From: Escherichia coli
GTDB taxonomy: Bacteria; Pseudomonadota; Gammaproteobacteria; Enterobacterales; Enterobacteriaceae
DNA length: 64,000 bases
NCBI RefSeq assembly: GCF_022846255.1
Contig: NZ_AP025682.1
Reading direction: 5' to 3' (one strand)
Shown: one piece after another, positions 1 to 64,000 of the stretch
How the letters are laid out: each line of letters begins with the position of its first letter
Numbering within the stretch: position 1 is the stretch's first letter
Program-made: the position numbers and the translations under genes
The notes under the pieces: generated by a model
What the model was told of the DNA's origin: nothing
The model's input: the letters and a program-made list of their open reading frames with translations, nothing else
Databases searched by the model: none

Positions 1-2101
1 CCAGTTTCTGTACCGAGACATTCAGCCGTTCGAAGAACAAGCCCCAGGTTTGACCGGAGACGCGCAGCGCCTTGAAGCGCCCGGTTTCCTGGCGGGTGCT
101 GGAAAGACGCAGTTCAATACACTCAGAAACCAGTTGCTGCACGCGAGTACGGATTAACCCGCGCAGATGCTGGCTATAACAGAAGACTTCCACACTATCT
201 GGCGGTGCGGCGTCCTGATGCATTTTGCCGAGAATGGTTTTCAGGGCTTCAATCATCGACTGCTCACCGTTGAAGTGCAGCGTACGCACTTCGTTCCACG
301 AGTTGCGATACAGCAGGTCAACGCTACCCACCAGGCAATTTTGATTCTCGCCAAAGCTGAAGACATCCAGCTTACGGAAATCAAAATGCACCACCTGATT
401 GCGGAAGGCTGCCGTCGGGTCATATTCCAGGTTAACGATAATCGCCAGATGGCGGATCTCACACGGGCTGTAGAGCGCCTTCGGTGTCGGTGCAGGTAAG
501 CGCAGCGGGAAATGGTGCGACACGTCGGCGACCATCTCCTGCAACTTAGGCAAATCGACAATGCCGTTACCTTTAATATACAAGCGGGTGCGCGAGGTCA
601 GCAGGCCGTTAAACCATGCCCACGCCACCAGTTTATTCAGGTAACGGTTATATTCCAGCGGCTGATGGCTGATGATCGACTCAATATTTGGCGCGCGGTT
701 ATACAGATACCAACCTGAACGGTTAGCCCGGCCCGGCGGCACATAAATAAAGGTCAGATTCGGTTCCGAGAGATCGGGTGAAATCTGCGGGTTTACCAGC
801 GTCACTTTACCCGGTAACGCTTCAAACGCGGCGTACAGTTTACGTGTCAGAACACCGATATCCTGCGGGCTGGCGGAAACGCTAAGGTTATTGCGACGCG
901 CAAAGCGGATCAGATTGCGGTAGCTCTGCATCATCGCGTCGAGCAACTCGTTGTGCGCCTCACGCACCTGATCAATCTTCCAGTTAGCGCGATTATCAAG
1001 CATTGCCAGACGAGAATCGTCCCATTCCCACTCTTTCACCAACTGGCTTAACACTTCACGACGCCAGCCTACGCAGGCGCGTTCACGGCTGAGTTTTTCG
1101 CAAACTTTTAAATAGAAGCATCGGCGAACTAAATCCAGACGAGTAAAATCTTCGATCGCCGTCAGATATTCAGTGACGCGCTCCAGCATCATGCAATACG
1201 GGTCGAGACCAAACGACACTATTTCGCCGTCGTGCAAACGCTGTTTGATATCTTTCGCCAGCAGACGTGGGTTCGGGTATTCCCAGGAATAGGCTTCCAG
1301 CAGCAGTGTTTTCAGCACCGCTTTGTATGGGGAATCGATACTCTTGTAGAGCTGCCAAAGGCTGGCACCAAAGTACTCTTCAGCAGAAAGCGAGCTTAAG
1401 CCACCAAGATCCAGCCATTCATTTGGCGTCAACACGCCCTGCGCGTAAAGCGTCATCACATAGTCGTCGTAATGCTCTTCTTCGTCGCACGGCACCATAT
1501 TCCACAGAATACGCTTACCGGCGAGACGCACGGCGGTACGATAAAATTCGTCAAGCAGCAGTATATGCTGGGTGGAGCCACAATCTTCGCCCCCCAGGCT
1601 GCCGCTTTCATTATGACGGAAGCGGTTTTCATCAATCAGGAAGAAGCTGACTTCCACACCCAGCGAGGCGGCCCAGCTTTCCAGCAGACTACATTTACGT
1701 TGTAGCAACTGGCGCTCTTCGCTATCGAGCCAGGATTGATGACAGACCCAGATATCCAGGTCAGAGGAACAACTTTGCCCTACGGACGAGGTGCTGCCCA
1801 TGGTGTATACACCAGTAATTGGAAGCTCACCTTTCGGTGGGTCCTGTACTGACATTCCACGATACAGTTCAAGCTCGTTCAGGTAGTGGCGTTGAGTTTC
1901 ATCAGGCGTGTAAAGGCAAATGCCTTTGGGAACGTTACCATCAAGGTAACCCGGCATTAGCGGATGGTGATAGTGCAACAATGTCGGCAGTAGACTGTAG
2001 ACCTGTTGGAATGCAGGCCCCATAGCAGCAAGCGCGCGATCCACACGCAATTGATTTATGGCATCCAGTCTCTGTTTCAGAGTCTCAATATAGAGGTACA
2101 A
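1..2101 (-). CDS. cyaA: Adenylate cyclase CyaA, 5' portion (N-terminal ~700 codons; 3' end lies beyond window start); TTG start codon
   Basis: Minus-strand translation from TTG at 2101 reads [13 protein letters not shown]...; no in-frame stop to position 1 (no closed ORF in this frame in the track); divergent from hemC as in E. coli. Confidence 0.88.
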
Positions 2102-2487
2102 GACGTATCGCCTGATTTGCTACCCGTCATGACTGTGATTCCGCCAACATCAACGGTAACACGCGGCATTCGGGATATTTCGTATGTCAAAGGTAACCGT
2201 TACCACTTTTCGCGCCTGGTTTTTTTAGTTTCACGACGAAAAAATGGTCTAAAACGTGATCAATTTAACACCTTGCTGATTGACCGTAAAGAAAGATGCG
2301 CTACATACAAGTGTAGCACCGTTTATTCTCTGTAAATTCCTTATTACGAAGGCTCAAAGCGCCTGTCAGGATCCACTGCCAGACCTCATTTTACGGTTTG
2401 CGCAGGCGTCTACGTTTCACCACAACACTGACATCGCTCTGGCAAGGATGTTAGGATGGACCACGGATGATAATGACGGTAACAAGC
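2102..2487. promoter_or_regulatory. cyaA-hemC divergent intergenic region (cyaA and hemC promoters expected here)
   Basis: 386-bp noncoding gap between divergent cyaA and hemC starts; individual promoter elements not resolved by eye. Confidence 0.4.
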
Positions 2488-3429
2488 ATGTTAGACAATG
2501 TTTTAAGAATTGCCACACGCCAAAGCCCACTTGCACTCTGGCAGGCACACTATGTCAAAGACAAGTTGATGGCGAGCCATCCGGGCCTGGTCGTTGAACT
2601 GGTACCGATGGTGACGCGCGGCGATGTGATTCTTGATACGCCGCTGGCGAAAGTAGGCGGAAAAGGCTTATTTGTGAAAGAGCTGGAAGTCGCGCTCCTC
2701 GAAAATCGCGCCGATATCGCCGTACATTCAATGAAAGATGTGCCGGTTGAATTCCCGCAAGGTCTGGGGCTGGTCACCATTTGCAAGCGCGAAGATCCCC
2801 GCGATGCCTTTGTATCCAACACCTATGACAGTCTGGATGCGTTACCGGCAGGCAGTATCGTCGGGACGTCCAGTTTACGTCGCCAGTGCCAACTGGCTGA
2901 ACGCCGCCCGGATCTGATTATCCGCTCCCTGCGCGGCAACGTCGGCACTCGTCTGAGCAAACTGGATAACGGCGAATATGATGCCATCATTCTTGCCGTA
3001 GCCGGACTAAAACGTTTAGGTCTGGAGTCCCGCATTCGCGCCGCGTTGCCACCCGAGATTTCTCTTCCGGCGGTAGGGCAAGGTGCGGTGGGCATTGAAT
3101 GCCGCCTTGATGATGCACGCACTCGCGAGCTGCTCGCCGCGCTGAATCACCACGAAACTGCACTGCGCGTTACCGCCGAACGCGCCATGAATACCCGTCT
3201 CGAAGGCGGATGTCAGGTGCCAATTGGTAGCTACGCCGAGCTTATTGATGGCGAAATCTGGCTGCGTGCGTTGGTTGGCGCGCCGGACGGTTCGCAGATT
3301 ATTCGCGGTGAACGCCGCGGTGCGCCGCAAGATGCCGAACAAATGGGGATTTCGCTGGCAGAAGAGCTACTGAATAACGGCGCGCGCGAGATCCTCGCTG
3401 AAGTCTATAACGGAGACGCCCCGGCATGA
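2488..3429 (+). CDS. hemC: Porphobilinogen deaminase (hydroxymethylbilane synthase)
   Basis: ORF 2467..3429; product matches HemC from [19 protein letters not shown] (third in-frame ATG at 2488), 313 aa. Confidence 0.95.
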
Positions 3430-4166
3430 GTATCCTGGTCACCCGTCCGTCTCCCGCAGGAGAAGAGTTAGTGAGCCGTCTGCGCACACTGGGGCAGGTG
3501 GCCTGGCATTTTCCGCTGATTGAGTTTTCTCCGGGTCGACAATTACCGCAACTTGCTGATCAACTGGCAGCGCTGGGAGAGAGCGATCTGTTGTTTGCCC
3601 TCTCGCAACACGCGGTTGCTTTTGCCCAATCACAGCTGCATCAGCAAGATCGTAAATGGCCCCGACTACCTACTTATTTCGCCATTGGACGCACCACCGC
3701 GCTGGCACTACATACCGTAAGCGGACAGAAGATTCTCTACCCGCAGGATCGGGAAATCAGCGAAGTCTTGCTACAATTACCTGAATTACAAAATATTGCG
3801 GGCAAACGTGCGCTGATATTACGTGGCAATGGCGGTCGTGAGCTAATTAGGGATTCCCTGACGGCGCGCGGTGCTGAGGTCACTTTTTGTGAATGTTATC
3901 AACGATGCGCAATCCATTACGATGGTGCAGAAGAAGCGATGCGCTGGCAATCCCGCGAGGTGACGACGGTCGTTGTTACCAGCGGTGAAATGTTGCAGCA
4001 ACTCTGGTCGCTGATCCCACAATGGTATCGTGAGCACTGGTTACTACGCTGTCGACTATTAGTCGTCAGTGAGCGTTTGGCGAAACTCGCCCGGGAACTG
4101 GGCTGGCAAGACATTAAGGTCGCCGATAACGCTGATAACGATGCGCTTTTACGGGCATTACAATAA
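3426..4166 (+). CDS. hemD: Uroporphyrinogen-III synthase
   Basis: 246-aa ORF; ATGA start/stop overlap with hemC; matches HemD. Confidence 0.95.
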
Positions 4167-4187
4167 CTCTCATAACAGGAAGCCATA

Positions 4188-5423
4188 ATGACGGAACAAG
4201 AAAAAACCTCCGCCGTGGTTGAAGAGACCAGGGAGGCCGTGGACACCACGTCACAACCTGTCGCAACAGAAAAAAAGAGTAAGAACAATACCGCATTGAT
4301 TCTCAGCGCGGTGGCTATCGCTATTGCTCTGGCGGCGGGCGTCGGTTTGTATGGCTGGGGTAAACAACAGGCCGTCAATCAGACTGCCACCAGCGATGCC
4401 CTGGCTAACCAACTTACGGCACTGCAAAAAGCCCAGGAGAGCCAAAAAGCCGAGCTGGAAGGCATTATCAAGCAACAAGCTGTACAGCTTGAGCAGGCGA
4501 ATCGTCAGCAAGAAACGCTGGCAAAACAGCTGGATGAAGTCCAACAAAAGGTCGCCACCATTTCCGGCAGCGATGCTAAAACCTGGCTGCTGGCCCAGGC
4601 CGATTTTCTGGTGAAACTCGCCGGACGGAAGCTGTGGAGCGATCAGGACGTCACGACCGCTGCAGCGTTGCTGAAAAGTGCAGACGCCAGCCTGGCGGAT
4701 ATGAATGACCCGAGTCTGATTACCGTTCGCCGGGCAATTACCGATGATATCGCCAGCCTTTCTGCGGTATCGCAGGTGGATTATGACGGTATCATCCTTA
4801 AGCTTAATCAGCTTTCAAATCAGGTAGATAATCTGCGTCTGGCCGATAATGACAGCGATGGTTCGCCGATGGATTCCGACGGTGAAGAGCTTTCCAGTTC
4901 CATCAGCGAATGGCGTATCAATCTGCAAAAAAGCTGGCAGAACTTTATGGACAACTTCATTACGATTCGCCGTCGTGATGACACCGCCGTACCGCTGTTA
5001 GCGCCAAATCAGGATATCTATCTGCGCGAAAATATTCGCTCTCGCCTGCTGGTCGCAGCACAAGCTGTACCGCGTCACCAGGAAGAGACTTATCGCCAAG
5101 CGCTGGAGAACGTCTCCACCTGGGTACGTGCTTACTACGATACTGATGATGCCACCACCAAAGCGTTCCTCGACGAGGTGGACCAGTTAAGCCAGCAAAA
5201 TATCTCGATGGATCTTCCGGAAACCCTGCAAAGCCAGGCGATGCTGGAAAAATTGATGCAGACCCGCGTGCGTAACCTGCTGGCACAACCGGCAGCAGGG
5301 ACAACGGAAGCTAAACCTGCACCTGCACCTGCACCTGCACCTGCACCTGCACCTGCACCTGCACCTGCACCTGCACCTGCACCGCAAGCTGATGCTCCGG
5401 CAGCCGCGCCGCAAGGAGAATAA
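4188..5423 (+). CDS. hemX: HemX (uroporphyrinogen-III methyltransferase homolog / membrane protein) with C-terminal (Pro-Ala)11 tract
   Basis: 411-aa ORF following hemD; N-terminal TM segment, coiled-coil-like Q/A-rich region, C-terminal PAPAPA repeat. Confidence 0.9.
5316..5381 (+). repeat. Perfect tandem hexanucleotide repeat (CCTGCA)x11 inside hemX 3' end
   Basis: Directly visible: cctgca repeated 11 times, in frame, encoding (PA)11. Confidence 0.97.
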
Positions 5424-5425
5424 CC

Positions 5426-6622
5426 ATGCTAAAAGTGTTATTGCTCTTTGTGTTGCTGATTGCGGGGATCGTGGTTGGCCCGATGATTGCCGGCCATCAG
5501 GGTTACGTGCTGATCCAGACCGACAACTACAATATTGAAACTAGCGTCACGGGCCTCGCGATTATTTTGATTCTGGCGATGGTAGTGCTGTTTGCCATTG
5601 AGTGGCTACTGCGGCGAATCTTCCGCACAGGCGCGCACACCCGTGGGTGGTTTGTCGGACGTAAGCGTCGCCGTGCACGTAAGCAGACCGAACAGGCGCT
5701 GCTGAAACTGGCGGAAGGCGATTATCAGCAAGTTGAAAAGTTGATGGCGAAAAATGCCGATCACGCTGAACAACCGGTGGTGAACTATCTACTGGCAGCC
5801 GAAGCCGCGCAACAACGTGGTGATGAAGCACGCGCCAACCAACATCTGGAACGCGCAGCGGAGCTGGCCGGCAATGACACCATTCCGGTAGAAATCACCC
5901 GTGTACGTCTGCAACTGGCCCGTAATGAAAACCATGCAGCACGTCACGGCGTGGATAAGCTGCTGGAAGTTACGCCACGCCATCCGGAAGTATTACGTCT
6001 GGCGGAACAGGCGTATATCCGCACTGGTGCATGGAGTTCGCTGCTGGATATCATCCCATCAATGGCGAAAGCCCATGTTGGTGATGAAGAACATCGTGCA
6101 ATGCTGGAACAACAGGCATGGATTGGCCTGATGGATCAGGCGCGTGCCGATAACGGTAGTGAAGGTTTGCGTAACTGGTGGAAAAACCAAAGCCGGAAAA
6201 CGCGTCATCAGGTGGCCTTGCAGGTGGCAATGGCGGAACATCTTATTGAGTGTGACGATCATGATACTGCCCAGCAAATTATCATCGATGGCCTGAAACG
6301 CCAGTATGACGATCGCCTGCTGCTGCCGATCCCGCGTCTGAAAACCAATAACCCGGAACAGCTGGAAAAAGTGCTGCGCCAACAGATCAAAAACGTGGGC
6401 GATCGCCCGCTGTTGTGGAGCACACTGGGTCAGTCGCTGATGAAACACGGAGAATGGCAGGAAGCATCGCTCGCCTTCCGCGCAGCGCTGAAACAACGTC
6501 CGGACGCCTACGATTACGCATGGCTTGCCGACGCGCTGGACAGACTGCACAAGCCGGAAGAAGCCGCAGCGATGCGTCGCGACGGTTTGATGTTAACGTT
6601 GCAGAACAACCCGCCACAGTAG
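5426..6622 (+). CDS. hemY: HemY (TPR-containing inner-membrane protein of hem operon)
   Basis: 398-aa ORF starting 3 nt after hemX stop; matches HemY. Confidence 0.95.
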   Translation: MLKVLLLFVLLIAGIVVGPMIAGHQGYVLIQTDNYNIETSVTGLAIILILAMVVLFAIEWLLRRIFRTGAHTRGWFVGRKRRRARKQTEQALLKLAEGDYQQVEKLMAKNADHAEQPVVNYLLAAEAAQQRGDEARANQHLERAAELAGNDTIPVEITRVRLQLARNENHAARHGVDKLLEVTPRHPEVLRLAEQAYIRTGAWSSLLDIIPSMAKAHVGDEEHRAMLEQQAWIGLMDQARADNGSEGLRNWWKNQSRKTRHQVALQVAMAEHLIECDDHDTAQQIIIDGLKRQYDDRLLLPIPRLKTNNPEQLEKVLRQQIKNVGDRPLLWSTLGQSLMKHGEWQEASLAFRAALKQRPDAYDYAWLADALDRLHKPEEAAAMRRDGLMLTLQNNPPQ

Positions 6623-6633
6623 CTCTTTCTCAC

Positions 6634-6660
6634 CCGGAGGCAAGCACCTCCGGGGCCTTT
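6634..6660 (+). terminator. Hairpin downstream of hemY (ccggagg-caagca-cctccgg), putative hem operon terminator
   Basis: Perfect 7-bp stem 12 nt after hemY stop followed by T-rich stretch (ctttct). Confidence 0.5.
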
Positions 6661-6669
6661 CTGATATAT

Positions 6670-6876
6670 AAAAAAACGCCTGCTCTTATTACGGAGCAGG
6701 CGTTAAAACAGGTCTGTATGACAACAAGTGGGTGCTTCACTCAACGTTGTGTCCATGGTGTCTGATGAGGCATAAGCGACATCTGTCAGTGGACGATAAG
6801 CACCGTAAACGGCTCTGCGTCATTCCGGAGTTTATGAGGCACTAAGGCGAACATAAGAGATGGAATGAGCATCTAC
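6670..6876 (-). ncRNA. glmZ: Small RNA GlmZ (207 nt) with intrinsic terminator at its 3' end
   Basis: Minus strand reads GUAGAUGCUCAUUCCAUCUCUUAUGUUCGCC...AACGCCUGCUCCGUAAUAAGAGCAGGCGUUUUUUU, matching recalled GlmZ; located between hemY and aslA as in E. coli. Confidence 0.85.
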
Positions 6877-6882
6877 TCGTTT

Positions 6883-6888
6883 ATTATG
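6883..6888 (-). promoter_or_regulatory. Putative glmZ -10 element (TGgCATAAT extended -10) just upstream of the GlmZ 5' end
   Basis: Minus strand ...tctgtggcataataaacg immediately 5' of GUAGAUG; spacing ~6 nt to the RNA 5' end. Confidence 0.5.
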
Positions 6889-7300
6889 CCACAGAGAACC
6901 GGGAAATAACATCCCTTAACACTTGTTATGAGATAATTCTGTAATCCTCTTTGCTTCCTGAGTAATAACTTCCTGAGTGAATATTTCTCCTGCGCACAAT
7001 TCTACACATATATATAATGAATAATAAAAGTCATTCAATTAATAACATATATATTAATTGCCGTTAAAACTAAAAACAGCATCAATAATCAACGCGATAT
7101 AACATCACCGCCTTACATATCACCTGCGCCAGAGGTAGGATTGCAAACGCTCTCCTGATTTTCCAATTCATTTTCTGGATAAATAAATAATTTATTTTTA
7201 TCACTATTATTTATGCAATCATCCTGTCAGGGAGAGGGATCTCAATTATCAATGCTTAATTACGTCATCATTTTGACGACATGAAACCGGAGCATTTTGC

Positions 7301-8956
7301 ATGGAATTTTCGTTTTCACCCAAACTTCTTGTTGTTGCTGTCGCCGCAGCTCTTCCTCTCATAGCCAGCGCAGCAGATACCCCGTCAACCGCCACCGCAC
7401 GCAAAGGCTTTGCCGGATACGATCACCCAAACCAGTATCTGGTTAAACCGGCGACCACTATTGCCGACAACATGATGCCGGTGATGCAGCATCCTGCACA
7501 AGACAAAGAAACCCAGCAGAAACTGGCGGAACTTGAGAAAAAAACCGGTAAGAAACCGAACGTGGTTGTTTTCTTGCTGGATGATGTGGGCTGGATGGAC
7601 GTTGGCTTTAACGGCGGCGGCGTGGCGGTGGGTAACCCTACACCAGATATCGACGCCGTTGCCAGCCAGGGGCTGATTTTAACTTCGGCGTATTCTCAAC
7701 CGAGTTCTTCCCCAACCCGCGCCACGATTCTCACCGGACAATACTCCATCCACCACGGCATTCTGATGCCGCCAATGTACGGGCAACCGGGCGGTCTGCA
7801 AGGGTTAACCACGCTGCCGCAGTTGCTGCACGATCAGGGCTACGTCACTCAGGCCATCGGGAAATGGCATATGGGGGAAAACAAAGAGTCGCAGCCGCAG
7901 AACGTTGGCTTTGATGATTTCCGCGGCTTTAACTCGGTATCCGATATGTATACCGAATGGCGTGATGTTCACGTCAACCCGGAAGTCGCCCTGAGCCCGG
8001 ATCGTTCTGAATACATCCAAAAACTGCCGTTCAGCAAAGATGACGTTCATGCCGTGCGCGGCGGTGAACAGGAAGCCATTGCCGACATTACGCCGAAATA
8101 TATGGAAGACCTGGATCAACGCTGGATGGAATATGGCGTTAAGTTCCTCGACAAGATGGCGAAGAGTGATAAGCCTTTCTTCCTCTATTACGGCACTCGC
8201 GGCTGTCACTTCGATAACTACCCAAATGCGAAATATGCGGGTAGCTCTCCGGCGCGCACCTCTTACGGCGACTGCATGGTGGAGATGAACGATATCTTCG
8301 CCAATCTGTATAAAGCACTGGAGAAAAACGGTCAGCTTGATAACACGCTGATTGTGTTCACCTCTGATAACGGTCCGGAAGCCGAAGTTCCGCCGCACGG
8401 TCGCACGCCGTTCCGCGGTGCGAAAGGTTCTACATGGGAAGGCGGCGTTCGTGTGCCAACCTTCGTTTACTGGAAAGGCATGATCCAACCGCGTAAATCT
8501 GACGGCATTGTCGATCTGGCGGATCTCTTCCCTACGGCACTGGATCTGGCGGGGCACCCTGGGGCGAAAGTAGCGAATTTAGTACCGAAAACCACCTTTA
8601 TCGATGGTGTGGACCAGACATCTTTCTTCCTGGGAACAAATGGTCAGTCTAACCGTAAGGCCGAGCACTACTTCCTCAACGGCAAACTTTCTGCTGTGCG
8701 TATGGATGAGTTCAAGTATCACGTCCTGATCCAGCAACCGTACGCGTATACCCAGAGCGGGTATCAGGGTGGATTCACCGGCACAGTAATGCAAACGGCG
8801 GGATCGTCGGTGTTTAACCTGTACACCGATCCGCAGGAAAGCGACTCCATCGGCGTGCGCCATATCCCAATGGGTGTACCGCTACAGACCGAAATGCACG
8901 CGTATATGGAGATCCTGAAAAAATATCCACCACGCGCGCAGATTAAATCTGATTAA
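7301..8956 (+). CDS. aslA: Arylsulfatase-family protein AslA (periplasmic sulfatase, signal peptide)
   Basis: 551-aa ORF; N-terminal signal sequence; sulfatase motifs; matches AslA. Confidence 0.93.
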
Positions 8957-8983
8957 GCCGGCGCTATCGCTGAGATCTACCTT

Positions 8984-9012
8984 TGCCGGATGCGATGCTG
9001 ACGCATCCGGCA
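8984..9012. repeat. REP (repetitive extragenic palindromic) element
   Basis: tgccggatgcgatgctgacgcatccggca, the canonical GCCGGATGCG...CGCATCCGGC palindromic unit. Confidence 0.65.
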
Positions 9013-9022
9013 ATCAACCGCA

Positions 9023-9050
9023 GGCGGCCACAAAATGGCCGCTTTTTTAC
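9023..9050 (+). terminator. Intrinsic terminator downstream of aslA (hairpin ggcggcc-acaaaat-ggccgc + T6)
   Basis: GC stem followed by tttttt; overlaps aslB stop codon on the other strand. Confidence 0.6.
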
Positions 9051-10282
9051 TTATTCACCACCAGCAAATGCGCCTGCATAATGTCGCTGGCCGGACGACC
9101 GTGCGCCAGTAAATCAACCATTGCTTTAAGATATGGCGGTAGATGGCGGAAATAACGCTGATACCCGGCACACAAATAATTCAGCCCGGGTTTGCCGCTG
9201 GCATCGAGCATAAAGCGGTGTTTCGGGCAGCCTCCCCAGCACGCTTTTAACACGTTGCAACTGCGACACTGTGCCGGTAACTGCTTGAATTTATCTTCAC
9301 CAAATGCCTGCTGTTGCGGGGAATCAATCATTTCTGCAATCATCTGCTGAAGCATATTCCCTAGTCGATACTGCGGATAAACATAGTGATCGCAGGCATA
9401 AACGTCACCGTTGTGCTCAACAATCACCGAGCGCCCACAGGTTGGCTGATGATGGCAAACCGCGCCCGGTGCGCCGACAAAATTGGCGAACGCCCATTCG
9501 ATATTCATTACGAAAATCTTGCCGACGTCGCGCTTAATCCAGTGGTCGAAAATCGCCACCAGAAACTCACCGAACTCTTGCGGGCACACCGACCATTCCG
9601 TCAGTTCGCCCTGAATATCGCCGGGAGCATGTAGCTTAAGTCCAGCATGAGCAGCCGTTTCATCAGCCAGGCGCTCGACCACCGGAATAAACTGGATGAA
9701 CTCAACACCTGCATCACACAGAAAATCATAGACTTGCAAAGGTTGTAACGCACTGGTGCGATTGACGCAGACCAGCACGTTATAGTCGACATGATGTTTT
9801 TGCAGGAGCGTCAGAGCACGCATCACCAGCTTATGCGTTGGTCTGCCACCTTTGGTCACGCGATATTGATTGTGGATCTCAGCCGGACCATCCAGCGATA
9901 ACCCTACAAGAAAATGATTTTCTGCCAGAAATGCACACCATTCGTCATCGAGCAGCACGCCGTTAGTCTGGAAGCTATTACTTATCTTCCTGCCAGCACC
10001 ATATTTCGCCTGTAGCGCCACGGCACGGCGGTAAAAATCCAGCCCGAGTAACGTTGGTTCGCCGCCCTGCCAGGTAAAAGCCACTTCGTTTTGGGTTTCG
10101 CTGGCAGCGATATAGTGACGGACATACGCTTCCAGCGTGTCATCGTCCATATGCGTGACTGGCTTTTCGTGGTAAAGGGATTGTTTTTCGAGATAAAAAC
10201 AGTAGTCACAGTTCAGATTACAATCAGAACCGCTCGGTTTCGCCATCACATGAAAAGCACGCGTTGGAACCTGTTGCTGCAT
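9047..10282 (-). CDS. aslB: Anaerobic sulfatase-maturating enzyme homolog (radical SAM, CxxxCxxC)
   Basis: ORF 9047..10312; start taken at MQQQVPTRAFHVMAKPSGSDCNLNCDYCFY (411 aa), radical-SAM Cys motif visible; alternative upstream ATG at 10312. Confidence 0.88.
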   Translation of the reverse strand: MQQQVPTRAFHVMAKPSGSDCNLNCDYCFYLEKQSLYHEKPVTHMDDDTLEAYVRHYIAASETQNEVAFTWQGGEPTLLGLDFYRRAVALQAKYGAGRKISNSFQTNGVLLDDEWCAFLAENHFLVGLSLDGPAEIHNQYRVTKGGRPTHKLVMRALTLLQKHHVDYNVLVCVNRTSALQPLQVYDFLCDAGVEFIQFIPVVERLADETAAHAGLKLHAPGDIQGELTEWSVCPQEFGEFLVAIFDHWIKRDVGKIFVMNIEWAFANFVGAPGAVCHHQPTCGRSVIVEHNGDVYACDHYVYPQYRLGNMLQQMIAEMIDSPQQQAFGEDKFKQLPAQCRSCNVLKACWGGCPKHRFMLDASGKPGLNYLCAGYQRYFRHLPPYLKAMVDLLAHGRPASDIMQAHLLVVNK

Positions 10283-10395
10283 GGTCGCTCCTTGCCTGAA
10301 GTCATCCTTCAATAAGTTAAGGGCGAAATCATACCGTGGCGCAATACGTTATTACGGGCGTTTATTGCGAAGGGAAAGTGACGAAATGCACAGAA

Positions 10396-10427
10396 AACAA
10401 AAAACCCCGCCGAAGCGGGGTTCAAAA
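10396..10427 (-). terminator. Intrinsic terminator of the argX-hisR-leuT-proM tRNA operon
   Basis: Minus strand: hairpin ccccgc-ttcg-gcgggg followed by tttttt immediately 3' of tRNA-Pro. Confidence 0.75.
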
Positions 10428-10428
10428 T

Positions 10429-10505
10429 TGGTCGGCGAGAGAGGATTCGAACCTCCGACCCACTGGTCCCAAACCAGTTGCGCTACCAAGCTGCGCTACT
10501 CGCCG
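10429..10505 (-). tRNA. proM: tRNA-Pro (anticodon UGG)
   Basis: Reverse complement is a 77-nt tRNA with anticodon loop UUUGGGA and CCA end; matches E. coli proM. Confidence 0.96.
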
Positions 10506-10547
10506 AAATACTGCTTTTTGAATTTTTAGTTCAATTCTTTAAAGTCG

Positions 10548-10634
10548 TGGTGCGAGGGGGGGGACTTGAACCCCCACGTCCGTAAGGACACTAACACCTG
10601 AAGCTAGCGCGTCTACCAATTCCGCCACCTTCGC
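10548..10634 (-). tRNA. leuT: tRNA-Leu (anticodon CAG), long variable arm
   Basis: 87-nt tRNA on minus strand, anticodon CAG, CCA encoded. Confidence 0.96.
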
Positions 10635-10654
10635 ATTGTCACAACTTCTAATAA

Positions 10655-10731
10655 TGGGGTGGCTAATGGGATTCGAACCCACGACAACTGGAATCACAAT
10701 CCAGGGCTCTACCAACTGAGCTATAGCCACC
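10655..10731 (-). tRNA. hisR: tRNA-His (anticodon GUG) with extra 5' G(-1)
   Basis: 77-nt tRNA on minus strand, anticodon loop AUUGUGA. Confidence 0.96.
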
Positions 10732-10788
10732 ACTACAAATCTTGTTACGCGGTATTACTACCACCGCAGCTCAAGCGCCGGGACTAAA

Positions 10789-10865
<77 letters not shown>

Positions 10866-10886
10866 TTAGCGCCGTTGCGGGGGTGG

Positions 10887-10915
10887 ATAATACGGACTTC
10901 CCACCCCTCTGTCTA
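10887..10915 (-). promoter_or_regulatory. Putative sigma70 promoter of the argX tRNA operon (-35 TAGACA, 17-bp spacer, -10 TATTAT, GC-rich discriminator)
   Basis: Minus strand tagacagaggggtgggaagtccgTATTATccacccccgc just upstream of argX; AT-rich UP-like tract further upstream. Confidence 0.5.
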
Positions 10916-10967
10916 GTCCCTTTTTAAATAAATTGCGCGTTTGGTTACGGTTTGTGCGTTTTGCTGC

Positions 10968-12353
10968 TTATTCCTCCAGTTTATGCGCTTTACCGTGGCG
11001 ATTAAGCCCAAAAACTTTATAAATCGCCGTCACCACCAGCATAAAGATGATGCCGACAAACAGCGACATACGCGTATCTTCATTAAAGTACATGCCGATC
11101 AAAACGCAAATCAGGAATGCCATTGTTACGTAGTTGGCCCAAGGGAACAGGATTGAGCGGAACGGATGGCTGGCAATTGCTGCTTTATGCGCACGACGAA
11201 AACGCAGCTGGCTTATCAATATCACAAACCATGGCACCATCCCCGGAAGCACGCTGGCACTGTAGACGTAAACAAACACACGCTGCGGATTGGGAATGAT
11301 GTAGTTCAGGCATGAGCCAATTAGCAGAATAGCAATAGATACTGCCACACCCGCAACCGGTACGCCGTGACGGGAAACTTTCGCCATTGCCGCCGGTAAC
11401 TGACGGTTTTTCGCCAGTGCATAGAGCATACGTCCGCAACTGTACATGCCGCTGTTACAGCCAGAGAGCGCAGCCGTCAGCACCACAAAGTTGATAATGC
11501 CCGCCGCTGCGGTAATGCCGATTTTGGCGAAAGTCAGTACGAACGGGCTACCGTTGCTGCCTATTTCATTCCACGGGAAGATAGTAACGATAACGAAAAT
11601 CGCGCCAACGTAGAAAATCAGGATTCGCCACAGCACCTTGCCTACGGCACTGCGCAGCGTCACCTGCGGATTCTTCGCTTCACCGGCAGTAATGCCAATC
11701 AGCTCCACGCCCTGGTAGGACGCCACCACAATACACAATGCGGTCAGGAACCCTTTCCAGCCACCAGCAAAGAAACCGCCATGCTCTGTGAGATTGCTAA
11801 AACCAATCGACTGCCCGCCATTGCCAAAGCCAAAGAAAATCACACCCAGGCCAATGACAATCATCACGATAATCGTGGTGACTTTGATCATCGCGAACCA
11901 GAACTCGATTTCGCCGTACAACCTCACCGCAGCCAGATTCGCCAACGCCACCAGCGCCACCGCGATCAATGCGGGTATCCACTGCGCCATCTCCGGGAAC
12001 CAGAACTGGACATAAACGCCAATGGCGGTGATTTCTGAGATCCCCACCGCCATCCACATAAACCAGTAAGACCAGGCGGTGAGATAACCAAAGAACGGGC
12101 TCATATAACGATGCGCGTAAACGGCGAACGAACCGGTAACCGGTTCGAGGAACAACATTTCGCCCATTGAACGCATGATGAAAAAGACGAACAGCCCGGC
12201 GATGATATAGGCCAACAATACGGATGGCCCGGCCCATTTCAGGGTACTGGCGGCCCCCATAAACAGGCCGACGCCAATGGTGCCCCCCAGGGCGATGAGT
12301 TCGATATGTCGAGCTTCCAGCCCACGCTGTAGCTCTGGTTTGTTATCTGCCAT
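10968..12353 (-). CDS. yifK: APC-family amino acid permease YifK
   Basis: 461-aa ORF with ~12 predicted TM helices; matches YifK. Confidence 0.92.
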
Positions 12354-12484
12354 AAATCCTCGTGTTGTGTTTGCATGCTTTCCGGTGTTACCGGTTATCG
12401 TTATGGGTACATCGAGTGTTGCGAATGTTTTCGTAATTCAGGAGAAATGGCAAATAAAGCATTAAAAATTTGAATGCTTTGTGT

Positions 12485-12525
12485 AATAAAAAAGCAGACA
12501 GGCGACGAAGTGACCACTCCGTCGC
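12485..12525 (-). terminator. Putative terminator at the end of the wec (ECA) operon
   Basis: Minus strand hairpin gcgacg...cgtcgc followed by ctgcttttttatt, 19 nt after wecG stop. Confidence 0.45.
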
Positions 12526-12543
12526 TTTACAAAGAGAGGAAAA

Positions 12544-13284
12544 TCAGAGGTTGCCGGTGTAATGCCAGCGTAAATAACGCAGCAAACGAAGCTGACGCTT
12601 AATGCGGCTCGGCTGCGAAAGCAGGCGGTAGAGCCACTCCAGCCCCAGCGTTTGCCAGATTTTCGGTGCGCGTTTTACGTGACCGGTGAAAACATCGTAG
12701 GTCCCGCCAACGCCCATATACAGCGCATCTGGATGCACCAGACGGCAGTCGCGCATGAAGATCTCCTGCTTTGGCGATCCCATCGCAACGGTGACGATTT
12801 GCGCTCCGCTGGCATGAATGCGTTCAAACAGCGCCTGACGCTGCTCGGGTTTAAAATAACCATCCTGACTGCCAACGATATTCACATTCCACTGGTTGCG
12901 CAGTTTAGCTTCAGTTTGCGCCAGCACTTCAGGTTTACCGCCCACAAGAAATACCGGTGTCCCTTCTTTGCCTGCGCGCGCCATCAGCTCTTCCCAGAGA
13001 TCGGCACCGGCAACGCGGGAAACCTGCGCCTGCGGGTACTTTTTACGTACTGAACGTACAACGCTGATGCCATCCGCATATTTAAATTCGGCAGCGTTAA
13101 TTAGCTCCCTGACCTCAGCATTATCTTCAATGGTCAGCATTTTTTCGGCATTAATGGCAACCAGCGTTCCCTGCTTAAGCTGCCCGTCAGCGAACAGATA
13201 ATCGAGGGCGTGCTGCATATCACGCCAACCGATCAACTGTAAGCCACGCAGCGTATAGGTCGGTGCCGTGGTGTTGTTATTCAT
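12544..13284 (-). CDS. wecG: UDP-N-acetyl-D-mannosaminuronic acid transferase (ECA synthesis)
   Basis: 246-aa ORF; last gene of ECA cluster; matches WecG/RffM. Confidence 0.93.
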
Positions 13285-13286
13285 TG

Positions 13287-14639
13287 TTATCCTTCAACCT
13301 GCGTCCGGAGCGATGATTTTGTACGTTTATGAATGAGTCCGGCGCTTTCAAAAAGCCAGTACAACAGTTTTGCGATCATCAGACATGCGCCGAAGACCAC
13401 GATAAAAAAGACCACGCGTGAGACAAACGAATCCAGCCCTTCACGCGCCAGCACGATCATATTGAAGATCGCCCCGAAGCAGAAACTGTGCAATATCGCA
13501 GCCTTATAGCGATTAGTCTCGCGGTTGCCCAGCTCATACAGCCAGTCGAACCATTTGATAATCAGTCCAACCACAATCGCCCCGAGCGGGATGAACAACG
13601 CGCCGCCCATCACCACCAGTGAGCCTATAAGCGTAGGCGAGATCGCCAGTCCGGAGTGGTTATTCAGCACTTCCCAGGTAAAGTAGTTGGCGGAGTTCAG
13701 CACCATACTCGGGCGACCCGGCCACAGCCAGGAAGGGATAAAGACATAGAAATCGCGGACAATGGGAGCCAGGCCCTGGAAGTCGATGTTGTCGTAGTTC
13801 TGCAACAGCAACGCCAGATTCTCCCACGGCGAGAAGGTGTCGCGAGTGAGATAGAGAAACGTATAGAACGCTTCATCGCCGCTCACATTCATTCCATAGC
13901 GTTTTAGCGCCAGCCAGAACATGCCCACAATCCCCAGCACGCCCGCCGCCGCCAGCATCCACAACGAAATCCAGCCGCGAATAATGCCAATAAAGAGGAA
14001 GATAGCGAATGCGATAATGATATTGGCGCGAGTGCCGCCGACAATCATGTAAGTCAACAAGCCAAAGGCAACCGTGCTGACGAGGAAAAACAGCCACGCT
14101 TTGCTGTCCTGGCGCAGAAAGTAGACCACCAGCATCGCCGGGATGAAAAAGTAAAAGAAGCGTTTTAACGCCACGCCGGAGACTTCACTGGAGAAGATCT
14201 GACTGTAGGAGTTAAGCCGGAACAGCAAAAAGCCGTTGTGCATGAAGAAGATGCCGACGCTTACCAGCGCGATGCCCATCAGGATCACCCACGTGAGATT
14301 GGTTTCCACGCGGTTCATGGTAAACAGCGGACGGCGCGGTACATCAGCAACGCGTTTGCGTAGGCGGGTTTTGTAGGTGACGTAGTAAACCGCGTAGAAG
14401 CAGCCCGCAGAAAGCAACGCCTGCAACAAGATTTCTGGCGGCGCGACACCAACATCAAAGCGAAAAACCAGCACGCTGGTCAGCGGGAAGCCGAAGAAAA
14501 AGGTGAGCAAAAACAGCAATGAAAAGAAGACATTGAAGTTAAAGCGCACACGGCGAAACTCAAACCAGGTCAGCGTGGCAATAAACAGCGTGCAGAGCAG
14601 CCAGACAACAAACAGGCCACTGAATTGCAGCAGACTCAT
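13287..14639 (-). CDS. wzyE: ECA polymerase WzyE (polytopic membrane protein)
   Basis: 450-aa hydrophobic ORF; position and sequence match WzyE. Confidence 0.92.
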
Positions 14640-15715
14640 GCGACCTCCCCGGCGGCAATCGCCAACGCCCGCTGCCAGCCTTGTAGATAGTTAGGGCTAA
14701 AGAAGGCAATGGTGTTTTTATCCACCGACGCCAACTGGCGCTGCGCTTCACGCACAATATCCTCGTTGAGATCGTCGGTAGTAAACAGCACTGGCAAATG
14801 CTGTTCCGTCATATCCTGCCAGAACGGATTTTCCCGGTTAAGCACACAAGGAATGCCCGCCTGAATCAGTAAGCACAGCGTACCAATGCCCTGCTGGCGG
14901 GCAAAAATAAAGTAACCAAGATCGCACTGACGAAGTAGCGTCAGATAGGCGTCAAATTCCAGTTTTTCGCTCAGAACTTGCAGATTTTCTTCGCTGAATA
15001 ACTCCAGCCCCGCCTGACGAACTTCCTCAATGTACGCTTCGTTATTGGGCGGATATCCCATCGGCACCACCACTTTTACCGTATCGCCAAATTGCTGATG
15101 AACGGCACGTAAGGCGGCGACATGCTCATTGCTGCGGTCGCCGGAGTTCCCCACCAGAATGGTCATTTTCCCTTCACGTTGCCGATCGTTCGCCATCGTA
15201 TTAAGAGAAGGGTCCATCCGCGTCGGGAAGTACAGCAGTTCTCCCCGCACCTTTGGATGCGTTTTGGCAAAAAAGCTCAAATCACCGCGGGTGGCAAATA
15301 CACAGCCGACTCTCTTTTGCGCCAGGCGGCGTAGCGGGTAAAAAAGCTTATATCTCAAGCCACTGGAAAGCTCATACAGGTCTGCTCCCCAGATATGCCA
15401 GAAAAACTGGCTGGGCTTAATGCCACCACTCAGCAGAGCCAGCCACAGTTTGGGATTGAACTGACCGTGGAAAAAAAATCGCTGCTGACGGTTAGCTTTT
15501 GCTTTCGCGATGACCGCTTCCGCCAGCGATTTTTTCCCAGGGAAAAATTGCACAGAAAGCGCCGGACAGCTATCACTTAAGCCGTCGTCCTTGCCAACAA
15601 CCATAAACTCGCGCGCGTGCTCGCTCGTCGCGGCCAGCGCGTCGTTGAAAAACCGCAGAACGGTTCGGTTATGGTGAGGGATATCCGATCCCAGTACGTG
15701 AATCAGTACAGTCAT
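14636..15715 (-). CDS. wecF: TDP-Fuc4NAc:lipid II 4-alpha-L-fucosaminyltransferase
   Basis: 359-aa ORF; 4-nt overlaps with flanking genes; matches WecF/RffT. Confidence 0.92.
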
Positions 15716-16962
15716 GCCCGCCTACGCCAGAGTAAAAACACGCCACAACAAAGAGAAAAATAGACGATATAGGTTGCCATATAGGCCTGTGCTGCGCCCA
15801 GTGCGCCATGCGCAGGGATTAGCCAGTGGGCAAATACCATCAATAAAGTGAACTGGCTGATTTCCGCCAGAATATAAAACCGCAGTGACGCTTTGGCGAT
15901 CACCAGATAACCAAAGACATAAGCGCCCACTTTTAACACATCACCCACTAACTGCCAGGCAAAGAGATCGCGCATAGCGGTAAATTTATTCGACAACAGC
16001 AGCCAGATAGCAAAATCACGCAGCAACCAGACGGTAAAACTCGCCGCCGCCACTGCCGGTAAGACGAATTTTAGCGATTTAACCACTTCCCGGGTGATAT
16101 CGCGCTTTTCCGTTAGCCGCGACAACGTGGGCAGCAAATATACGCTGAACGATGCCGTAATAAATTGCAGGTAGGCATCGGAAATACTGCTCACCCCTTG
16201 CCAGATCCCCACCTCATCCCAGCTATACTGCGCCGCCAGCAGTTTACGCATCATGATGTAAGCAACAGGCAAGGTCACCGACGTAATCAACGCCATGAGC
16301 GTAAATTTGCTCAACTGCCCTGCCAGACCGTTATCCCAGCTGGGTTTCAGATAGCTTAACGGGATGACACCACGTTTGATCAACATGATGGCGGCAGGAA
16401 TTACCACCAGCGCGGGAATCAGCGCCAGACCCAGCAACGCCCCTTCATAACCGCCCAAACGGTAACTGACGTAGTACGCGAGAACGCCAATCAAGCTGCC
16501 GACAATCAGCGATAACGCATTACCTGCGGCATCGCGAAAGCCTTTCATCAGCGCCAGTAACAGGTTGCCCCAGGCGATCCCCATTTGCACCAGCGCCACT
16601 AAACGCACCAGCCCCTGATAGTCGGTATTACCAAACAATCCCTGGCTGATTGGCGCAGCTGCCAGCACAAAAACCAGCGCCATCAGCGTAGAGAAACCAA
16701 GTACCATCGCTGATGAAGTGCCGACCACGCGGCGCAGCTGTTGCGGATTATCATGGTACTGGGCAACGTATTTGGTTACACCGTTAAAGATGCCAGCCCC
16801 GGCAAGCACGCCGAGCACGGTAATCAACTGGCGGAAATTTGCCGCCAGCCCAAGCCCCGCCGGACCAAATGACACTGCCAGCAACTTACCGACCAGTAAC
16901 CCGGCACCAATCTTGACCAGTGTACTGGCCGCCGTCCACAAGGACGCTTTTGCCAACGACAT
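15712..16962 (-). CDS. wzxE: ECA lipid III flippase WzxE
   Basis: 416-aa multi-TM ORF; matches WzxE. Confidence 0.92.
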
Positions 16963-16963
16963 A

Positions 16964-18094
16964 TCAGGAGAAGTAGTTCAACAAGGTCGCAATTACCGTA
17001 CGCTGATTGACGGGCGACAGGTTGTAGAACAACGGCAGGCGCAGCAGGCGCTCGCTCTCTTTGGTGGTGTAGCGATCTTCACCGTGGAACTCACCAAAGC
17101 GTTCCCCCGCAGGGCAACCGTGCAGCGGAATGTAATGGAACACCGCCATGATTTCCGCTTCTTTCAGAAAGTTAATCAATGCGCTCCGGTCATCAATATC
17201 CCGCAGTTTAATGTAGAACATATGCGCGTTCTGCACGCAGCCATCGGGAATCGACGGCAGCTCGATACGCCCGGCTTTCGCCAGAGGTGCTAACGCATCG
17301 TAGTAGTTTTGCCACAGCGCCAGACGCTGCTGATTGATACGATCCGCTGCTTCCAGTTGCGCCCACAGGTACGCAGCTTGCAGATCGGACATCAAATAGC
17401 TGGAGCCAATATCGCGCCAGGTATATTTATCGACCTGACCACGGAAGAACTGGCTGCGGTTTGTGCCTTTTTCACGGATGATCTCTGCTCGTTCGATCAA
17501 CGCTTTATCGTTAATCAGCGTCGCGCCGCCTTCACCACCCGCCGTGTAGTTTTTGGTTTCATGGAAGCTAAAGCAGCCAATATGACCAATGGTTCCCAGC
17601 GCACGCCCTTTGTAAGTGGACATCACGCCCTGAGCGGCATCTTCCACCACAAACAGATTATGCTTCTTCGCCAACGCCATAATGGTGTCCATTTCGCAGG
17701 CCACACCCGCGTAATGGACCGGCACGATAACGCGCGTTTTGTCGGTGATCGCCGCTTCAATCAGCGTTTCGTCGATGTTCATGGTGTCCGGGCGAACATC
17801 CACAAAGACGATTTTCGCGCCACGCAGCACAAAGGCATTGGCGGTGGAGACAAAGGTGTAGCTCGGCATGATCACTTCATCGCCAGGCTGGATATCGAGC
17901 AGCAGCGCCGCCATCTCCAGCGAAGCGGTGCAGGATGGCGTCAGTAACACTTTGGCGCTGCCAAAACGTTGCTCCAGCCACTGCTGGCAGCGACGGGTAA
18001 AACCGCCATCGCCACACAGTTTGCCGCTACCCATTGCCGACTGCATATAGTCGAGTTCGGTTCCCACCACCGGCGGTGCGTTAAATGGAATCAT
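16964..18094 (-). CDS. wecE: dTDP-4-dehydro-6-deoxy-D-glucose aminotransferase (PLP-dependent)
   Basis: 376-aa ORF; DegT/aminotransferase family; matches WecE/RffA. Confidence 0.93.
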   Translation of the reverse strand: MIPFNAPPVVGTELDYMQSAMGSGKLCGDGGFTRRCQQWLEQRFGSAKVLLTPSCTASLEMAALLLDIQPGDEVIMPSYTFVSTANAFVLRGAKIVFVDVRPDTMNIDETLIEAAITDKTRVIVPVHYAGVACEMDTIMALAKKHNLFVVEDAAQGVMSTYKGRALGTIGHIGCFSFHETKNYTAGGEGGATLINDKALIERAEIIREKGTNRSQFFRGQVDKYTWRDIGSSYLMSDLQAAYLWAQLEAADRINQQRLALWQNYYDALAPLAKAGRIELPSIPDGCVQNAHMFYIKLRDIDDRSALINFLKEAEIMAVFHYIPLHGCPAGERFGEFHGEDRYTTKESERLLRLPLFYNLSPVNQRTVIATLLNYFS

Positions 18095-18098
18095 GTGA

Positions 18099-18773
18099 TC
18101 ACCTGTATAACCAGTACGCGGTGCTTTCTACATTCGCACCACTTTGTATGTATCGTTTAAGCGCGGCGGTGTTGCCCATCTGGGTCGCCACCCGCAAAGT
18201 TGTTTTACCGCGAGCATACGCCCAGTTTAGCGCTGTTTGCATTAGCTCAGCACCTGCACCGCGTCCAGCCAGCAGGCCAATTCGCGCATCTGTCGCATTG
18301 AGTTCCCGTAAAGAGACATAGCCGCGAATATCGCCGGACGCCGCACGTAAAATCAGACATTGATGATCAAAGGTGCCGCGCACGGCATTTTCAATCCACT
18401 GCGCATAAAAGCGACCGCTGGCGTCAGGCGCATACCATGGCGCACGAAAACGGCTTTGCGCAAATGCGGCGCTGGCTAACTGACGTAATGCGGGAATATC
18501 GGTCTCTTGTGCCACTACAGCACCGCTATCACTGACATTGTTCACGGGTAGCGCCAAATCAACTTCACCTTCTACCAGGGAGAATCCCAGCTGTTGCAGG
18601 GCATCCAGTTCACCCGTATTTGATGCCGCAATTTTGGCCTGCACCCGTGACCACGGCGCTAACGCGTCTGGCGTCAGGAGCGGTGCTTCAGACGTAATGC
18701 GCACAATGGCACTGTTAACACCAAAGAAGGCGTTTTCCCAGGTTAGTGGCTCAATACTGGCGCGGACGGGCAC
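18099..18773 (-). CDS. wecD: dTDP-fucosamine acetyltransferase (GNAT)
   Basis: 224-aa ORF; overlaps rffH 3' end by 23 nt; a shorter 181-aa form from an internal GTG is possible. Confidence 0.85.
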
Positions 18774-19632
18774 GAAGTAACTCCAGCAGATATTGGCCGT
18801 AGCCAGTTTTCGCCAGCGAGCTGGCGGCGCGCTTCACGCCTTCGTCATCAAGCCAGCCGTTACGCCAGGCGATCTCTTCCAGGCAGGCAATCTTAAAGCC
18901 CTGGCGTTTTTCCACCGTCTGTACAAAGGTGCTGGCTTCAATCAGGCTGTCGTGAGTGCCAGTGTCCAGCCAGGCAAATCCGCGCCCGAGCAGTTCAACG
19001 GTCAGGTTGCCCGCCTCGAGGTACATCTGGTTGATGGAGGTAATCTCCAGTTCACCACGCTCCGACGGCTTCACCTGCTTTGCGTACTCCACAACTTTAC
19101 TGTCGTAGAAATAAAGCCCGGTCACCGCCCAGTTTGATTTTGACTGTTTTGGCTTTTCTTCCAGAGAGATAGCGCGGAAATTGTCGTCAAACTCCACGAC
19201 GCCAAAGCGTTCTGGATCCATTACCTGATAGCCAAATACCGTCGCCCCTTGCGTGCGCGCCGCAACATGACGCAGCTTCGGACTGAAGCCCTGACCGAAG
19301 AAGATGTTATCGCCCAGCACCAGACAAGATGGCTCACCATTAAGGAAGGTTTCACCGATGATAAATGCCTGCGCAAGACCGTCCGGGCTGGGCTGTTCGG
19401 CATATTCCAGCTGGATACCGAACTCACTACCATCGCCCAGCAGGCGCTGGAAATAACCTTTGTCTTCCGGCGTAGTGATGATGAGAATTTCGCGGATACC
19501 GGCCAGCATCAGCACCGACAGCGGATAGTAAATCATTGGCTTATCGTAAATCGGCAACAGTTGCTTCGATACGCCGCGCGTAATCGGATGCAATCGGGTG
19601 CCGGAACCGCCCGCCAGGATAATACCTTTCAT
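18751..19632 (-). CDS. rffH: Glucose-1-phosphate thymidylyltransferase 2
   Basis: 293-aa ORF starting [18 protein letters not shown]...; matches RffH. Confidence 0.95.
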
Positions 19633-19650
19633 GTTTGCCTCCGCTGAGAA

Positions 19651-20718
19651 TTAGCCGTTCAGACCTAAACGCTCGCCCTGATAGCTGCCGTCCTGCACCT
19701 GCTTCCACCAGCTTTCATTAGCCAGATACCACTGAACCGTTTTACGCATTCCACTTTCAAAGGTTTCCTGCGGCAGCCAGCCAAGTTCACGGGCAATTTT
19801 CGAAGCATCAATGGCATAGCGTAGGTCATGCCCTGGACGGTCAGCGACAAAGGTGATCAGATCGCGATAGTGCACCACGCCGTGCGGCTTGTTCGGAGCC
19901 AGTTCTTCCAGCAGCTCGCAGATGGTTTCCACAACCTCGAGATTCTTACGCTCGTTGTGACCGCCAATATTATAGGTTTCACCGACTTTCCCGGTGGTCG
20001 CCACGCAATACAGCGCGCGGGCATGATCTTCAACATACAGCCAGTCACGGATTTGCTGCCCGTTGCCATATACCGGCAGCGGTTTACCCGCCAGCGCGTT
20101 GAGGATCATCAGCGGGATCAGTTTTTCCGGAAAGTGGTAAGGACCGTAGTTATTCGAGCAGTTGGTGATAAGCGTCGGCAAACCATAGGTCCGCAGCCAG
20201 GCGCGCACCAGATGGTCGCTGCTGGCTTTTGACGCGGAATAAGGGCTGCTCGGCGCATACGGCGTGGTTTCGGTGAAGAAATCATCCGTCGAGTGCAGGT
20301 CACCATATACTTCGTCGGTGGAGATATGATGAAAACGGAACGCTGATTTTTTATCTTCCGTCAGCGCAGTCCAGTAAGCCCGCGCCGCTTCAAGCAGTGT
20401 ATAAGTCCCGACAATGTTGGTTTCAATAAACGCTGCCGGGCCGTCAATAGAACGGTCAACATGGCTTTCGGCTGCCAGATGCATGACACAGTCTGGCTGA
20501 TACTCAGTGAATACGCGCGCCAGTTCTGCCCGATCGCAGATATCAACTTTCTCAAAGGCAAAGCGCTCGCTTTGCGCGACCGGTGCCAGCGACATCAGGT
20601 TTCCGGCGTAGGTCAGCTTATCGACCACCACCACCGCGTCGCTCGTTTCGTTGATGATATAACGCACCAGCGCCGAGCCAATAAACCCGGCACCACCTGT
20701 TATCAGAATCTTTCTCAT
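19651..20718 (-). CDS. rffG: dTDP-glucose 4,6-dehydratase 2
   Basis: 355-aa ORF with N-terminal GGAGFIG Rossmann motif; matches RffG. Confidence 0.95.
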
Positions 20719-21980
20719 CAGCGCCAGACTCCTTTGGCATCGACGACATACTGCTGATGGACGTTGTCGCCATTGATAACTTTGAACTGACTATGATCGA
20801 CCAGCATCACCAGCACATCTGCCGTTGCCAGCGCCTCGTCAAGCTGCGCCAGAGTACAAAGCCCGGTCAGTTTCTTCGGCAACTGGTGGATGTTAGGCTC
20901 AACAACCAGCGTTTCGCCGCTGTGCCACTGGGCGATCAGTTCAGCGATTTCCATCGCAGGGCTTTCACGCAGGTCATCAATATTCGGTTTAAACGCCAGA
21001 CCAAAGCAGGCGATTTTCAGTTCACTGGCGCGTTTATCGGTAGCAGCAAGGCAGTCGGCAACCGCCGCTTTCACCTGATCGATAACCCAGAACGGTTTGT
21101 GATCGTTCACTTCGCGCGCGGTACGGATAAGCCGCGCCTGCTGCGGGTTCTGTGCCACGATAAACCACGGATCAACAGCAATGCAGTGACCGCCCACGCC
21201 AGGACCAGGCTGAAGAATATTAACGCGAGGGTGACGATTCGCCAGGCGAATCAGTTCCCAGACGTTAATTCCCTGATCGGCACAAATCAGCGACAGTTCG
21301 TTAGCAAAAGCGATATTCACATCGCGGAAGCTGTTTTCGGTGAGCTTACACATTTCCGCCGTCCGCGAGTTAGTGACGACACACTCACCTTCGAGGAAAA
21401 TTTTGTACAGTTCGCTGGCGCGGGCCGAACAAACCGGCGTCATACCACCAATCACGCGATCGTTTTTAATCAGCTCGACCATAACCTGGCCCGGTAACAC
21501 GCGTTCCGGGCAGTAAGCAATGTTGACGTCCGCCAACTCGCCCACCTGCTGTGGGAAAGTGAGATCTGGACGCATCTCTGCTAACCATTCTGCCATCTTC
21601 TCGGTTGACCCCACCGGCGAGGTGGATTCAAGGATCACCAGCGCGCCTTTTTTCAGCACTGGCGCAATGGAGCGAGCAGCCGATTCAACGTAGGTCATAT
21701 CTGGCTCATGATCGCCTTTAAACGGCGTGGGTACAGCAATCAGCCAGGCATCCGCTTCAACCGGCGTCGTGCTCGCTCGTAAAAAACCGCCTTCTACGGC
21801 AGTTTTTACTACGCTCGCCAAATCAGGCTCGACGATATGGATTTCGCCACGATTGATGGTATCAACTGCGTGTTGGTTGATATCGACACCAATCACCTGT
21901 TTTTGCCGAGAGGCAAACGCAGCTGCTGTAGGCAGCCCGATGTAACCCAGTCCGATAACAGAAATGGTCGCAAAACTCAT
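20718..21980 (-). CDS. wecC: UDP-N-acetyl-D-mannosamine dehydrogenase
   Basis: 420-aa ORF; GxGxxG NAD-binding N-terminus; matches WecC. Confidence 0.95.
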
Positions 21981-23107
21981 AGTGATATCCGATTATTTTT
22001 TAACGCTTCCAGAATGCGAGAGCATGCCTGACCATCACCATACGGGTTATGGGCGCGGCTCATAGCTTGATATTCGTTTTCGTCTTTTAAAAGACGCGTC
22101 ACTTCCTCGACAATTCGCTGCTTATCCGTGCCTACCAGACGCACCGTACCCGCCGTCACCGCTTCCGGACGCTCAGTGGTATCGCGCATTACCAGCACCG
22201 GTTTCCCCAGCGAAGGCGCTTCTTCCTGAATGCCGCCTGAGTCGGTCAAAATCAGCCAGGCGTGGTTCATCAGCCAGACAAACGGTAAATACTCCTGGGG
22301 ATCGATCAGAATGACATTTTTCACGTGCCCCAGAATGCGATTGACCGGCTCTCTGACGTTCGGGTTGAGATGCACCGGATAGACAATCTGGATGTCCTGG
22401 TGCGTGGTGGCGATGTCTGCCAGTGCATGGCAGATTTCTTCAAAACCACGACCAAAGCTCTCACGCCTGTGACCGGTCACCAGAATCATTTTTTTATCAG
22501 GGTCGATAAACGGATAATTTGCCGCCAGTTCTGAACGCAGCGTATCGCTGCTCATCACCTGGTCACGCACCCATAACAGTGCATCAATAACGGTATTACC
22601 GGTAATGAAGATTCGGCTGTCAGCAACGTTTTCACGCAGCAAGTTTTGCCGGGAAGTTTCGGTTGGAGAGAAGTGATACATCGCCAGATGCCCGGTCAAT
22701 GTACGGTTAGCCTCTTCCGGCCACGGCGAATAGAGATCGCCCGTGCGCAGACCAGCCTCAACGTGACCAACAGGAATACGCTGATAAAACGCCGCCAGGC
22801 TGGTTGCCAGCGTTGTAGTAGTATCACCGTGAACCAGCACGACGTCTGGTTTGAACTCGGCAAGAATTGGTTTTAGCCCTTCCAGAATCCGACAGGTTAT
22901 CTCTGTCAGGCCCTGTCCTGGCTGCATTATGTTGAGATCGTAGTCAGGTACAATGGAAAAGAGTTTCAGCACCTGATCGAGCATCTCCCGATGCTGCGCA
23001 GTGACGCAAACTTTAGCCTCAAAAAAAGGATCTTTTGCCAACGCATGCACCAACGGAGCCATCTTGATGGCTTCCGGGCGCGTACCAAATACAGTCAGTA
23101 CTTTCAC
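21977..23107 (-). CDS. wecB: UDP-N-acetylglucosamine 2-epimerase
   Basis: ORF 21977..23149; start taken at GTG giving [20 protein letters not shown] (376 aa); upstream in-frame ATG at 23149 is an alternative. Confidence 0.88.
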
Positions 23108-23162
23108 ATCGATTCTCTTCGAATAAGCGGCGAGCGCCTTTGCGCTCACCGCAGCAGTGTTG

Positions 23163-24209
23163 CTATTTCGAGCAACGGCGGGTTAATGCGACACCAGCCC
23201 CGATCAGCCCCCCGACAATGCCCCACATAATCATCAGGAAGGCACGACGTGGGCTATCGCGTTTTACCGGTTCTTCCGGCGTACGCAAATAGCGATAGGT
23301 CTGAAAACGCGGATCCAGGGTTGGACCAACATTCAGGGTGTTTAACATGGCCCGATTCTGATCATAGTCGAGATCAAAGGCCGGACCGACGGCCTGTAAA
23401 TTTTCCAGTCGAGCCTGGAGCATTGGACGTCCAAGCAGGAACATTTCTGAATCAGGTAGCTCCTCGGCAGGCACATCTGTCGCACTGCGCGAAATATTAT
23501 GCTGCTCAGCAATTTTCAGCGCCTGTTCAATACTGTTCATCCGGCGATCGTAGATGGCTTTCGCCACCTCTTCCTGACGCTTCACCTGAGCTTTCATCTG
23601 GATGGTGCGTGCCGCCCATGCGCCTTTCAGCTCATCATTCAGATGGCTGGCTGCACGCTGGCTGGCAAAAGCAACATACTGACGTAACAGGTTATTAGCG
23701 TCAGGCGCAGTTTCGGCAATCAGCTTCACGCTGTCATTGACCGCGCGGGTGAAGTCACCGGGAATAAACACGATGTTGTTGATCATTTCATCCAGCAACG
23801 CCGCATCGGCTTTGCTATTGCCCACCATCCGCTGTTTGTAATAGTCGGTTTGCAGCCAGAACTCTCTGCGGGTATCCCACGAGGCCAGTTGCATAACAAA
23901 CTCTTTATAGGCTTCGTCCATGACCGATGGTTGGTCGGCAGAAGCCATGTTTGAACGGACATCCAGGTTACGCAAAAATTGCTGCTGTGAGTAATATCCC
24001 CCCAGCATATTCACCGTTGGACGATCGGTAATCGCTGTCGAGCTCCACTCCTGGCGAGCAAAAAAAGTATACGCCAGCGCGATTAACGCAAACGCCAGCC
24101 CCATGCCAATAATCCACAGCTTCCCAGCCCACAAGGTACGAAACAACCCACGAATATCCAGTTCATTTTCAGCGTCTTCGGCCGGTTTCCCAGGCATTGG
24201 TTGTGTCAT
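23163..24209 (-). CDS. wzzE: ECA polysaccharide chain-length modulator WzzE
   Basis: ORF 23163..24212; start taken at second Met ([23 protein letters not shown]...); two TM segments flanking a periplasmic domain. Confidence 0.9.
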
Positions 24210-24220
24210 CACATCCTCAT

Positions 24221-25324
24221 TTATTTGGTTAAATTGGGGCTGCCACCACGATTTCTACGCAGTCTGCGTTTTACGCGCTTAATAAAGCGAGCAACTTTCC
24301 AGGCACGCTTAATGCAATATCCATAGAGGAAGAATGCTAGTAAAAAGAGCACCAGCATGACCCACTCCGGGACAAAATGAGAATATTCTGCCAGCACCCC
24401 AATGGAGGCGAGCAGAGCTGCGGCAAGGGTAATCAGCACAAACGCCTGGCGGGAAGTAAACCCGGCACGCATGATCAAATGGTGAATATGCTGACGGTCA
24501 GGAGAGAATGGGCTCATGCCTTTACGCAGGCGACGGTACATAATCGCCACCATATCCATTAGTGGAATGGCGATTATCCACAAAGCGGTAACCGGGCTGA
24601 TGGGATGAGTTTTGCCCTGGGTCGTTTCGAGCAGGATCCAGATAACGGTAAAACCAATCAGCGTACTGCCCGCATCCCCCATAAAGACTTTGTAGCGGCG
24701 ACCCAGGATACCAAGGTTAAGCATGATGTATGGCAGGATGGCGGCGATCATCGCAAAGCACCAGATTGCGAGACTGGTTTGCCCGTCGAACCACAAAATC
24801 ATACCGATTGCTGCAAACGAGACGCAGGACAACCCGCCCAGCAAGCCATCAATGCCATCAACCATGTTGAACGCATTAATGGCCGCCCAGACGGCAAATA
24901 GCGTCAGGAAGTAACCAAACGGTCCGAGCACCATCTCCCAGGAGCCAAAGATATAACCCAGGCTACTGAGATAAAGTTTGCCGAACACCATCATAACAAT
25001 GCCAACAGCGGCCTGTATGGTGGCACGGATTTTTACGCTGATATCAAAACGGTCATCCAGCGCGCCAATGAAAACAAGCACACCAGCACAAGCGAGATAG
25101 AGAGATGCATGCGGAATATAGTAATCAACAATTCCGAACGTGAAGCAAATCCCTGCGTAAACCGAAATCCCCCCAACGAGAGGTATCAATCCCTGGTGAC
25201 GTTTGCGGAAGTTTGGTTTATCCACTAAACCGACTTTTTTTGCCACCTTACGGGCAAAAAACAGAAACAGTGTCGTGAATAAAAAAATACTGATGAGATC
25301 AGTACTCACTGTCAGTAAATTCAC
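24221..25324 (-). CDS. wecA: UDP-GlcNAc:undecaprenyl-phosphate GlcNAc-1-phosphate transferase
   Basis: 367-aa multi-TM ORF; first gene of ECA cluster; matches WecA/Rfe. Confidence 0.94.
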   Translation of the reverse strand: MNLLTVSTDLISIFLFTTLFLFFARKVAKKVGLVDKPNFRKRHQGLIPLVGGISVYAGICFTFGIVDYYIPHASLYLACAGVLVFIGALDDRFDISVKIRATIQAAVGIVMMVFGKLYLSSLGYIFGSWEMVLGPFGYFLTLFAVWAAINAFNMVDGIDGLLGGLSCVSFAAIGMILWFDGQTSLAIWCFAMIAAILPYIMLNLGILGRRYKVFMGDAGSTLIGFTVIWILLETTQGKTHPISPVTALWIIAIPLMDMVAIMYRRLRKGMSPFSPDRQHIHHLIMRAGFTSRQAFVLITLAAALLASIGVLAEYSHFVPEWVMLVLFLLAFFLYGYCIKRAWKVARFIKRVKRRLRRNRGGSPNLTK

Positions 25325-25512
25325 AATGCATGCTCTCAGAGAAAATTATTAGCAGAAGTATAACCACGAAGACCTTTATTCAGAAGGGAAAGTCCGTTCC
25401 GAACCCACCAGCCCTGTGCAAAAATTAACCATTTGATATGCAAATTGCATAACACACCAGCAAATTCCAGGAATTTTCCTAGCATCGCCAGCGCGGCATT
25501 AAGATTACAGAT

Positions 25513-25550
25513 ATAAAAGCAAAACGCCACGTAAACACGTGGCGTTTTTG
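25513..25550. terminator. Bidirectional-looking intrinsic terminator downstream of rho
   Basis: Hairpin aacgccacgt-aaac-acgtggcgtt flanked by A-run on one side and T-run on the other, 14 nt after rho stop. Confidence 0.65.
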
Positions 25551-25563
25551 GCATAAGACAAAT

Positions 25564-26823
25564 TTATGAGCGTTTCATCATTTCGAAGAAATCGTCATTG
25601 GTCTTGGTCATTGCCAGTTTATTAATGAGGAATTCCATTGCATCGATTTCGCCCATCGGGTGAATGATTTTGCGCAGGATCCACATTTTCTGCAGTTCTT
25701 CCTGAGTCGTGAGCAGCTCTTCTTTACGGGTACCGGAACGGTTGTAGTCGATAGCCGGGAAGACGCGTTTTTCAGCGATCTTACGAGAGAGGTGCAGTTC
25801 CATGTTGCCTGTACCTTTAAACTCTTCGTAGATAACTTCGTCCATTTTAGAACCGGTATCGATAAGCGCCGTCGCGATAATGGTCAGGCTGCCGCCCTCT
25901 TCCACGTTACGCGCCGCACCAAAGAAGCGTTTCGGACGATGCAGAGCATTGGCATCCACACCACCGGTCAACACTTTACCTGACGCCGGAACAACGGTGT
26001 TGTAAGCGCGCGCCAGACGAGTGATGGAGTCGAGCAGAATGATAACGTCTTTCTTGTGCTCAACCAGGCGTTTCGCCTTCTCGATCACCATTTCCGCAAC
26101 CTGAACGTGGCGAGATGCGGGTTCGTCAAAGGTAGAAGCAACAACTTCACCTTTTACCAGACGCTGCATCTCGGTTACTTCTTCCGGACGTTCGTCGATC
26201 AGCAGAACCATCAGCACACAATCCGGGTGGTTGTAAGCAATGCTCTGAGCAATGTTCTGCAGCAGCATGGTTTTACCGGCTTTCGGCGGTGCCACAATCA
26301 GACCACGCTGACCACGACCGATAGGTGATGCCAAGTCCAGTACGCGAGCGGTTAAATCTTCAGTAGAACCGTTACCACGTTCCATGCGCAGACGAGAGTT
26401 TGCGTGCAGCGGGGTTAAGTTCTCAAAGAGGATTTTGTTGCGGGCGTTTTCAGGTTTGTCGAAGTTAACTTCGTTAACTTTCAGCAGCGCAAAATAGCGT
26501 TCACCTTCTTTCGGCGGGCGAATCTTACCAGAGATGGTATCACCAGTGCGGAGGTTGAAACGGCGGATTTGGCTAGGGGAAACGTAGATGTCATCAGGAC
26601 CGGCGAGGTAGGAGCTGTCTGCGGAACGGAGGAAACCAAATCCATCCTGCAATATCTCCAGTACGCCATCACCAAAGATATCTTCGCCACTCTTTGCGTG
26701 CTGCTTCAGGATGGCAAAAATAATGTCCTGCTTACGCATACGAGCCAGGTTTTCCAGCCCCATATTTTCGCCGAGAGTGATCAGCTCAGAAACCGGCGTA
26801 TTCTTTAATTCGGTAAGATTCAT
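25564..26823 (-). CDS. rho: Transcription termination factor Rho
   Basis: ORF 25564..26895; start at [22 protein letters not shown] (419 aa); Walker A GKT motif present. Confidence 0.97.
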
Positions 26824-26907
26824 AGTGGTGTGAGTTCTTAAACTTGGGGTAAATCTCGAACTTAATGTTGTGAATGGTATGGCAGGATCATCCATGCCTG
26901 TTTACGG

Positions 26908-27009
26908 TCATCGACTCATGTCTTTTCGCTGCCTGGTCACAGGAGAGTACGCAGAACTGAAACGACAAGACGGATTGAGTGACGAGCCAGAAATCTGTTC
27001 ACTTCGCAT
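26908..27009 (-). CDS. rhoL: rho operon leader peptide
   Basis: Minus-strand translation gives MRSEQISGSSLNPSCRFSSAYSPVTRQRKDMSR*, matching recalled RhoL (33 aa); lies in the rho leader. Confidence 0.8.
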   Translation of the reverse strand: MRSEQISGSSLNPSCRFSSAYSPVTRQRKDMSR

Positions 27010-27149
27010 TTAAGATAAAACGGGAAGCGTTGGAAATTACAAGATTCAAACTTAATAAGGTATGTTTAATACGAAGTCAACACTAAGTTAGCATGACTCA
27101 CGCCGGGCGTCCAGTTTTTAGCGACGGGGCACCCGAACATGAAATTCCC

Positions 27150-27479
27150 TTACGCCAGGTTAGCGTCGAGGAACTCTTTCAACTGACCTTTAGACAGTGC
27201 GCCCACTTTGGTTGCCGCCACTTCACCGTTTTTGAACAGCAGCAGAGTCGGGATACCACGGATGCCATATTTCGGCGCAGTGCCAGGGTTTTGATCGATG
27301 TTCAGTTTTGCAACGGTCAGTTTGCCCTGATATTCGTCAGCGATTTCATCCAGAATCGGGGCGATCATTTTGCACGGACCGCACCACTCTGCCCAGAAAT
27401 CGACGAGGATCGCCCCGTCCGCTTTGAGTACATCCGTGTCAAAACTGTCGTCAGTCAGGTGAATAATTTTATCGCTCAT
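27150..27479 (-). CDS. trxA: Thioredoxin 1
   Basis: ORF 27150..27584; start at [18 protein letters not shown] (109 aa); WCGPC active site. Confidence 0.96.
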
Positions 27480-27609
27480 ATATAACTCCACAGGAATAAG
27501 CCTGGCGTGTTGGTTTCGTTGTTGGTGTAACATTAACCAACTAAAGGTTGACTTTATTTCACCGGATACGCTTTCGTAAAGCAATAGTAAGCTGATATTC
27601 TACCACACT

Positions 27610-28875
27610 ATGAGCAAAACACATTTAACAGAACAGAAGTTTTCCGACTTCGCCCTGCATCCGAAGGTTGTAGAAGCCCTTGAAAAAAAAGGGTTTCATA
27701 ACTGTACGCCCATTCAGGCACTGGCCCTTCCGCTGACGCTGGCGGGTCGTGACGTAGCCGGGCAGGCGCAAACCGGTACCGGGAAAACGATGGCGTTTCT
27801 TACGTCAACGTTTCATTATCTTCTCTCTCATCCCGCGATTGCCGATCGCAAGGTGAATCAGCCGCGTGCCTTAATTATGGCACCGACGCGTGAACTTGCC
27901 GTGCAGATCCACGCCGACGCGGAACCGCTGGCGGAAGCTACCGGCCTGAAGCTGGGTCTGGCTTACGGTGGTGATGGCTACGACAAACAGCTGAAAGTGC
28001 TGGAAAGCGGCGTTGACATTCTGATTGGCACCACGGGTCGTTTAATTGACTACGCCAAGCAGAACCACATTAACCTCGGTGCCATTCAGGTGGTGGTACT
28101 GGACGAAGCCGATCGCATGTACGATCTGGGCTTTATTAAAGATATCCGCTGGCTGTTCCGCCGTATGCCGCCTGCAAACCAGCGCCTCAACATGCTGTTC
28201 TCCGCCACGCTTTCGTACCGGGTACGTGAACTGGCGTTCGAGCAGATGAACAATGCCGAATATATTGAAGTGGAACCGGAACAGAAAACGGGCCACCGTA
28301 TTAAAGAAGAGCTTTTCTACCCTTCTAACGAAGAAAAAATGCGTTTGCTGCAAACGCTGATCGAAGAAGAGTGGCCAGACAGAGCGATTATTTTCGCCAA
28401 CACCAAACACCGTTGTGAAGAGATCTGGGGCCACCTGGCGGCAGATGGTCATCGTGTCGGTTTGTTGACAGGCGATGTCGCGCAGAAAAAACGTCTGCGT
28501 ATTCTTGATGAATTTACCCGTGGTGATTTGGATATTCTGGTTGCCACCGATGTTGCCGCGCGTGGCCTGCATATCCCGGCTGTGACGCACGTCTTTAACT
28601 ACGATTTACCCGATGACTGTGAAGATTACGTTCACCGTATTGGTCGTACAGGTCGCGCTGGCGCAAGTGGTCATTCCATCAGCCTGGCATGTGAAGAGTA
28701 TGCATTGAATTTGCCTGCTATTGAGACCTATATTGGTCACTCAATTCCGGTAAGCAAATACAATCCGGACGCATTGATGACCGATCTGCCAAAACCGCTG
28801 CGCCTCACGCGCCCGCGTACAGGCAATGGTCCGCGTCGTACTGGTGCTCCGCGTAATCGTCGTCGTTCAGGTTAA
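27610..28875 (+). CDS. rhlB: ATP-dependent RNA helicase RhlB (DEAD-box)
   Basis: 421-aa ORF; GKT, DEAD and SAT motifs; matches RhlB. Confidence 0.95.
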
Positions 28876-29008
28876 ATAAAATGTCATACTCAAAATCATT
28901 CAAACTGTATCAAGATGGCAAGAGAATGAATCCCGATGCGCATGCTGTAGTAAGTGATTTGGGTGAAAGAACGCAGCCAACACAGAGACAGATTGAAGGA
29001 TGAAGAGT

Positions 29009-30493
29009 ATGGGTTCCACCTCGTCGCTGTATGCAGCCATTGATCTCGGTTCGAATAGTTTTCATATGCTGGTTGTGCGCGAGGTGGCTGGAAGCATCCA
29101 GACGCTGACGCGAATTAAACGCAAAGTGCGTCTGGCTGCTGGCCTGAATAGCGAAAATGCCCTGTCTAATGAAGCAATGGAGCGCGGTTGGCAATGTCTG
29201 CGCCTGTTTGCTGAACGTCTGCAAGATATCCCTCCCTCGCAAATTCGCGTTGTCGCTACGGCGACATTACGACTAGCCGTCAATGCGGGTGATTTTATCG
29301 CCAAAGCACAGGAAATCCTTGGCTGCCCGGTACAAGTCATCAGCGGTGAAGAAGAAGCCCGCCTGATTTATCAGGGGGTGGCCCACACAACAGGCGGTGC
29401 CGATCAGCGCCTGGTGGTGGATATAGGCGGTGCCAGTACTGAACTGGTAACCGGCACGGGTGCACAAACCACCTCGTTGTTCAGCCTGTCGATGGGCTGC
29501 GTCACCTGGCTGGAACGCTATTTTGCCGATCGTAATCTGGGGCAGGAAAATTTTGATGCTGCAGAAAAAGCGGCACGCGAAGTGTTACGTCCGGTTGCCG
29601 ATGAATTACGGTATCACGGCTGGAAAGTGTGCGTTGGCGCTTCCGGCACCGTGCAGGCGTTACAGGAAATCATGATGGCACAGGGGATGGATGAACGCAT
29701 TACCCTGGAAAAGTTGCAGCAACTGAAACAGCGAGCCATTCATTGCGGTCGGCTGGAGGAACTGGAGATTGACGGGCTGACGCTGGAACGTGCGTTAGTG
29801 TTCCCGAGTGGTCTGGCAATCCTGATAGCCATTTTTACCGAACTGAATATTCAGTGTATGACCCTGGCGGGTGGTGCGCTGCGTGAAGGCCTGGTCTACG
29901 GCATGTTGCATCTGACCGTCGAGCAGGATATTCGCAGCCGTACGCTGCGTAATATTCAGCGCCGCTTTATGATCGATATTGATCAGGCACAGCGCGTAGC
30001 CAAAGTTGCGGCTAACTTCTTCGATCAGGTGAAAAACGAATGGCATCTTGAAGCAATAAGCCGCGATTTGCTCATCAGCGCCTGCCAGCTTCATGAAATC
30101 GGCCTGAGCGTTGACTTCAAACAAGCGCCGCAACACGCTGCTTATCTGGTACATAATCTGGATCTTCCCGGTTTTACCCCCGCACAGAAAAAACTGCTGG
30201 CGACGCTACTGCTCAACCAGACTAACCCGGTCGATCTCTCATCGCTGCATCAGCAAAATGCCGTACCGCCGCGCGTCGCAGAACAACTCTGCCGTTTACT
30301 CCGCCTGGCCATCATTTTTGCCAGCCGTCGTCGTGACGATCTCGTGCCAGAGATGACATTACAGGCTAACCATGAACTGTTGACCTTGACGCTTCCGCAA
30401 GGTTGGTTAACCCAACATCCGCTGGGTAAAGAGATTATTGCTCAGGAAAGCCAGTGGCAGAGCTATGTCCACTGGCCGCTGGAAGTGCATTAA
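29009..30493 (+). CDS. gppA: Guanosine pentaphosphate phosphohydrolase / exopolyphosphatase
   Basis: ORF 29000..30493; start at [22 protein letters not shown] (494 aa); Ppx/GppA family. Confidence 0.93.
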
Positions 30494-30502
30494 TGAGTAA
30501 GT

Positions 30503-30535
30503 GCCGGATGCGATGCTGACGCATCTTTTCCGGCC
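30503..30535. repeat. REP-like palindromic element between gppA and rep
   Basis: gccggatgcgatgctgacgcatc...ccggcc, REP consensus. Confidence 0.55.
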
Positions 30536-30539
30536 TTGA

Positions 30540-32561
30540 TTATTTCCCTCGTTTTGCCGCCATCATAGCTTTCAGATTCGCCAGATGGCTTTGCCCTTTC
30601 TGCATCCGTTCTTCGGCGCTGACCACTTTGCGCTCCTGTTCCCAAATCAGATCATCCTGCGGCAGCTCCAGCAAAAAGCGGCTCGGCTCCGGGCGCACCA
30701 GTTCGCCGTACTGACGGCGTTCTTTACACAGCGTAAAGGTCAATTCCTTCTGGGCGCGGGTAATGCCGACATAGGCCAGCCGCCGCTCCTCATCGATATT
30801 ATCTTCATCGATGCTGCTCTGGTGCGGCAAAAACCCCTCTTCCATACCGACCATGTAGACATAAGGAAACTCCAGCCCTTTCGACGCGTGGAGAGTCATC
30901 AGTTGCACCTGATCCAGCTCTTCTTCACTCTCACCACGCTCCATCATGTCGCGCAAAGTAAAGCGCGTCACCACCTGGGTGAGCGTCATCGGCTCATCCA
31001 GTTCGCTGCCTTCCAGCATCTCCGTCATCCAGCTAAACAGTTGGTTGACGTTCTTCATGCGCATTTCGGCGGCTTTCGGGCTGGGCGATGTTTCGTACAG
31101 CCAGGATTCATAATCCATGCCGTGGATCAGATCACGCACCGCGGCAATCGGCTCCCGCTCCGCCAGACGCTGGATTTCTGCCAACCAGTGAGTGAAGCGG
31201 GTCAATGCTTCATAACCACGTCCGCTAAGCGTCTGACTCAGGCCCATATCAAAGCTGGCGGTAAACATGCTTTTATTGCGCGTCATCGCCCATTCACCCA
31301 ACTTTTTCAGCGTCGCCGGGCCAATCTCTCGCTTCGGCGTGTTAACGATACGCAGGAACGCACTATCATCGTCCGGGTTAGTCAGCACGCGCAGATAAGC
31401 CAGCAAGTCCTTGATTTCAGGACGAGAGAAAAACGACGTACCACCAGAAATTTTGTACGGGATGCGGTTTTGCATCAGGAATTTTTCAAACACCCGCGAC
31501 TGATGGTTACCGCGATAAAGAATGGCGTAATCTTTGTACTGCGTTTTATTGACGAAGTGATGGGCGATCAGCTCGCCGGTGACGCGCTCGGCTTCATGTT
31601 CCTCGTTATTCGCGCTTAAAACTTTTAGCTCTGTGCCGTAACCCAGTTCGGAGAACAGACGCTTTTCAAAGACGTGCGGATTATTGGCGATCAGGATGTT
31701 CGCCGCTTTCAAAATACGTCCGGAAGAGCGGTAGTTCTGCTCAAGCTTAATCACCTTCAGCGCCGGAAAATCCTGACTCAGCAGCACCAGGTTTTGCGGA
31801 CGTGCGCCGCGCCAGGAGTAGATCGACTGGTCATCGTCACCCACCACGGTAAAGCGCGCGCGGCTGCCCACCAGCAGTTTCACCAGCTCATACTGGCTGG
31901 TGTTGGTGTCCTGATATTCGTCCACCAGCAGGTAGCGAATTTTGTTCTGCCAGCGCTCGCGGACTTCTTCATTGCGTTGCAGAAGTAGCGTCGGCAATAA
32001 AATCAGATCATCGAAGTCGAGAACGTTACAGGCTTTCAGGTGTGCATCATACAGCCCATAACAATGGGCAAAAATACGGTCCCGCTCGCCCTTTGCCTCT
32101 GCCGCCGCCTGCGCCGGTGTTTTGAGATCGTTCTTCCAGTTGGAGATGGTCGAAATTAGCTGTTGCAGGAGAACTTTGTCATCTTCAATCAGCCCCTCGG
32201 TCAACTCTTTAAGCAAAGCAAGCTGATCGGTATCGTCAAACAGCGAAAAGTTAGCCTTCATCCCCAGCGCCGCATACTCGCGTTTGATGATATCCAGCCC
32301 CAGCGTGTGGAAGGTGGAGATCATCAGCCCACGCGCCTCTTTGCGCCCCAGCGTCTGCCCGACACGCTCTTTCATCTCGCGTGCCGCCTTATTGGTAAAG
32401 GTCACCGCCGCGATATGTCGCGCCTGATAACCGCAACCGCGGATCAGATGGGCGATTTTATTGGTGATAACACGAGTTTTACCGGAACCCGCGCCCGCCA
32501 GCACCAGGCAGGGGCCGGTAACGAATTCGACAGCTTGTTGTTGGCCGGGGTTTAGACGCAT
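30540..32561 (-). CDS. rep: ATP-dependent DNA helicase Rep (SF1)
   Basis: ORF 30540..32576; start at [29 protein letters not shown] (673 aa); Walker A present. Confidence 0.95.
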
Positions 32562-32599
32562 AGGAAAATCGCTCAATGAAAGTCGGGAGGGGAAAATAA

Positions 32600-32929
<330 letters not shown>

Positions 32930-32933
32930 CAGC

Positions 32934-32958
32934 AAGGCCTTCTCCGGGAGAAGGCCTT
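32934..32958. other. GC-rich hairpin between convergent ppiC and ilvC (possible bidirectional terminator, no clear U-tract)
   Basis: aaggccttctc-cggga-gagaaggcctt inverted repeat. Confidence 0.35.
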
Positions 32959-32974
32959 GAACTCTGAATCGCTA

Positions 32975-34450
32975 TTAACCCGCAACAGCAATACGTTTCA
33001 TATCCGTCATATAGCCGCGCAGTTTCTTACCTACCTGCTCAATCGCATGGCTGCGAATCGCTTCATTTACATCACGCAGCTGCGCGTTATCTACCGCACC
33101 TTCCGGAATAGCTTTACCCAGGTCGCCCGGTTGCAGCTCTGCCATAAACGGTTTCAGCAGCGGCACACAAGCGTAAGAGAACAGATAGTTACCGTACTCG
33201 GCAGTATCGGAGATAACCACGTTCATTTCGTACAGACGCTTACGGGCGATGGTGTTGGCAATCAGCGGCAGTTCGTGCAGTGATTCATAGTAAGCAGATT
33301 CTTCGATGATGCCGGAATCAACCATGGTTTCAAACGCCAACTCAACGCCTGCTTTTACCATCGCGATCATCAGTACGCCTTTATCGAAGTACTCCTGTTC
33401 GCCGATTTTGCCTTCATACTGCGGCGCGGTTTCGAATGCGGTTTTGCCAGTCTCTTCACGCCAGGTCAGCAGTTTCTTATCGTCGTTGGCCCAGTCAGCC
33501 ATCATGCCGGAGGAGAATTCGCCGGAGATGATGTCGTCCATATGTTTCTGGAACAGCGGCGCCATGATCTCTTTCAGTTGCTCAGAGAGCGCGTAAGCAC
33601 GCAGTTTCGCCGGGTTAGAAAGACGGTCCATCATCAGGGTGATGCCGCCCTGTTTCAGCGCTTCGGTGATGGTTTCCCAACCGAACTGAATCAGTTTTTC
33701 TGCGTATGCCGGGTCGGTGCCTTCTTCCACCAGCTTGTCGAAGCACAGCAGAGAACCAGCTTGCAACATACCGCACAGGATGGTTTGCTCGCCCATCAGG
33801 TCAGATTTCACTTCCGCAACGAAAGAGGATTCCAGCACGCCCGCACGGTGACCGCCGGTTGCAGCCGCCCATGCTTTAGCGATCGCCATGCCTTCGCCTT
33901 TCGGATCGTTTTCCGGGTGAACGGCAATCAGCGTCGGTACGCCGAATCCACGTTTGTACTCTTCACGTACTTCGGTGCCAGGGCATTTCGGCGCAACCAT
34001 TACGACGGTGATGTCTTTACGGATCTGCTCGCCCACTTCGACGATGTTGAAACCGTGTGAGTAACCCAGCGCCGCGCCGTCTTTCATCAGTGGCTGTACG
34101 GTGCGCACTACATCAGAGTGCTGCTTGTCCGGCGTCAGGTTAACCACCAGATCCGCCTGCGGGATCAGTTCTTCGTAAGTACCCACTTTAAAACCATTTT
34201 CGGTTGCTTTACGCCAGGATGCGCGCTTCTCGGCAATCGCTTCTTTACGCAGAGCGTAAGAAATATCCAGACCAGAATCACGCATGTTCAGGCCCTGGTT
34301 CAGCCCCTGTGCGCCACAGCCGACGATGACTACTTTTTTACCCTGAAGGTAGCTCGCGCCATCGGCGAATTCATCGCGCCCCATAAAGCGACATTTGCCC
34401 AGCTGTGCCAGCTGCTGGCGCAGATTCAGTGTATTGAAGTAGTTAGCCAT
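32975..34450 (-). CDS. ilvC: Ketol-acid reductoisomerase (NADP+)
   Basis: ORF 32975..34672; start at [23 protein letters not shown] (491 aa). Confidence 0.95.
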
Positions 34451-34599
34451 GGTGATTCCTCGTGATGTTGTGCTTCTTATTGTTCGGTTCGCGTTTGCGA
34501 GATTGAATTCACTATATGACAGGAAATTTATTGCGGAAATTGATATATTCACAACGTCACATTGCAATTTTTGCAACGTCAACATTGAGGGCTGCGCCA
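34451..34599. promoter_or_regulatory. ilvC-ilvY divergent promoter/operator region (IlvY operator sites expected)
   Basis: 149-bp gap between divergent ilvC ATG and proposed ilvY start; by analogy with the known IlvY-regulated ilvC promoter. Confidence 0.45.
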
Positions 34600-35490
34600 T
34601 TGGATTTACGCGATCTGAAAACCTTCCTGCATCTGGCGGAAAGCCGCCATTTTGGCCGCAGCGCGCGGGCAATGCACGTTAGCCCGTCTACGCTTTCGCG
34701 ACAAATACAGCGCCTGGAAGACGATCTCGGTCAGCCGCTGTTTGTGCGTGATAACCGCACGGTAACGCTGACGGAAGCGGGCGAAGAACTGCGCGTTTTC
34801 GCCCAGCAAACGCTGTTGCAGTATCAGCAACTGCGCCACACCATCGATCAGCAAGGGCCGTCGCTCTCTGGCGAATTACATATCTTCTGCTCGGTGACCG
34901 CTGCCTACAGCCATCTGCCGCCGATTCTCGATCGCTTCCGCGCGGAACACCCGTCGGTGGAGATTAAACTCACGACTGGTGATGCGGCAGATGCGATGGA
35001 AAAGGTCGTCACTGGCGAAGCGGATCTGGCGATTGCCGGGAAACCGGAGACTCTGCCCGGCGCAGTGGCATTTTCGATGCTGGAGAATCTGGCAGTAGTG
35101 CTGATTGCCCCCGCGCTACCCTGCCCGGTGCGTAACCAAGTTTCGGCAGAGAAGCCGGACTGGTCTACAGTGCCGTTTATCATGGCCGATCAGGGACCGG
35201 TGCGCCGGCGCATTGAACTGTGGTTTCGACGCAACAAAATCAGCAACCCGATGATTTACGCCACGGTCGGCGGGCATGAAGCGATGGTGTCGATGGTAGC
35301 GCTCGGCTGTGGCGTGGCATTGTTGCCGGAAGTGGTGCTGGAAAACAGCCCGGAACCGGTGCGTAACCGCGTGATGATTTTAGAGCGCAGTGATGAAAAA
35401 ACGCCGTTTGAGCTGGGCGTGTGCGTACAAAAAAAGCGGCTTCATGAGCCGCTGATTGAGGCGTTCTGGAAGATTTTGCCGAACCACTAA
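34600..35490 (+). CDS. ilvY: LysR-family transcriptional activator of ilvC
   Basis: ORF 34516..35490; recalled IlvY begins [19 protein letters not shown], which aligns with a TTG at 34600; N-terminal HTH; start uncertain (in-frame ATG at 34516). Confidence 0.8.
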
Positions 35491-37031
35491 CCCGCCAAAA
35501 AGAACCTGAACGCCGGGTTATTGGTTTCGTCGTGGCAATCGTAGCCCAGTTCATTCAGCCGGGTTTCAAAATCCGGTTCATGATCGCCAAGCTCGAACGC
35601 CGCCAGTACGCGCCCGTAGTCGGTGCCATGGCTGCGATAGTGGAACAAAGAAATGTTCCAGTGCGTACCCAGCGTGTTGAGGAAGCGCAACAGCGCGCCC
35701 GGTGATTCCGGGAATTCGAAGCTGTAGAGGCGTTCCTGCAACGGATGCGATGGACGCCCGCCAACCATATAGCGCACATGTAGCTTCGCCATTTCGTCGT
35801 CGGAGAGATCAACCACGCTGTAGCCGCCGTCGTTGAGCATCTGCAAAATTTCTTTGCGCTCTTCGAGACCGCGGCTCAGGCGCACGCCGACAAAAATGCA
35901 GGCGTTTTTGGCATCAGCAAAGCGGTAGTTGAACTCGGTGACCGAGCGCCCACCAAGTAACTGGCAGAATTTGAGGAAGCTGCCCTTTTCTTCCGGAATG
36001 GTCACCGCCAGTAACGCTTCACGCTGTTCGCCCAGTTCGCAGCGTTCCGAGACGTAGCGCAGACCGTGAAAGTTCACGTTGGCACCGGAAAGAATATGCG
36101 CCAGCCGTTCACCGCGAATGTTGTGTTGGGCGATGTATTTTTTCATCCCCGCCAGCGCCAGCGCGCCGGAGGGTTCCGCCACCGCGCGCACATCTTCGAA
36201 CAGGTCTTTCATCGCCGCACATATGGCATCGCTATCGACGGTGATGATGTCGTCGAGATACTCCTGGCATAAACGGAAGGTTTCATCGCCGATGCGTTTT
36301 ACCGCGACGCCTTCGGCGAACAGCCCCACACGCGGCAGATCAACAGGATGACCGGCATCCAGCGCCGCTTTCAGACAGGCGGAGTCTTCCGCTTCCACGG
36401 CGATCACTTTGATTTGCGGCATCAGTTGTTTGATCAACACCGCCACGCCCGCCGCCAGGCCGCCGCCGCCGACCGGCACAAATACGCGGTCGAGATGAGC
36501 ATCCTGCTGGAGTAGTTCCAGCGCCAGCGTCCCTTGCCCGGCGATCACCATCGGATGGTCGAACGGCGGCACCCAGGTGAAGCCCTGCTGCTGCGACAGT
36601 TCAATCGCTTTGGCTTTCGCTTCATCAAAATTCGCGCCATGAAGCAGCACTTCGCCGCCAAAGCCGCGCACCGCATCAACTTTGATGTCGGCGGTGGCGG
36701 TTGGCATGACGATCAGTGCCTTCACGCCTAACCGTGCGGAAGAAAACGCGACGCCCTGCGCGTGGTTACCCGCAGAAGCGGTAATCACGCCGTGCGCTTT
36801 TTGTTCTTCCGTCAGGCCCGCCATCATGGCGTATGCGCCACGAAGCTTAAAGCTGTGCACTGGCTGGCGATCTTCGCGCTTCACCAGAATCACGTTATCA
36901 AGACGCGACGACAGTTTTTCCATTTTCTGTAGCGGCGTGACCTGCGCCGCTTCGTAGACCGGCGCGCGCAGCACCGCTCTTAAATATTCGGCACCTTCAG
37001 GGGCACCGGACAGGGGTTGTGAGTCTGCCAT
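35487..37031 (-). CDS. ilvA: Threonine deaminase (biosynthetic threonine dehydratase)
   Basis: ORF 35487..37034; start at second Met MADSQPLSGAPEGAEYLRAVL (514 aa); stop codon overlaps ilvY stop. Confidence 0.95.
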   Translation of the reverse strand: MADSQPLSGAPEGAEYLRAVLRAPVYEAAQVTPLQKMEKLSSRLDNVILVKREDRQPVHSFKLRGAYAMMAGLTEEQKAHGVITASAGNHAQGVAFSSARLGVKALIVMPTATADIKVDAVRGFGGEVLLHGANFDEAKAKAIELSQQQGFTWVPPFDHPMVIAGQGTLALELLQQDAHLDRVFVPVGGGGLAAGVAVLIKQLMPQIKVIAVEAEDSACLKAALDAGHPVDLPRVGLFAEGVAVKRIGDETFRLCQEYLDDIITVDSDAICAAMKDLFEDVRAVAEPSGALALAGMKKYIAQHNIRGERLAHILSGANVNFHGLRYVSERCELGEQREALLAVTIPEEKGSFLKFCQLLGGRSVTEFNYRFADAKNACIFVGVRLSRGLEERKEILQMLNDGGYSVVDLSDDEMAKLHVRYMVGGRPSHPLQERLYSFEFPESPGALLRFLNTLGTHWNISLFHYRSHGTDYGRVLAAFELGDHEPDFETRLNELGYDCHDETNNPAFRFFLAG

Positions 37032-37033
37032 CA

Positions 37034-51748: not shown

Positions 51749-53176
51749 ATGAGCGATAAAAAGAAGCGCAGTATGGCGGGTTTGCCGTGGATCGCGGCGA
51801 TGGCCTTCTTCATGCAGGCACTTGATGCCACTATTCTGAATACCGCCTTACCCGCAATCGCTCATAGCCTTAATCGTTCTCCTCTCGCGATGCAATCAGC
51901 CATCATCAGTTATACGCTGACGGTGGCGATGCTTATTCCGGTAAGCGGATGGCTAGCCGATCGCTTCGGTACGCGTCGCATATTTACCCTTGCCGTGAGT
52001 CTGTTCACGTTGGGTTCTCTGGCCTGCGCACTTTCTAACTCGCTACCACAGCTGGTTGTCTTCCGGGTTATTCAGGGGATAGGCGGCGCAATGATGATGC
52101 CTGTTGCTCGGCTGGCCTTACTGCGCGCTTATCCTCGTAATGAGCTTCTTCCTGTATTGAATTTTGTCGCCATGCCGGGTCTGGTGGGGCCAATTTTAGG
52201 CCCCGTTCTTGGCGGCGTGCTGGTCACCTGGGCAACCTGGCACTGGATATTTTTAATCAATATCCCCATAGGTATTGCGGGCCTTCTTTACGCGCACAAA
52301 CATATGCCCAATTTCACCACCGCACGACGCAGATTCGATACCACTGGCTTTTTGCTGTTTGGCCTCAGCCTTGTTCTCTTCTCAAGCGGAATAGAGCTAT
52401 TCGGGGAAAAGATTGTCGCCAGCTGGATTGCCTTGACGGTAATTGTCACCAGCATCGGGTTACTGCTTCTCTATATTCTCCATGCGCGACGCACGCCAAA
52501 CCCATTAATTTCATTAGATTTATTTAAAACCCGCACTTTCTCGATCGGTATCGTAGGCAATATTGCAACCCGTCTGGGGACCGGCTGTGTACCGTTCCTT
52601 ATGCCATTGATGTTACAGGTAGGATTTGGGTATCAGGCGTTTATTGCTGGCTGTATGATGGCACCGACAGCGTTAGGTTCCATTATTGCAAAATCGATGG
52701 TTACCCAAGTCTTACGTCGTCTGGGCTATCGCCATACGTTAGTGGGGATCACGGTGATTATAGGGCTAATGATCGCTCAGTTCTCTTTGCAATCACCAGC
52801 AATGGCGATATGGATGCTGATCTTGCCGTTGTTTATATTAGGGATGGCTATGTCGACACAATTTACCGCGATGAATACCATCACACTTGCCGATCTGACC
52901 GATGACAACGCCAGCAGCGGTAACAGTGTTCTGGCGGTCACGCAGCAACTGTCGATCAGTTTAGGCGTTGCTGTAAGTGCGGCAGTCCTTCGCGTTTACG
53001 AAGGGATGGAAGGCACAACGACAGTCGAACAGTTCCACTATACGTTTATCACGATGGGCATTATTACTGTTGCTTCAGCAGCAATGTTCATGCTACTGAA
53101 AACAACCGATGGTAATAATTTGATCAAAAGACAGCGTAAATCTAAGCCGAACCACGCTCCATCAGAATCGGAGTAA
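51749..53176 (+). CDS. hsrA: MFS transporter HsrA (YieO), 14-TM drug-efflux-like
   Basis: 475-aa hydrophobic ORF; matches HsrA; 3' end overlaps rbsR 3' end. Confidence 0.9.
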
Positions 53177-54134
53177 GTTGTAATCGTTGTTGCTGTAGGG
53201 CCGGCTGGGTTATCCGATGGATGAGTACATCAATCGCCAGCTCCCCCAGTTCATCTTTCGGTTGGTGGATAGTTGTTAATGGTGGCGTCATAAAGCTTGC
53301 CAGTTCGATATCGTCATAGCCAATCACCGCGATATCCTGCGGAACCTGTAACTCTGCCTGATATAACGCCTGGTAAACGCCAACAGCCATAGCGTCATTT
53401 CCGGTAAAGACAGCCTGAGGACGCAGCGGATGTGATAACAGTTGGCGCATGGCGTCAAACCCGCCGTTAAATTCAAAATCACCTGTGACTTCATAGCCAT
53501 CAGGAATGTTGAGACCCGCACGTTTCATCGCCGCCCGATAACCTTCCAACCGCAGGCGCGCCGGAGTTTTATCCAGCGGACCGGTAATACAGGCAATACG
53601 GGTATGACCTTTATCGATCAGATATTGCGTTGCTAAGTCTCCGCCCAGCAACGAGTTATCCTGAATAAGATCGCTGTCGCCATCGAACGGAGCCCAGTCC
53701 ATCATCACGGTAGGCACTGTCGGATAACGTTGCATGATTTCACGCGAAGGCTGATGCGTTTCGGTGCACAGTAACAGCAAGCCATCAACGCGTTTTTGCA
53801 TCAGCGTTTCCAGATTACGATTCATCCGCTGTTCATCGCCTTCGGTATTGCAAAGGACAAGACTATAACCGCGTTCGAAGCAGCTGCGTTCAACGCCACG
53901 CACCAGTTCTGAATAGAAAGGATTGGTACTGGCAGTGATCAACATGCCAATGGTATGTGTTTGATTGAGTTTGAGGCTACGCGCCAGAGCTGATGGCGCG
54001 TAATTGAGTTCTTTAATCGCCGCTTCAACTTTGGCTGTAATCGCTTCACTGACGAAGCGATCTTTATTGATAACGTGAGAAACTGTTGAGGTAGAAACGC
54101 CCGCCAGGCGGGCAACATCTTTCATTGTAGCCAA
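53142..54134 (-). CDS. rbsR: Ribose operon repressor (LacI family)
   Basis: 330-aa [32 protein letters not shown]... (HTH); last gene of rbs operon. Confidence 0.95.
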
Positions 54135-54137
54135 GCG

Positions 54138-55067
54138 TCACCTCTGCCTGTCTAAAAATGCGTCGATCTCTTCACGCCACGGTACGGAAGGTTGTGCGCC
54201 TTTACGTGTTACGGCAATCGCAGCGGCTGCATGGGCAAAACGAATCGCCTCTGGCAATGTTTTTTCTTCCAGCAACGCCGTGATTAACGCGCCGTTAAAG
54301 GTATCTCCGGCAGCAATGGTATCGACAGCCTGCACCCGGAATCCAGGAACGCGCTGACCTTCACCATTCACGCTAGCCCATACACCACGACTTCCTAAAG
54401 TAATCAGTACAGTACGGATACCTTTTTCATGCAGTACCTGCGCCGCCTTCGCTGCATCTTCATCATTTTCAACACGAATACCGGTGAGCTTTTCTGCTTC
54501 CGTTTCGTTTGGCGTAATAATGTCCACCAGCGCCAGAAGTTCGTCAGGAAGTTCACGAGCCGGAGCCGGGTTAAGCGCAACGATAGTCTTATTTTGATGG
54601 GCGATTTTCGCCGCTGCCATCACACTTTCGAGTGGTGATTCCAGCTGCATTAATAATGCCGACGCGTTGGCAATACGCTCACGTTGCGCTTCCACCAGCG
54701 CCGGGGAAAGGGCAGCATTAGCGCCGGCATGAATACCGATGACATTCTCACCTTCGCCATTAACAAAAATCAGCGCCACACCTGTTGATTCGCCTTTGAT
54801 CACGCTGACCGGAGAAATATCGATGTTATCAGTGGCGAGCTGCTGACGTACGCTCTCGCCAATGCTGTCATCACCCGTACAGGCAATAAACGCGATATTC
54901 GCACCGCTACGCCCAGCAGCCACAGCTTGATTCGCGCCTTTGCCGCCAAATGCAACCTGATAGTGGTTACCGGTTACGGTTTCGCCTGGAGTAGGAAAAG
55001 ATTGAAGATTAAGAATGTGGTCAGCATTAATGCTGCCAAGAACAACGAGGCTGCCTGCGTTTTGCAT
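54138..55067 (-). CDS. rbsK: Ribokinase
   Basis: ORF 54138..55094; start at MQNAGSLVVLGSINADHILN (309 aa). Confidence 0.94.
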   Translation of the reverse strand: MQNAGSLVVLGSINADHILNLQSFPTPGETVTGNHYQVAFGGKGANQAVAAGRSGANIAFIACTGDDSIGESVRQQLATDNIDISPVSVIKGESTGVALIFVNGEGENVIGIHAGANAALSPALVEAQRERIANASALLMQLESPLESVMAAAKIAHQNKTIVALNPAPARELPDELLALVDIITPNETEAEKLTGIRVENDEDAAKAAQVLHEKGIRTVLITLGSRGVWASVNGEGQRVPGFRVQAVDTIAAGDTFNGALITALLEEKTLPEAIRFAHAAAAIAVTRKGAQPSVPWREEIDAFLDRQR

Positions 55068-55192
55068 ATTCGGGATGTCCATAAAATGCGCCACCGTGTT
55101 AGGGTGGCGCGTGCCCTGCTTTTCTTTATATTACACGTTCATCTGTCGATGCCGTATTTATGTCACCATCAGGTCATACAACCTGATTAAAA

Positions 55193-56083
55193 CTACTGCT
55201 TAACAACCAGTTTCAGATCAACCGGATACTTAGCCTGAACTTTCTCGCCTTTCAGTACTTTATCTGCGGTTTCGACGCCTTTCGCGCCAATCTGATCGGG
55301 TAGCTGAGCGATAGTCGCTGCTAGTTTGCCATCATTCACCGCTTTTTCGCCATCCGGTGTACCGTCAAATCCGACGACCATCACATCCGATTTACCGGCA
55401 GTTTGCAGTGCGCGCAGCGCGCCCAGCGCCATTTCATCATTCTGCGCAAATACAGCCTGAACATCCGGATGAGCGGTCAACAGGTTCTGCATTACGTTCA
55501 AACCTTTGGTACGATCAAAATCTGCTGGCTGGCTGGCAAGAACATTAAACTTGTGAGCAGCAACAGCCTGCTGGAAGCCTTCGCCACGTTCACGGGCTGC
55601 GGATGTACCGGCAATGCCTTGCAGCTCGATAACTTTGGCACCTTCACCCGCTTTCTTCGCGATGTAATCACCGGCGATTTTGCCGCCCAGTACGTTATCA
55701 GAAGCAATGTGGCTCACCACTTCACCTTTCGTTGCCTAGCGGTCAAGAGTGATAACCGGGATGTTCGCCTGGTTAGCCATCTTCACAGCATTACCCACTG
55801 CGTCGGAGTCGGTCGGGTTAATCAGCAGAATTTTGGTGCCGCGAACGGTTAAGTCCTGCACGTTCGCCAGCTCTTTCGCCGGGTTGTTCTGGGAGTCCAG
55901 CACCACCAGGTTATAACCAAGTTTATCCGCCTCTTTCTGCGCGCCATCTTTCAGCGATACAAAGAACGGGTTGTTAAGCGTGGAGACCACCAGCGCGATG
56001 GTGTCTTTTGCCATCGCATTCGCACTGACGGTGGCGCTTAGCGCAACAGCGGAAACCAGGGTAGCCAGTTTTTTCATGTTCAT
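55193..56083 (-). pseudogene. rbsB: Ribose ABC transporter periplasmic binding protein RbsB, interrupted by an in-frame TAG (amber) codon at plus-strand 55736..55738
   Basis: Two same-frame ORFs (55736..56089 and 55193..55720) together give RbsB; minus strand reads ...[23 protein letters not shown]... where recalled RbsB has Gln (CAG). Confidence 0.85.
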
Positions 56084-56107
56084 ATTCAAGATGTCCTGTA
56101 GTCGTTA

Positions 56108-57073
56108 TTACTGCTTTTTGTTGTCTACCAGCACCGCCAGCAAAATCACCACCGCTTTGACGATCATCTGGTAATAGGAGGAAACACCTAACAAATTCAA
56201 TCCATTATTAAGGAAGCCAAGAATTAATGCGCCGATCAACGTCCCAACAATGCGACCTTTTCCGCCCGCCAGACTCGTACCGCCCAGAACCACCGCAGCA
56301 ATAGCATCCAGCTCATAGCCAGTCCCCGCCGTGGGTTGTGCGGAGGAGAGACGCGCCACTTCAATGATCCCGGCCAGCGATGCCAGCAGACCACAAAGAG
56401 AATAGACGATGATTTTGATTTTATTGACGTTGATACCAGAAAGACGCGTTGCCGCTTCGTTGCCGCCCAGCGCGTAGATGTAACGCCCCAGACGCGTGTG
56501 ATGCAGCATGTACCAGGCCGCGAGGAAGACAATTCCCATGATCCAGACTGGCGTCGGTACGCCCAGCGGACGACCAATACCAAACCAGCCAAACAGATCG
56601 GCGTTCTCAGTAAAGCCAGTATTCACTGGGCTACCGTTGGTATAAACCATGGTCACGCCGCGCAGTAAAAGCATCATAACCAGCGTAGCGATAAAGGCCT
56701 GGACGCGACCTTTCGCTACAATCACCCCGGTTACCGCACCAATTGCGGCACCTAACGCGAGAGCGGCAGCGACAGCCACCAGCGCATTGACTTCAATGCC
56801 AACGATAGATGCAGCAACTGCGCCAGTCAGCGCCAACAGAGAACCTACCGACAAGTCGATGCCCGACGTCAGGATCACCAGCGTCATCCCGACTGCCATA
56901 ATGGCGTTCACCGAGGTTTGCTGGAGAATATTGAATAAGTTATTGATGGTGAAAAAGTTCGGACTTAACGTCGAGACAATCGCGATCAGCACCAGCAGAG
57001 CGATAAGCGATTTCTGCTCCATCAGCCACGCTTTCGTGAAATAACGGCGACCAGAGACAGTCTGGGTTGTCAT
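56108..57073 (-). CDS. rbsC: Ribose ABC transporter permease
   Basis: 321-aa multi-TM ORF; matches RbsC. Confidence 0.95.
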   Translation of the reverse strand: MTTQTVSGRRYFTKAWLMEQKSLIALLVLIAIVSTLSPNFFTINNLFNILQQTSVNAIMAVGMTLVILTSGIDLSVGSLLALTGAVAASIVGIEVNALVAVAAALALGAAIGAVTGVIVAKGRVQAFIATLVMMLLLRGVTMVYTNGSPVNTGFTENADLFGWFGIGRPLGVPTPVWIMGIVFLAAWYMLHHTRLGRYIYALGGNEAATRLSGINVNKIKIIVYSLCGLLASLAGIIEVARLSSAQPTAGTGYELDAIAAVVLGGTSLAGGKGRIVGTLIGALILGFLNNGLNLLGVSSYYQMIVKAVVILLAVLVDNKKQ

Positions 57074-57077
57074 TTTT

Positions 57078-58583
57078 TTACTCCTGATTCACGCGATTAA
57101 GCTTGCCCACAGCGGCAGCCATTAACACTTCCTGGGTGGCCTGCTCACGAGTAAATTCCCCGCTGAGATGCCCTTCATGCATGACGATGATGCGATCGCT
57201 CATGCCTAATACTTCTGGCATCTCCGATGACACCAGAATGATGCTCAAGCCATCGGCTTTGAACTGGTTAATCAGTTGATAGATCTCTTTTTTCGCGCCG
57301 ACATCTACGCCACGGGTAGGCTCATCGAGGATCAACACTTTAGGGCGTGTCATTAGACCACGGGCAATCGCTACTTTTTGCTGATTGCCACCGGAAAGCA
57401 GACCAATTGCCTGTTCCATCGACGGCGTTTTCACATTAAACAGACGAATGAAATCACTCACTGCCTGCTGTTCATCGGCATGCTTCAAACTGCCGCCAGC
57501 GCGGCTGAAGTAGCGCAGCGCTGTCAGCGACATGTTCTCTTTTACTGACATGCCCAGCACCAAACCGTCGCGTTTACGGTCTTCGGAGATATACACAATG
57601 CCGTTTGCCAGGCCATCCTGTGGTGAACGGGTAACGACTTCATGCCCATCCAGGGTGACGTAACCGCTGGTGCGCGGCAGTGCGCCGTAGAGCACTTTCA
57701 TCAGTTCGGTACGACCTGCGCCCATCAAACCAGAGACGCCAAGGATTTCGCCTTTGCGTAAAGTAAAAGAGACATCGTTAACGCCAGGTCCGCAGAGATT
57801 ATCGACTTTCAGGCGGATATCTCCCGGCGCTTTGTCCAGGTGCGGATATTGATCTTCCAGCTTGCGGCCCACCATCATCTCAATCAGCGAATCTTCGGTC
57901 AGTGATGCTACTTCACGCTCAGCAATAAATTGCCCATCACGAAAAACGGTAACGTCATCGCAAATCTCGAAGATTTCTTTCATGCGGTGGGAGATATAGA
58001 CAATACCGCGGCCTTGCGATTTCAGCTCGCGGATGACGCGGAACAGGGATTCGGTTTCGGTATCGGTCAGTGCATCGGTCGGTTCATCCATAATGATGAC
58101 TTTCGACTCAAAGCTCAGCACTTTGGCAATTTCAACCATTTGCTGGTCACCGATGGAAAGATCGCCCACCAGCTTGTCGCTTTTAAAGCGCAGGTTAAGT
58201 TTAGCCAGCAATTTATCCGCTTCGGCATACATGGTTTTCCAGTCAATTTTGCCAAAGCGATTAACAAACTCACGACCGAGGAAAATGTTTTCGGCAATGG
58301 TCAACTGCGGGATCAGGTTCAGTTCCTGATGGATAATCCCAATCCCGGCTTCCTGGGAAGATTTCGGCCCGGTAAATGTCGTTTCTTTCCCCAGCCATAA
58401 AAGCGTGCCGGCATCGCGAGTATAGATACCAGTAAGCACTTTCATCATGGTGGATTTACCCGCGCCGTTTTCGCCCACCAGCGCCATCACGCGGCCCGGA
58501 TAGACATTTAATGCTGCGCCCGAGAGGGCTTTTACGCCCGGGAAGGCTTTATCGATGCCTTTAAGCTGAAGTAATGCTTCCAT
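57078..58583 (-). CDS. rbsA: Ribose ABC transporter ATP-binding protein (tandem ABC domains)
   Basis: 501-aa ORF with two Walker A motifs ([18 protein letters not shown]). Confidence 0.95.
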
Positions 58584-58590
58584 GACGGCC

Positions 58591-59010
58591 TCAGAACGTC
58601 ACGCCAGCACAGAGAATGATATTCGCATACGGAGAACATTCTCCGCTGCGAATTACCGCCTGACTTTCTGCGGTTTGTTGTTTGAATTGTTCATGCGTGG
58701 TGTAACGAATTTCAATGGTATTTCCCTGGTGTTTTTGCAGCTGCTCAAGGTGAGTGAGCAACGTTTCGTGGAGTTGCGGATTATGTTGTTTGATCTCCTC
58801 CGCGATAATGGCAGCCTCGACCTGCATTTCATTTGTGACGACGTCCAGCACCTGCATAAAAGAAGGTACACCCTGGGTTAATGCCATATCGATACGCGTT
58901 GTACTTTTGGGGATGGGTAAACCAGCATCACACACCACCAGCGTATCGGTATGTCCCAGACGGGAGATCACCGATGAAATATCAGAATTAAGAACGGTGC
59001 CTTTTTTCAT
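58591..59010 (-). CDS. rbsD: D-ribose pyranase
   Basis: ORF 58591..59022; start at [24 protein letters not shown] (139 aa); SD ggagaaa upstream. Confidence 0.93.
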
Positions 59011-59020
59011 TTTTTTCTCC

Positions 59021-59040
59021 ATCAGCGAAACGTTTCGCTG
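59021..59040. promoter_or_regulatory. Perfect 20-bp palindrome tcagcgaaacgtttcgctga in rbsD 5' UTR; probable RbsR (LacI-family) operator
   Basis: Sequence is its own reverse complement; central CGAAACGTTTCG fits the LacI/PurR-type operator pattern; 11 nt upstream of rbsD ATG. Confidence 0.65.
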
Positions 59041-59134
59041 ACCCGCAGTTTAATCCTGACTGAGTTGGGAAAACCATCGTGACGTTACGGAAATGTGATC
59101 AACCTCGAAACGTTTTACATGGTGATTAACCATG

Positions 59135-59170
59135 AAAACAAAAACGCCCCCTTATGGAGAAAGGAGGCGT
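59135..59170 (-). terminator. Putative intrinsic terminator downstream of kup
   Basis: Minus strand hairpin acgcc(tcc)...(ggg)ggcgt followed by tttttgtttt, 7 nt after kup stop. Confidence 0.5.
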
Positions 59171-59176
59171 CTGGCG

Positions 59177-61045
59177 TTAGATTTCGACCTGAGTACCCAG
59201 TTCGATAACCCTGTTTGGCGGGATTTCAAATTGATCCGGCGCACGCAGCGCATTACGTTGCAACAGCAAGTACAGCTTACCGCGCAGACGCAAATACCAC
59301 GGGCGTTTGCCGAGGATCAACGACTCATGCGACATAAAGAAGGAGGTTTCCATCATCCGGCAACTTAATCCTTCCAGACCGCAGCGGTGGAATACTTCTT
59401 CCACGTTTGGCGTTTCTCGCCAACCATAACTTGCCACCACGCGCCAGAACGTCGGCGACAGTTGTTCAATCTGTACCCGACGGACGTTATGGACATAAGG
59501 CGCGTCTTCGGTGCGCAGAGTTAACAGAATCACCCGCTCATGCAATACCTTGTTATGTTTAAGGTTATGCATCAGCGCAAAGGGAATGACGTTGATTGCA
59601 CGTGACATATACACCGCGGTCCCGGGCACGCGAACGGGCGGTGATTTCTCCAGCGAAGCAATCATCGCCTCCAGAGAGTTACCATGTTCATGCATCCGCC
59701 GCAGCAAACGGAAACGTTCGCTCTTCCAGGTGGTCATCACGATAAACATCACCGTACCGAGGCTCAATGGCAACCAGCCGCCGGAGAGCAGTTTATCGAG
59801 GTTAGCGGTGAACAATGGAATATCGACACAAAGGAAAGCAATCAGGATCAGCGCAACAAAATACTTATTCCAGTGCCAGTTCTGACGTGCCACGGTAGTC
59901 GAGAGAATAGACGTCAGCACCATGGTTCCGGTCACCGCAATCCCGTACGCCGCCGCCAGGTTGCTGGAGTGCTCAAAGCTGACAATCACAATCACGACCG
60001 CGACATAGAGCATCCAGTTCACAAACGGAATATAGATTTGCCCTGACTCCATTTCGGAGGTGTGAATAATGCGCATCGGCGACAAATATCCCAGACGTAC
60101 CGCCTGACGCGTCAATGAGAAGACGCCAGAGATAACAGCCTGCGAGGCGATTACCGTCGCCAGTGCGGCGATGATCAGCAGCGGGATCAGCGCCCAGTCC
60201 GGGGCCAACAGGAAGAACGGGTTCTTAATTGCTTCCGGGTTCTTTAACAACAGCGCTCCCTGACCGAAGTAATTAAGAGTTAAGGAAGGCAATACGACGG
60301 TGAACCACGCCAGACGAATCGGGAACTTACCAAAGTGCCCCATATCAGCATACAGCGCCTCGACCCCCGTAATCGACAGCACCACTGCCCCTAATGCAAT
60401 AAAAGAAACCGTTTTGTATTCAAGGAAGAAATGCACCGCCCACATCGGATTCAGCGCATGCAGCACTTCCGGGTTAGCAATAATGCTACGTAACCCCAGC
60501 CCAGCCAGAATCAAAAACCAGGTCAGCATGATCGGCGCAAACAGCTTACCGACCATAGCCGTGCCATGTTTTTGAATCATAAATAATAAAGTGAGAACGA
60601 TAATTGAGAGGGGAACTATCCAGGTATCCAGCTGCGGGGCGACGATTTCCAGACCTTCAATGGCTGACATCACCGAAATAGCGGGTGTTATGACGACTTC
60701 ACCATAGAAAAAGCTGCCGCCGATTAGCCCCATAATCACCAGCATTGATGTGGTTCGCGCCGACGTATTGCGCCCGGCAAGCGACATCAACGTCAGGATC
60801 CCCCCTTCACCGGCGTTATCTGCCCGCATCACGAAGGTGAGATATTTAATGGAAACCACAAAGATTAGCAGCCAGAAGATCAGCGATAAAAAGCCAAACA
60901 CGGCATCGCGTTCAACGCCAAAACCAAACTGGCCGGACAAACATTCACGAAGTGTATATAACGGGCTGGTACCAATATCGCCGTAGACAACTCCAATCGC
61001 CGCGAGGGTAATCGCGGGCAATGATTGCTTATTATCAGTGCTCAT
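59177..61045 (-). CDS. kup: KUP-family low-affinity K+ uptake transporter
   Basis: 622-aa [35 protein letters not shown]...; matches Kup/TrkD. Confidence 0.95.
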
Positions 61046-61267
61046 AGACTAGTCTTTCGTTGAAATATGAAATGTGTGCTTAGTCCCTTGGCCCACAAAA
61101 AAGCGCACAGTATGCACGATTAACGGCAAAATCGTACTCCTAAATGCGGCCACATTAACCTGGCTCAAAGAAAAATACCCCCCCTTTGAGACTATTTTAG
61201 CCACCAGCAAGAAACGTCTATACTCGCAATTTACGCAGAACTTTTGACGAAAGGACGCCACTTCATT

Positions 61268-62764
61268 ATGGCTCACCCTCATTTATTAGCGGAAAGAATT
61301 TCCCGCCTGAGCAGTTCGTTGGAAAAGGGGCTTTATGAACGTAGCCACGCCATCCGCTTGTGTTTATTAGCGGCATTAAGTGGTGAAAGTGTGTTCCTCC
61401 TTGGCCCGCCAGGTATTGCCAAAAGTTTGATCGCCCGGCGCTTAAAATTCGCCTTTCAGAATGCCCGCGCGTTTGAATATCTGATGACTCGCTTCTCCAC
61501 GCCGGAAGAGGTTTTTGGTCCCCTTTCTATTCAGGCGCTAAAAGATGAAGGGCGCTATGAACGTTTAACCAGCGGTTACCTGCCGGAAGCAGAAATCGTC
61601 TTTCTGGATGAGATCTGGAAAGCGGGTCCGGCAATTCTTAATACCCTGCTCACCGCCATTAACGAGCGCCAGTTCCGCAACGGCGCACTCGTAGAAAAAA
61701 TCCCGATGCGTCTGCTGGTGGCGGCCTCCAACGAGCTGCCGGAAGCAGACAGCAGTCTGGAAGCGTTATATGACCGCATGCTGATTCGTCTGTGGTTAGA
61801 TAAAGTGCAGGATAAAGCGAATTTCCGCTCCATGCTGACCAGTCAACAGGATGAAAATGACAATCCGGTTCCTGCCTCCTTGCAGATCACAGATGAAGAA
61901 TATGAACGCTGGCAGAAAGAGATTGGTGAAATTACGCTGCCCGATCATGTATTTGAGCTGATTTTTATGCTGCGCCAGCAACTGGATAAATTACCGGATG
62001 CGCCTTATGTCTCGGATCGTCGCTGGAAAAAAGCGATTCGATTATTGCAGGCCAGCGCCTTTTTTAGCGGTCGCAGTGCTGTTGCCCCGGTTGATCTCAT
62101 TTTGCTGAAAGATTGCCTGTGGTATGACGCGCAAAGCCTGAATTTGATACAACAACAAATTGATGTATTGATGACCGGTCATGCCTGGCAACAGCAAGGG
62201 ATGTTGACCCGCCTTGGCGCGATTGTGCAACGTCACCTGCAACTCCAGCAGCAACAAAGCGATAAAACAGCCATAACGGTAATTCGTCTGGGCGGCATTT
62301 TCAGCCGTCGTCAGCAGTATCAACTCCCTGTTAACGTTACTGCTTCCACTCTGACTCTGCTGCTGCAAAAACCGTTAAAACTGCATGATATGGAAGTGGT
62401 TCATATCTCCTTTGAGCGTAGCGCGCTGGAACAGTGGCTGAGCAAAGGTGGTGAAATTCGCGGCAAACTAAACGGTATCGGCTTTGCCCAGAAACTGAAT
62501 CTGGAAGTTGATAGCGCCCAACATCTTGTTGTACGCGATGTAAGTTTACAAGGCAGTACGCTGGCACTTCCCGGTTCATCGGCTGAAGGTCTGCCAGGTG
62601 AAATAAAACAACAACTGGAAGAGCTTGAAAGCGACTGGCGCAAGCAACACGCTTTATTCAGCGAACAGCAAAAATGTCTGTTTATCCCTGGCGACTGGTT
62701 AGGTCGCATTGAAGCCAGCCTACAGGATGTCGGCGCACAGATTCGCCAGGCACAACAATGCTAA
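61268..62764 (+). CDS. ravA: MoxR-family AAA+ ATPase RavA
   Basis: ORF 61244..62764; start at [27 protein letters not shown] (498 aa); Walker A GPPGIAKS. Confidence 0.93.
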
Positions 62765-64000
62765 CGCTGGATACGCTTAATGTGATGCTGGCCGTCAGCG
62801 AAGAGGGATTGATCGAAGAGATGATCATCGCGCTGCTGGCCTCACCGCAGCTGGCAGTCTTCTTTGAAAAATTCCCACGACTGAAGGCGGCAATCACTGA
62901 TGATGTTCCCCGCTGGCGTGAGGCGCTGCGCAGTCGGCTGAAAGATGCCCGAGTCCCGCCGGAACTCACCGAAGAGGTGATGTGCTATCAGCAAAGCCAG
63001 CTCCTCTCCACGCCGCAGTTTATTGTGCAGCTACCACAGATCCTGGACTTACTGCAGCGTCTGAATTCCCCATGGGCAGAACAAGCCCGACAGTTGGTTG
63101 ATGCTAACAGCACGATCACTTCAGCGTTACACACGCTTTTTCTCCAGCGTTGGCGTTTAAGTCTGATCGTGCAAGCAACGACGTTAAATCAACAGCTATT
63201 AGAAGAAGAACGCGAACAACTGTTGAGTGAAGTTCAGGAACGCATGACGCTGAGCGGACAACTTGAACCGATTCTCGCAGATAACAATACCGCAGCTGGT
63301 CGTCTGTGGGATATGAGCGCCGGTCAGCTTAAACGTGGCGACTATCAGTTGATTGTGAAATACGGTGAATTTCTTAACGAACAGCCGGAACTGAAACGCC
63401 TGGCAGAACAGCTGGGGCGTTCCCGGGAAGCCAAATCAATACCGCGCAACGATGCGCAGATGGAAACCTTCCGCACCCTGGTGCGCGAACCGGCGACGGT
63501 TCCTGAGCAGGTTGATGGTCTGCAACAAAGCGATGATATTTTACGTCTCCTGCCGCCAGAACTGGCGACACTAGGGATAACAGAACTGGAGTATGAGTTT
63601 TACCGTCGGCTGGTGGAAAAACAGTTGCTCACCTATCGCCTGCACGGTGAGTCATGGCGAGAAAAAGTGATCGAACGTCCGGTGGTACATAAAGATTACG
63701 ACGAACAGCCGCGCGGACCGTTTATTGTCTGTGTGGATACTTCCGGCTCAATGGGCGGCTTTAATGAACAGTGTGCGAAAGCGTTCTGCCTGGCCTTGAT
63801 GCGCATTGCTCTCGCTGAAAACCGGCGCTGCTATATTATGCTATTTTCCACCGAGATCGTCCGTTATGAGCTTTCAGGCCCACAAGGCATCGAACAAGCA
63901 ATCCGTTTTTTAAGCCAGCAGTTTCGTGGCGGCACCGATCTGGCCAGTTGTTTTCGCGCCATTATGGAACGCTTGCAAAGCCGGGAATGGTTTGATGCCG
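62758..64000 (+). CDS. viaA: VWA-domain protein ViaA, 5' portion (runs off window end)
   Basis: ATG at 62758 overlaps ravA stop (ATGCTAA); translation [31 protein letters not shown]... continues without a stop to 64000; von Willebrand MIDAS motif DTSGSM near the end. Confidence 0.9.

What the first reader, a model, noticed from the sequence alone, without database searches (positions are those of the whole stretch)
2099..2101. cyaA uses a UUG initiation codon
The N-terminus [10 protein letters not shown] is encoded starting from TTG with no in-frame ATG nearby. A weak start codon on adenylate cyclase is a known way of keeping its expression low. It is noted here because ORF callers that require ATG will mis-start this gene.
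Basis: partly seen in the sequence, partly recalled or inferred. Interest (0 to 1): 0.1.

Follow-up and report, generated by a model that had tools for sequence, protein, structure and literature searches.

The report
cyaA starts at a TTG codon

Summary
Confirmed and already known. The window is E. coli DNA, and cyaA lies on the minus strand, so the plus strand reads CAA at 2099-2101. The minus strand reads TTG TAC CTC TAT ATT GAG..., which encodes (f)[10 protein letters not shown]. An in-frame TAG at 2122-2120 leaves six upstream codons, none of them a start. The first in-frame ATG is codon 27 (2023-2021). The only nearby upstream ATG (2130-2128) is out of frame.

RefSeq starts cyaA at exactly this TTG in strain ATCC 11775 and in K-12 (b3806). 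NCBIfam's class I adenylate cyclase profile aligns its position 1 to this codon. The TTG is present in 81 of 81 Enterobacteriaceae loci and is the called start in 7 of 12 homologs at 45-65% identity. In 5418 of 5425 complete E. coli genomes the stretch from -30 to +33 matches at 99% identity or better.

Papers held here cite Reddy et al. 1985 for relative expression UUG:GUG:AUG = 1:2:6, and list cya in the polyamine modulon.

One modest extra: the block from -16 to +42 is almost invariant, synonymous sites included, so the whole initiation region looks constrained. The cause is unexplained. Interest is low.

The parts
2099..2101 (-). TTG (UUG) initiation codon of cyaA
   Evidence: Minus strand reads TTG TAC CTC TAT ATT GAG = (M)YLYIE. 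It coincides with the RefSeq cyaA start in ATCC 11775 (L001:3100) and K-12 b3806 (NC_000913.3:3991153). TTG in 81/81 loci. NCBIfam profile position 1 aligns here.
1..2101 (-). cyaA coding sequence, codons 1-700 of 848, cut off by the left end of the window
   Evidence: Open frame from 2101 down to base 1. Pfam PF12633 at residues 5-200 and PF01295 at residues 228-700, E = 1e-210. NCBIfam class I adenylate cyclase equivalogs align 1-700 of 848-850. RefSeq gene length is 2547 nt.
2109..2114 (-). Weak Shine-Dalgarno-like element CAGGCG; its AGG lies at -12..-10, 9 nt before the TTG
   Evidence: Read directly from the sequence. CAGGCG occupies -13..-8 in 78/79 Enterobacteriaceae species. ATCAGG-like sequence 9-10 nt before the TTG recurs in homologs at 48-65% identity. 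PMC7177335 classes cya among genes with a normally positioned SD.
2120..2122 (-). In-frame TAG stop, 7 codons upstream of the TTG, which rules out any upstream in-frame start
   Evidence: E. coli loci: stop 7 codons upstream, no alternative starts.
2021..2023 (-). First in-frame ATG (codon 27), where an ATG-only ORF caller would wrongly start
   Evidence: Residues 1-26 are conserved, and codons 7, 8, 15, 16, 19 and 20 vary only synonymously across 78 species, so they are translated.
2060..2117 (-). Near-invariant translation-initiation block, -16 to +42
   Evidence: Upstream conservation jumps from about 0.4 to 0.9 or more at -16. Codons 2-6 and 9-14 have major-codon frequency 0.95-1.0, against a background mean of 0.72, where only 9.7% of comparable codons reach 0.97. 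The -30..+33 stretch matches at >=99% in 5418/5425 E. coli genomes.
2077..2130 (-). Out-of-frame upstream ATG (2130..2128) opening a 17-codon ORF ([17 protein letters not shown]) that overlaps the SD and the TTG. Probably incidental.
   Evidence: Read from the sequence. Its frame is not conserved: -29 in E. coli, -30 (in frame) in E. albertii, Salmonella and most Citrobacter, and absent in most other genera.
2255..2270 (-). CRP-like site TGTTAAATTGATCACG in the cyaA promoter region (context only)
   Evidence: Matches TGTGAN6TCACA with 2 mismatches, which is no better than chance as a pattern (20 found, 25.9 expected). It is consistent with my recollection that cAMP-CRP represses cyaA P2 (Aiba 1985). 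Not tested here.

Best explanation
Window 2101..2099 (minus strand) is the genuine translation start of E. coli cyaA, the class I adenylate cyclase. Initiator fMet-tRNA decodes the near-cognate UUG, helped by a weak SD-like AGG 9 nt upstream. UUG pairs imperfectly with the CAU anticodon, so initiation is several-fold less efficient than at AUG. That holds adenylate cyclase synthesis low, on top of transcriptional repression by cAMP-CRP and post-translational control by the PTS.

Shown here: the position of the start, the absence of any alternative start, and its deep conservation. Shown in the literature and read second-hand: the 2- to 6-fold throttling effect and polyamine stimulation of UUG-dependent initiation. 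Inferred: that low expression is the selected benefit.
For: The sequence reads [12 protein letters not shown], with an in-frame TAG 7 codons upstream and no start codon between them. RefSeq starts cyaA on this base in ATCC 11775 and K-12. NCBIfam equivalog profile position 1 aligns with residue 1, and the Pfam N-terminal domain starts at residue 5. TTG is present in 81/81 Enterobacteriaceae loci. The surrounding 63 nt match at >=99% in 5418/5425 E. coli genomes. Synonymous-only variation from codon 7 onward proves that the region upstream of M27 is coding. Sequence upstream of -16 is unconserved and carries non-triplet indels. TTG is the called start in 7 of 12 homologs at 45-65% identity, and probably in an eighth. 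By my own binomial arithmetic, not a tool result, the probability of at least 7 of 12 is about 5e-5 even at a generous 10% background. Literature: UUG:GUG:AUG = 1:2:6 and conservation across gammaproteobacteria (PMC5499595); polyamines enhance UUG-dependent initiation of cya (PMC7177335); genes with UUG starts are on average the least expressed (PMC5622118).
Against: Codons 1-6 are invariant at the nucleotide level. The comparative data therefore cannot prove that these six codons are translated; that rests on the stop codon, the SD spacing and the published experiments. I could not read the primary experimental papers, so the 1:2:6 figure is second-hand. That 'weak start' is the adaptive reason, rather than regulated initiation, is not settled. 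Invariance of UUG specifically, never GUG within the family, and of the whole -16..+42 block suggests more than a simple throttle.
Confidence: 0.96

Rival explanations
1. UUG is kept as a regulatory sensor, not only as a throttle. Initiation at UUG responds differently from AUG to polyamines, IF3/IF2, ppGpp and nutritional state, so CyaA synthesis tracks physiology. This does not exclude the main explanation.
For: [quoted passage not shown] UUG mRNA competitiveness was the least affected in minimal-medium extracts and by ppGpp, and those authors link this to cyaA and spoT (PMC5499595). UUG is invariant within Enterobacteriaceae, never GUG, and the whole -16..+42 block is constrained. Pseudomonas-type genes achieve low CyaA with ATG plus a poor SD instead (L092; PMC11139211).
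Against: Nothing here measures regulation. Some homologs use GUG or ATG at the same position, so UUG itself is not indispensable to the family.
Confidence: 0.3
2. The real start is the first in-frame ATG (codon 27, window 2023..2021), and the TTG lies in the 5' UTR.
For: ATG is the commonest start codon. M27 is invariant in 78 species.
Against: Residues 1-26 are 97-100% conserved as amino acids, while codons 7, 8, 15, 16, 19 and 20 vary only synonymously. Family profiles extend to residue 1. RefSeq annotates the TTG. Published mutagenesis of the UUG changes expression.
Confidence: 0.01
3. Translation starts at the upstream ATG (2130..2128), giving an N-terminally extended CyaA, or that ATG opens a regulatory upstream ORF that controls access to the UUG.
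For: The ATG has a GGA 9 nt upstream, about as good as the SD of the TTG. In E. albertii, Salmonella arizonae and most Citrobacter the same ATG is in frame with cyaA, with no stop between.
Against: In this window it is 29 nt upstream and so out of frame, and an in-frame TAG precedes the TTG, so an extension is impossible without frameshifting. Its frame differs between sister species through a 1-nt indel, and it is absent from most genera. A library search for initiation-site profiling evidence (terms cyaA + retapamulin) turned up no paper that addresses cyaA initiation sites, judged from titles and abstracts only.
Confidence: 0.05
4. The TTG is retained by phylogenetic inertia, with no selection on the codon identity.
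For: Close relatives share much sequence by descent.
Against: Across the same 78 species, ordinary synonymous sites have a mean major-codon frequency of 0.72, yet the TTG is 100% conserved. It persists in homologs at 45-65% identity where the rest of the leader is unrecognisable. A single T-to-A or T-to-G change would give ATG or GTG.
Confidence: 0.03

Closest known systems
E. coli K-12 cyaA (b3806, NP_418250.1) and its UUG start (Roy et al. 1983; Aiba et al. 1984; Reddy et al. 1985)
   Same: The start codon, SD, leader (the last 340 or so nt are identical) and N-terminus are the same. It is the same gene in another E. coli lineage.
   Different: There are only a few substitutions further upstream in the hemC-cyaA intergenic region and a few amino-acid differences inside the protein. 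Nothing differs at the start.
Other E. coli genes with inefficient starts in the polyamine modulon (cra, spoT, frr, gshA, uvrY)
   Same: They have a UUG or GUG start with a normally positioned SD, and translation is stimulated by polyamines (PMC7177335).
   Different: They are unrelated proteins. Membership for cya is a literature claim that was not tested here.
infC (IF3), with an AUU start used for autoregulation
   Same: It also has a conserved non-AUG start codon that sets or regulates expression at initiation (PMC5499595).
   Different: For infC the mechanism is a defined IF3 feedback loop. No such dedicated feedback is known for cyaA.
Pseudomonas putida cyaA
   Same: It belongs to the same enzyme class and also has low translation of the cyclase.
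   Different: Low expression there is attributed to a poor SD, not a UUG (PMC11139211, citing Arce-Rodriguez 2021). The Pseudomonas-length homolog sampled here starts with ATG (L092).

Membership tests
Class I adenylate cyclase (CyaA) | N-terminal domain PF12633 followed by the class I catalytic domain PF01295 | tested here: met
   PF12633 at residues 5-200 (E = 4.6e-79). PF01295 at residues 228-700 (E = 1.1e-210), cut short by the window end.
Class I adenylate cyclase (CyaA) | Match to the NCBIfam equivalog above its curated cut-off | tested here: met
   NF006979 scores 1518 bits against a cut-off of 1316, even with only 700 of 848 residues. NF006977 scores 1700 against 1761, falling short only because of the truncation.
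Class I adenylate cyclase (CyaA) | Orthologous position: divergent from hemC, next to cyaY | tested here: met
   hemC is divergent in the window. cyaY lies beyond the window end in the 100%-identical ATCC 11775 genome.
Bacterial genes initiated at UUG | TTG at the codon aligned with residue 1 of the family, with no possible upstream in-frame start | tested here: met
   In-frame TAG 7 codons upstream with no ATG, GTG or TTG between. Profile position 1 aligns at the TTG.
Bacterial genes initiated at UUG | Shine-Dalgarno element at functional spacing | tested here: met
   AGG at -12..-10, with 9 nt between it and the TTG. CAGGCG is conserved in 78/79 species. It is a weak three-base match.
Bacterial genes initiated at UUG | Start codon conserved in orthologs | tested here: met
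   81/81 Enterobacteriaceae loci. 7-8 of 12 homologs at 45-65% identity.
Bacterial genes initiated at UUG | Direct experimental proof of initiation (N-terminal sequence, or mutagenesis of the codon) | not testable with these tools
   Known only second-hand: Reddy 1985 mutagenesis as quoted in PMC5499595. The primary papers are not held. I recall that Aiba 1984 sequenced the N-terminus of a cya-lacZ fusion; that is unverified.
Polyamine modulon | Translation stimulated by polyamines through the inefficient start codon | not testable with these tools
   Literature statement only (PMC7177335, citing Yoshida et al. 2001).

The most novel reading that the evidence does not exclude
The UUG may be one part of a larger conserved regulatory unit rather than a lone weak codon. 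The whole block from -16 to +42 is nearly invariant across about 78 enterobacterial species, synonymous sites included. It could be a structured or trans-bound RNA element. One candidate is the predicted pairing of the SD region and the -3..+2 bases with codons 10-14. Another is an sRNA or protein site. Overlapping out-of-frame AUGs could also act as decoy starts that tune access to the UUG: one at -29 in E. coli, and one at -5 in 47 of 79 other species.
Probability: 0.12. Interest if true: 0.35.

Novelty: already known. Interest (0 to 1): 0.06.

Why it matters
It matters mostly for annotation hygiene. An ATG-only ORF caller would remove 26 conserved residues from CyaA. One metagenomic homolog sampled here (L089) does appear to be mis-started by a gene caller, 17 codons too far downstream. 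Biologically, cyaA is the classic example showing that a start codon can set the expression level of a dose-sensitive signalling enzyme. This window adds no new biology. The only mildly useful addition is a measure of how deep and how wide the constraint is: TTG in 81/81 Enterobacteriaceae loci, a near-invariant block from -16 to +42, and persistence down to about 45% protein identity.

Tried and rejected
1. I tried to read the primary papers: Reddy 1985 (PMC390610), Roy 1983 (PMC555187), Thorner 1990 (PMC1204097) and Hecht 2017 (PMC5397182). None is held, so the experimental claims are cited second-hand.

2. I looked for RNA structure in the initiation region. The single-sequence fold of -59..+60 has z = -0.5, which is not significant. 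RNAalifold on 18 genera predicts pairing of the SD and start with codons 10-14 at -9.97 kcal/mol, but with zero covarying pairs, and two species break a pair. I rejected this as evidence and kept it only as speculation.

3. An Rfam scan of 1900-2600 on both strands at E <= 1 found nothing.

4. The CRP consensus scan gives a site at 2255-2270 with 2 mismatches, but such matches are no more frequent in the window than in shuffles. Sequence alone therefore says nothing.

5. The simple sigma-70 scan did not pick out a cyaA promoter in the region proximal to the start; its one minus-strand hit (2494..2467) lies at the hemC end of the intergenic region, about 370 nt upstream of the TTG. I did not pursue this.

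6. The upstream ATG as the true start is rejected. It is out of frame, a stop intervenes, and its frame is not conserved.

7. A literature search for initiation-site profiling evidence at cyaA (terms cyaA + retapamulin) returned no paper that, by title and abstract, addresses cyaA initiation sites.

Full report
**Observation**

The plus strand reads CAA at 2099-2101. The feature is on the minus strand, which the finding does not state. Read on the minus strand, 2101..2099 is TTG, followed by TAC CTC TAT ATT GAG ACT CTG AAA CAG.

Translating upstream in the same frame reaches a TAG at 2122..2120, seven codons before the TTG. The six codons between are CAA ATC AGG CGA TAC GTC, and none is ATG, GTG or TTG. 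The TTG is therefore the first possible canonical start in the frame.

Downstream, the next in-frame candidates are TTG at codon 18, GTG at codon 20 and the first ATG at codon 27 (2023..2021). The only ATG close upstream (2130..2128) is 29 nt away and so out of frame. The reading frame stays open down to base 1, so the window holds codons 1-700 of the gene.

**What it is**

A 1.2-kb stretch across the start is 100% identical to E. coli ATCC 11775, NU14 and other strains. It matches 5425 of 5426 complete E. coli genomes, and the features under the match are annotated cyaA and hemC.

RefSeq places the cyaA start of ATCC 11775 at locus position 3100 of L001. By the coordinate map window = 5201 - locus, that is window 2101. 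K-12 MG1655 b3806 starts at NC_000913.3:3991153. The sequence there is the same TTG in an identical leader.

The protein matches Pfam Adenyl_cycl_N at residues 5-200 and Adenylate_cycl at residues 228-700. It aligns residue 1 to profile position 1 of the NCBIfam class I adenylate cyclase equivalogs.

**Comparative test**

A scan of one genome per species returned 80 Enterobacteriaceae loci with 92-100% identity over the first 300 residues. With the two reference loci added and one truncated locus dropped, the codon aligned to residue 1 is TTG in 81 of 81.

Within E. coli, the 63 nt from -30 to +33 match at 99% identity or better in 5418 of 5425 complete genomes. For a 63-base query that means identical over the aligned stretch. 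The one variant I inspected differs only at -25.

Conservation upstream of the TTG is about 0.4 per position until -16, then jumps to 0.9 or more. Farther upstream the sequences carry indels that are not multiples of three. That is how non-coding DNA behaves.

Downstream, codons 7, 8, 15, 16, 19 and 20 vary freely but only synonymously. This proves translation well upstream of Met27 and rules out the ATG at codon 27 as the start. Codons 1-6 are invariant at the nucleotide level, so comparison alone cannot show that they are translated. For those six codons the case rests on the in-frame stop, the SD spacing, the family profiles and the published experiments.

**Beyond the family**

I took 50%-identity cluster representatives and fetched DNA for twelve homologs at 45-65% identity. 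The called start codons are as follows:

| Called start | Loci |
|---|---|
| TTG | 7 (L084, L086, L087, L088, L090, L093, L095) |
| GTG | 3 (L085, L094, L089) |
| ATG | 2 (L091 and L092, the GC-rich locus of Pseudomonas-like length) |

In L089 an in-frame TTG 17 codons upstream opens a peptide, LLAHISRIKRRVIRLNE, that resembles E. coli residues 1-17. The GTG call there is probably a gene-caller mis-start.

Several of the TTG loci keep an ATCAGG-like motif 9-10 nt before the start. UUG starts are about 3% of E. coli genes, which I take from established knowledge (Blattner 1997). Even at a 10% background, seven or more of twelve has a binomial probability of about 5e-5. That figure is my own hand arithmetic, not a tool result.

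This independently agrees with the statement in PMC5499595 that cyaA begins with UUG in many Enterobacterales and other gammaproteobacteria.

**Mechanism**

The leader has a weak SD-like AGG at -12..-10 within CAGGCG, which is conserved in 78 of 79 species. Papers held in the library report three relevant points:

- Mutating the cyaA UUG gave relative adenylate cyclase synthesis of 1:2:6 for UUG:GUG:AUG, or 1:2:3 in a lacZ fusion (PMC5499595, citing Reddy et al. 1985).
- Polyamines enhance UUG-dependent fMet-tRNA binding for cya, which is why cya is placed in the polyamine modulon (PMC7177335, citing Yoshida et al. 2001).
- Genes with UUG starts are on average the least expressed (PMC5622118).

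A non-exclusive refinement is that UUG makes initiation condition-dependent (polyamines, ppGpp, nutritional state), as PMC5499595 argues.

P. putida is reported to reach low CyaA through a poor SD instead (PMC11139211). That fits the ATG start in the Pseudomonas-like locus sampled here.

**Extras, not part of the claim**

- *The initiation region is unusually constrained.* Codons 2-6 and 9-14 have major-codon frequencies of 0.95-1.0. Among invariant-residue codons in the first 300, the mean is 0.72 and only 9.7% reach 0.97.
- *A predicted stem has no support.* RNAalifold predicts that GGCG in the SD region and GUCUU at -3..+2 pair with codons 10-14. All pairs are invariant, so there is no covariation. 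Two species break a pair, and the E. coli fold is no better than shuffles. Rfam has nothing here. The cause of the constraint remains unexplained.
- *The upstream ATG changes frame between species.* The ATG at -29 opens a 17-codon out-of-frame ORF across the SD and the TTG. A 1-nt indel puts the same ATG in frame in E. albertii, Salmonella arizonae and most Citrobacter, and most other genera lack it. A conserved N-terminal extension or leader peptide is therefore unlikely.
- *The one variable base in the block creates an ATG elsewhere.* Position -4 is C in this window. It is T in 47 of 79 species, where it creates an out-of-frame ATG 5 nt before the TTG.

**Verdict**

The phenomenon has been known since 1983-85 and is correctly annotated in reference genomes. 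Novelty: already known. Interest: low.

Noticed in passing
window 2060-2117 (minus strand): The cyaA initiation region from -16 to +42 is nearly invariant across 78 Enterobacteriaceae species, synonymous sites of codons 2-6 and 9-14 included. This is far above the background for the same gene. A predicted stem pairing the SD and start with codons 10-14 has no covariation support. The cause is unexplained.
   Followed up: partly
window 2077-2130 (minus strand): An ATG 29 nt upstream of the TTG opens a 17-codon out-of-frame ORF ([17 protein letters not shown]) that overlaps the cyaA SD and start. In E. albertii (L004), Salmonella arizonae (L014) and most Citrobacter loci a 1-nt insertion puts this ATG in frame with cyaA, 10 codons upstream with no stop. 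Longest-ORF callers could over-extend the gene in those species.
   Followed up: partly
window 2105 (minus strand, position -4); loci L015-L082: The only variable base in the conserved -16..-1 block is C in E. coli. It is T in 47 of 79 species, where it creates an out-of-frame ATG 5 nt before the TTG (GATATGTCTTG). Whether that ATG competes with the UUG is unknown.
   Followed up: no
L089:350-403: In a metagenomic class I cyclase at 50% identity, the gene caller chose a GTG 17 codons downstream of an in-frame TTG. The peptide from that TTG aligns with E. coli residues 1-17. This is a likely real-world mis-start of a cyaA homolog.
   Followed up: partly
window 2467-2490 (plus strand): The divergent hemC ORF has its first ATG at 2467 (320 aa). 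RefSeq starts hemC at the ATG at 2488 (313 aa, [11 protein letters not shown]...). This is a second start-site ambiguity in the same intergenic neighbourhood.
   Followed up: partly
window 2298-2319: An 8-bp inverted repeat (GTGCTACA CTTGTA TGTAGCGC) followed by a T-rich run lies in the hemC-cyaA intergenic region and scores as terminator-like on both strands. It sits upstream of the cyaA leader. Its function was not examined.
   Followed up: no
L093:361-400 and L095:361-400: Distant cyaA homologs carry CRP-like half or full sites (attgatcacg; gtgatcgttatcaca) within 40 nt upstream of their TTG starts. This hints that CRP feedback on cyaA is also widely conserved.
   Followed up: no

What the first reader, a model, noticed from the sequence alone, without database searches (positions are those of the whole stretch)
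5316..5381. Perfect (CCTGCA)x11 tandem repeat encoding a (Pro-Ala)11 tract at the hemX C-terminus
Eleven uninterrupted in-frame hexamer copies are visible. This is a classic substrate for replication slippage in 6-bp steps, which would change the length of a flexible Pro-Ala linker without frameshifting. The ORF here is 411 codons, whereas I recall HemX of K-12 as about 393 aa. If that recollection is right, the difference (18 aa) equals nine repeat units, consistent with strain-to-strain copy-number variation. I cannot verify the K-12 length.
Basis: partly seen in the sequence, partly recalled or inferred. Interest (0 to 1): 0.4.

Follow-up and report, generated by a model that had tools for sequence, protein, structure and literature searches.

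The report
Known E. coli typing repeat in hemX
The eleven-copy CCTGCA repeat near the end of hemX is real and varies between E. coli strains, but it is already known as typing marker CVN014/EHC-1, so the finding is correct and ordinary.

Summary
A perfect (CCTGCA)x11 lies at window 5316-5381, in frame in hemX (4188-5423, 411 aa), and encodes (Pro-Ala)11 at residues 377-398.

- K-12 HemX is 393 aa and has 2 units, which accounts for exactly the 18-aa difference.
- In two rank-stratified samples of 60 complete E. coli genomes each, alleles run from 2 to 21 units. The median is 6 and Nei diversity is about 0.89. The longest allele seen has 23 units. One strain has lost the tract through an 81-bp in-frame deletion. 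Every allele keeps the reading frame.
- Five O157:H7 genomes carry 5, 7, 9, 12 and 17 units but differ by only 0-1 SNP across 2,435 bp of flank. The tract therefore changes far faster than point substitution, as replication slippage predicts.

The locus is already known. The published primers for VNTR CVN014 (generic E. coli MLVA, where it is called the most variable locus) and for EHC-1 (Japanese EHEC MLVA) both bracket the tract. The CVN014 sizing formula returns 11.

One correction: the tract is not an interdomain linker. It lies in a predicted disordered Pro/Ala-rich C-terminal tail with only 13 residues after it.

Novelty: already known. Interest: low.

The parts
5316..5381 (+). VNTR: perfect (CCTGCA)x11, encoding (Pro-Ala)11 at HemX residues 377-398. 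This is MLVA locus CVN014 / EHC-1.
4188..5423 (+). hemX CDS, 411 aa. It has a hydrophobic stretch at about residues 36-58 (inferred membrane anchor), a long helix at 60-128, the HemX domain (PF04375) at 130-363 and a Pro/Ala-rich tail at 367-411.
5286..5420 (+). Coding region of the C-terminal tail (residues 367-411). It is Pro/Ala-rich, has pLDDT below 50 and no predicted secondary structure. It is conserved in composition but not in sequence across Enterobacteriaceae.
5292..5311 (+). Binding site of the CVN014 'R' primer GCAGCRGGGACAACGGAAGC (exact match).
5445..5468 (-). Binding site of the CVN014 'F' primer TCCCCGCAATCAGCAAMACAAAGA (exact match, inside the start of hemY). The amplicon 5292-5468 is 177 bp, and (177-111)/6 = 11.
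5268..5287 (+). Binding site of the EHC-1 forward primer GTGCGTAACCTGCTGGCACA (exact match).
5391..5408 (-). Binding site of the EHC-1 reverse primer CGCGGCTGCCGGAGTATC. It has 1 mismatch in this strain and matches exactly in the O157 and K-12 flank haplotype.
5413..5418 (+). hemY Shine-Dalgarno AAGGAG, embedded in the last hemX codons (CAA GGA GAA TAA). This explains why the terminal Q-G-E is invariant across genera.
5426..6622 (+). hemY CDS, which starts 2 nt after the hemX stop codon.

Best explanation
The tract is a coding hexanucleotide microsatellite (VNTR) that gains and loses whole CCTGCA units by replication slippage. Each unit is two codons (CCT-GCA, Pro-Ala), so every step keeps hemX in frame. 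It also leaves the hemX stop codon and the embedded hemY ribosome-binding site untouched. The only product change is the length of a disordered Pro/Ala-rich tail at the extreme C-terminus of the membrane-anchored protein HemX. That tail tolerates any length from complete loss to at least 46 repeat residues, so alleles drift nearly neutrally. The resulting high polymorphism is what typing laboratories use as CVN014 / EHC-1.

Shown here: the repeat, its reading frame, the allelic series, fast change within one clone, identity with the published loci, and the position of the tract in a predicted unstructured tail.

Inferred: slippage as the molecular mechanism, near-neutrality, and the periplasmic location of the tail. 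The location rests on an N-in signal-anchor topology that I recall from database annotation and did not test.
For: The allelic series moves in exact 6-bp steps, and the units are perfect with identical codons in every genome read. Five O157:H7 genomes carry 5, 7, 9, 12 and 17 units with 0-1 SNP in 2,435 bp of flank. Both flank haplotypes carry short and long arrays: the K-12/O157 type has 2-21 units and the B2 type has 3-11. This indicates recurrent local expansion and contraction rather than allele exchange. The single-stranded repeat folds into an interrupted hairpin through its TGCA palindromes (-12.2 kcal/mol, z = -4.9), which could stabilise slipped intermediates. Sampled K-12 derivatives and most other 447-bp alleles have 2 units, consistent with short arrays being stable. 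Tolerance is shown by NCTC11023, which lacks the tract entirely through an 81-bp in-frame deletion, and by a 23-unit allele. The tail lies outside the HemX domain and is predicted disordered. Published MLVA studies describe CVN014 as present in all isolates and the most variable locus, including variation within ST131.
Against: No mutation rate was measured here, so slippage is inferred from pattern alone. All 78 Enterobacteriaceae species examined keep a 21-56 aa tail that is 41-74% Pro+Ala. The tail as a whole may therefore be under selection for composition, and strict neutrality of its length is not proven. The allele distribution is not flat: there is a peak at 2 units and a broad mode at 5-8. 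This could reflect population structure, mutational bias or weak selection. The samples are rank-stratified from BLAST output rather than random, and database genomes over-represent clinical clones.
Confidence: 0.88

Rival explanations
1. Tail length is functional. The Pro-Ala tract would act as a semi-rigid spacer whose length tunes HemX activity or reach in the cell envelope, for example within the reported YhcB/ZapG-HemX association. The VNTR would then be an adaptive tuning knob kept variable by selection.
For: A Pro/Ala-rich tail is conserved in composition in all 78 species examined. The same CCTGCA unit has expanded both in Escherichia species and in a separate Citrobacter clade with 10-15 units. 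HemX has a conserved two-hybrid interaction with the envelope and division protein YhcB in three species (PMC8163987).
Against: Nothing folded or conserved follows the tract. The only invariant residues after it (Q-G-E) are accounted for by the hemY Shine-Dalgarno sequence in the DNA. One wild strain lacks the tract altogether, and K-12 grows normally with 2 units. No link between tract length and host or source was apparent in the rows listed, though I did not analyse this formally. Most genera encode the tail with mixed codons that cannot slip.
Confidence: 0.07
2. Repeat number regulates the downstream gene. The length of the repeat in the mRNA would alter hemY translation or hemCDXY transcript stability, because the tract ends only 44 nt before the hemY start codon.
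For: The tract is close to the hemY ribosome-binding site, and the hemX stop and hemY start are coupled (TAA-CC-ATG). The repeat RNA and DNA are self-complementary.
Against: In partition-function folding of the mRNA segment with 0-23 units, the mean unpaired probability of the SD-to-AUG region stays at 0.17 for every length. The repeat pairs with itself and not with the RBS. Ribosomes translating hemX would also unwind the region.
Confidence: 0.03
3. The length differences are assembly or sequencing artefacts in a low-complexity region rather than real biological variation.
For: Tandem repeats are a known source of assembly error.
Against: The tract is 12-138 bp long, which is shorter than typical reads. 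The genomes compared are complete assemblies. All 120 sampled alleles differ by whole in-frame units. Independent PCR fragment sizing in many laboratories finds the same kind of variation at the same primer sites.
Confidence: 0.02

Closest known systems
CVN014, a VNTR locus of the generic E. coli/Shigella MLVA scheme (Lindstedt et al. 2007; primers as tabulated in PMC8143711 and PMC8261245)
   Same: It is the same locus. Both published primers match the window once each, exactly, on either side of the tract (5292-5311 + and 5445-5468 -). The unit is 6 bp, and the published formula (product - 111)/6 gives 11 for the 177-bp in-silico amplicon. The literature describes CVN014 as present in all isolates and the most polymorphic locus, which matches the 2-23 unit range found here.
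   Different: Nothing substantive differs. None of the open-access papers searched that mention CVN014 names hemX as the host gene, so the link between gene and locus is stated explicitly here.
EHC-1, a VNTR locus of the Japanese EHEC O157/O26/O111 MLVA system (Izumiya et al. 2010; primers in PMC10062581 S5 Table)
   Same: It is the same tract. The forward primer matches 5268-5287 exactly, and the reverse primer matches 5391-5408 with one mismatch in this strain. The reverse primer is exact in the O157 and K-12 haplotype. The published O157 EHC-1 alleles (about 3-13) overlap the O157 counts found here.
   Different: The primers sit closer to the repeat than the CVN014 primers, so the amplicon offset differs. 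The one mismatch lies four bases from the 3' end of the reverse primer (its T pairs with the A/G polymorphism) and could affect amplification in B2-type strains.
Other in-frame 6-bp coding VNTRs used for typing enteric bacteria (for example Salmonella Typhimurium STTR5 and STTR6, or E. coli O157-3, -9, -17, -19, -25, -37)
   Same: They share the hexanucleotide unit, stepwise variation that keeps the frame, and fast change within clones.
   Different: They are different genes and loci. The O157-19 primers do not correspond to this site.
Phase-variable contingency loci (simple-sequence repeats in Haemophilus, Neisseria and Campylobacter surface genes)
   Same: They share the mutational mechanism of slipped-strand mispairing at a short tandem repeat.
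   Different: Contingency repeats switch genes on and off by frameshift or promoter spacing. Here the unit is two codons, and all 120 sampled alleles plus the deletion allele stay in frame, so there is no on/off switching.
Pro-Ala-rich segments in bacterial envelope and multidomain proteins (the OmpA hinge, TonB, the E2 lipoyl-domain linkers of pyruvate dehydrogenase); recalled from general knowledge, not tested
   Same: They share the alternating Pro/Ala composition, which is expected to give an extended, non-globular segment.
   Different: Those segments connect two folded or functional parts. Here only 13 non-conserved residues follow, so the tract is a tail rather than a linker.

Membership tests
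VNTR locus CVN014 (generic E. coli MLVA) | Flanked by the published CVN014 primer pair | tested here: met
   Both degenerate primers match exactly once each in the 64-kb window, in convergent orientation around the tract. None is expected by chance.
VNTR locus CVN014 (generic E. coli MLVA) | 6-bp repeat unit with a 111-bp non-repeat offset in the amplicon | tested here: met
   The in-silico amplicon is 177 bp, and 177 - 111 = 66 = 11 x 6.
VNTR locus CVN014 (generic E. coli MLVA) | Copy number is polymorphic among E. coli strains, and the locus is present in essentially all strains | tested here: met
   The locus was found in 5425 of 5426 complete genomes. Alleles run from 2 to 23 units plus one deletion allele, and Nei diversity is about 0.89 in 119 sampled genomes.
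VNTR locus EHC-1 (Izumiya EHEC MLVA) | Flanked by the published EHC-1 primer pair | tested here: met
   The forward primer is exact at 5268-5287. The reverse primer at 5391-5408 has 1 mismatch in this strain. The O157 and K-12 flanks carry the exact GATACTCC.
HemX family (Pfam PF04375 / NCBIfam PRK10920) | Full-length match to the family profile above the curated cut-off | tested here: met
   PF04375 scores 360.9 bits against a cut-off of 25.9, over residues 130-363. PRK10920 scores 720 bits against a cut-off of 313, over residues 1-411. The gene lies in the hemC-hemD-hemX-hemY order.
HemX family (Pfam PF04375 / NCBIfam PRK10920) | Uroporphyrinogen-III C-methyltransferase activity, as the annotation name claims | not testable with these tools
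   The name goes back to a 1988 suggestion, and a 2008 review calls HemX poorly characterised. No PDB sequence matched the protein at E <= 0.01. The name should be treated as unverified.
Phase-variable contingency locus | Changes in repeat number shift the reading frame or promoter spacing, switching expression on and off | tested here: not met
   The unit is 6 bp, which is 2 codons. All 120 sampled spans differ from the reference by multiples of 3, and every fetched allele has an intact hemX ORF.
Interdomain Pro-Ala linker | Connects two folded domains | tested here: not met
   Only 13 residues follow the tract. Residues 367-411 have pLDDT below 50 and no secondary structure. The downstream residues are not conserved apart from the SD-encoded QGE.

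The most novel reading that the evidence does not exclude
The most novel reading not excluded is that selection acts on the length of the HemX tail. Composition is conserved across 78 Enterobacteriaceae species, and the same CCTGCA unit has expanded in parallel in Escherichia and in one Citrobacter clade. Both facts could mean that tail length modulates a still-unknown envelope function of HemX, for example through its conserved YhcB/ZapG interaction. CVN014 would then be a selectable quantitative tuning knob rather than a neutral marker.
Probability: 0.06. Interest if true: 0.45.

Novelty: already known. Interest (0 to 1): 0.1.

Why it matters
The finding matters mainly as a sanity check. A reader working from sequence alone picked out the most polymorphic simple repeat of the E. 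coli core genome and predicted its behaviour correctly.

Three practical points follow:
- The hemX length differences between annotated E. coli genomes (384-435 aa here) are real VNTR alleles, not annotation errors.
- CVN014 and EHC-1 alleles can be read directly from assemblies as (hemX length in aa - 389)/2.
- The one-base polymorphism under the EHC-1 reverse primer in B2-type strains is worth knowing for assay design.

Nothing here challenges current understanding.

Tried and rejected
(1) Literature searches for 'hemX' with 'tandem repeat', 'VNTR' or 'MLVA' found only a Salmonella paper in which hemX appears as an unrelated SNP. The link to known loci had to be made through primer sequences.

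(2) I suspected from memory that O157-19 / TR7 was this locus. I rejected that because the O157-19 primers in PMC10062581 S5 do not correspond to hemX or hemY sequence.

(3) I tested whether repeat number could tune hemY translation by folding the mRNA with 0-23 units. RBS accessibility did not change.

(4) I considered whether the conserved terminal 'PQGE' is a peptide motif presented by a Pro-Ala spacer. I rejected this because only Q-G-E is conserved, and those codons (CAA GGA GAA/G) contain the hemY Shine-Dalgarno sequence.

(5) No PDB chain matched HemX by sequence. I did not use the AlphaFold model (mean pLDDT 59) for a fold search because its confidence is too low for meaningful matches.

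(6) A full census of all 5,425 genomes was not possible because the tool lists at most 60 rows per search. Two rank-stratified samples and one search for the longest alleles stand in for it.

(7) Strain PAR looked like the source of the window because it is 100% identical over 501 bp. Over the whole window it is only 98.5% identical, so the source strain remains unidentified.

Full report
OBSERVATION. The window reads AAA (CCTGCA)x11 CCGCAAGCT... at 5316-5381. Tandem Repeats Finder reports 5315-5383, period 6, 11.5 copies, 100% matches, score 138. The next best array in the 64 kb scores 60. The longest perfect period-6 run is 69 bp, against a mean of 14 and a maximum of 18 in 200 dinucleotide-preserving shuffles. 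The tract lies in frame in the ORF 4188..5423 (+), 411 aa, which ends ...TEAK(PA)11[13 protein letters not shown]. That ORF is HemX: Pfam PF04375, E 4e-108, residues 130-363; NCBIfam PRK10920, E 5e-217. It sits in the usual hemC-hemD-hemX-hemY arrangement.

A 501-bp query around the tract hits 5425 of 5426 complete E. coli genomes. The length of the matched stretch differs between genomes in 6-bp steps. I fetched 16 loci and counted units directly:

- K-12 derivative MGY has 2 units and a 393-aa HemX.
- ATCC 11775 has 3 units.
- VTB97379v has 3 units plus a variant CCTACA unit.
- R14 has 5, SA186 has 6, CFT073 has 8 and AVS0717 has 10.
- PAR has 11, the same as the window.
- 05-3629 has 21 (431 aa) and 2017.20.01CC has 23 (435 aa).
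- Five O157:H7 genomes have 5, 7, 9, 12 and 17.
- NCTC11023 (384 aa) has lost the tract and the next five codons through an 81-bp in-frame deletion. Its junction reads GAAGCTAAACC|GGCAGCC.

I took two independent rank-stratified samples of 60 genomes each, using queries with 11 and with 0 units (tabulated). Together they give 2-21 units, a median of 6 and Nei diversity of about 0.89. There is a peak at 2 units (21 of 119) and a broad mode at 5-8. The 11-unit allele makes up about 7%. Every span differs from the reference by a multiple of 3. A query with 30 units brought up the longest alleles, 14-23 units.

MECHANISM. The five O157:H7 loci carry five different alleles but differ by only 0-1 SNP across 2,435 bp of flank. 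Both flank haplotypes carry short and long arrays: the K-12/O157 type has 2-21 units and the B2 type has 3-11. Length change is therefore local, recurrent and much faster than substitution. This is the signature of replication slippage rather than allele exchange.

All units use the same two codons (CCT GCA), which indicates recent expansion at the DNA level. The single-stranded tract folds into a hairpin of 4-bp TGCA stems interrupted by C-C mismatches (-12.2 kcal/mol; shuffles -5.7 +/- 1.3; z = -4.9). Such a structure could stabilise slipped intermediates. Slippage itself is inferred, not measured.

WHERE THE TRACT SITS IN THE PROTEIN. The HemX domain ends at residue 363. An AlphaFold2 model built on a 79-sequence alignment places the last helix at 348-366. 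It gives pLDDT below 50 and no secondary structure for residues 367-411. The tract (377-398) is followed by only 13 residues. It is therefore part of a disordered C-terminal tail and not a linker between domains.

The N-terminal hydrophobic stretch (about residues 36-58) is preceded by KKSKNN. That suggests an N-in signal anchor, which would put the tail in the periplasm. This agrees with my recollection of database annotation, but I did not test it here.

HemX function is poorly characterised. The methyltransferase name is an old suggestion. A conserved two-hybrid interaction with YhcB/ZapG has been reported. No PDB sequence matched the protein.

OTHER SPECIES. In one genome per species across 78 Enterobacteriaceae, HemX always ends with a tail of 21-56 residues that runs from 'L[LM]AQ[PS]' to 'QGE' (a few add a final Q). 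The tail is 41-74% Pro+Ala but variable in sequence.

Long perfect CCTGCA arrays occur only in two groups. In Escherichia, E. albertii has 6 units, Escherichia sp. E1V33 and E. coli SCPM-O-B-8794 have 7, and Escherichia sp. MOD1-EC7003 has 2. In one Citrobacter clade, NCU1 has 10, R56 has 14 and Awk 4 has 15.

Klebsiella, Silvania, Pluralibacter and others encode similar AP-rich stretches with mixed codons, which gives slippage no substrate.

The invariant terminal Q-G-E is encoded by CAA GGA GAA/G TAA, which contains the hemY Shine-Dalgarno sequence AAGGAG (window 5413-5418). The conservation after the tract is therefore explained at the DNA level.

ALTERNATIVE: REGULATION OF hemY. I folded the mRNA from 116 nt upstream of the tract to codon 25 of hemY, with 0-23 units. 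The mean unpaired probability over the SD-to-AUG region was 0.17 in every case. The repeat pairs with itself. This gives no support for a regulatory role.

COMPARISON WITH WHAT IS KNOWN. The primers published for VNTR CVN014 of the generic E. coli MLVA scheme are F TCCCCGCAATCAGCAAMACAAAGA and R GCAGCRGGGACAACGGAAGC (PMC8143711 and PMC8261245, after Lindstedt et al. 2007). Each matches the window exactly once, at 5445-5468 (-) and 5292-5311 (+). The in-silico product is 177 bp, and the published formula (product - 111)/6 gives 11.

The EHC-1 primers of the Japanese EHEC MLVA system (PMC10062581 S5 Table) match at 5268-5287 (+, exact) and 5391-5408 (-, one mismatch in this strain).

MLVA papers describe CVN014 as present in all isolates and as the most variable locus. 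It varies even within ST131, with reported alleles from 2 to 11. This agrees with the genome survey here.

VERDICT. Novelty is already known and interest is low. The residual open question is whether tail length has any phenotypic effect. I give that about 6% probability. It would be only moderately interesting if true.

Noticed in passing
L027, L031, L034 (Citrobacter sp. NCU1, Awk 4, R56), hemX 3' end, about locus 1690-1800: The same CCTGCA unit is expanded to 10-15 perfect copies at the orthologous position of hemX in one Citrobacter clade. Other Citrobacter species have no array there. This looks like a parallel expansion and may be a usable VNTR in that clade.
   Followed up: partly
L003 (E. 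coli NCTC11023), locus about 1200-1245: This strain has an 81-bp in-frame deletion that removes the whole Pro-Ala tract plus the next five codons (junction AAACC|GGCAGCC). It would presumably give a shortened or null CVN014/EHC-1 product, and it shows the tract is dispensable.
   Followed up: yes
window 5391-5408: The A/G polymorphism (GATGCTCC in the window and B2-type strains, GATACTCC in K-12 and O157) lies under the EHC-1 reverse primer, four bases from its 3' end. It could reduce amplification in non-EHEC lineages.
   Followed up: partly
window 6670-6876 (-): The GlmZ (SraJ) sRNA is a full-length Rfam match at 218 bits. It lies in the 679-bp hemY-aslA spacer, and its intrinsic terminator is at 6704-6675. 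This is a known feature in its usual place.
   Followed up: yes
window 4188-5423 and annotated records: RefSeq names HemX 'uroporphyrinogen-III C-methyltransferase' in every genome. The protein is a membrane-anchored helical protein with no PDB sequence match, and a review calls it poorly characterised. The product name is probably a legacy misannotation.
   Followed up: partly
window 41988-42024: TRF reports a period-15 repeat with 2.5 copies (TAATCACCACCACGC on the + strand). It maps to the position of the ilvL leader peptide of the ilvGMEDA attenuator in the colinear strain PAR. It reflects the run of Val/Ile codons and is ordinary.
   Followed up: partly
window 1-64000: The window is colinear with E. 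coli PAR from cyaA to viaA. It covers hemCDXY, aslAB, four tRNAs, the wec/rff ECA cluster, rho, the ilv genes, an rRNA operon and the rbs genes. Identity is only 98.5%, so PAR is not the source strain. By the PAR annotation, hemCDXY lies on the opposite strand to the rRNA operon.
   Followed up: partly

What the first reader, a model, noticed from the sequence alone, without database searches (positions are those of the whole stretch)
6634..6890. glmZ sRNA lies tail-to-tail with hemY, with two back-to-back terminator hairpins in a 48-bp gap
The hemY stop (6622) and the glmZ 3' end (~6670) are separated by only two hairpins, one facing each direction. The glmZ promoter shows an extended -10 (TGgCATAAT). 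This is not novel, but the compact convergent arrangement is worth noting when interpreting expression data.
Basis: partly seen in the sequence, partly recalled or inferred. Interest (0 to 1): 0.2.

Follow-up and report, generated by a model that had tools for sequence, protein, structure and literature searches.

The report
Known E. coli glmZ small-RNA gene
This is the well-studied E. coli small RNA gene glmZ, sitting tail-to-tail with the heme gene hemY exactly as in the K-12 reference strain, so the finding is correct but ordinary.

Summary
The window is E. coli chromosome. Rfam places GlmZ (RF00083) at 6670..6876 on the minus strand (218 bits, E 3e-56). Its 207 nt are identical to K-12 GlmZ. 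hemY ends at 6622, convergent with glmZ.

- The gap is 47 bp, not 48.
- It holds only one hairpin (6633-6654). The second hairpin (6675-6704, plus a U7 tract) is GlmZ's own terminator, inside the gene.
- The promoter motif TGgCATAAT is real and matches the published Escherichia glmZ sigma-70 promoter, ATGTTA-N15-tggCATAAT. Its -35 (6907-6912) lies outside the reported interval.

Published Term-seq maps the hemY mRNA 3' end 7 nt past hairpin 1 (window 6661). Bicyclomycin data from the same study show Rho-dependent termination of hemY-sense transcription running antisense into glmZ. Hairpin 1 has a weak U-tract, so it is probably leaky rather than a strong terminator.

The tail-to-tail synteny is conserved across Enterobacteriaceae and already published. 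Side result: 694 of 5426 complete E. coli genomes carry an uncharacterised 196-aa gene in place of the 47-bp gap.

Verdict: already known, low interest.

The parts
5426..6622 (+). hemY, the last gene of hemCDXY; TAG stop at 6620-6622
   Evidence: ORF; NCBIfam NF008017 HemY, 830 bits, full length; annotated hemY in matching E. coli genomes
6633..6654 (+). Hairpin 1 on the hemY-sense strand: CCCGGAGG-caagca-CCTCCGGG, followed by the weak U-tract GCCTTTCT
   Evidence: Inverted repeat I3; -17.4 kcal/mol, z -2.4; not called by the terminator scan; shared by five Escherichia sequences with one G-C to A-T compensatory pair in E. albertii
6661..6661 (+). Position equivalent to the published hemY mRNA 'primary' 3' end (K-12 3986647, minus strand), 7 nt after the hairpin 1 stem
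   Evidence: Adams et al. 2021 Term-seq, supplementary file 1, all three growth conditions; coordinates transferred through the gap-free alignment to K-12
6670..6876 (-). glmZ, 207-nt primary sRNA; transcription start at 6876, 3' end in the U7 run at 6670-6676
   Evidence: Rfam RF00083, 218.4 bits, E 3e-56; identical to K-12 GlmZ; 207-nt primary transcript per PMC4152352
6670..6704 (-). GlmZ intrinsic terminator: 11-bp stem AACGCCTGCTC/GAGCAGGCGTT, 8-nt loop, U7 tail
   Evidence: Terminator scan; inverted repeat I1; -19.8 kcal/mol, z -6.1; stem kept through many different sequence variants across genera
6708..6727 (-). glmS-pairing site, GlmZ nt 150-169 (UUGUUGUC and GACCUGU blocks); published RapZ/RNase E cleavage products end at nt 152/154 (window 6725/6723)
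   Evidence: Duplex with the K-12 glmS leader at -40..-22, -19.2 kcal/mol, 19 of 1000 shuffles as good; Term-seq internal 3' ends at 3986583/3986585
6883..6891 (-). -10 hexamer CATAAT (6888..6883) preceded by TGG (6891..6889), giving TG at -15/-14
   Evidence: Sequence; published as tggCATAAT, and mutating the right half of the -10 abolishes expression; invariant in 8 Escherichia sequences
6907..6912 (-). -35 hexamer ATGTTA (3 of 6 match to TTGACA), 18 bp upstream of the -10 hexamer
   Evidence: Sequence; published, and mutating it drastically reduces expression; invariant in 8 Escherichia sequences
7301..8956 (+). aslA, divergent from glmZ; the 424-bp aslA-glmZ spacer holds both promoters
   Evidence: ORF; annotated aslA in matching genomes

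Best explanation
This is the chromosomal glmZ locus of E. coli.

Shown by others in K-12, and transferable because the RNA is identical:
- glmZ is transcribed leftward from a single constitutive sigma-70 promoter (ATGTTA-N15-tggCATAAT) starting at 6876. It ends at its own strong intrinsic terminator, giving a 207-nt RNA.
- With Hfq, full-length GlmZ pairs through nt 150-169 with the glmS leader. This opens a hairpin that hides the ribosome-binding site and raises GlmS synthesis when glucosamine-6-phosphate is low.
- When that metabolite is plentiful, the adaptor protein RapZ hands GlmZ to RNase E. RNase E cuts inside the pairing site (around nt 151-154) and inactivates the RNA. The homologous decoy sRNA GlmY titrates RapZ.

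Inferred here about the convergent partner:
- hemCDXY transcripts mostly end at or are trimmed back to hairpin 1. This gives a 3' end 8 bp short of the glmZ 3' end, so the mature RNAs do not overlap.
- Hairpin 1 has a weak U-tract and is leaky. Polymerases that pass it run antisense into glmZ and are stopped by Rho.
- The few glmZ transcripts that escape their terminator are likewise stopped by Rho inside antisense hemY.
For: - Identity: Rfam match and 207/207 identity to K-12. The region matches 5425 of 5426 complete E. coli genomes, and K-12 annotates glmZ b4456 at this spot.
- Promoter: exact match to the published, mutationally tested sigma-70 promoter. ATGTTA, TGG and CATAAT are invariant in 8 Escherichia sequences while the spacer varies. 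No TGGCAC -24 box is present; CCCGGT stands in its place.
- Mechanism: the glmS-pairing blocks are present. The 207-nt and ~151-nt forms and the RapZ/RNase E/GlmY circuit are described in PMC4152352. Term-seq internal 3' ends fall at nt 152/154.
- Termination geometry: the hemY 3' end maps at K-12 3986647, which is window 6661.
- Rho regions: on the hemY strand at 3986596, antisense to glmZ, coverage upstream/downstream is 175/52 without bicyclomycin and 154/473 with it (Rho score 10.3, p 4e-44). On the glmZ strand at 3986668 it is 1924/30 and 1745/76 (score 2.8). So only about 1.6% of glmZ-strand coverage continues past its terminator.
- Hairpin 1's tail has 4 T in 8 here and 3 in 8 in K-12.
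Against: - Nothing contradicts the identity of the gene.
- The roles assigned to hairpin 1 and to Rho come from K-12 data and 800-nt coverage windows, not from this strain. The window differs from K-12 at three gap positions, one of which adds a T to the tail.
- Term-seq cannot distinguish true termination at hairpin 1 from exonuclease trimming back to it.
- Covariation support for hairpin 1 is weak: one compensatory pair in five sequences, and 109 of 500 shuffles do as well.
- The contribution of the TG motif to promoter strength has not been tested.
Confidence: 0.95

Rival explanations
1. Hairpin 1 is an efficient Rho-independent terminator that fully insulates glmZ from hemCDXY transcription. 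On this view there are two true back-to-back intrinsic terminators.
For: GC-rich 8-bp stem, -17.4 kcal/mol. The published hemY 3' end lies 7 nt after the stem, the usual distance for intrinsic termination. The hairpin is kept in E. coli and E. albertii.
Against: The tail has 4 T in 8 (3 in K-12) and fails the scan threshold. Without bicyclomycin, hemY-strand coverage downstream is still 52 against 175 upstream. With bicyclomycin it rises to 473 (Rho score 10.3).
Confidence: 0.2
2. Hairpin 1 does not terminate transcription at all. hemCDXY transcription is ended by Rho further downstream, and exonucleases trim the RNA back to the hairpin, which only protects the 3' end.
For: Strong Rho signal just downstream on the hemY strand. 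Poor U-tract. In 33 of 52 related loci with a 20-130 bp gap, the gap hairpin likewise lacks a T-rich tail.
Against: The 3' end sits exactly 7 nt after the stem within a partly U-rich stretch, which also fits weak intrinsic termination. The data available cannot separate the two.
Confidence: 0.3
3. The promoter is a classical extended -10 promoter in which the TG motif makes the -35 dispensable.
For: TG at -15/-14 directly precedes CATAAT. The -35 matches only 3 of 6 with an 18-bp spacing, so the simple sigma-70 scan misses the promoter. TG is present in 71 of 77 related promoters.
Against: Mutating the three consensus bases of the -35 'reduced expression drastically', and deleting sequence upstream of -20 abolished it. 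The TG itself was never mutated. In relatives the same TG belongs to the sigma-54 -12 element TGC, so its conservation need not reflect sigma-70 use.
Confidence: 0.15
4. The RNA is GlmY, or a sigma-54/GlrR-controlled glmZ like that of Salmonella or Yersinia, rather than the E. coli-type glmZ.
For: GlmY and GlmZ are homologous and belong to one Rfam clan. Most Enterobacteriaceae glmZ promoters carry TGGCAC-N5-TGC (49 of 77).
Against: GlmZ is the best-scoring family of the clan. The glmS-pairing site, which is specific to GlmZ, is present. The locus is next to hemY rather than glrK. There is no -24 box. [quoted passage not shown]
Confidence: 0.01

Closest known systems
GlmZ (SraJ/RyiA, b4456) of E. 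coli K-12 MG1655; Rfam RF00083
   Same: All 207 nt are identical. Same neighbours (hemY and aslA), same 47-bp gap length, same hairpin 1 stem and loop, same -35, TGG and -10 elements.
   Different: One spacer substitution in the promoter (G at window 6899, position -23, where K-12 has A). Three substitutions in the gap outside the stem, one of which gives the hairpin tail an extra T. There are divergent patches further upstream in the aslA-glmZ spacer.
glmZ of Klebsiella/Raoultella (sigma-70 only, ATGCAA-N15-tgcGATAAT)
   Same: Same promoter class and visibly alignable: ATGCAATTTCCACGG...TGTGCGATAAT against ATGTTATTTCCCGG...TGTGGCATAAT. Same convergent hemY neighbour.
   Different: The gap is 79-100 bp with an unrelated hairpin. 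The GlmZ body aligns at only 73% in BLAST over a longer stretch (about 260 nt against 207).
[quoted passage not shown]
   Same: Homologous sRNA and the same convergent hemCDXY synteny. The -10 region aligns with E. coli (TGTGCAATAAT against TGTGGCATAAT), including TG at -15/-14.
   Different: These carry TGGCAC-N5-GTGCA and GlrR/IHF sites and respond to GlrR. The window has CCCGGT in place of the -24 box, and its GC doublet is shifted by one base.
GlmY (decoy sRNA, same Rfam clan CL00011)
   Same: Homologous 5' two-thirds and the same overall fold. Both are bound by RapZ.
   Different: GlmY lacks the glmS-pairing site and lies upstream of glrK. The window RNA has the pairing site and lies next to hemY.

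Membership tests
GlmZ sRNA (Rfam RF00083) | Covariance-model score at or above the curated gathering score, over the full model length | tested here: met
   218.4 bits against 60; model positions 1-214 of 214; no non-canonical pairs flagged in the alignment
GlmZ sRNA (Rfam RF00083) | Single-stranded site complementary to the glmS leader, the feature that separates GlmZ from GlmY | tested here: met
   nt 150-169 pair with the K-12 glmS leader at -40..-22 in blocks of 8 and 7 bp, -19.2 kcal/mol, 19 of 1000 shuffles as good. The leader came from K-12, because glmS lies outside the window.
GlmZ sRNA (Rfam RF00083) | Two imperfect stem-loops followed by a Rho-independent terminator | tested here: met
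   Structure line of the Rfam alignment; the minimum-energy fold recovers stem-loop 1, the central stem-loop and the terminator; terminator scan
GlmZ sRNA (Rfam RF00083) | RapZ-dependent RNase E cleavage to a ~151-nt inactive form | not testable with these tools
   Inferred from sequence identity to K-12, where Term-seq finds internal 3' ends at nt 152/154 and the literature shows RapZ/RNase E processing
GlmZ sRNA (Rfam RF00083) | Conserved position next to the oppositely oriented hemCDXY operon | tested here: met
   hemX and hemY sit immediately upstream on the opposite strand. Every related locus that retained enough flanking DNA shows a convergent hemY. Published synteny.
Escherichia-type glmZ sigma-70 promoter (Gopel et al. 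2010, group III) | ATGTTA-N15-tggCATAAT at the right distance from +1 | tested here: met
   Exact match at 6912..6883, with CATAAT at -12..-7
Sigma-54/GlrR-dependent glmZ promoter (groups I and II) | TGGCAC-N5-TTGCA-like -24/-12 boxes | tested here: not met
   The window has CCCGGT where relatives have TGGCAC. The pattern TGGCAY-N4-6-TGC is absent in all 8 Escherichia sequences and present in 49 of 77 loci overall. Published gel-shift and rpoN/glrR mutant data agree.
Extended -10 (TGn) sigma-70 promoter | TG at -15/-14 immediately upstream of the -10 hexamer | tested here: met
   T at 6891 and G at 6890 precede CATAAT; invariant in 8 Escherichia sequences
Extended -10 (TGn) sigma-70 promoter | The TG motif contributes to activity and/or relieves the need for a -35 | not testable with these tools
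   The TG has never been mutated. Published -35 mutations strongly reduce activity, so the promoter is not -35-independent.
Intrinsic (Rho-independent) terminator, applied to hairpin 1 | GC-rich stem-loop immediately followed by a U-rich tract | tested here: inconclusive
   The stem qualifies (8 bp, 7 of them G-C). The tail has 4 T in 8, one below the scan's threshold. The published 3' end lies 7 nt after the stem, but a Rho-dependent region lies just downstream.
Bidirectional intrinsic terminator, applied to either hairpin | A U-rich tract on both strands, so that one hairpin terminates both convergent genes | tested here: not met
   The glmZ terminator read on the hemY strand is followed by TTAAAACA. 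Hairpin 1 read on the glmZ strand is followed by TGAGAAAG. Genera with gaps of -2 to 18 bp have only the glmZ hairpin, but still with an AAAAC-type tail on the hemY strand.

The most novel reading that the evidence does not exclude
hemCDXY read-through past the leaky hairpin 1 would produce an RNA perfectly antisense to GlmZ's terminator and glmS-pairing site, with its level set by Rho. If that antisense transcription, or polymerase collision, measurably lowers functional GlmZ, heme-operon transcription and Rho activity would feed into cell-envelope precursor control. The 12.8% of E. coli strains that carry orfX in place of hairpin 1 would then regulate GlmZ differently.
Probability: 0.05. Interest if true: 0.5.

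Novelty: already known. Interest (0 to 1): 0.08.

Why it matters
It matters little as a discovery: the gene, its promoter, its mechanism and its synteny are all published. The practical value is for annotation and expression analysis.
- The K-12 reference annotates only 172 of the 207 nt, and the PGAP-annotated genomes I inspected omit glmZ entirely. Reads from GlmZ's terminator therefore get labelled as hemY-glmZ intergenic or as antisense.
- The mapped hemY and glmZ 3' ends lie only 8 bp apart on opposite strands, so unstranded data cannot separate them.
- The junction is not uniform across strains. About one E. coli genome in eight has an extra gene there.

Tried and rejected
- The simple sigma-70 scan did not find the glmZ promoter. 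Its -35 matches only 3 of 6 bases, below the scan's threshold, so this is a limit of the scan and not evidence against the promoter.
- Duplex prediction with full-length GlmZ against the whole glmS leader gave a meaningless sprawling duplex. I repeated it with only the single-stranded segment.
- Covariation analysis of hairpin 1 is uninformative with five close sequences.
- A permissive Rfam scan of 6550-7350 found nothing besides GlmZ. The three sub-threshold hits (E 0.08-0.9) are chance matches to the terminator hairpins.
- I considered hairpin 1 as a REP element and rejected it. It does not resemble the REP-like GCCCGGTGGCGCTTCGCTTACCGGGC hairpin found at this spot in Citrobacter and Salmonella. 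The REP comparison rests on my recollection of REP consensus sequences.
- Pfam and NCBIfam searches of the 196-aa orfX product gave no significant family.
- I did not resolve whether the compact allele or the orfX allele is ancestral in Escherichia. Outgroups lack orfX, but both alleles occur in E. coli and apparently in E. albertii.

Full report
**What is there.** The window is Escherichia coli chromosome. The stretch 6300-7400 matches 5425 of 5426 complete E. coli genomes, several at 100% identity. An Rfam scan of the whole window places GlmZ_SraJ (RF00083) at 6670..6876 on the minus strand. The match is end to end (model 1-214 of 214), at 218.4 bits against a gathering score of 60, E 3.4e-56, with no non-canonical pairs flagged. 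A permissive rescan of 6550-7350 finds nothing else of note. These 207 nt are identical to K-12 MG1655, where glmZ (b4456) is annotated between aslA and hemY. The upstream ORF 5426..6622 (+) is HemY (NF008017, 830 bits), preceded by hemX. On the other side are aslA (7301..8956, +) and aslB.

**Geometry of the junction.** The hemY TAG stop is at 6620-6622, and the last base of the Rfam match is 6670. The gap 6623..6669 is therefore 47 bp, not 48. It contains one hairpin, with arms 6633-6640 and 6647-6654 (CCCGGAGG / CCTCCGGG, 6-nt loop). On the hemY strand this hairpin folds at -17.4 kcal/mol, z -2.4, with 4 of 200 shuffles as good. The second hairpin has arms 6675-6685 and 6694-6704, an 11-bp stem and an 8-nt loop, and is followed on the glmZ strand by U7 (-19.8 kcal/mol, z -6.1, 0 of 200 shuffles). 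It is GlmZ's own terminator and lies inside the gene, not in the gap. The terminator scan calls only this second hairpin in the gap. Hairpin 1's tail, GCCTTTCT, has 4 T in 8, one short of the threshold. Neither hairpin has a U-tract on the opposite strand, so neither looks bidirectional.

**Promoter.** Reading the minus strand upstream of 6876 gives ...GGGATGTTATTTCCCGGTTCTCTGTGGCATAATAAACGA followed by G(+1). This places CATAAT at -12..-7 (6888..6883), TGG at -15..-13 (6891..6889) and ATGTTA at 6912..6907. It is letter for letter the promoter that Gopel et al. 2010 (PMC3045617) print for Escherichia and Shigella: 'ATGTTA-N15-tggCATAAT'.
- They showed that sequence upstream of -40 is dispensable.
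- Removing sequence upstream of -20, or mutating the three consensus bases of the -35, strongly reduces expression.
- Mutating the right half of the -10 abolishes expression.
- GlrR does not bind, and rpoN or glrR deletions have no effect. Their conclusion is a single, constitutive sigma-70 promoter.
- They never use the word 'extended' and never mutated the TG. The promoter is clearly not -35-independent.

The window differs from K-12 in the promoter only at 6899 (-23, G for A), inside the spacer.

**Promoter comparison across genera.** One scan of species-representative genomes with a conserved GlmZ core pattern returned 120 loci from Enterobacterales.
- Of 77 loci with enough upstream sequence, 71 have TG at -15/-14. 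The other six are shifted by one base.
- 49 carry a sigma-54-like TGGCAY-N4-6-TGC. None of the 8 Escherichia sequences does. They have CCCGGT (or a close variant) where relatives have TGGCAC.
- Within Escherichia, ATGTTA, TGG and CATAAT are invariant while the spacer between them varies, as expected if those elements are the functional ones.
- The -10 regions align across groups: TGTGGCATAAT in Escherichia, TGTGCGATAAT in Raoultella, TGTGCAATAAT in Salmonella, Citrobacter and Enterobacter. The Escherichia TG therefore occupies the same position as the TG of the sigma-54 -12 element TGC in relatives. I infer it is a retained piece of the older overlapping promoter. This small refinement is an inference, not a tested result.

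**How the RNA works.** This comes from the literature and transfers because the sequence is identical. The primary transcript is 207 nt. A ~151-nt form arises by cleavage that removes the pairing nucleotides. Full-length GlmZ, with Hfq, pairs with the glmS leader, opens the hairpin hiding the ribosome-binding site and stabilises the mRNA. RapZ binds GlmZ and recruits RNase E. GlmY mimics GlmZ and sequesters RapZ when glucosamine-6-phosphate is low (PMC4152352). I tested the pairing site directly. GlmZ nt 150-169 (window 6727..6708) pair with the K-12 glmS leader at -40..-22 in blocks of 8 and 7 bp, at -19.2 kcal/mol, with 19 of 1000 shuffles as good. Published Term-seq finds GlmZ-internal 3' ends at K-12 3986583 and 3986585. 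These are nt 152 and 154 (window 6725 and 6723), inside the first pairing block as the model requires.

**What the two hairpins do.** Adams et al. 2021 (PMC7815308) list a 'primary' hemY mRNA 3' end at K-12 3986647 (minus strand) in all three growth conditions (supplementary file 1). Through the gap-free alignment this is window 6661, 7 nt after the hairpin 1 stem and 8 bp short of the glmZ 3' end. The mature RNAs therefore do not overlap.

Their bicyclomycin experiment lists both directions as Rho-termination regions (supplementary file 2):
- On the hemY strand at 3986596 (window ~6712, antisense to glmZ), upstream/downstream coverage is 175/52 without the drug and 154/473 with it. The Rho score is 10.3, p 4e-44.
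- On the glmZ strand at 3986668 (window ~6640, antisense to hemY), the figures are 1924/30 and 1745/76, Rho score 2.8.

My reading, which is inference:
- The glmZ terminator is efficient, since about 1.6% of coverage continues past it.
- Hairpin 1 is leaky, or merely protects a trimmed 3' end.
- Rho cleans up read-through in both directions.

Term-seq cannot distinguish termination at hairpin 1 from trimming back to it. The coverage windows are 800 nt wide, so the positions are approximate.

**Conservation of the arrangement.** Gopel et al. already reported that glmZ lies next to the oppositely oriented hemCDXY operon throughout Enterobacteriaceae. In my set, the distance from the hemY stop to the glmZ 3' end varies widely.

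| Lineage | Gap | Content |
|---|---|---|
| Pseudescherichia, Trabulsiella, Yokenella and two unnamed Enterobacteriaceae genomes (UBA5654, UBA7338); 7 loci | -2 to 18 bp | No room for a second hairpin |
| Enterobacter, Lelliottia, Pluralibacter, Pseudocitrobacter | 34-48 bp | Mostly a strong hairpin plus T6-7 |
| E. coli and E. albertii | 47-48 bp | Hairpin 1 |
| Citrobacter and Salmonella | 55-108 bp | A different, REP-like hairpin |

Among the 52 loci with gaps of 20-130 bp, 10 have a hairpin with a T-rich tail, 33 have a hairpin with a poor tail, and 2 have no hairpin of 6 bp or more. Another 20 loci have gaps above 130 bp. Hairpin 1 is shared by five Escherichia sequences, with one G-C to A-T compensatory change in E. 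albertii and one broken basal pair in another lineage. That is too little variation for a statistical statement: 109 of 500 shuffles do as well.

**An unexpected polymorphism.** When 6600-6925 was searched against all complete E. coli genomes, 697 matched only from the glmZ 3' end onward. In these strains the 47-bp gap is replaced by 638 bp. This stretch contains a different, canonical hemY terminator (ATATCGCC-N8-GGCGATAT-T7), a ribosome-binding site, and a 196-aa ORF annotated 'hypothetical protein' (WP_001260226.1). The ORF's TAA stop overlaps the A-run that encodes GlmZ's terminal U-tract.
- The cassette is in 694 of 5426 genomes (12.8%), in two sequence variants.
- It is also in Escherichia sp. 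E1V33, and is internally deleted in E. whittamii.
- Homologues are almost confined to Escherichia.
- It matches no Pfam or NCBIfam family.
- It has a hydrophobic N-terminal segment and dN/dS of 0.22-0.31, so it looks like a real gene.

In an Enterobacter/Leclercia group, a 403-aa MFS transporter occupies the same junction, and in E. asburiae it ends 5 bp from glmZ. The junction is thus a recurrent insertion point, and the two-hairpin layout seen in this window is one allele among several.

**Practical consequences.**
- K-12's record annotates glmZ as 172 nt (3986432-3986603), leaving out the 35-nt terminator.
- The PGAP-annotated genomes I inspected show no glmZ feature.
- A RIL-seq study explicitly had to treat 'glmZ.hemY' intergenic reads as GlmZ.

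**Verdict.** The feature is already known in every important respect, so interest is low. The most novel reading not excluded is that Rho-limited hemCDXY read-through acts as a functional antisense to GlmZ. I give that about 5%.

Noticed in passing
Not in the window (it replaces window 6623-6669 in other strains); L002:5365-6004, L003:5364-6002, L123, L103: In 694 of 5426 complete E. coli genomes, the 47-bp hemY-glmZ gap is replaced by 638 bp. This holds a canonical hemY terminator plus an uncharacterised 196-aa membrane-like ORF (WP_001260226.1) whose TAA stop overlaps GlmZ's terminal U-run. The ORF has dN/dS of 0.22-0.31, no Pfam or NCBIfam family, and homologues almost only in Escherichia. 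It is internally deleted in E. whittamii.
   Followed up: partly
L017:475-1686 and about eleven other loci with ~1.37-1.46 kb gaps (Enterobacter asburiae, mori and sichuanensis, Leclercia, Phytobacter): A 403-aa MFS-family transporter gene, co-oriented with hemY, is inserted between hemY and glmZ. In L017 it ends 5 bp from the glmZ 3' end. The junction is a recurrent insertion point that always spares the glmZ terminator.
   Followed up: partly
window 5315-5383 (inside hemX, 4188-5423): A perfect hexanucleotide tandem repeat, (ACCTGC) x 11.5, encodes Pro-Ala repeats near the HemX C-terminus. HemX is 411 aa here, against 393 aa in K-12 and 399 and 395 aa in two other strains, so the repeat number varies between strains.
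   Followed up: partly
window ~6985-7030 and 7094-7111 (aslA-glmZ spacer): Two short patches diverge sharply from K-12 in an otherwise near-identical spacer. The second creates a terminator-like hairpin (GCGGTGATGTTATATCGC) on the minus strand that K-12 lacks. Published deletion analysis shows that sequence upstream of -40 is dispensable for glmZ expression.
   Followed up: no
window 6667-6669 and the equivalent positions in nearly all 120 related loci: The two or three bases just beyond GlmZ's U-run are almost always (C)AT on the hemY strand (UUUUUUU-AUG on the glmZ strand), even where the rest of the gap is unrelated. The reason is unknown.
   Followed up: no
E. coli RefSeq records (e.g. NZ_CP023853.1, NZ_AP043644.1); NC_000913.3 3986432-3986603: The PGAP-annotated E. 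coli genomes I inspected carry no glmZ feature. K-12 annotates only 172 of the 207 nt, omitting the terminator.
   Followed up: yes
L079 (Alkalicoccobacillus porphyridii, 279-bp contig): A 279-bp contig in a Bacillales assembly is 99% identical to E. coli glmZ. This is almost certainly E. coli contamination of that assembly.
   Followed up: no
window 41824-42113 (-), 27450-27549 (-), 48675-48774 (-), 45335-50554 (-), 10432-10865 (-): Other Rfam hits above gathering score: Rev39 5' UTR, TrxA 5' UTR thermometer, StyR-44 within an rRNA operon, a complete rrn operon with tRNAs, and a four-tRNA cluster beside aslB. The gene order matches the K-12 region from hemC towards rrnC.
   Followed up: no
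and summaries: One of the 5,400-odd matches to this chromosomal region, and one orfX match, lie on a record labelled as a plasmid. This may be a mislabelled or misassembled replicon.
   Followed up: no

Follow-up and report, generated by a model that had tools for sequence, protein, structure and literature searches.

The AT-rich DNA examined here lies between two divergently oriented genes in a stretch of 64,000 nucleotides of Escherichia coli (hereafter, the window). On the minus strand is the gene for the small RNA GlmZ, and on the plus strand is aslA, followed by aslB (Table 1). A search of 6400-7500 against Rfam gave a full-length GlmZ match covering model positions 1-214 and scoring 218.4 bits (gathering score 60; E-value 5.8e-58). 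The gene is 100% identical between the window and K-12. It is annotated as b4456 at the matching position in MG1655 and is omitted from genomes annotated with PGAP. The first-pass annotation had described the stretch as lying upstream of aslA, which is true but incomplete, as the Rfam match places glmZ on the other strand with the same spacer. Because glmZ was found at 6876..6670, the flagged region is a two-promoter divergent spacer and not merely aslA upstream DNA. It is the control region common to glmZ (minus strand) and aslA (plus strand), and where annotation pipelines miss glmZ, an apparently long aslA upstream region is really a spacer with two promoters.

To find functional elements, we used a conserved glmZ motif to scan a collection of species-level genomes and obtained 95 loci with glmZ. 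In the window, hemY (5426-6622, plus strand) is convergent with glmZ, and the hemCDXY neighbourhood arrangement was kept in nearly all of the 95 loci for which the flank was available.

Composition and copy number of the spacer

The AT-richness reported in the first-pass annotation was borne out. The GC content is 0.334 over 6900-7300 versus 0.522 for the whole window, and both of the A/T strings that had been quoted are found in the sequence, at 7020-7060 and 7181-7216. When GC was computed in sliding windows, the minima of the entire 64 kb fell here, at 6905-7104 for 200 bp (GC 0.285) and at 6916-7315 for 400 bp (GC 0.325); windows equally low in GC made up 0.02% and 0.1% of the 64 kb, respectively. 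The 100-bp minimum of the spacer (GC 0.21) is likewise the lowest in 64 kb. TpA steps are 2.4-fold and A/T tracts of at least 4 are 2.1-fold more frequent than the window average. The AT-rich DNA is divided into two blocks by an island of normal GC content (Table 1).

The same stretch had also been called curved-looking, a description that was not supported. We modelled curvature with two wedge models, which serve for ranking within the window only. By these models, the spacer averaged 7.3 and 6.8 degrees per turn versus 6.4 and 5.9 for the window, and approximately 13-15% of equal-sized windows matched or exceeded it. Locally, a peak at about 7061-7081 reached 11-13 degrees per turn, at or just under the 95th percentile (12.6-13.4), and a second at about 7295-7300, on the aslA start codon, exceeded the 99th percentile. 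In contrast to the spacer as a whole, position 42,126 in front of ilvL scored among the highest peaks of the window with both models; this region is a known bent upstream activating sequence. Since this spot ranks among the top peaks, the models are able to detect curvature. With a modelled mean that is about average, curvature was rejected as a distinguishing property of the spacer. The region upstream of ilvL (ilvGMEDA; approximately 42,050-42,240) is likewise a divergent spacer and comes second in AT content within the window, but it is among the top predicted curvature peaks, whereas the aslA spacer is not.

A repeat search revealed only short internal repeats, among them the tandem repeat listed in Table 1, of which the second copy alone is retained in E. 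albertii and in a divergent Escherichia locus (L030). An 801-bp query (6600-7400) was present as a single copy, with at least 80% of its length found in 5,415 of 5,426 complete E. coli genomes. Because the query is single copy in E. coli and the internal repeats are short, we rejected an origin of the spacer from a repeat or mobile element.

Table 1. Features of the glmZ-aslA region, in window coordinates.
Feature	Position	Strand	Remarks
glmZ (GlmZ/SraJ), small RNA gene	6876..6670	-	Rfam RF00083; +1 at 6876
glmZ intrinsic terminator	6675-6704	-	11-bp stem followed by a T run; agrees with the 3' hairpin of the Rfam model
Divergent intergenic spacer between glmZ and aslA	6877-7300		424 bp; GC 0.337
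glmZ sigma-70 -10, CATAAT	6888..6883	-	Extended TG at 6891..6890; read from sequence
Candidate glmZ -35, ATGTTA	6907-6912	-	3/6 consensus matches; 18-bp spacer; invariant in five E. coli strains
Derived block: AT-rich spacer, aslA and aslB	6894-10383		3.49 kb; between glmZ and the terminator of the proM tRNA operon
AT-rich block I	6917-7111		GC 0.297; core 6990-7100, GC 0.252; between the glmZ promoter and the candidate aslA promoter
15-bp tandem direct repeat, CTTCCTGAGTAATAA / CTTCCTGAGTGAATA	6954-6983	+	Repeat search; invariant in E. coli strains
GC-normal island	7112-7159		GC 0.50; holds the candidate aslA promoter; between blocks I and II
Candidate aslA core promoter, CTTACA-18-TAGGAT	7112-7141	+	CTTACA at 7112-7117; TAGGAT at 7136-7141
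AT-rich block II	7160-7227		GC 0.206; downstream of the candidate aslA promoter; near-invariant between the window strain and K-12
Imperfect palindrome, GTCATCA-TTT-TGACGAC	7264-7280	+	Just upstream of the aslA ribosome-binding site
aslA Shine-Dalgarno GGAG and start codon ATG	7289-7292; 7301-7303	+	GGAG and ATGGA invariant across six aslA-adjacent loci
aslA, arylsulfatase-family protein	7301-8956	+	551 aa; open reading frame list; RefSeq annotation of the identical locus
aslB	9047-10282	-	Next to aslA

Promoters and conservation within E. coli

The promoter of glmZ has been defined experimentally. In E. coli, glmZ is driven by a single constitutive sigma-70 promoter within -40..+1; sequence upstream of -40 is dispensable, and deletion to -20 or mutation of the -35/-10 kills expression (Göpel 2011; NAR 39:1294, PMC3045617). 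The promoter also needs neither sigma-54 nor GlrR, and GlrR does not bind it (Göpel 2011, PMC3045617). Since -40 corresponds to window position 6916, the sequence from 6917 to 7300, including block I, is unneeded for glmZ transcription. The -10 is conserved across all six aslA-adjacent loci, and ATGTTA is the probable -35, which, with three consensus bases and a position between -40 and -20, fits the published deletion data (Göpel 2011).

Sites of the sigma-54 type (TGGCA-N-TGCA) and of the GlrR type (TGTC-N10-GACA) are absent from the window-type E. coli spacer, and the glmZ promoter has the features of the Escherichia sigma-70 type and not those of the sigma-54/GlrR type of Salmonella and Yersinia. 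The K-12 aslA-glmZ region studied by Göpel 2011 (PMC3045617) is the same locus, with a spacer 94.3% identical to that of the window and the same -10/-35, and it likewise has no sigma-54, GlrR or IHF sites. Window positions convert to MG1655 coordinates as 3,993,308 minus the window position, which puts the spacer at 3,986,008-3,986,431 there. Between the -10 and -35 of glmZ, the window strain and K-12 differ at a single position, 6899. That study addressed the glmZ side, not the aslA side.

For the aslA side, we compared the spacers of loci in which aslA adjoins glmZ. Such adjacency was found in 5 of the 95 loci: L030 (labelled E. coli, divergent), E. albertii, Superficieibacter, Kluyvera genomosp. 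1 and Pseudocitrobacter. The five spacers are all AT-rich (GC 0.30-0.34) and align poorly, with a mean column identity of 58%. Conserved in the aligned spacers are the glmZ -10, the ribosome-binding site with the start codon, and (C/T)TTACA-18 bp-TA(G/A)(G/T)AT. In the form TTACA-N18-TAnnAT, this last pattern occurs exactly once per spacer in six loci from four genera, whereas random sequence matched in composition would contain it with a probability of 0.4-1.6% per spacer; these figures are indicative only, as the pattern was set post hoc from aligned, related loci. Its distance to the ATG is 159 nt in Superficieibacter and the three Escherichia loci, but 148 nt in Kluyvera and 101 nt in Pseudocitrobacter. 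In the window, the element matches 8 of 12 consensus positions with an 18-bp spacer, and it would place the transcription start near 7148 (about 3,986,160 on the minus strand of MG1655), giving a leader of approximately 150 nt. We infer from this footprint that CTTACA-18-TAGGAT is the best candidate for the aslA promoter, of a weak sigma-70 type.

A different aslA promoter, TTAACA-18-TGTAAT at 6916-6945, was predicted by Shimada 2014 (PMC3946193). We ranked it below the cross-genus footprint because its -10 is lost even in E. albertii, where it reads TGCAAC. A simple sigma-70 scan of the spacer gave no plus-strand match, and its two minus-strand matches (7245..7218 and 7230..7203) were dismissed as chance level, with 2.5 expected. 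One of these two matches is apparently the "glmZ promoter" of Shimada 2014, which conflicts with the experimentally defined promoter (Göpel 2011). The palindrome just upstream of the ribosome-binding site is perfect in K-12, shows mirrored arm changes in E. albertii (GACATCA..TGATGTC) and is broken in O157 and E09. We found no published mapping of the aslA promoter in the literature; the only expression data that we came across, from E. coli K1, describe aslA as indirectly dependent on RpoE and as induced approximately 3-fold by LL-37.

We further examined how the spacer varies within the species. The 801-bp query is 100% identical to NZ_CP031215 and 96% identical to K-12-type genomes, and the window strain carries a minority haplotype, with at least 99% identity over the query in approximately 1,118 of 5,425 genomes. 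Compared with MG1655, the spacer has 24 mismatches, clustered in a hypervariable patch of block I (6987-7030) and at 7103-7109, just before the candidate aslA -35, and it contains change-free runs of 87, 54, 55 and 60 bp. Over the same comparison, aslA is 94.3% identical overall and 84.2% identical at third codon positions, and the third codon positions of hemY are 90.7% identical. From these rates, 67 mismatches would be expected in the spacer on the basis of aslA third positions (P 1e-10) or 39 on the basis of hemY (P 0.004). Between E. coli lineages, the approximately 385 bp beyond the glmZ promoter have thus changed less than synonymous sites have. For this reason, the AT-rich blocks are functional non-coding DNA and not decaying filler.

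A possible role of nucleoid proteins in the control of aslA

The first-pass annotation had regarded the tract as typical of H-NS-bound, conditionally silenced promoters. This was only partly upheld: the two blocks are approximately 70-80% AT and rich in TpA, a composition favoured by H-NS, but the nucleation motif is not enriched, the curvature is average and the tract is short. The best site resembling the nucleation 10-mer (TCGATAAATT-like), TGGATAAATA at 7176-7185 in block II, matches 8 of 10 positions and is the sole match in the spacer versus 1.4 expected by chance. Enrichment of this motif, which stood at chance level, was rejected, as was the exact IHF consensus, which has no match within 6800-7400. 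H-NS regions shorter than 1 kb have been found to favour operon-upstream DNA and to act as "gentler modulators", with 40% of target genes changing in an hns mutant, and silencing goes with long H-NS tracts (Kahramanoglou 2011). The AT tract here is approximately 0.33 kb, bounded by glmZ and aslA (GC 0.53), and falls short of the >1 kb of an extended tract. As a 0.33-kb tract between GC-normal genes, the spacer would belong to the short H-NS class.

Position 3,984,454 in older MG1655 coordinates is presumably the glmZ +1. It is the peak at which the aslA<>glmZ spacer, classified as type A, bound RpoD holoenzyme in genomic SELEX (Shimada 2014, PMC3946193). In Table 1 of that study, the spacer is marked HNS, that is, as holding one of 987 SELEX H-NS sites determined in vitro, whereas in Table S2A, which we read by machine, it has no HNS mark; istR/tisB is likewise marked HNS in Table 1 and unmarked in Table S2A (Shimada 2014, PMC3946193). 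The region upstream of ilvL differs in carrying the HNS mark in both tables. The H-NS evidence that Shimada 2014 offers for the spacer is in vitro and internally inconsistent. As for conditional silencing, the in vitro mark in Table 1, absent from Table S2A (PMC3946193), speaks for it, but the glmZ promoter at the edge of the tract is constitutive and clearly unsilenced. A full-text search of the papers covered for links of aslA or glmZ with H-NS returned only Shimada 2014, and none that ties aslA expression to hns; aslA, glmZ and hemY are unmentioned in the main text of two H-NS papers. H-NS binding or silencing at the spacer is plausible, and AT-rich intergenic DNA that may be bound by H-NS is commonplace in E. 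coli.

At H-NS-repressed promoters such as proU and bgl, the core is flanked on either side by AT-rich elements. The aslA side resembles them in having a candidate weak core promoter in a GC-normal island with TpA-rich blocks of approximately 70-80% AT on both sides. It differs from them in its short tract, its unenriched motif and the constitutive divergent promoter at its edge, and the role of H-NS at the aslA spacer is putative.

We consider it fairly probable that in this two-promoter spacer a weak aslA promoter is kept low by a nucleoid protein on the AT blocks while the glmZ promoter escapes. Transcription of glmZ is constitutive and starts from a strong promoter with an extended -10, which lies on the left of the spacer where GC is higher; the weak sigma-70-type promoter at 7112-7141 would drive aslA. 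A nucleoid protein, most likely H-NS and possibly with StpA, Fis or IHF, may coat or bridge blocks I and II and hold the aslA promoter low until some signal relieves repression. The glmZ promoter would escape this repression by its position at the GC-richer edge. More speculatively, strong divergent glmZ transcription, 272 bp away, could feed negative supercoiling into the AT-rich DNA.

The composition of the spacer may instead be passive. Promoter DNA is generally AT-rich through UP-like elements, easy melting and mutational bias, and no specific part for H-NS would then be needed, with aslA being low owing to a weak promoter or a missing activator. Consistent with this, the other AT minima of the window, such as that upstream of ilvL, are also promoter spacers; the H-NS motif is unenriched and curvature average; the candidate aslA promoter has only 8 of 12 consensus positions with an 18-bp spacer; and Table S2A of Shimada 2014 (PMC3946193) lacks the HNS mark. 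However, no other tract in the 64 kb is as extreme in AT content, its blocks are conserved well beyond synonymous sites and must have been selected for something, and Table 1 of the same study (PMC3946193) does mark H-NS binding. Taken together, we regard a purely passive composition as rather unlikely, and the reading with a nucleoid protein acting on the AT blocks is preferred.

Origin of the block between glmZ and the proM operon

To investigate how the spacer came to lie beside glmZ, we compared the sequences upstream of glmZ across genera. Only approximately 300 bp separate glmZ from the tRNA Arg-His-Leu-Pro cluster upstream of it in Salmonella, Citrobacter and Enterobacter. The homology of this gap to the window ends at about -17 of glmZ (approximately 6893) and restarts at 10384-10428, which is the tRNA-operon terminator. 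Because the homology breaks at approximately 6893 and 10384, the 3.49-kb block of the window sits where the others have approximately 245 bp with the sigma-54 -24, IHF and GlrR sites.

The wider comparison drew on the glmZ loci for which 420 bp or more of upstream DNA was available, 76 in all, of which 5 were aslA-adjacent and 71 were not. A sigma-54-type TGGCA-N-TGCA at -27 was present in 63 of the 71 other loci versus none of the 5 aslA-adjacent ones (Fisher 7e-5, phylogeny ignored), and at least one exact GlrR site, TGTC-N10-GACA, in 58 of the 71 versus none of the 5. The aslA-adjacent loci had an upstream GC of 0.30-0.34, lower than in any of the 41 remaining Enterobacteriaceae-like loci (0.39-0.51, median 0.47).

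Promoters of the ancestral type, found at glmZ (and glmY) in Salmonella, Yersinia and most Enterobacterales, comprise a sigma-54 -24/-12, three GlrR sites and IHF sites. These glmZ loci have the same downstream gene as the window and the same -10-like TGTG(G)CA(T/A)AAT box at the transcription start, whereas everything upstream of about -17 is unrelated, with a GC content of 0.42-0.50 in place of 0.30-0.34. The sigma-54 architecture is common to glmY and is found in distant Enterobacterales (Göpel 2011, PMC3045617), and for this reason the sigma-54 arrangement is ancestral and the aslAB arrangement derived. The spacer, aslA and aslB form a derived 3.5-kb block that replaced the ancestral sigma-54/GlrR/IHF region of glmZ. 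The breakpoints account for the loss of GlrR and sigma-54 control at glmZ of E. coli, since the aslAB block replaced this control region.

Such a block next to a tRNA gene raises the possibility that the AT tract marks the edge of, or was carried in by, an aslAB islet gained through horizontal transfer and silenced as xenogeneic DNA. The block does lie in the gap that separates glmZ from the 3' side of the tRNA-Pro (proM) operon, and it is missing in Salmonella, Citrobacter and Enterobacter, as expected of a tRNA islet, which sits beside the 3' side of a tRNA gene and is missing from related genera; its distribution across genera is patchy, and the AT-rich spacer goes together with aslA adjacency. 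Its contents are not those of an islet, however, since aslA and aslB are its only annotated genes and the GC of the cargo is host-like (aslA 0.53, aslB 0.51, block 0.50), with the AT-rich part amounting to only approximately 0.33 kb. In addition, no integrase or mobile-element gene is annotated from glmZ to proM, and the 801-bp query is single copy in E. coli. The identity of AslA to other genera (82-91%) is similar to that of HemY (87-92%), which is consistent with old, vertically inherited DNA. A scar of foreign DNA is improbable on this evidence.

That the spacer encodes an unannotated product, such as a leader or riboswitch structure ahead of aslA, another small RNA or a small protein, is very improbable: a candidate promoter at a conserved 159 nt from the ATG, a long-range inverted repeat (7140-7155 / 7231-7246) and the palindrome at 7264-7280 would suit it, but GlmZ is the only Rfam family at permissive thresholds, shuffled sequences fold about as well as the predicted leader (z = -0.94) and RNAalifold on six taxa gave no consensus pairs, on which grounds the structured leader, riboswitch and second small RNA were rejected. 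As for a small protein, the spacer's only open reading frames, all on the minus strand, begin with TTG or GTG and would encode approximately 40 aa.

The locus is an ordinary intergenic control region, largely already described, to which the breakpoints and their association with aslA adjacency add a little. We propose tentatively, at slightly less than even confidence, that the spacer did not arise in place but came in, or was kept, as promoter DNA of the aslA-aslB block, with a weak aslA promoter between two AT blocks that a nucleoid protein can bridge. By overwriting the sequence upstream of about -17, the block may have severed the link between GlrK/GlrR signalling and the synthesis of GlmZ in Escherichia and a few other genera. 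As aslA is counted among the invasion factors of meningitis-causing E. coli K1, the candidate promoter CTTACA-18-TAGGAT and the adjacent two haplotypes offer concrete targets for how aslA may be switched on.

Two spacer haplotypes in E. coli

We compared the 424-bp divergent glmZ-aslA spacer (window 6877-7300) among E. coli strains and found two haplotypes, which are set apart by two hypervariable patches, while the rest of the spacer is near-invariant. Patch 2 lies directly 5' of the candidate aslA -35 element (7112-7117, predicted from sequence), and its K-12 version is the more A/T-rich (AATAAACC vs ACATCACC). When an 801-bp query (6600-7400) was searched against complete E. coli genomes, about 1,118 of 5,425 matched the window at ≥99% identity. 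Compared with MG1655, aslA is unusually divergent, with 94.3% nucleotide identity overall and 84% at third codon positions; of its neighbours, the adjoining glmZ is 100% identical and hemY 96.8%.

Features of the window around the glmZ-aslA spacer, the tRNA operon and ilvL
Feature	Window position	Strand	Detail
glmZ sRNA gene	6670-6876	-	
Tandem direct repeat	6954-6983	+	15 bp, CTTCCTGAGTAATAA / CTTCCTGAGTGAATA, from sequence
Hypervariable patch 1	6987-7030		12 differences in 44 bp vs K-12
Hypervariable patch 2	7103-7109		5 differences in 7 bp vs K-12
Putative AraC-like bases	7172-7190	-	ATTTATCCA
Palindrome	7264-7280	+	GTCATCA-TTT-TGACGAC, 9 nt 5' of aslA Shine-Dalgarno
aslA	7301-8956		
tRNA operon terminator	10384-10428		
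argX-hisR-leuT-proM	10429-10865	-	
AT-rich stretch upstream of ilvL	~42,050-42,240		100-bp minimum GC 0.21

The spacer also carries a tandem repeat and a palindrome. The tandem repeat is unchanged in five E. coli strains, other Escherichia keep its second copy only, and we recognised no match to a known binding site in it. The palindrome is perfect in K-12 and broken in strains O157 and E09; in E. albertii, both arms are altered in mirrored fashion (GACATCA..TGATGTC). This element could form a small hairpin or serve as a dimer-binding site.

Possible regulator sites and the annotation of glmZ

The AraC-like bases on the minus strand resemble the AraC half-site core, TTTATCCA, and coincide with the best H-NS-motif-like match. 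AraC was proposed as a candidate GlmZ regulator on the basis of reporter assays in a 2024 preprint (PMC11230228). In the genomic SELEX study of Shimada 2014, the marks for spacers holding an H-NS site disagree between Table 1 and Table S2A in at least two rows, namely aslA/glmZ and istR/tisB, and the "glmZ promoter" is listed as TTGAGA-17-GATGAT (PMC3946193). This listed promoter appears to correspond to window 7245..7218, a position about 340 bp further upstream than the glmZ promoter that was defined by experiment.

The glmZ gene is included in the MG1655 annotation and is missing from the PGAP annotation, both at the identical locus and in one K-12-like genome. Because PGAP omits it, the region upstream of aslA appears to be ~680 bp long and empty.

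Other loci of the window

The minus-strand gene aslB lies directly downstream of the argX-hisR-leuT-proM tRNA operon in the same direction, across a 146-bp gap that contains the conserved terminator of the operon, and read-through from the operon could reach aslB. Immediately 5' of ilvL, which encodes a leader peptide, lies the stretch that ranks second in the window for AT content and is also among its top predicted curvature peaks (42,126); the yifB<>ilvL spacer carries the H-NS mark in both tables of Shimada 2014 (PMC3946193).

The glmZ-aslA spacer of NZ_CP031215 is identical to that of the window, whereas identity elsewhere is ~98.1-98.5%. Unlike the window, NZ_CP031215 has ~5.4 kb between ppiC and ilvC (window 32,933-32,974), encoding an MFS transporter, a C-terminal binding protein, an RraA-family protein, a sugar kinase and a GntR regulator. 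The window therefore derives from a different strain, despite the shared spacer.

Strains with a disrupted spacer or aslA

In strain PSS-16 (L007, 3328-4093, equivalent to window ~6927 onward), an IS1 element has taken the place of the 5' part of aslA and of the spacer sequence beyond position -50 or so relative to glmZ, leaving the glmZ core promoter intact. The annotation of strain CE0026f (L005) gives aslA as a truncated pseudogene. Some lineages can therefore dispense with aslA and with most of the spacer.

Follow-up and report, generated by a model that had tools for sequence, protein, structure and literature searches.

The closest known counterpart of the gene considered here is wecD (rffC) of Escherichia coli K-12, whose product (WP_001145183.1) is an acetyltransferase of dTDP-fucosamine. 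Acetyl-CoA-dependent acetylation of this sugar nucleotide has been reported for the K-12 protein, which is identical to the one encoded here, in work that the reviews cite, and a review describes Y208 as the general acid. The structure has also been solved, and two open-access papers describing it assign a folded N-terminal domain in 2FT0 to residues 3-69 together with residues 219-224. The WecD that was crystallised was a tagged recombinant product of the long open reading frame, which proves that the long form folds rather than that it is natively produced. The start of this long form is already known in the sense that RefSeq, UniProt and the PDB all carry it.

A shorter version of the same protein has nevertheless been deposited. 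Entries of 181 residues named 'TDP-D-fucosamine acetyltransferase' (AAN45301.2, AAP18897.1, ABB68264.1 and ADE89987.1 among them) derive from the same gene and the same frame and correspond to residues 44-224. Both this annotation and the family model TIGR02382 begin at an internal valine codon and leave out 43 residues of the N-terminal domain that are conserved.

The other relevant point of reference is the class of coupled, overlapping operon pairs with 4-nt ATGA or GTGA junctions or with longer overlaps. The arrangement of rffH and wecD resembles these in that the wecD start and its Shine-Dalgarno (SD) sequence both lie within the 3' end of a same-strand gene upstream, but the usual overlap in such pairs is 1 or 4 nt, whereas rffH and wecD overlap by 23 nt. 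The wecC-wecD junction found in other species is of the classic kind, with a 4-nt GTGA/TTGA or a 1-nt overlap.

Here, we have analysed wecD in a 64,000-nt stretch of E. coli DNA (contig NZ_AP025682.1), which we refer to as the window. An earlier note on this DNA had treated the start of wecD as ambiguous, considering the sequence compatible either with a 224-residue protein or with a 181-residue protein begun at an internal GTG. That ambiguity is a historically real matter of annotation, and it is settled in favour of the 224-residue form: wecD is almost certainly translated from the GTG at 18773, yielding a two-domain WecD of 224 residues. Compared with K-12, the locus shows no difference of substance in WecD; the gene has the same 675 nt, the same 23-nt overlap, the same rffH-wecD-wecE order and the same two-domain architecture. 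Over 901 nt, the DNA of the window is 97.9% identical to that of K-12 and 99.9% identical to that of strain A25, with the WecD protein unchanged.

Methods

The DNA-level comparison covered the Enterobacteriaceae. A genome scan with one genome per species yielded 80 further loci, with 65-95% protein identity, giving n = 81 with the window included. More distant homologues, down to about 30% identity, were compared as proteins only; they came from a HMMER search run in full against a set of 1.84 billion representative proteins. SD strength was expressed as the energy of the duplex with the 16S anti-SD, and RNA folds were set against shuffled controls. An AF2 model of WecD was built from alignment A1.

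Results and discussion

The wecD reading frame

On its minus strand the window carries wecC-rffG-rffH-wecD-wecE, which is part of the enterobacterial common antigen (ECA) cluster; the features of interest are collected in Table 1. Much of what the earlier note said of the frame is borne out by the sequence and the ORF list, namely that the minus-strand ORF at 18099-18773 encodes 224 residues, that it shares 23 nt with rffH (whose TGA stop occupies 18753-18751) and that a GTG at 18644-18642, which is codon 44, would give 181 residues and no overlap. The start codon at 18773, which had been taken for an ATG, is in fact a GTG; the methionine heading the translation in the ORF listing reflects the start-codon convention of the tool.

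Reading the sequence, we found no in-frame ATG among codons 1-180 of wecD, and it is because an in-frame ATG is missing near the 5' end that the start could ever appear ambiguous. In-frame GTG codons arising by chance are trivially expected. In the other direction, reading on from the in-frame stop at 18836, the GTG at 18773 is the first canonical start to be met. A start upstream of 18773 is impossible, given that zero canonical starts lie between it and the TGA at 18836-18834, and the protein therefore cannot exceed 224 residues.

Table 1. Positions in the window of wecD, rffH and the sequence features that bear on the wecD start
Feature	Position	Strand	Detail or basis
rffH (rfbA in PGAP), glucose-1-phosphate thymidylyltransferase, 293 aa	18751..19632	minus	ORF list; TIGR01207 rmlA, 530.9 bits; RefSeq annotation
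In-frame TGA closing the wecD frame upstream	18834..18836	minus	
wecD Shine-Dalgarno GGAG, 7 nt upstream of the GTG	18781..18784	minus	within rffH codons Leu-Glu (CTG GAG)
wecD start codon GTG	18771..18773	minus	direct sequence reading
23-nt overlap, rffH codons R287-Y293 plus TGA with wecD codons 1-8	18751..18773	minus	
wecD (rffC) CDS, long form	18099..18773	minus	224 codons plus TGA stop; ORF list
WecD N-terminal region	18567..18773	minus	AF2 pLDDT 96-98; E4-9, H11-17, E21-26, H35-38, E43-49
Internal GTG, codon 24	18702..18704	minus	valine sense codon, not a start
Internal GTG, codon 44	18642..18644	minus	ordinary valine sense codon; start of the obsolete 181-aa annotation

Identity of the encoded protein

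The protein is WecD, the dTDP-4-amino-4,6-dideoxy-D-galactose (dTDP-fucosamine) acetyltransferase, and over residues 2-224 it is identical to the chain in PDB entries 2FS5 and 2FT0 ('TDP-fucosamine acetyltransferase'). It scores far above the cut-off of both family models, although the two, of which TIGR02382 is the older, differ in how much of the protein they cover. NF008212 (232 positions) gives 357.5 bits against a cut-off of 219 and matches residues 1-224, while TIGR02382 (191 positions) gives 323.3 bits against a cut-off of 195.1 and matches residues 44-224, starting exactly at residue 44. Pfam PF00583 and PF13302 match residues 89-208, the C-terminal GNAT domain, and among 36 diverse homologues the catalytic tyrosine, Y208, shows a conservation of at least 90%. 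With scores above the equivalog cut-offs, the GNAT domain, the N-terminal domain and a gene position directly upstream of wecE (rffA), the protein belongs to the WecD/RffC family.

Distant homologues argue for the same N-terminus. Their alignments start at residues 1-12 of the query and at residues 1-15 of their own sequences. The alignment of 36 proteins, whose identity to the query is 29-55%, shows no substitution of W12 or F17 and a conservation of at least 90% for F16; each of these residues is located upstream of residue 44.

The N-terminal domain

The partial-GNAT domain at the N-terminus, about 70 residues long, is present in the long form only. The AF2 model has a mean pLDDT of 96.9, with values of 96-98 across both residues 1-43 and residues 1-70, although AF2 was possibly trained on 2FT0 and the model is thus not independent evidence. 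In this predicted structure V44 falls within the strand at 43-49, so a protein starting there would miss one half of a domain that is compact. The enzyme is both conserved and structured over residues 1-43.

Conservation of the start codon and the ribosome-binding site

In all 81 species a canonical start (ATG, GTG or TTG) lies 10-16 codons before the invariant W12, a count which does not represent 81 independent events given that the species are phylogenetically related. The start stands at the exact aligned position of the E. coli codon in 68 of the 81 and within five codons of it in every one. The codon used is GTG in 55 species, ATG in 17 and TTG in nine, and this interchange at the equivalent of 18773 indicates that it behaves as a start codon and not as a valine codon. 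Start conservation holds whichever gene lies upstream, be it rffH (46 species), wecC (34) or rffG (one), and whichever form the junction takes (an overlap of 23, 4 or 1 nt, or a gap), and wecE lies downstream of wecD in 81 of 81.

The SD sequence points to the same codon. In the window, the duplex with the anti-SD amounts to -5.9 kcal/mol for the GTG at 18773, the best value of all in-frame candidates, and across the 81 species the mean at the start is -5.3 kcal/mol compared with an internal background of -2.5 kcal/mol. RNA folding did not distinguish the two candidate initiation regions from their shuffled controls (z = 0.10 and 0.22), and with the value of 0.10 there is no evidence of occluding RNA structure around the wecD start.

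Alternative starts

It is conceivable that both starts are used, with the 224-residue protein as the main product and a minor 181-residue isoform arising by internal initiation at GTG 18644 in E. coli and at codon 44 in the other species that have GTG there. E. coli genes with in-frame internal starts do exist, as described in the Ribo-RET preprint. GTG occupies codon 44 in 53 of the 81 species, and across all 81 the mean SD pairing ahead of this codon, at -3.6 kcal/mol, is slightly above the internal background. The remaining species have GTA (17), CTG (six), TTG (three) or GTT (two) at this position, however, and the internal start is not conserved, since 25 of the 81 carry a codon there (GTA, GTT or CTG) that is not a start. 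Synonymous variation just ahead of it, in codons 38-43, is not suppressed either (0.40 compared with 0.36-0.41 elsewhere). The marks of a functional internal start, a conserved start codon together with a conserved SD or suppressed synonymous variation, are thus absent at codon 44. The isoform would also lose two strands and one helix of the N-terminal domain. The main text of the Ribo-RET preprint does not mention wecD, and the names wecD, rffC, rffH and b3790 do not occur in the TetRP supplements searched; neither source is informative on this point. Taken together, we consider a minor isoform of this kind very improbable. If it were made, a 181-residue protein lacking half of the N-terminal domain might alter the composition of the WecD dimer or its activity.

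Still harder to credit is the view that only the short form is made, with translation starting at GTG 18644 and the 107 nt that follow the rffH stop acting as an untranslated spacer. This reading has on its side the records deposited from a number of Shigella and E. coli genomes, as well as the start of TIGR02382 at residue 44; it removes the gene overlap, and the 181-residue sequence scores above both family cut-offs. The supposed spacer nevertheless has the signature of coding DNA. Across the species, codons 9-43 have a pN/pS of 0.375, where codons 45-224 have 0.245 and the adjacent codons 45-79 have 0.28, and the fraction of non-consensus bases at codon positions 1, 2 and 3 is 0.23, 0.18 and 0.41, respectively, so that variation is greatest at the third position. 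In each of the 81 species the spacing between W12 and V44 is exactly 32 codons, and neither indels nor stops occur. Codons 9-43 therefore evolve as coding sequence, and the invariant W12 and F17 would both fall within the spacer. The wobble at codon 44 counts against this reading as well, there being no start codon at all in the 25 species noted above, as do the weak SD in the window (-2.2 kcal/mol) and a start within a β-strand, which would delete half of a folded domain. We regard the chance that only the short form is produced as negligible. The most improbable start of all, to the point of being practically impossible, is the GTG of codon 24 (18704), which is in frame downstream of the rffH stop and would give a 201-residue protein without overlap, but which varies widely between species (GTG in only 38 of 81, GTT in 12, GTC in eight, GTA in seven, and others including CTG, GCG and ATA), has the weakest SD (mean -1.6 kcal/mol; -2.8 kcal/mol in the window) and lies downstream of the invariant W12 and F17.

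The suggestion that either start is compatible with the sequence does not, therefore, survive; the SD, the conservation of the start, the wobble at codon 44, purifying selection on codons 9-43, W12 and F17, and the solved structure all favour the 224-residue form. With the GTG at 18773 as the start, the GTG at 18644 is a plain valine codon within a β-strand of the N-terminal domain. The case also illustrates that comparative codon evidence can fix a start site without experiment.

Overlap with rffH and possible translational coupling

The 5' junction of wecD takes the form of the 23-nt overlap in 44 species, of a 4-nt overlap (GTGA/TTGA) in 15 and of a 1-nt overlap in three, and the remaining species have a gap. 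Chance does not account for the 23-nt overlap, because every species with an intact rffH keeps it, these being 44 of the 46 that have rffH sequence upstream. The RmlA family model reaches no further than residue 286 of the 293 residues of RffH, and the wecD initiation region thus shares its sequence only with a tail of RffH that lies beyond the conserved fold. Codons 2-8, which lie in the overlap and are dual-coding, are the only part of wecD in which synonymous variation is suppressed, at 0.13 compared with about 0.37 elsewhere. A same-strand overlap of 23 nt need not, then, signal a wrongly placed start, and the overlap here is both real and conserved.

Both the start and the SD of the downstream gene lie inside the upstream gene on the same strand, and we infer from this geometry that translation of rffH helps initiation at wecD. 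Ribosomes translating the end of rffH might hold the SD and GTG of wecD open for initiation, or might reinitiate there, either of which would couple translation of the two genes. A coupled arrangement would also fit the overlaps of 4 nt and 1 nt that are seen in species with wecC as the preceding gene. At the other end of the gene there is another tight operon junction (window 18092-18101), where 4 nt (TGATCACATG) separate the wecD stop TGA at 18101-18099 from the wecE ATG at 18094-18092.

The 181-residue form in public databases

An exact-sequence look-up found the 224-residue form on at least 1000 contigs and the 181-residue form on 17, the records of the latter including ones from Shigella flexneri, from S. 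boydii and from some E. coli genomes. The 181-residue form is a truncated gene call; it would go back to an earlier choice by annotators, one that kept the genes from overlapping. In the region of WecD residues 1-44 (window 18642-18773), TIGR02382 appears to have been built from this truncated annotation and omits the 43 conserved N-terminal residues. The truncated records and the boundaries of TIGR02382 persist in public resources; the importance of this is one of annotation hygiene and extends little beyond it.

A separate irregularity was seen in the cluster at 90% identity that contains WecD (P0271/P0272), in which RfbA and WecD members are mixed and the representative is a 293-residue RfbA. 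This is a database artefact, and chaining is its probable cause, by way of ORF calls that are fused or frameshifted, P0002 (276 residues) being an example.

Further observations on the compared loci

In several Citrobacter, Salmonella, Kluyvera and other loci an ATG stands in frame nine codons upstream of the wecD GTG, inside rffH (L006, L008-L010, L012, L014, L018-L020, L027, L029, L033, L034, L038, L040, L054, L065 and L074). This probably explains gene calls of 233-234 residues (P0046, P0079, P0100 and P0114). E. coli has no start codon nine codons upstream of the GTG, and the ATG is therefore not conserved. One of these loci, L065 (CACSKA010000013.1), is titled 'Chryseobacterium sp. 18061' and yet has a typical Enterobacteriaceae rffH-wecD-wecE arrangement, with RffH 93.5% and WecD 68% identical to those of the window; the assembly is probably mislabelled or contaminated.

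In 34 of the 81 Enterobacteriaceae, wecD follows directly after wecC and both rffG and rffH (compare window 18751-20718) are missing from the ECA cluster. These are loci L005, L011, L016, L017, L024, L029-L032, L034, L035, L037, L046, L047, L053, L055-L057, L062, L063, L066-L070, L072, L073 and L075-L081, the region concerned lying upstream of position about 1500 of the locus. L015 retains rffG only, and L007 and L039 retain only fragments of rffH. The rffG-rffH pair of the ECA cluster is evidently dispensable or has been lost repeatedly, and the missing function is presumably supplied by rfbB and rfbA elsewhere.

In two of the loci from which rffH is gone, L029 and L034, the stretch of about 35 nt before the wecD GTG (locus positions about 1465-1500) still resembles the 3' end of rffH, reading GGCTATGGCCAATA...GGAT...CCGTG where the window has GGCTACGGCCAATATCTGCTGGAGTTACTTCGTG; the resemblance is clear in these two loci only and was judged by eye over those 35 or so nucleotides, the alignment of spacers being poorly parameterised. 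The deletion of rffH in L029 and L034 seems to have spared the region in which wecD is initiated.

Follow-up and report, generated by a model that had tools for sequence, protein, structure and literature searches.

The window analysed here is a 64,000-nucleotide stretch of the Escherichia coli contig NZ_AP025682.1 (assembly GCF_022846255.1). It carries ilvC on the minus strand, with its ATG at 34450-34448, and divergent from it ilvY on the plus strand (Table 1). The plus strand at 34450-34610 reads gccat and ggtgattcc, followed by cactatATGacagg, ttattgcggaaattgatatat, acattgcaatttttgcaacgt and caacattGAGGGctgcgccaTTGgatttacgcgatctgaaaaccttc. The TTG at 34600-34602 stands in the context ggctgcgcca TTG gat tta cgc gat ctg aaa acc ttc and, if read as an initiator, opens the peptide MDLRDLKTF, as the preliminary description of the locus stated. 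The list of open reading frames begins the gene at an ATG at 34516 (34516..35490, plus strand, 324 aa). This ATG lies in frame, 84 nt or 28 codons upstream of the TTG, and is, again as described, the only one before the upstream in-frame stop, which stands 32 codons before the TTG and leaves 31 open codons. The spacing from the ilvC ATG is 65 bp for the ATG (34451-34515, the figure given in that description) and 149 bp for the TTG.

IlvY has the domain order of a LysR-type regulator, with an N-terminal HTH_1 followed by LysR_substrate, and its gene has the matching arrangement, ilvC at 34450 (minus) and ilvY at 34600 (plus) diverging with the dyad operators O1 and O2 between them. At the far end, the ilvY stop overlaps the stop of the convergent ilvA by 4 bp in the window (35487-35490). 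K-12 carries a 58-bp insert at this junction (L002 ~1377-1434) with a REP-like palindrome (GCCTGATAAGCGAAGCGCTATCAGGC), which the window does not have. The insert sets ilvY and ilvA 51 bp apart and adds a C-terminal Lys, which is why IlvY is 296 aa here and 297 aa in K-12; both length variants are seen among strains with the TTG allele.

Table 1 Features of the divergent ilvC-ilvY locus, in window positions
Feature	Position	Strand	Basis
ilvC coding sequence, ketol-acid reductoisomerase	32975..34450	-	open reading frame; RefSeq 1476-nt CDS in the closest genome and in K-12
ilvC 5' untranslated leader (putative)	34451..34504	-	ilvC transcription start ~34504 from the geometry quoted in PMC5002191
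ilvC -10 hexamer TATAGT (putative)	34511..34516	-	reverse complement of ACTATA; at -12..-7 of the predicted ilvC transcription start, by the geometry quoted in PMC5002191
In-frame ATG, not a start codon, part of promoter DNA	34516..34518	+	alignment, Shine-Dalgarno check, published ilvY transcription start as quoted in PMC5002191
IlvY operator O2 (TTATTGCGGAAATTGATATAT)	34528..34548		exact reverse complement of the published aTATatCaatttccGcaATAa; nearly invariant in 82 sequences
Candidate ilvY extended -10, TGaTATATT	34541..34549	+	just upstream of the published transcription start (quoted in PMC5002191), inside O2
ilvY transcription start, approximate	34553..34556	+	O1 centre at +17; second-hand, accurate to a few nt
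IlvY operator O1 (ACATTGCAATTTTTGCAACGT), TTGCA-n5-TGCAA dyad	34559..34579		exact reverse complement of the published ACgTTGCAAaaaTTGCAAtGT; highly conserved
Shine-Dalgarno sequence GAGGG	34587..34591	+	8 nt before the TTG, read from the sequence
TTG initiation codon of ilvY	34600..34602	+	RefSeq CDS start, ortholog alignment, NCBIfam IlvY profile position 1
ilvY coding sequence, 296 aa and stop	34600..35490	+	891-nt CDS, WP_000365784.1; NCBIfam and Pfam matches

The divergent-overlapping promoter region of ilvY and ilvC was reportedly worked out by Wek and Hatfield (1986, 1988) and Rhee et al. (1998, 1999). K-12, the strain to which the published geometry belongs, has DNA 100% identical to that of the window between the ilvC ATG and the end of O1. 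As quoted in PMC5002191 from Wek and Hatfield 1988, O1 is ACgTTGCAAaaaTTGCAAtGT, centred at +17 from the ilvY transcription start, and O2 is aTATatCaatttccGcaATAa, which overlaps the boxes of the ilvY promoter as well as the ilvC -35; PMC5002191 also gives the positions of the footprinted dyads relative to the ilvC transcription start, -65, -43 and -34, with IR1 (= O1) at -65. The centre of O1 in the window is 34569. Since O1 sits at +17 of ilvY and at -65 of ilvC by this second-hand geometry, ilvY transcription would start near 34553, about 47 nt upstream of the TTG, and ilvC transcription near 34504. On the same quoted positions, O1 is the autorepression site inside the ilvY 5' UTR. The preliminary description can be refined here: by the quoted geometry, the ATG at 34516 would lie some 37 nt upstream of the ilvY transcription start, hence outside the ilvY mRNA, and would overlap the ilvC -10.

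Plausible -10 elements can be proposed for both promoters. The putative ilvC -10, TATAGT, begins opposite the A of the 34516 ATG. The candidate ilvY -10 falls within O2, consistent with the published overlap of O2 with the ilvY promoter boxes as quoted in PMC5002191, and 34537-34549 is invariant in 82/82 of the sequences compared below. A consensus promoter and terminator scan of 34380-34680 gave no hits and no sigma-70 site; because it demands a -35 hexamer, the scan is uninformative for an activator-dependent or extended -10 promoter. Reg-Seq mutagenesis handles this ilvY-ilvC stretch as promoter and IlvY-site DNA, and a search by coordinate prefix and gene name found no ilvY transcription start in the Cappable-seq and SMRT-Cappable-seq supplements. 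That the operators and both promoters share a short region, as first described, is right: the 84 nt between ATG and TTG hold both IlvY operators and the core of the ilvY promoter.

Annotation and protein families agree in placing the IlvY N-terminus at the TTG. Every RefSeq record inspected has its ilvY start at the codon equivalent to 34600, namely the closest genome (891-nt CDS, WP_000365784.1), K-12 MG1655 (b3773), O157:H7 and two other strains with the TTG allele. With the NCBIfam IlvY equivalog NF008722 the protein reaches 514 bits, where the cut-off is 246, and its residues 1-295 are matched to positions 1-292 of the 293 in the profile. Profile position 1 falls on the TTG codon, and the ATG-started version aligns as residues 29-323. 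Pfam HTH_1 (PF00126) covers residues 3-62 (profile 1-60 of 60) and LysR_substrate (PF03466) residues 89-293; residues 1-28 of the ATG-started version have no profile match. Solved LysR-family structures start in the same register as the TTG-started protein (CcpC 1:1, CatM 1:1, NtcB 2:2).

When the long version was used as the query, an exact MD(L/F)RDL(K/E) start was found in 104 representatives of the best 120 homologue clusters, among them all named IlvY proteins of Cronobacter, Buttiauxella, Erwinia, Pantoea and Mixta (293-300 aa). Only the unnamed automated calls P0002 (324 aa, 755 members, ENA) and P0096 have the 28-residue extension, and both carry L at the TTG position. The 297-aa form counts 7,405 members, as against the 755 in the 324-aa cluster of automated ENA metagenome gene calls. 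As the extension is confined to unnamed automated calls with L at this position, the ATG start is an artefact of the TTG allele; the 324-aa IlvY is a recurring gene-caller artefact, specific to that allele, in which operator DNA is translated.

A scan of one genome per species gave 80 Enterobacteriaceae loci, with IlvY best-segment identities of 91-99%, which together with the window and K-12 make a comparative set of 82 sequences. The codon at the aligned ilvY start is GTG in 65/82, ATG in 15/82 and TTG in 2/82, and never a non-initiator. Val, Met and Leu would make an odd series of internal substitutions, yet the position is always an initiator, which argues that the TTG is the true start. 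A GGAG or GAGG is found 6-9 nt before this start in 68/82 of the orthologous regions. The window thus has the features of a near-cognate start, an NTG codon (TTG 34600) with a Shine-Dalgarno sequence 5-10 nt upstream (GAGGG), and across the set an initiator is kept at the position in 82/82 while the frame upstream of it decays.

Translation from the ATG at 34516 would instead produce a 324-aa IlvY with a 28-residue extension, and the TTG would be an internal leucine codon. Initiation favours ATG over other codons, the frame between 34516 and the TTG is free of stops in the window, in K-12 and in nearly all E. coli, and the 324-aa form appears in some automated annotations, as in the 755 member sequences of P0002. 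Across the family, however, the frame does not hold. The 28 upstream codons contain one or more in-frame stops in 57/82 sequences, and in most species the nearest stop lies 1-6 codons upstream of the start. The triplet aligned to 34516-34518 is ATG in 49/82 and ACA in 33/82, the ATG is further missing from 11 E. coli genomes, and it is both in frame and open to the start in about 15/82 (14/81 plus K-12). Between ilvC and ilvY lie 142 to 280 bp, and the lengths take all three residues modulo 3. An open frame of this length is in itself unremarkable, since a stop-free run of 28 codons is expected at random with a probability of (61/64)^28, or ~0.26, and is seen in 25/82 of the orthologous regions (30%). 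On the comparative evidence, the frame from the ATG to the TTG is open merely by chance in Escherichia and in a minority of other genera.

The pattern of substitution points the same way. Column entropy by codon phase is 0.07/0.02/0.87 over the first 59 codons after the start, the strong periodicity of coding sequence, and a flat 0.41/0.55/0.56 over the 28 upstream codons. The preliminary description had asked for an ortholog comparison of these codons, with amino-acid conservation to count in favour of the ATG. That conservation is absent: the upstream 84 nt have a mean identity to the window of 77% at the nucleotide level and 63% at the amino-acid level, whereas the first 28 real codons have 92% and 98.5%. 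Nucleotide identity above amino-acid identity is the reverse of what coding sequence gives, which argues that the 28 upstream codons are noncoding. In the 82 sequences 34528-34579 hardly varies, whichever of the three notional codon positions is taken, and 34580-34599 varies most. The marks of a protein-coding extension from 34516 are accordingly missing, with the frame closed in most sequences, no amino-acid conservation and no excess of third-position variation.

Further evidence against initiation at 34516 can be summarised as (i) no GGAG, GAGG or AGGA occurs in the 20 nt upstream of the ATG; (ii) by the geometry quoted in PMC5002191 the ATG precedes the ilvY transcription start and lies over the ilvC -10; (iii) no profile covers the extension, and the match to the curated IlvY model begins at the TTG; (iv) the position of the supposed leucine is always ATG, GTG or TTG. 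The comparative data essentially refute translation from the ATG, to which we attach almost no probability. The proposal in the preliminary description that ilvY initiates at the TTG is upheld by the same data. The register of the IlvY N-terminus given there was also correct; the refinement is that in K-12, from which that N-terminus comes, the codon is GTG and not TTG.

A weaker form of the proposal is that initiation occurs mostly at the TTG and that open-frame Escherichia strains make a minor extended isoform from the ATG on rare longer transcripts, arising from an unmapped upstream or read-through promoter. The open frame would permit this, and hardly any E. coli lacks the ATG, an ATG-less haplotype being found in 11/5,426 genomes. 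Near-fixation has another explanation, as the ATG shares a base pair with the ilvC -10 (its A stands opposite the first T of the hexamer), so the triplet would be kept within Escherichia without being coding. Moreover, the ATG is without a Shine-Dalgarno motif, the extension would be encoded by operator DNA that is constrained at the nucleotide and not the protein level, and a transcript covering it would have to run antisense to ilvC, from a start within the leader or the gene. We consider dual initiation very improbable.

The true start could also lie elsewhere, at the in-frame TTG at 34585, five codons upstream and within the predicted 5' UTR, or at a downstream ATG such as Met24. The codon at 34585 is TCG in K-12 and falls in 34580-34599, the least conserved stretch; it is also without a Shine-Dalgarno sequence, since GAGGG lies downstream of it. 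A start at Met24 would remove the first helix of HTH_1. Both candidates were rejected on conservation, the placement of the Shine-Dalgarno sequence and the extent of HTH_1, and a start at either is hardly credible.

We conclude that ilvY is almost certainly translated from the TTG at 34600 and that the 84 nt before it are noncoding and form the core of the divergent ilvY-ilvC control region. The TTG start is already known, being embodied in the annotation and in the classic ilvYC literature, and is ordinary; the supplements of translation-initiation papers (Ribo-RET preprint, TRAINSPOTTER, INRI-seq) have no ilvY entry. What is added here is modest and comprises the frequencies of the TTG and GTG alleles in E. 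coli, the family-wide distribution GTG > ATG > TTG, a reading of the ATG as a piece of the ilvC -10 hexamer, and the identification of mis-started 324-aa database entries.

On the ilvC side, the -10 region (34511-34520) occurs as two discrete haplotypes, ACTATATGAC and ACATTACAAC, separated by four linked differences with no intermediates. String matching assigns 48/81 sequences to ACTATATGAC (or ACTATATGTC in 2), which contains the ATG, and the other 33 to ACATTACAAC, which does not. Both are present within Citrobacter, Enterobacter, Klebsiella, Salmonella, Escherichia and other genera, and the ATG-less form in the 11 E. coli genomes is of the ACATTACAAC type. When tested for linked recombination blocks, the haplotypes did not track divergence in the neighbouring ilvY or ilvC; they may have arisen by short-patch recombination or recurrent switching, or go back to an old polymorphism. 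Several Citrobacter, Klebsiella and Raoultella species (L009, L019, L038, L047, L080) have inserts of ~70-130 bp in the ilvC leader, at the equivalent of just right of ~34485 in the window, which stretch the ilvC-ilvY spacer to 216-280 bp. The sequence of these inserts (GAATCCCCAGGAGCTTACTC) appears ERIC/IRU-like. The leader also holds a C/A-rich CACAACATCA (minus strand, reverse complement of 34474-34483), with TGATGTTGTG conserved in nearly all 82 sequences; the conserved CACAACAT motif resembles GcvB target sites, and ilvC is a genuine target of the sRNA GcvB (PMC9299463).

In K-12, ilvY (b3773, NP_418221) is the same gene with the same annotated start position and the same 149-bp spacer to ilvC. 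It differs at the start itself, where K-12 has GGCTGTCCCTGTGGAT (GTG) and the window GGCTGCGCCATTGGAT (TTG): the 9 nt up to and including the start codon differ at four linked positions (GTCCCTGTG in K-12, GCGCCATTG in the window), and one more difference lies just before the Shine-Dalgarno sequence. E. albertii (L004) shares GCGCCATTG and the TTG haplotype with the window, and O157:H7 shares GTCCCTGTG with K-12; the same 9 nt are GCGCCTGTG in E. whittamii (L007) and AGCTCCTGTG in the E. coli GTDB representative (L003). Start haplotypes vary at 34592-34602 while the operators just upstream are almost invariant. Of 5,426 complete E. coli genomes, 5,425 contain the 381-nt ilvC-ilvY region. By matches to 32-nt allele-specific queries, 3,358/5,426 (62%) carry the TTG haplotype and 1,774/5,426 (33%) the K-12 GTG haplotype, the remaining genomes having other start variants such as that of the GTDB representative. 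With 3,358 genomes against 1,774, TTG is the majority allele of E. coli and no oddity of one strain. In other genera, GTG or ATG is fixed at the ilvY start. By the aligned haplotypes, the TTG form seems to have arisen from an ancestral GTG, along with a change of T to A at position -1.

These alleles raise the idea of the ilvY start codon as a naturally tuned expression knob, with TTG and the spacer GCGCCA set against GTG and the spacer GTCCCT, a reading that we advance tentatively and think rather unlikely. The linked spacer changes beside the start codon might be compensatory. Folding of the 5' UTR from the transcription start to +40 in three start-codon haplotypes sought a structure that would explain them; a structured element was rejected, as the z-scores (+0.94, +0.82, -1.04) are no better than those of shuffles.

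Non-ATG starts are found in other E. coli regulators, lacI (GTG), cra and mlc among them, and expression from GTG or TTG is reportedly ~8-12-fold below that from ATG (PMC11445065). UUG starts ~3% of E. coli genes. By analogy, ilvY may belong with these as a regulator gene with a weak near-cognate start, one that is non-ATG across most of the family. For lacI the fitness effect of GTG versus ATG has been shown by experiment, whereas for ilvY the likeness is one of analogy; beyond that comparison, ilvY is additionally autorepressed at O1. In its layout the locus resembles oxyR-oxyS, cynR-cynT and metR-metE, in which a LysR-type regulator diverges from its target, tandem dyad operators lie over the regulator promoter or 5' UTR and the -35 region of the target, and the regulator N-terminus opens directly with HTH_1. 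IlvY differs in its dyad, TTGCA-n5-TGCAA, whose monomer motifs have an unusually long 11-nt interspace (PMC5002191).

We propose that the TTG at 34600 would be read as formyl-methionine, with GAGGG 8 nt upstream as the Shine-Dalgarno sequence, yielding the 296-aa LysR-type activator IlvY. Across the 84 nt the order would be the ilvC -10 on the other strand (over the ATG), O2, the ilvY -10, the ilvY transcription start near 34553, O1 in the 5' UTR and the ribosome-binding site. In the literature, IlvY at O1 represses its own promoter, and ilvC is activated when IlvY occupies O1 and O2 cooperatively, together with acetolactate or acetohydroxybutyrate. The start codon is TTG in the window, GTG in K-12 and the majority of genera, and ATG in a small number. 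A weak initiator would keep IlvY synthesis low, and a weak start codon would fit a low-abundance, autorepressed regulator.

The analysis serves chiefly to check annotation, in which the N-terminus to be given to IlvY is that of the TTG-started 296-aa protein. The locus is also a clean teaching example of how a chance open frame in regulatory DNA can be told apart from coding sequence, by conservation of every position without codon periodicity, by length that varies in three frames and by a start that is always an initiator. If the TTG and GTG alleles change the level of IlvY, ilvC would be induced at a different threshold and the divergent promoters would shift in their supercoiling-coupled balance; autorepression at O1 could buffer differences in start-codon strength. 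The polymorphism within the species could be used to probe whether start-codon strength matters in an autorepressed LysR-type regulator.

Follow-up and report, generated by a model that had tools for sequence, protein, structure and literature searches.

The convergent genes hsrA and rbsR of Escherichia coli overlap by 35 bp at their 3′ ends, and our analysis favours, at a probability of about 85%, the reading that the overlap, which existing annotation already records, is of an ordinary tail-to-tail kind, was produced by 3′ extension of hsrA and is not a dedicated regulatory device. The overlap, its distribution among species, a 1-nt length difference near the hsrA stop and a signature of selection on the shared codons are direct observations.

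The last codons of hsrA and rbsR are shared

We analyzed a 64,000-nucleotide stretch of E. coli DNA (contig NZ_AP025682.1; hereafter the window). Within it, hsrA (yieO) occupies positions 51749..53176 of the plus strand, encodes 475 aa and ends with a TAA stop at 53174–53176, and rbsR runs along the minus strand from 54134 to 53142, encodes 330 aa and ends with a TAG stop that is the reverse complement of 53142–53144; the ORF list, Pfam and RefSeq agree on both coding sequences. HsrA is a putative 14-TMS MFS transporter and RbsR a LacI-family ribose repressor, the identities of both genes resting on annotation and Pfam. HsrA matched MFS_1 over residues 17–406 (E = 2.5e-48), and RbsR matched LacI over residues 3–48 and Peripla_BP_3 over residues 170–329 of 330 (E = 3.4e-40). 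With these matches, and with orthologues that adjoin in 80 species, hsrA and rbsR are both genuine conserved genes.

Direct reading of the sequence placed the convergent dual-coding overlap at 53142..53176 on both strands, comprising HsrA residues 466–475 with the stop on the plus strand and RbsR residues 321–330 with the stop on the minus strand. Each gene thus contributes 10 sense codons, its stop codon and 2 nt of the codon before, in a register in which codon position 1 lies opposite 1, position 2 opposite 3 and position 3 opposite 2. RefSeq records an identical 35-bp overlap in E. coli ATCC 11775, which is 99.5% identical to the window and in which hsrA is named “mdtD”, and in K-12 MG1655 (rbsR, 3938227..3939219; hsrA, 3939185..3940612); the hsrA/rbsR region was found at ≥95% identity in 5,417 of 5,426 E. 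coli genomes. The first-pass annotation had described a 35-bp coding overlap of the convergent pair that places the terminal ~11 codons of each gene on opposite strands of common DNA; the sequence and the ORF list bear out both statements, and the RefSeq records of the two strains agree with the overlap.

A three-frame scan of the plus strand across the rbsR stop showed that the frames reach a stop after 1, 11 and 14 codons, so an overlap of ~35 bp needs no special statistical explanation. Two of the seven convergent junctions in the window overlap, the other being ilvY/ilvA (4 bp, 35487..35490).

A frameshift probably extended hsrA

We then compared the junction in a sample of 80 Enterobacteriaceae species and mapped overlap lengths on a quick NJ gene tree. 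The two genes abut in every species (80/80), with a spacing that ranges from a 3-bp gap to a 53-bp overlap. The overlap is exactly 35 bp in 35 of the 80 species and 53 bp in five (Lelliottia/Huaxiibacter), where the RbsR stop has been lost and the protein has gained 6 aa. Most other genera have an overlap of 4 bp, Kosakonia one of 9 bp, and Kluyvera/Phytobacter a gap of 2–3 bp. The 4-bp form, in which the two stop codons interlock, occurs in Klebsiella, Raoultella, Yokenella and others. Apparent 40-bp overlaps in two genomes (L029 and L054) proved to be artefacts of tblastn alignments that had read past a stop codon, and both overlaps are really 4 bp long. The 124 bp of a third genome (L051) seems to stem from an independent frameshift or an assembly error, and this genome was excluded from the tests.

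HsrA is ~10 residues longer in the 35-bp species than in the 4-bp species, where it ends in NLIKERHK(x) directly before the stop. In the 80-species tail alignment, the derived C-terminal tail of HsrA corresponds to K466–E475 (53144..53173, plus strand). HsrA K451 and the rbsR stop are 41 nt apart in the Escherichia–Salmonella–Citrobacter group vs 42 nt in most 4-bp species, and 47 nt apart in Enterobacter vs 48 nt in a 4-bp relative. A frame scan of the window further identified a relic out-of-frame TAA at 53143..53145 on the plus strand, at which the frame starting at 53140 stops; placed in the ancestral hsrA frame, this TAA would recreate a 4-bp interlocked-stop overlap.

The 4-bp, TTAA-type interlocked-stop overlap is probably the ancestral state, with the direction of change judged from an unrooted comparison. 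The lineage or lineages of Escherichia–Salmonella–Citrobacter and Enterobacter–Leclercia–Lelliottia would then have lost a net 1 nt immediately ahead of the hsrA stop, which would have moved the hsrA reading frame onto the antisense of the final RbsR codons, where it happened to remain open for 10 more codons. On the quick NJ gene tree, the 35-bp state falls in two non-sister clades, a pattern compatible with a single origin, with two or with recombination. Judged by sequence comparison, hsrA/rbsR fits the convergent overlapping pairs of the 3′-extension type, hsrA being longer than its non-overlapping orthologues, probably through a frameshift.

The HsrA tail appears to constrain synonymous sites of rbsR

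Alignment columns that combine the third codon position of RbsR with the second of HsrA vary at 9 of 10 sites, compared with 3 of 10 for columns that combine the second position of RbsR with the third of HsrA (Fisher p = 0.02). RbsR thus appears to dominate the constraint on the overlap, and the residues concerned lie within its conserved effector-binding domain. Between K-12 and the window, two differences are synonymous in RbsR but alter HsrA, whose tail reads NRVP in K-12 (within the C-terminal SKPNRVPSESE) and NHAP in the window.

We next counted changes at RbsR four-fold sites by parsimony, with only 8–9 sites per comparison. Species with the HsrA extension showed 3.75 changes in the overlap against 8.76 upstream (MWU p = 0.0036), a reduction that was repeated in each extended clade (p = 0.004 and 0.006). 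Species that lack the extension showed no difference at these sites (9.14 in the overlap, 9.92 upstream; p = 0.82). Since synonymous sites of RbsR evolve ~2.3 times more slowly in the overlap, and do so only in extended species, the HsrA tail itself appears to be under selection; we read it as translated and under some purifying selection. The lowered synonymous change could in principle reflect a constraint at the RNA level instead.

The codon for RbsR Leu320 follows a related pattern. It is CTT or CTC in 40 of 40 extended species, which gives hsrA the stop TAA or TGA, and in non-extended species it is CTG (17), CTC (11), CTT (7) or another codon. Selection on the HsrA tail appears to have frozen several synonymous sites of RbsR, including the Leu320 CTT/CTC that supplies the hsrA stop. 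As proof of selection, the Leu320 CTT is partly circular because the 35-bp group is defined by that very stop, and a tree check revealed that whole clades retain CTT/CTC; we kept this codon as supporting evidence only.

The two transcripts overlap at the junction

Each mRNA must carry its own stop codon, so the hsrA and rbsR transcripts necessarily overlap. A consensus scan of both strands across 52600..53700 returned 0 intrinsic-terminator-like sites, a bidirectional terminator (a GC-rich hairpin with an A tract on one side and a T tract on the other) is absent at or near the junction, and the plus-strand fold at the junction is unremarkable (z = −0.57). With neither intergenic DNA nor an intrinsic terminator, each mRNA enters the other gene. 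One minus-strand hairpin stood out near the junction (53070..53096, z = −3.0), 46–72 nt past the rbsR stop on the rbsR-sense RNA. We rejected it as a terminator or 3′ stabiliser: it lacks a U tract, and its conservation does not extend beyond E. coli, since pairing is complete (10/10) in this E. coli lineage alone and falls to 8/10 in other members of Escherichia and to 2–7/10 elsewhere, with no compensatory pattern.

Published data establish the transcript overlap, the double-stranded RNA (dsRNA) and a Rho region at this locus. The rbsR–hsrA pair is among 165 convergent transcript overlaps present in ≥50% of 58 MG1655 transcriptomes (ExcludonFinder 2025, PMC12288877). On the hsrA strand, a bicyclomycin (BCM)-sensitive Rho region was reported at K-12 3938923 (−) with a Rho score of 2.78 (p = 7.6e-6), a position resolved only to within 800-nt scoring windows (Adams et al. 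2021, PMC7815308). This coordinate maps to ~53438 in the window, 262 nt beyond the hsrA stop and within antisense rbsR, which indicates that hsrA-strand transcription crosses the overlap. Our C/G scan located a C-rich, G-poor stretch on the plus strand that leads into this region (together 53300..53438), with C/G ratios of 1.35–1.73 in 78-nt windows starting at 53300–53340 (spanning 53300..53417). No primary 3′ end was mapped for hsrA or rbsR in the same data (Adams 2021, PMC7815308). A likely source of plus-strand transcription into the overlap, suggested by spacing, is the putative operon partner yieP, which encodes a GntR/FadR-family regulator (51034..51726, plus strand; ORF list and annotations) and lies 22 bp upstream of hsrA.

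From the other side, the rbs operon is transcribed towards the junction. An intrinsic terminator between rbsB and rbsK (55088..55110, minus strand; an 8-bp stem with 7 GC pairs, then ATTTT) forms the 3′ end of the RbsZ sRNA, whose gene rbsZ is annotated in K-12, and the strongest Term-seq 3′ end of the locus lies at K-12 3937278, equivalent to 55083 in the window (Adams 2021, PMC7815308). An attenuation zone follows in the 5′ part of rbsR (53974..54061, minus strand), where our scan found a hairpin (54061..54040; scan listing on the plus strand) and where a Term-seq 3′ end at K-12 3938325 (window 54036) and a Rho region at K-12 3938387 (window 53974) have been mapped (Adams 2021, PMC7815308). 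The rbsB–rbsK terminator probably stops most rbs transcription short of rbsR.

We propose that the ribosome leaves at the hsrA stop and exposes untranslated C-rich RNA, on which Rho, from a putative loading site in this stretch, would terminate transcription ~260 nt into antisense rbsR. Transcription of the rbs strand would mostly be halted earlier, at the rbsB–rbsK terminator and by Rho inside rbsR, and the remainder may read through into antisense hsrA. The first-pass annotation had held that no terminator can sit between the genes and that their transcripts must extend into each other. There is indeed no intergenic space, the 52600..53700 interval holds 0 terminator-like sites, and the ExcludonFinder listing and the Rho region past the hsrA stop confirm the extension.

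The overlapping RNAs also pair. A p19-captured 22-nt RNase III duplex with 2-nt overhangs, which we mapped by sequence to 53141..53164 on both strands, is listed for K-12 with the strands AUGGAACGCGGUUCGGCUUAGA and UAAGCCGAACCGCGUUCCAUCA and the annotation “hsrA rbsR” at 158 and 232 reads (Huang et al. 2020 mBio Table S3). The window differs from the K-12 duplex sequence at 2 bases. The potential for antisense pairing that had been noted from the sequence thus has a published counterpart in a perfectly paired RNase III product. Its abundance (1.85 and 2.72 RPM) lies near the 1-RPM reporting threshold of that study, and 3′ overlaps of convergent operons have a dsRNA read density on average 37.9-fold below that of 5′ overlaps (Huang 2020). 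Co-present hsrA and rbs RNAs would pair and be cut by RNase III at a low level. The first-pass annotation had also raised a potential for transcriptional interference between ribose catabolism and the transporter, and a potential is as far as the data go.

Alternative explanations for the overlap

Long prokaryotic overlaps are often mispredicted, and some convergent ones are sequencing frameshifts (Palleja 2008, PMC2478687), which raises the question of whether one of the annotated stops is unused and the coding overlap is an artefact. We find this scarcely credible here. The 3′ ends are independent of start-codon choice, and because the stops are unambiguous once homology fixes the frames, a start-codon artefact is ruled out. 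Moreover, 35 species whose genomes were sequenced independently have these frames and stops, 5,417/5,426 E. coli genomes contain the region, the RbsR domain model reaches residue 329 of 330, and the signature of selection indicates reading of the HsrA frame. That signature also bears on a second possibility, in which the HsrA extension is translated but neutral, its sequence dictated wholly by RbsR and of no use to HsrA. Such a passenger tail would account for variation that tracks the codon periodicity of RbsR, for the variability of 5 of the 10 tail positions among species and of the tail within E. coli through RbsR-synonymous changes, for its location outside the MFS_1 match and for its absence from many genera. 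It does not fit the RbsR four-fold sites, which are ~2.3 times slower in the overlap only where the extension exists, in two clades separately, or the hsrA stop, which is kept in 40/40 species through the rare Leu codons CTT and CTC. We regard a purely neutral tail as rather unlikely.

A functional excludon, in which transcription of the rbs operon and of yieP–hsrA would repress each other through polymerase collision and RNase III and thereby couple ribose to HsrA, draws on the transcript data. The pair belongs to the list of 165 MG1655 convergent excludons, an RNase III duplex lies inside the overlap, hsrA-strand read-through extends at least ~260 nt into rbsR, and the two genes abut in all 80 species. 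We nonetheless consider it improbable. The duplex is barely above the 1-RPM threshold, in a class of overlaps 37.9-fold poorer in dsRNA reads than 5′ overlaps (Huang 2020), and the strong rbsB–rbsK terminator together with the Rho region in 5′ rbsR implies little polymerase traffic at the junction. The length of the overlap is labile in evolution, from a 3-bp gap to +53 bp, and the literature naming both genes yielded no expression or functional experiment on the pair. We know of no functional link between ribose and HsrA; a regulatory link of this kind is hypothetical and probably weak, and meaningful cross-regulation appears to be absent. The abutting of the genes in 80/80 species could hint at selection for tight convergence and not mere tolerance. 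A version in which the junction itself was selected as a terminator-less collision and pairing site, where ribose-induced rbs read-through would down-tune yieP–hsrA or the reverse, and where the frozen RbsR synonymous sites partly reflect RNA-level constraint (dsRNA, RNase III site), is highly improbable in our judgement.

Implications of the overlap

An ordinary overlap from hsrA 3′ extension, the reading we prefer, matters little beyond bookkeeping, and the overlap is already known from the reference annotation, the published excludon list and the published table of RNase III duplexes. It does offer a natural experiment, a comparison of the same codon positions of RbsR between species that have the hsrA extension and species that lack it. 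If our reconstruction is correct, the deletion of 1 nt created a tail of ~10 codons on which purifying selection then acted and which today limits the synonymous sites of its neighbor. There is also a practical warning: a deletion, tag or recoding within the last 11 codons of hsrA or rbsR alters the other protein. Were the excludon reading true, ribose sensing would be tied to a transporter of unknown function, a link of which there is as yet no sign.

Comparison with known overlapping and convergent genes

Convergent overlapping prokaryotic genes formed by 3′-end extension were reportedly treated by Rogozin and colleagues in 2002 and by Fukuda and colleagues in 2003. As with hsrA/rbsR, members of this class are bona fide opposite-strand genes with common 3′ codons, in which a frameshift removes the stop of one gene and lets it run to the next in-frame stop inside its neighbor; the arrangement is kept in relatives and accompanied by less synonymous change in the common stretch. 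The class has been described, with frameshifts and stop mutations as the routes by which a 3′ end extends into a convergent overlap (Palleja et al. 2008, PMC2478687). At 35 bp, hsrA/rbsR exceeds the 4-bp interlocked-stop overlaps that are commonest, stays below the >60 bp at which overlaps are treated as suspect (Palleja 2008, PMC2478687), and otherwise shows no essential difference.

Three further comparisons concern transcription. The excludon concept, which is said to stem from Sesto and colleagues in 2013, denotes overlapping transcription of opposite-strand neighbors. hsrA/rbsR resembles it in that the neighbors' transcripts overlap, the pair is part of the E. coli excludome and an RNase III-cut duplex has been captured. 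Classical excludons, however, have long UTR overlaps and reciprocal expression, whereas the obligatory overlap of hsrA/rbsR is coding and its dsRNA is weak. Bidirectional intrinsic terminators between convergent genes, reportedly described by Ju and colleagues in 2019, also end convergent units, but the hsrA/rbsR junction has no A/T-flanked GC-rich hairpin. Peters and colleagues are said to have described, in 2012, how Rho suppresses antisense read-through where genes converge. The hsrA strand probably behaves in this way, the published BCM-sensitive termination lying in antisense rbsR beyond an untranslated, C-rich stretch. It is not distinctive in this respect, as the neighboring junctions asnA/viaA, ppiC, ilvC, rep and hdfR appear in the same Rho table (Adams 2021, PMC7815308).

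Finally, the window contains its own point of comparison in ilvY/ilvA (35487..35490). Like hsrA/rbsR, this pair is convergent, here a LysR-type regulator and a metabolic gene, and its stops interlock, with no terminator between the genes; on the strand antisense to ilvA, a Rho region is also reported (Adams 2021, PMC7815308). With an overlap of only 4 bp, ilvY/ilvA shares no sense codons and represents the state that was probably ancestral for hsrA/rbsR.

hsrA and rbsR share 35 bp of coding sequence at their 3′ ends

The first-pass annotation had placed a 35-bp convergent coding overlap at 53142..53176, and sequence reading together with ORF listing matched it exactly: hsrA (51749..53176, + strand) encodes 475 aa and stops with TAA at 53174-53176, and rbsR (54134..53142, − strand) encodes 330 aa and stops with TAG, the reverse complement of 53142-53144. 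The roughly 11 codons said to be shared comprise, per gene, ten sense codons plus the stop and two bases from the codon before. The window is chromosomal E. coli DNA, 99.5% identical to strain ATCC 11775 across the query, and among 5,426 complete genomes of the species 5,417 carry this region. The same 35-bp overlap is carried by the RefSeq annotations of ATCC 11775 and K-12 MG1655 (rbsR 3938227..3939219, hsrA 3939185..3940612) and is thus already in the reference annotation. Domain searches matched HsrA to MFS_1 and RbsR to LacI and Peripla_BP_3, the latter model reaching residue 329 of 330. Both are real genes, and the idea that the overlap is an annotation artefact is essentially excluded. 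On naming, the NCBI PGAP label for hsrA is “mdtD” in ATCC 11775, and E. coli genomes in their thousands list the gene as “mdtD, multidrug transporter subunit MdtD”; in K-12 it is hsrA, a putative transporter. The true mdtD is a member of the mdtABCD operon, elsewhere; the label looks like a paralogue-naming error.

The overlap probably arose by extension of HsrA

We scanned one genome per species, obtaining 80 Enterobacteriaceae loci with hsrA; rbsR was its convergent neighbor in all 80, with essentially no intergenic DNA. The overlap measured 35 bp in 35 species (Escherichia, Salmonella, Citrobacter, Intestinirhabdus, Enterobacter and Leclercia), 53 bp in five (Lelliottia, Huaxiibacter and an Enterobacter sp. 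MAG), 9 bp in Kosakonia and 4 bp in most other genera (Klebsiella, Raoultella, Yokenella, Pluralibacter, Franconibacter, Buttiauxella and others), and Kluyvera and Phytobacter had a 2–3 bp gap. Two apparent 40-bp overlaps were alignment artefacts with a real value of 4 bp. At L051 (Enterobacter sp. BIGb0383), the hsrA frame enters rbsR by 124 bp with an unrelated tail sequence, the result of another frameshift or else of misassembly, and this locus was left out of the tests. L030 (CACSKA010000004.1), labelled “Chryseobacterium sp. 18061”, holds an Enterobacteriaceae hsrA–rbsR locus that almost matches the one in Citrobacter sp. 18056 (L028); the assembly is probably mislabelled or contaminated.

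RbsR length did not vary, and species with the 35-bp overlap have an HsrA that is longer by about 10 residues. HsrA K451 lies 41 nt from the rbsR stop in Escherichia–Salmonella–Citrobacter vs 42 nt in most 4-bp species, and 47 nt in Enterobacter vs 48 nt in a 4-bp relative. With the rbsR stop as anchor, this shortening indicates that the extension came from a net loss of 1 nt immediately ahead of the old hsrA stop; the deletion would have shifted the hsrA frame into the antisense of the last RbsR codons. The old-frame TAA persists in the window at 53143-53145. Across the rbsR stop, the three + strand frames stay open for 1, 11 and 14 codons, so that any frame change at the hsrA end yields an overlap of 4, 35 or 42 bp. 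At the 53-bp loci (L032, L034, L035, L037 and L048, the last being the MAG), the RbsR TAG stop is lost and six residues are added (…RGSVSAGGDL); together with the HsrA extension, this means that each gene has grown into the other in this clade. In a quick neighbor-joining tree of HsrA and RbsR, overlap states fell by clade, with 4 bp in the deepest branches. The two 35-bp clades were not sisters, which leaves room for a single or a double origin of that state.

Both reading frames appear to bear constraint

Among the 35 species, columns at RbsR third/HsrA second positions varied in 9 of 10 cases vs 3 of 10 for RbsR second/HsrA third positions (Fisher p = 0.02), indicating that the substitution pattern tracks RbsR, whose last residues are part of its conserved domain. 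The HsrA tail tolerates replacements at about half its positions. Within E. coli it is polymorphic (window 53153..53158): K-12 has KPNRVPSESE, ATCC 11775 has KPNHVPSESE and the window a third form, NRVP having become NHAP through two RbsR-synonymous differences. Because the tail differences are RbsR-synonymous, the RbsR end (…LMERGSA) is identical in all three.

At four-fold degenerate sites of RbsR, we then reconstructed changes by parsimony and counted them, with only 8-9 sites per comparison. Values in the overlap vs upstream were 3.75 vs 8.76 in the extended species (n = 40; MWU p = 0.0036), 2.38 vs 5.64 in Escherichia–Salmonella–Citrobacter (n = 27; p = 0.004) and 1.11 vs 2.96 in Enterobacter–Leclercia–Lelliottia (n = 13; p = 0.006), whereas species without the extension gave 9.14 vs 9.92 (n = 40; p = 0.82). 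Such a reduction is what purifying selection on a second translated frame should leave behind, and the contrast between species with and without the extension speaks against the HsrA tail as a pure passenger. The frozen synonymous sites include Leu320, Thr321, Val324 and Leu325; Leu320 is CTT or CTC (hsrA stop TAA or TGA) in 40/40 extended species and mostly CTG or CTC elsewhere.

Transcripts cross the junction and occasionally pair

As anticipated from the lack of intergenic space, scanning both strands of 52600..53700 returned 0 intrinsic-terminator-like sites; no bidirectional intrinsic terminator lies at the junction, and the + strand fold across it is unremarkable (z = −0.57). A 10-bp hairpin at 53070..53096 (TTCAGCAGCA/TGCTACTGAA), within the hsrA codons for SAAMFMLLK, reached z = −3.0 on the rbsR-sense RNA in a 161-nt fold. 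Having no U tract, being fully paired in this E. coli lineage only and lacking conservation beyond E. coli, it was rejected as an element and is probably a chance structure.

Published K-12 data were mapped locally (window = 3992361 − K-12 coordinate). A bicyclomycin-sensitive Rho termination region antisense to rbsR (K-12 3938923, − strand; score 2.78, p = 7.6e-6), its position resolved only within 800-nt scoring windows, corresponds to window ~53438, 262 nt past the hsrA stop (Adams et al. 2021, PMC7815308); a C-rich, G-poor stretch (53300..53417) lies just before it. The same study places a Rho region inside hsrA (K-12 3940281, score 2.16; window ~52080, + strand, ~330 nt into the gene), which suggests that in LB hsrA is poorly translated or prematurely terminated, and lists no primary 3′ end for rbsR or hsrA. 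The strongest Term-seq 3′ end of the locus, on the rbs strand, is that of the rbsB–rbsK terminator/RbsZ sRNA (K-12 3937278, window 55083; PMC7815308), where a strong intrinsic terminator (55110..55088, − strand; GCGCCACC...GGTGGCGC then ATTTT, 3′ end ~55083) implies that rbsK–rbsR receive much less transcription than rbsDACB. Two further rbs-strand entries fall in the 5′ portion of rbsR (PMC7815308): a weak Term-seq 3′ end (K-12 3938325) and, nearby, a Rho region (K-12 3938387, Rho score 3.77). The former coincides in K-12 with a perfect 8-bp hairpin in the HTH-coding part (54040..54061), and 53974..54061 (− strand) may mark attenuation inside rbsR. On the opposite strand this hairpin is followed by CTTTATTGAT and scored as terminator-like. 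Given the rbsB–rbsK terminator and the intra-rbsR ends, rbs transcription arriving at the overlap is probably rather sparse, at least in the media of that study.

The proposal that the two transcripts extend into each other is borne out by the Rho region past the hsrA stop and by ExcludonFinder (PMC12288877), in which rbsR–hsrA belongs to a set of 165 convergent overlaps that recur in 50% or more of 58 MG1655 transcriptomes. The suggested potential for antisense pairing is likewise realized inside the overlap: a 22-nt perfectly paired, p19-captured RNase III product annotated “hsrA rbsR” (AUGGAACGCGGUUCGGCUUAGA, 158 reads, 1.85 RPM; UAAGCCGAACCGCGUUCCAUCA, 232 reads, 2.72 RPM; Huang et al. 2020, PMC7373196, Table S3) maps by sequence to 53141..53164. 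Antisense pairing does occur, yet near the 1-RPM reporting threshold; dsRNA read density at 3′ overlaps of convergent operons averages 37.9-fold below that at 5′ overlaps (PMC7373196).

Discussion

The original chain of reasoning is right, each link being logically forced or already documented. We favor, with a probability of about 0.85, a dual-coding overlap of an ordinary kind that goes back to a 1-nt deletion. The overlap would have been kept because the new HsrA tail brings a mild benefit, or at least because changing its length in either direction carries a cost; Rho would clear read-through across the junction, and incidental duplexes would be trimmed by RNase III. A functional excludon that couples ribose to HsrA could draw on the same transcript overlap and duplex, but we consider it improbable: traffic from the rbs side meets two points of attenuation ahead of the junction, the overlap has changed length repeatedly between genera, and our literature search found no experiment on a regulatory effect between the pair. 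The overlap itself is already known; only the frameshift-origin reconstruction and the contrast in RbsR synonymous change between species with and without the extension are new details.

As an oddity, the overlap is not very unusual. Among the well-characterised overlapping pairs of 338 prokaryotic genomes, ~7% were convergent, and convergent overlaps are known to originate when a frameshift or a stop mutation extends a gene at its 3′ end (Palleja et al. 2008, PMC2478687); in every property tested, hsrA–rbsR belongs with such genes. By the collinear ATCC 11775 annotation, two of the seven convergent junctions in the 64-kb window overlap. The other, ilvY (+, end 35490) and ilvA (−, end 35487), has a 4-bp interlocked-stop overlap at 35487..35490 without an intergenic terminator, the same state as that inferred to be ancestral for hsrA/rbsR, and a Rho region antisense to ilvA has been tabulated (Adams 2021, PMC7815308). 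The excludon class is defined by reciprocal expression, whereas rbsR–hsrA is listed there for transcript overlap alone; the pair behaves like many convergent junctions at which Rho suppresses antisense read-through.
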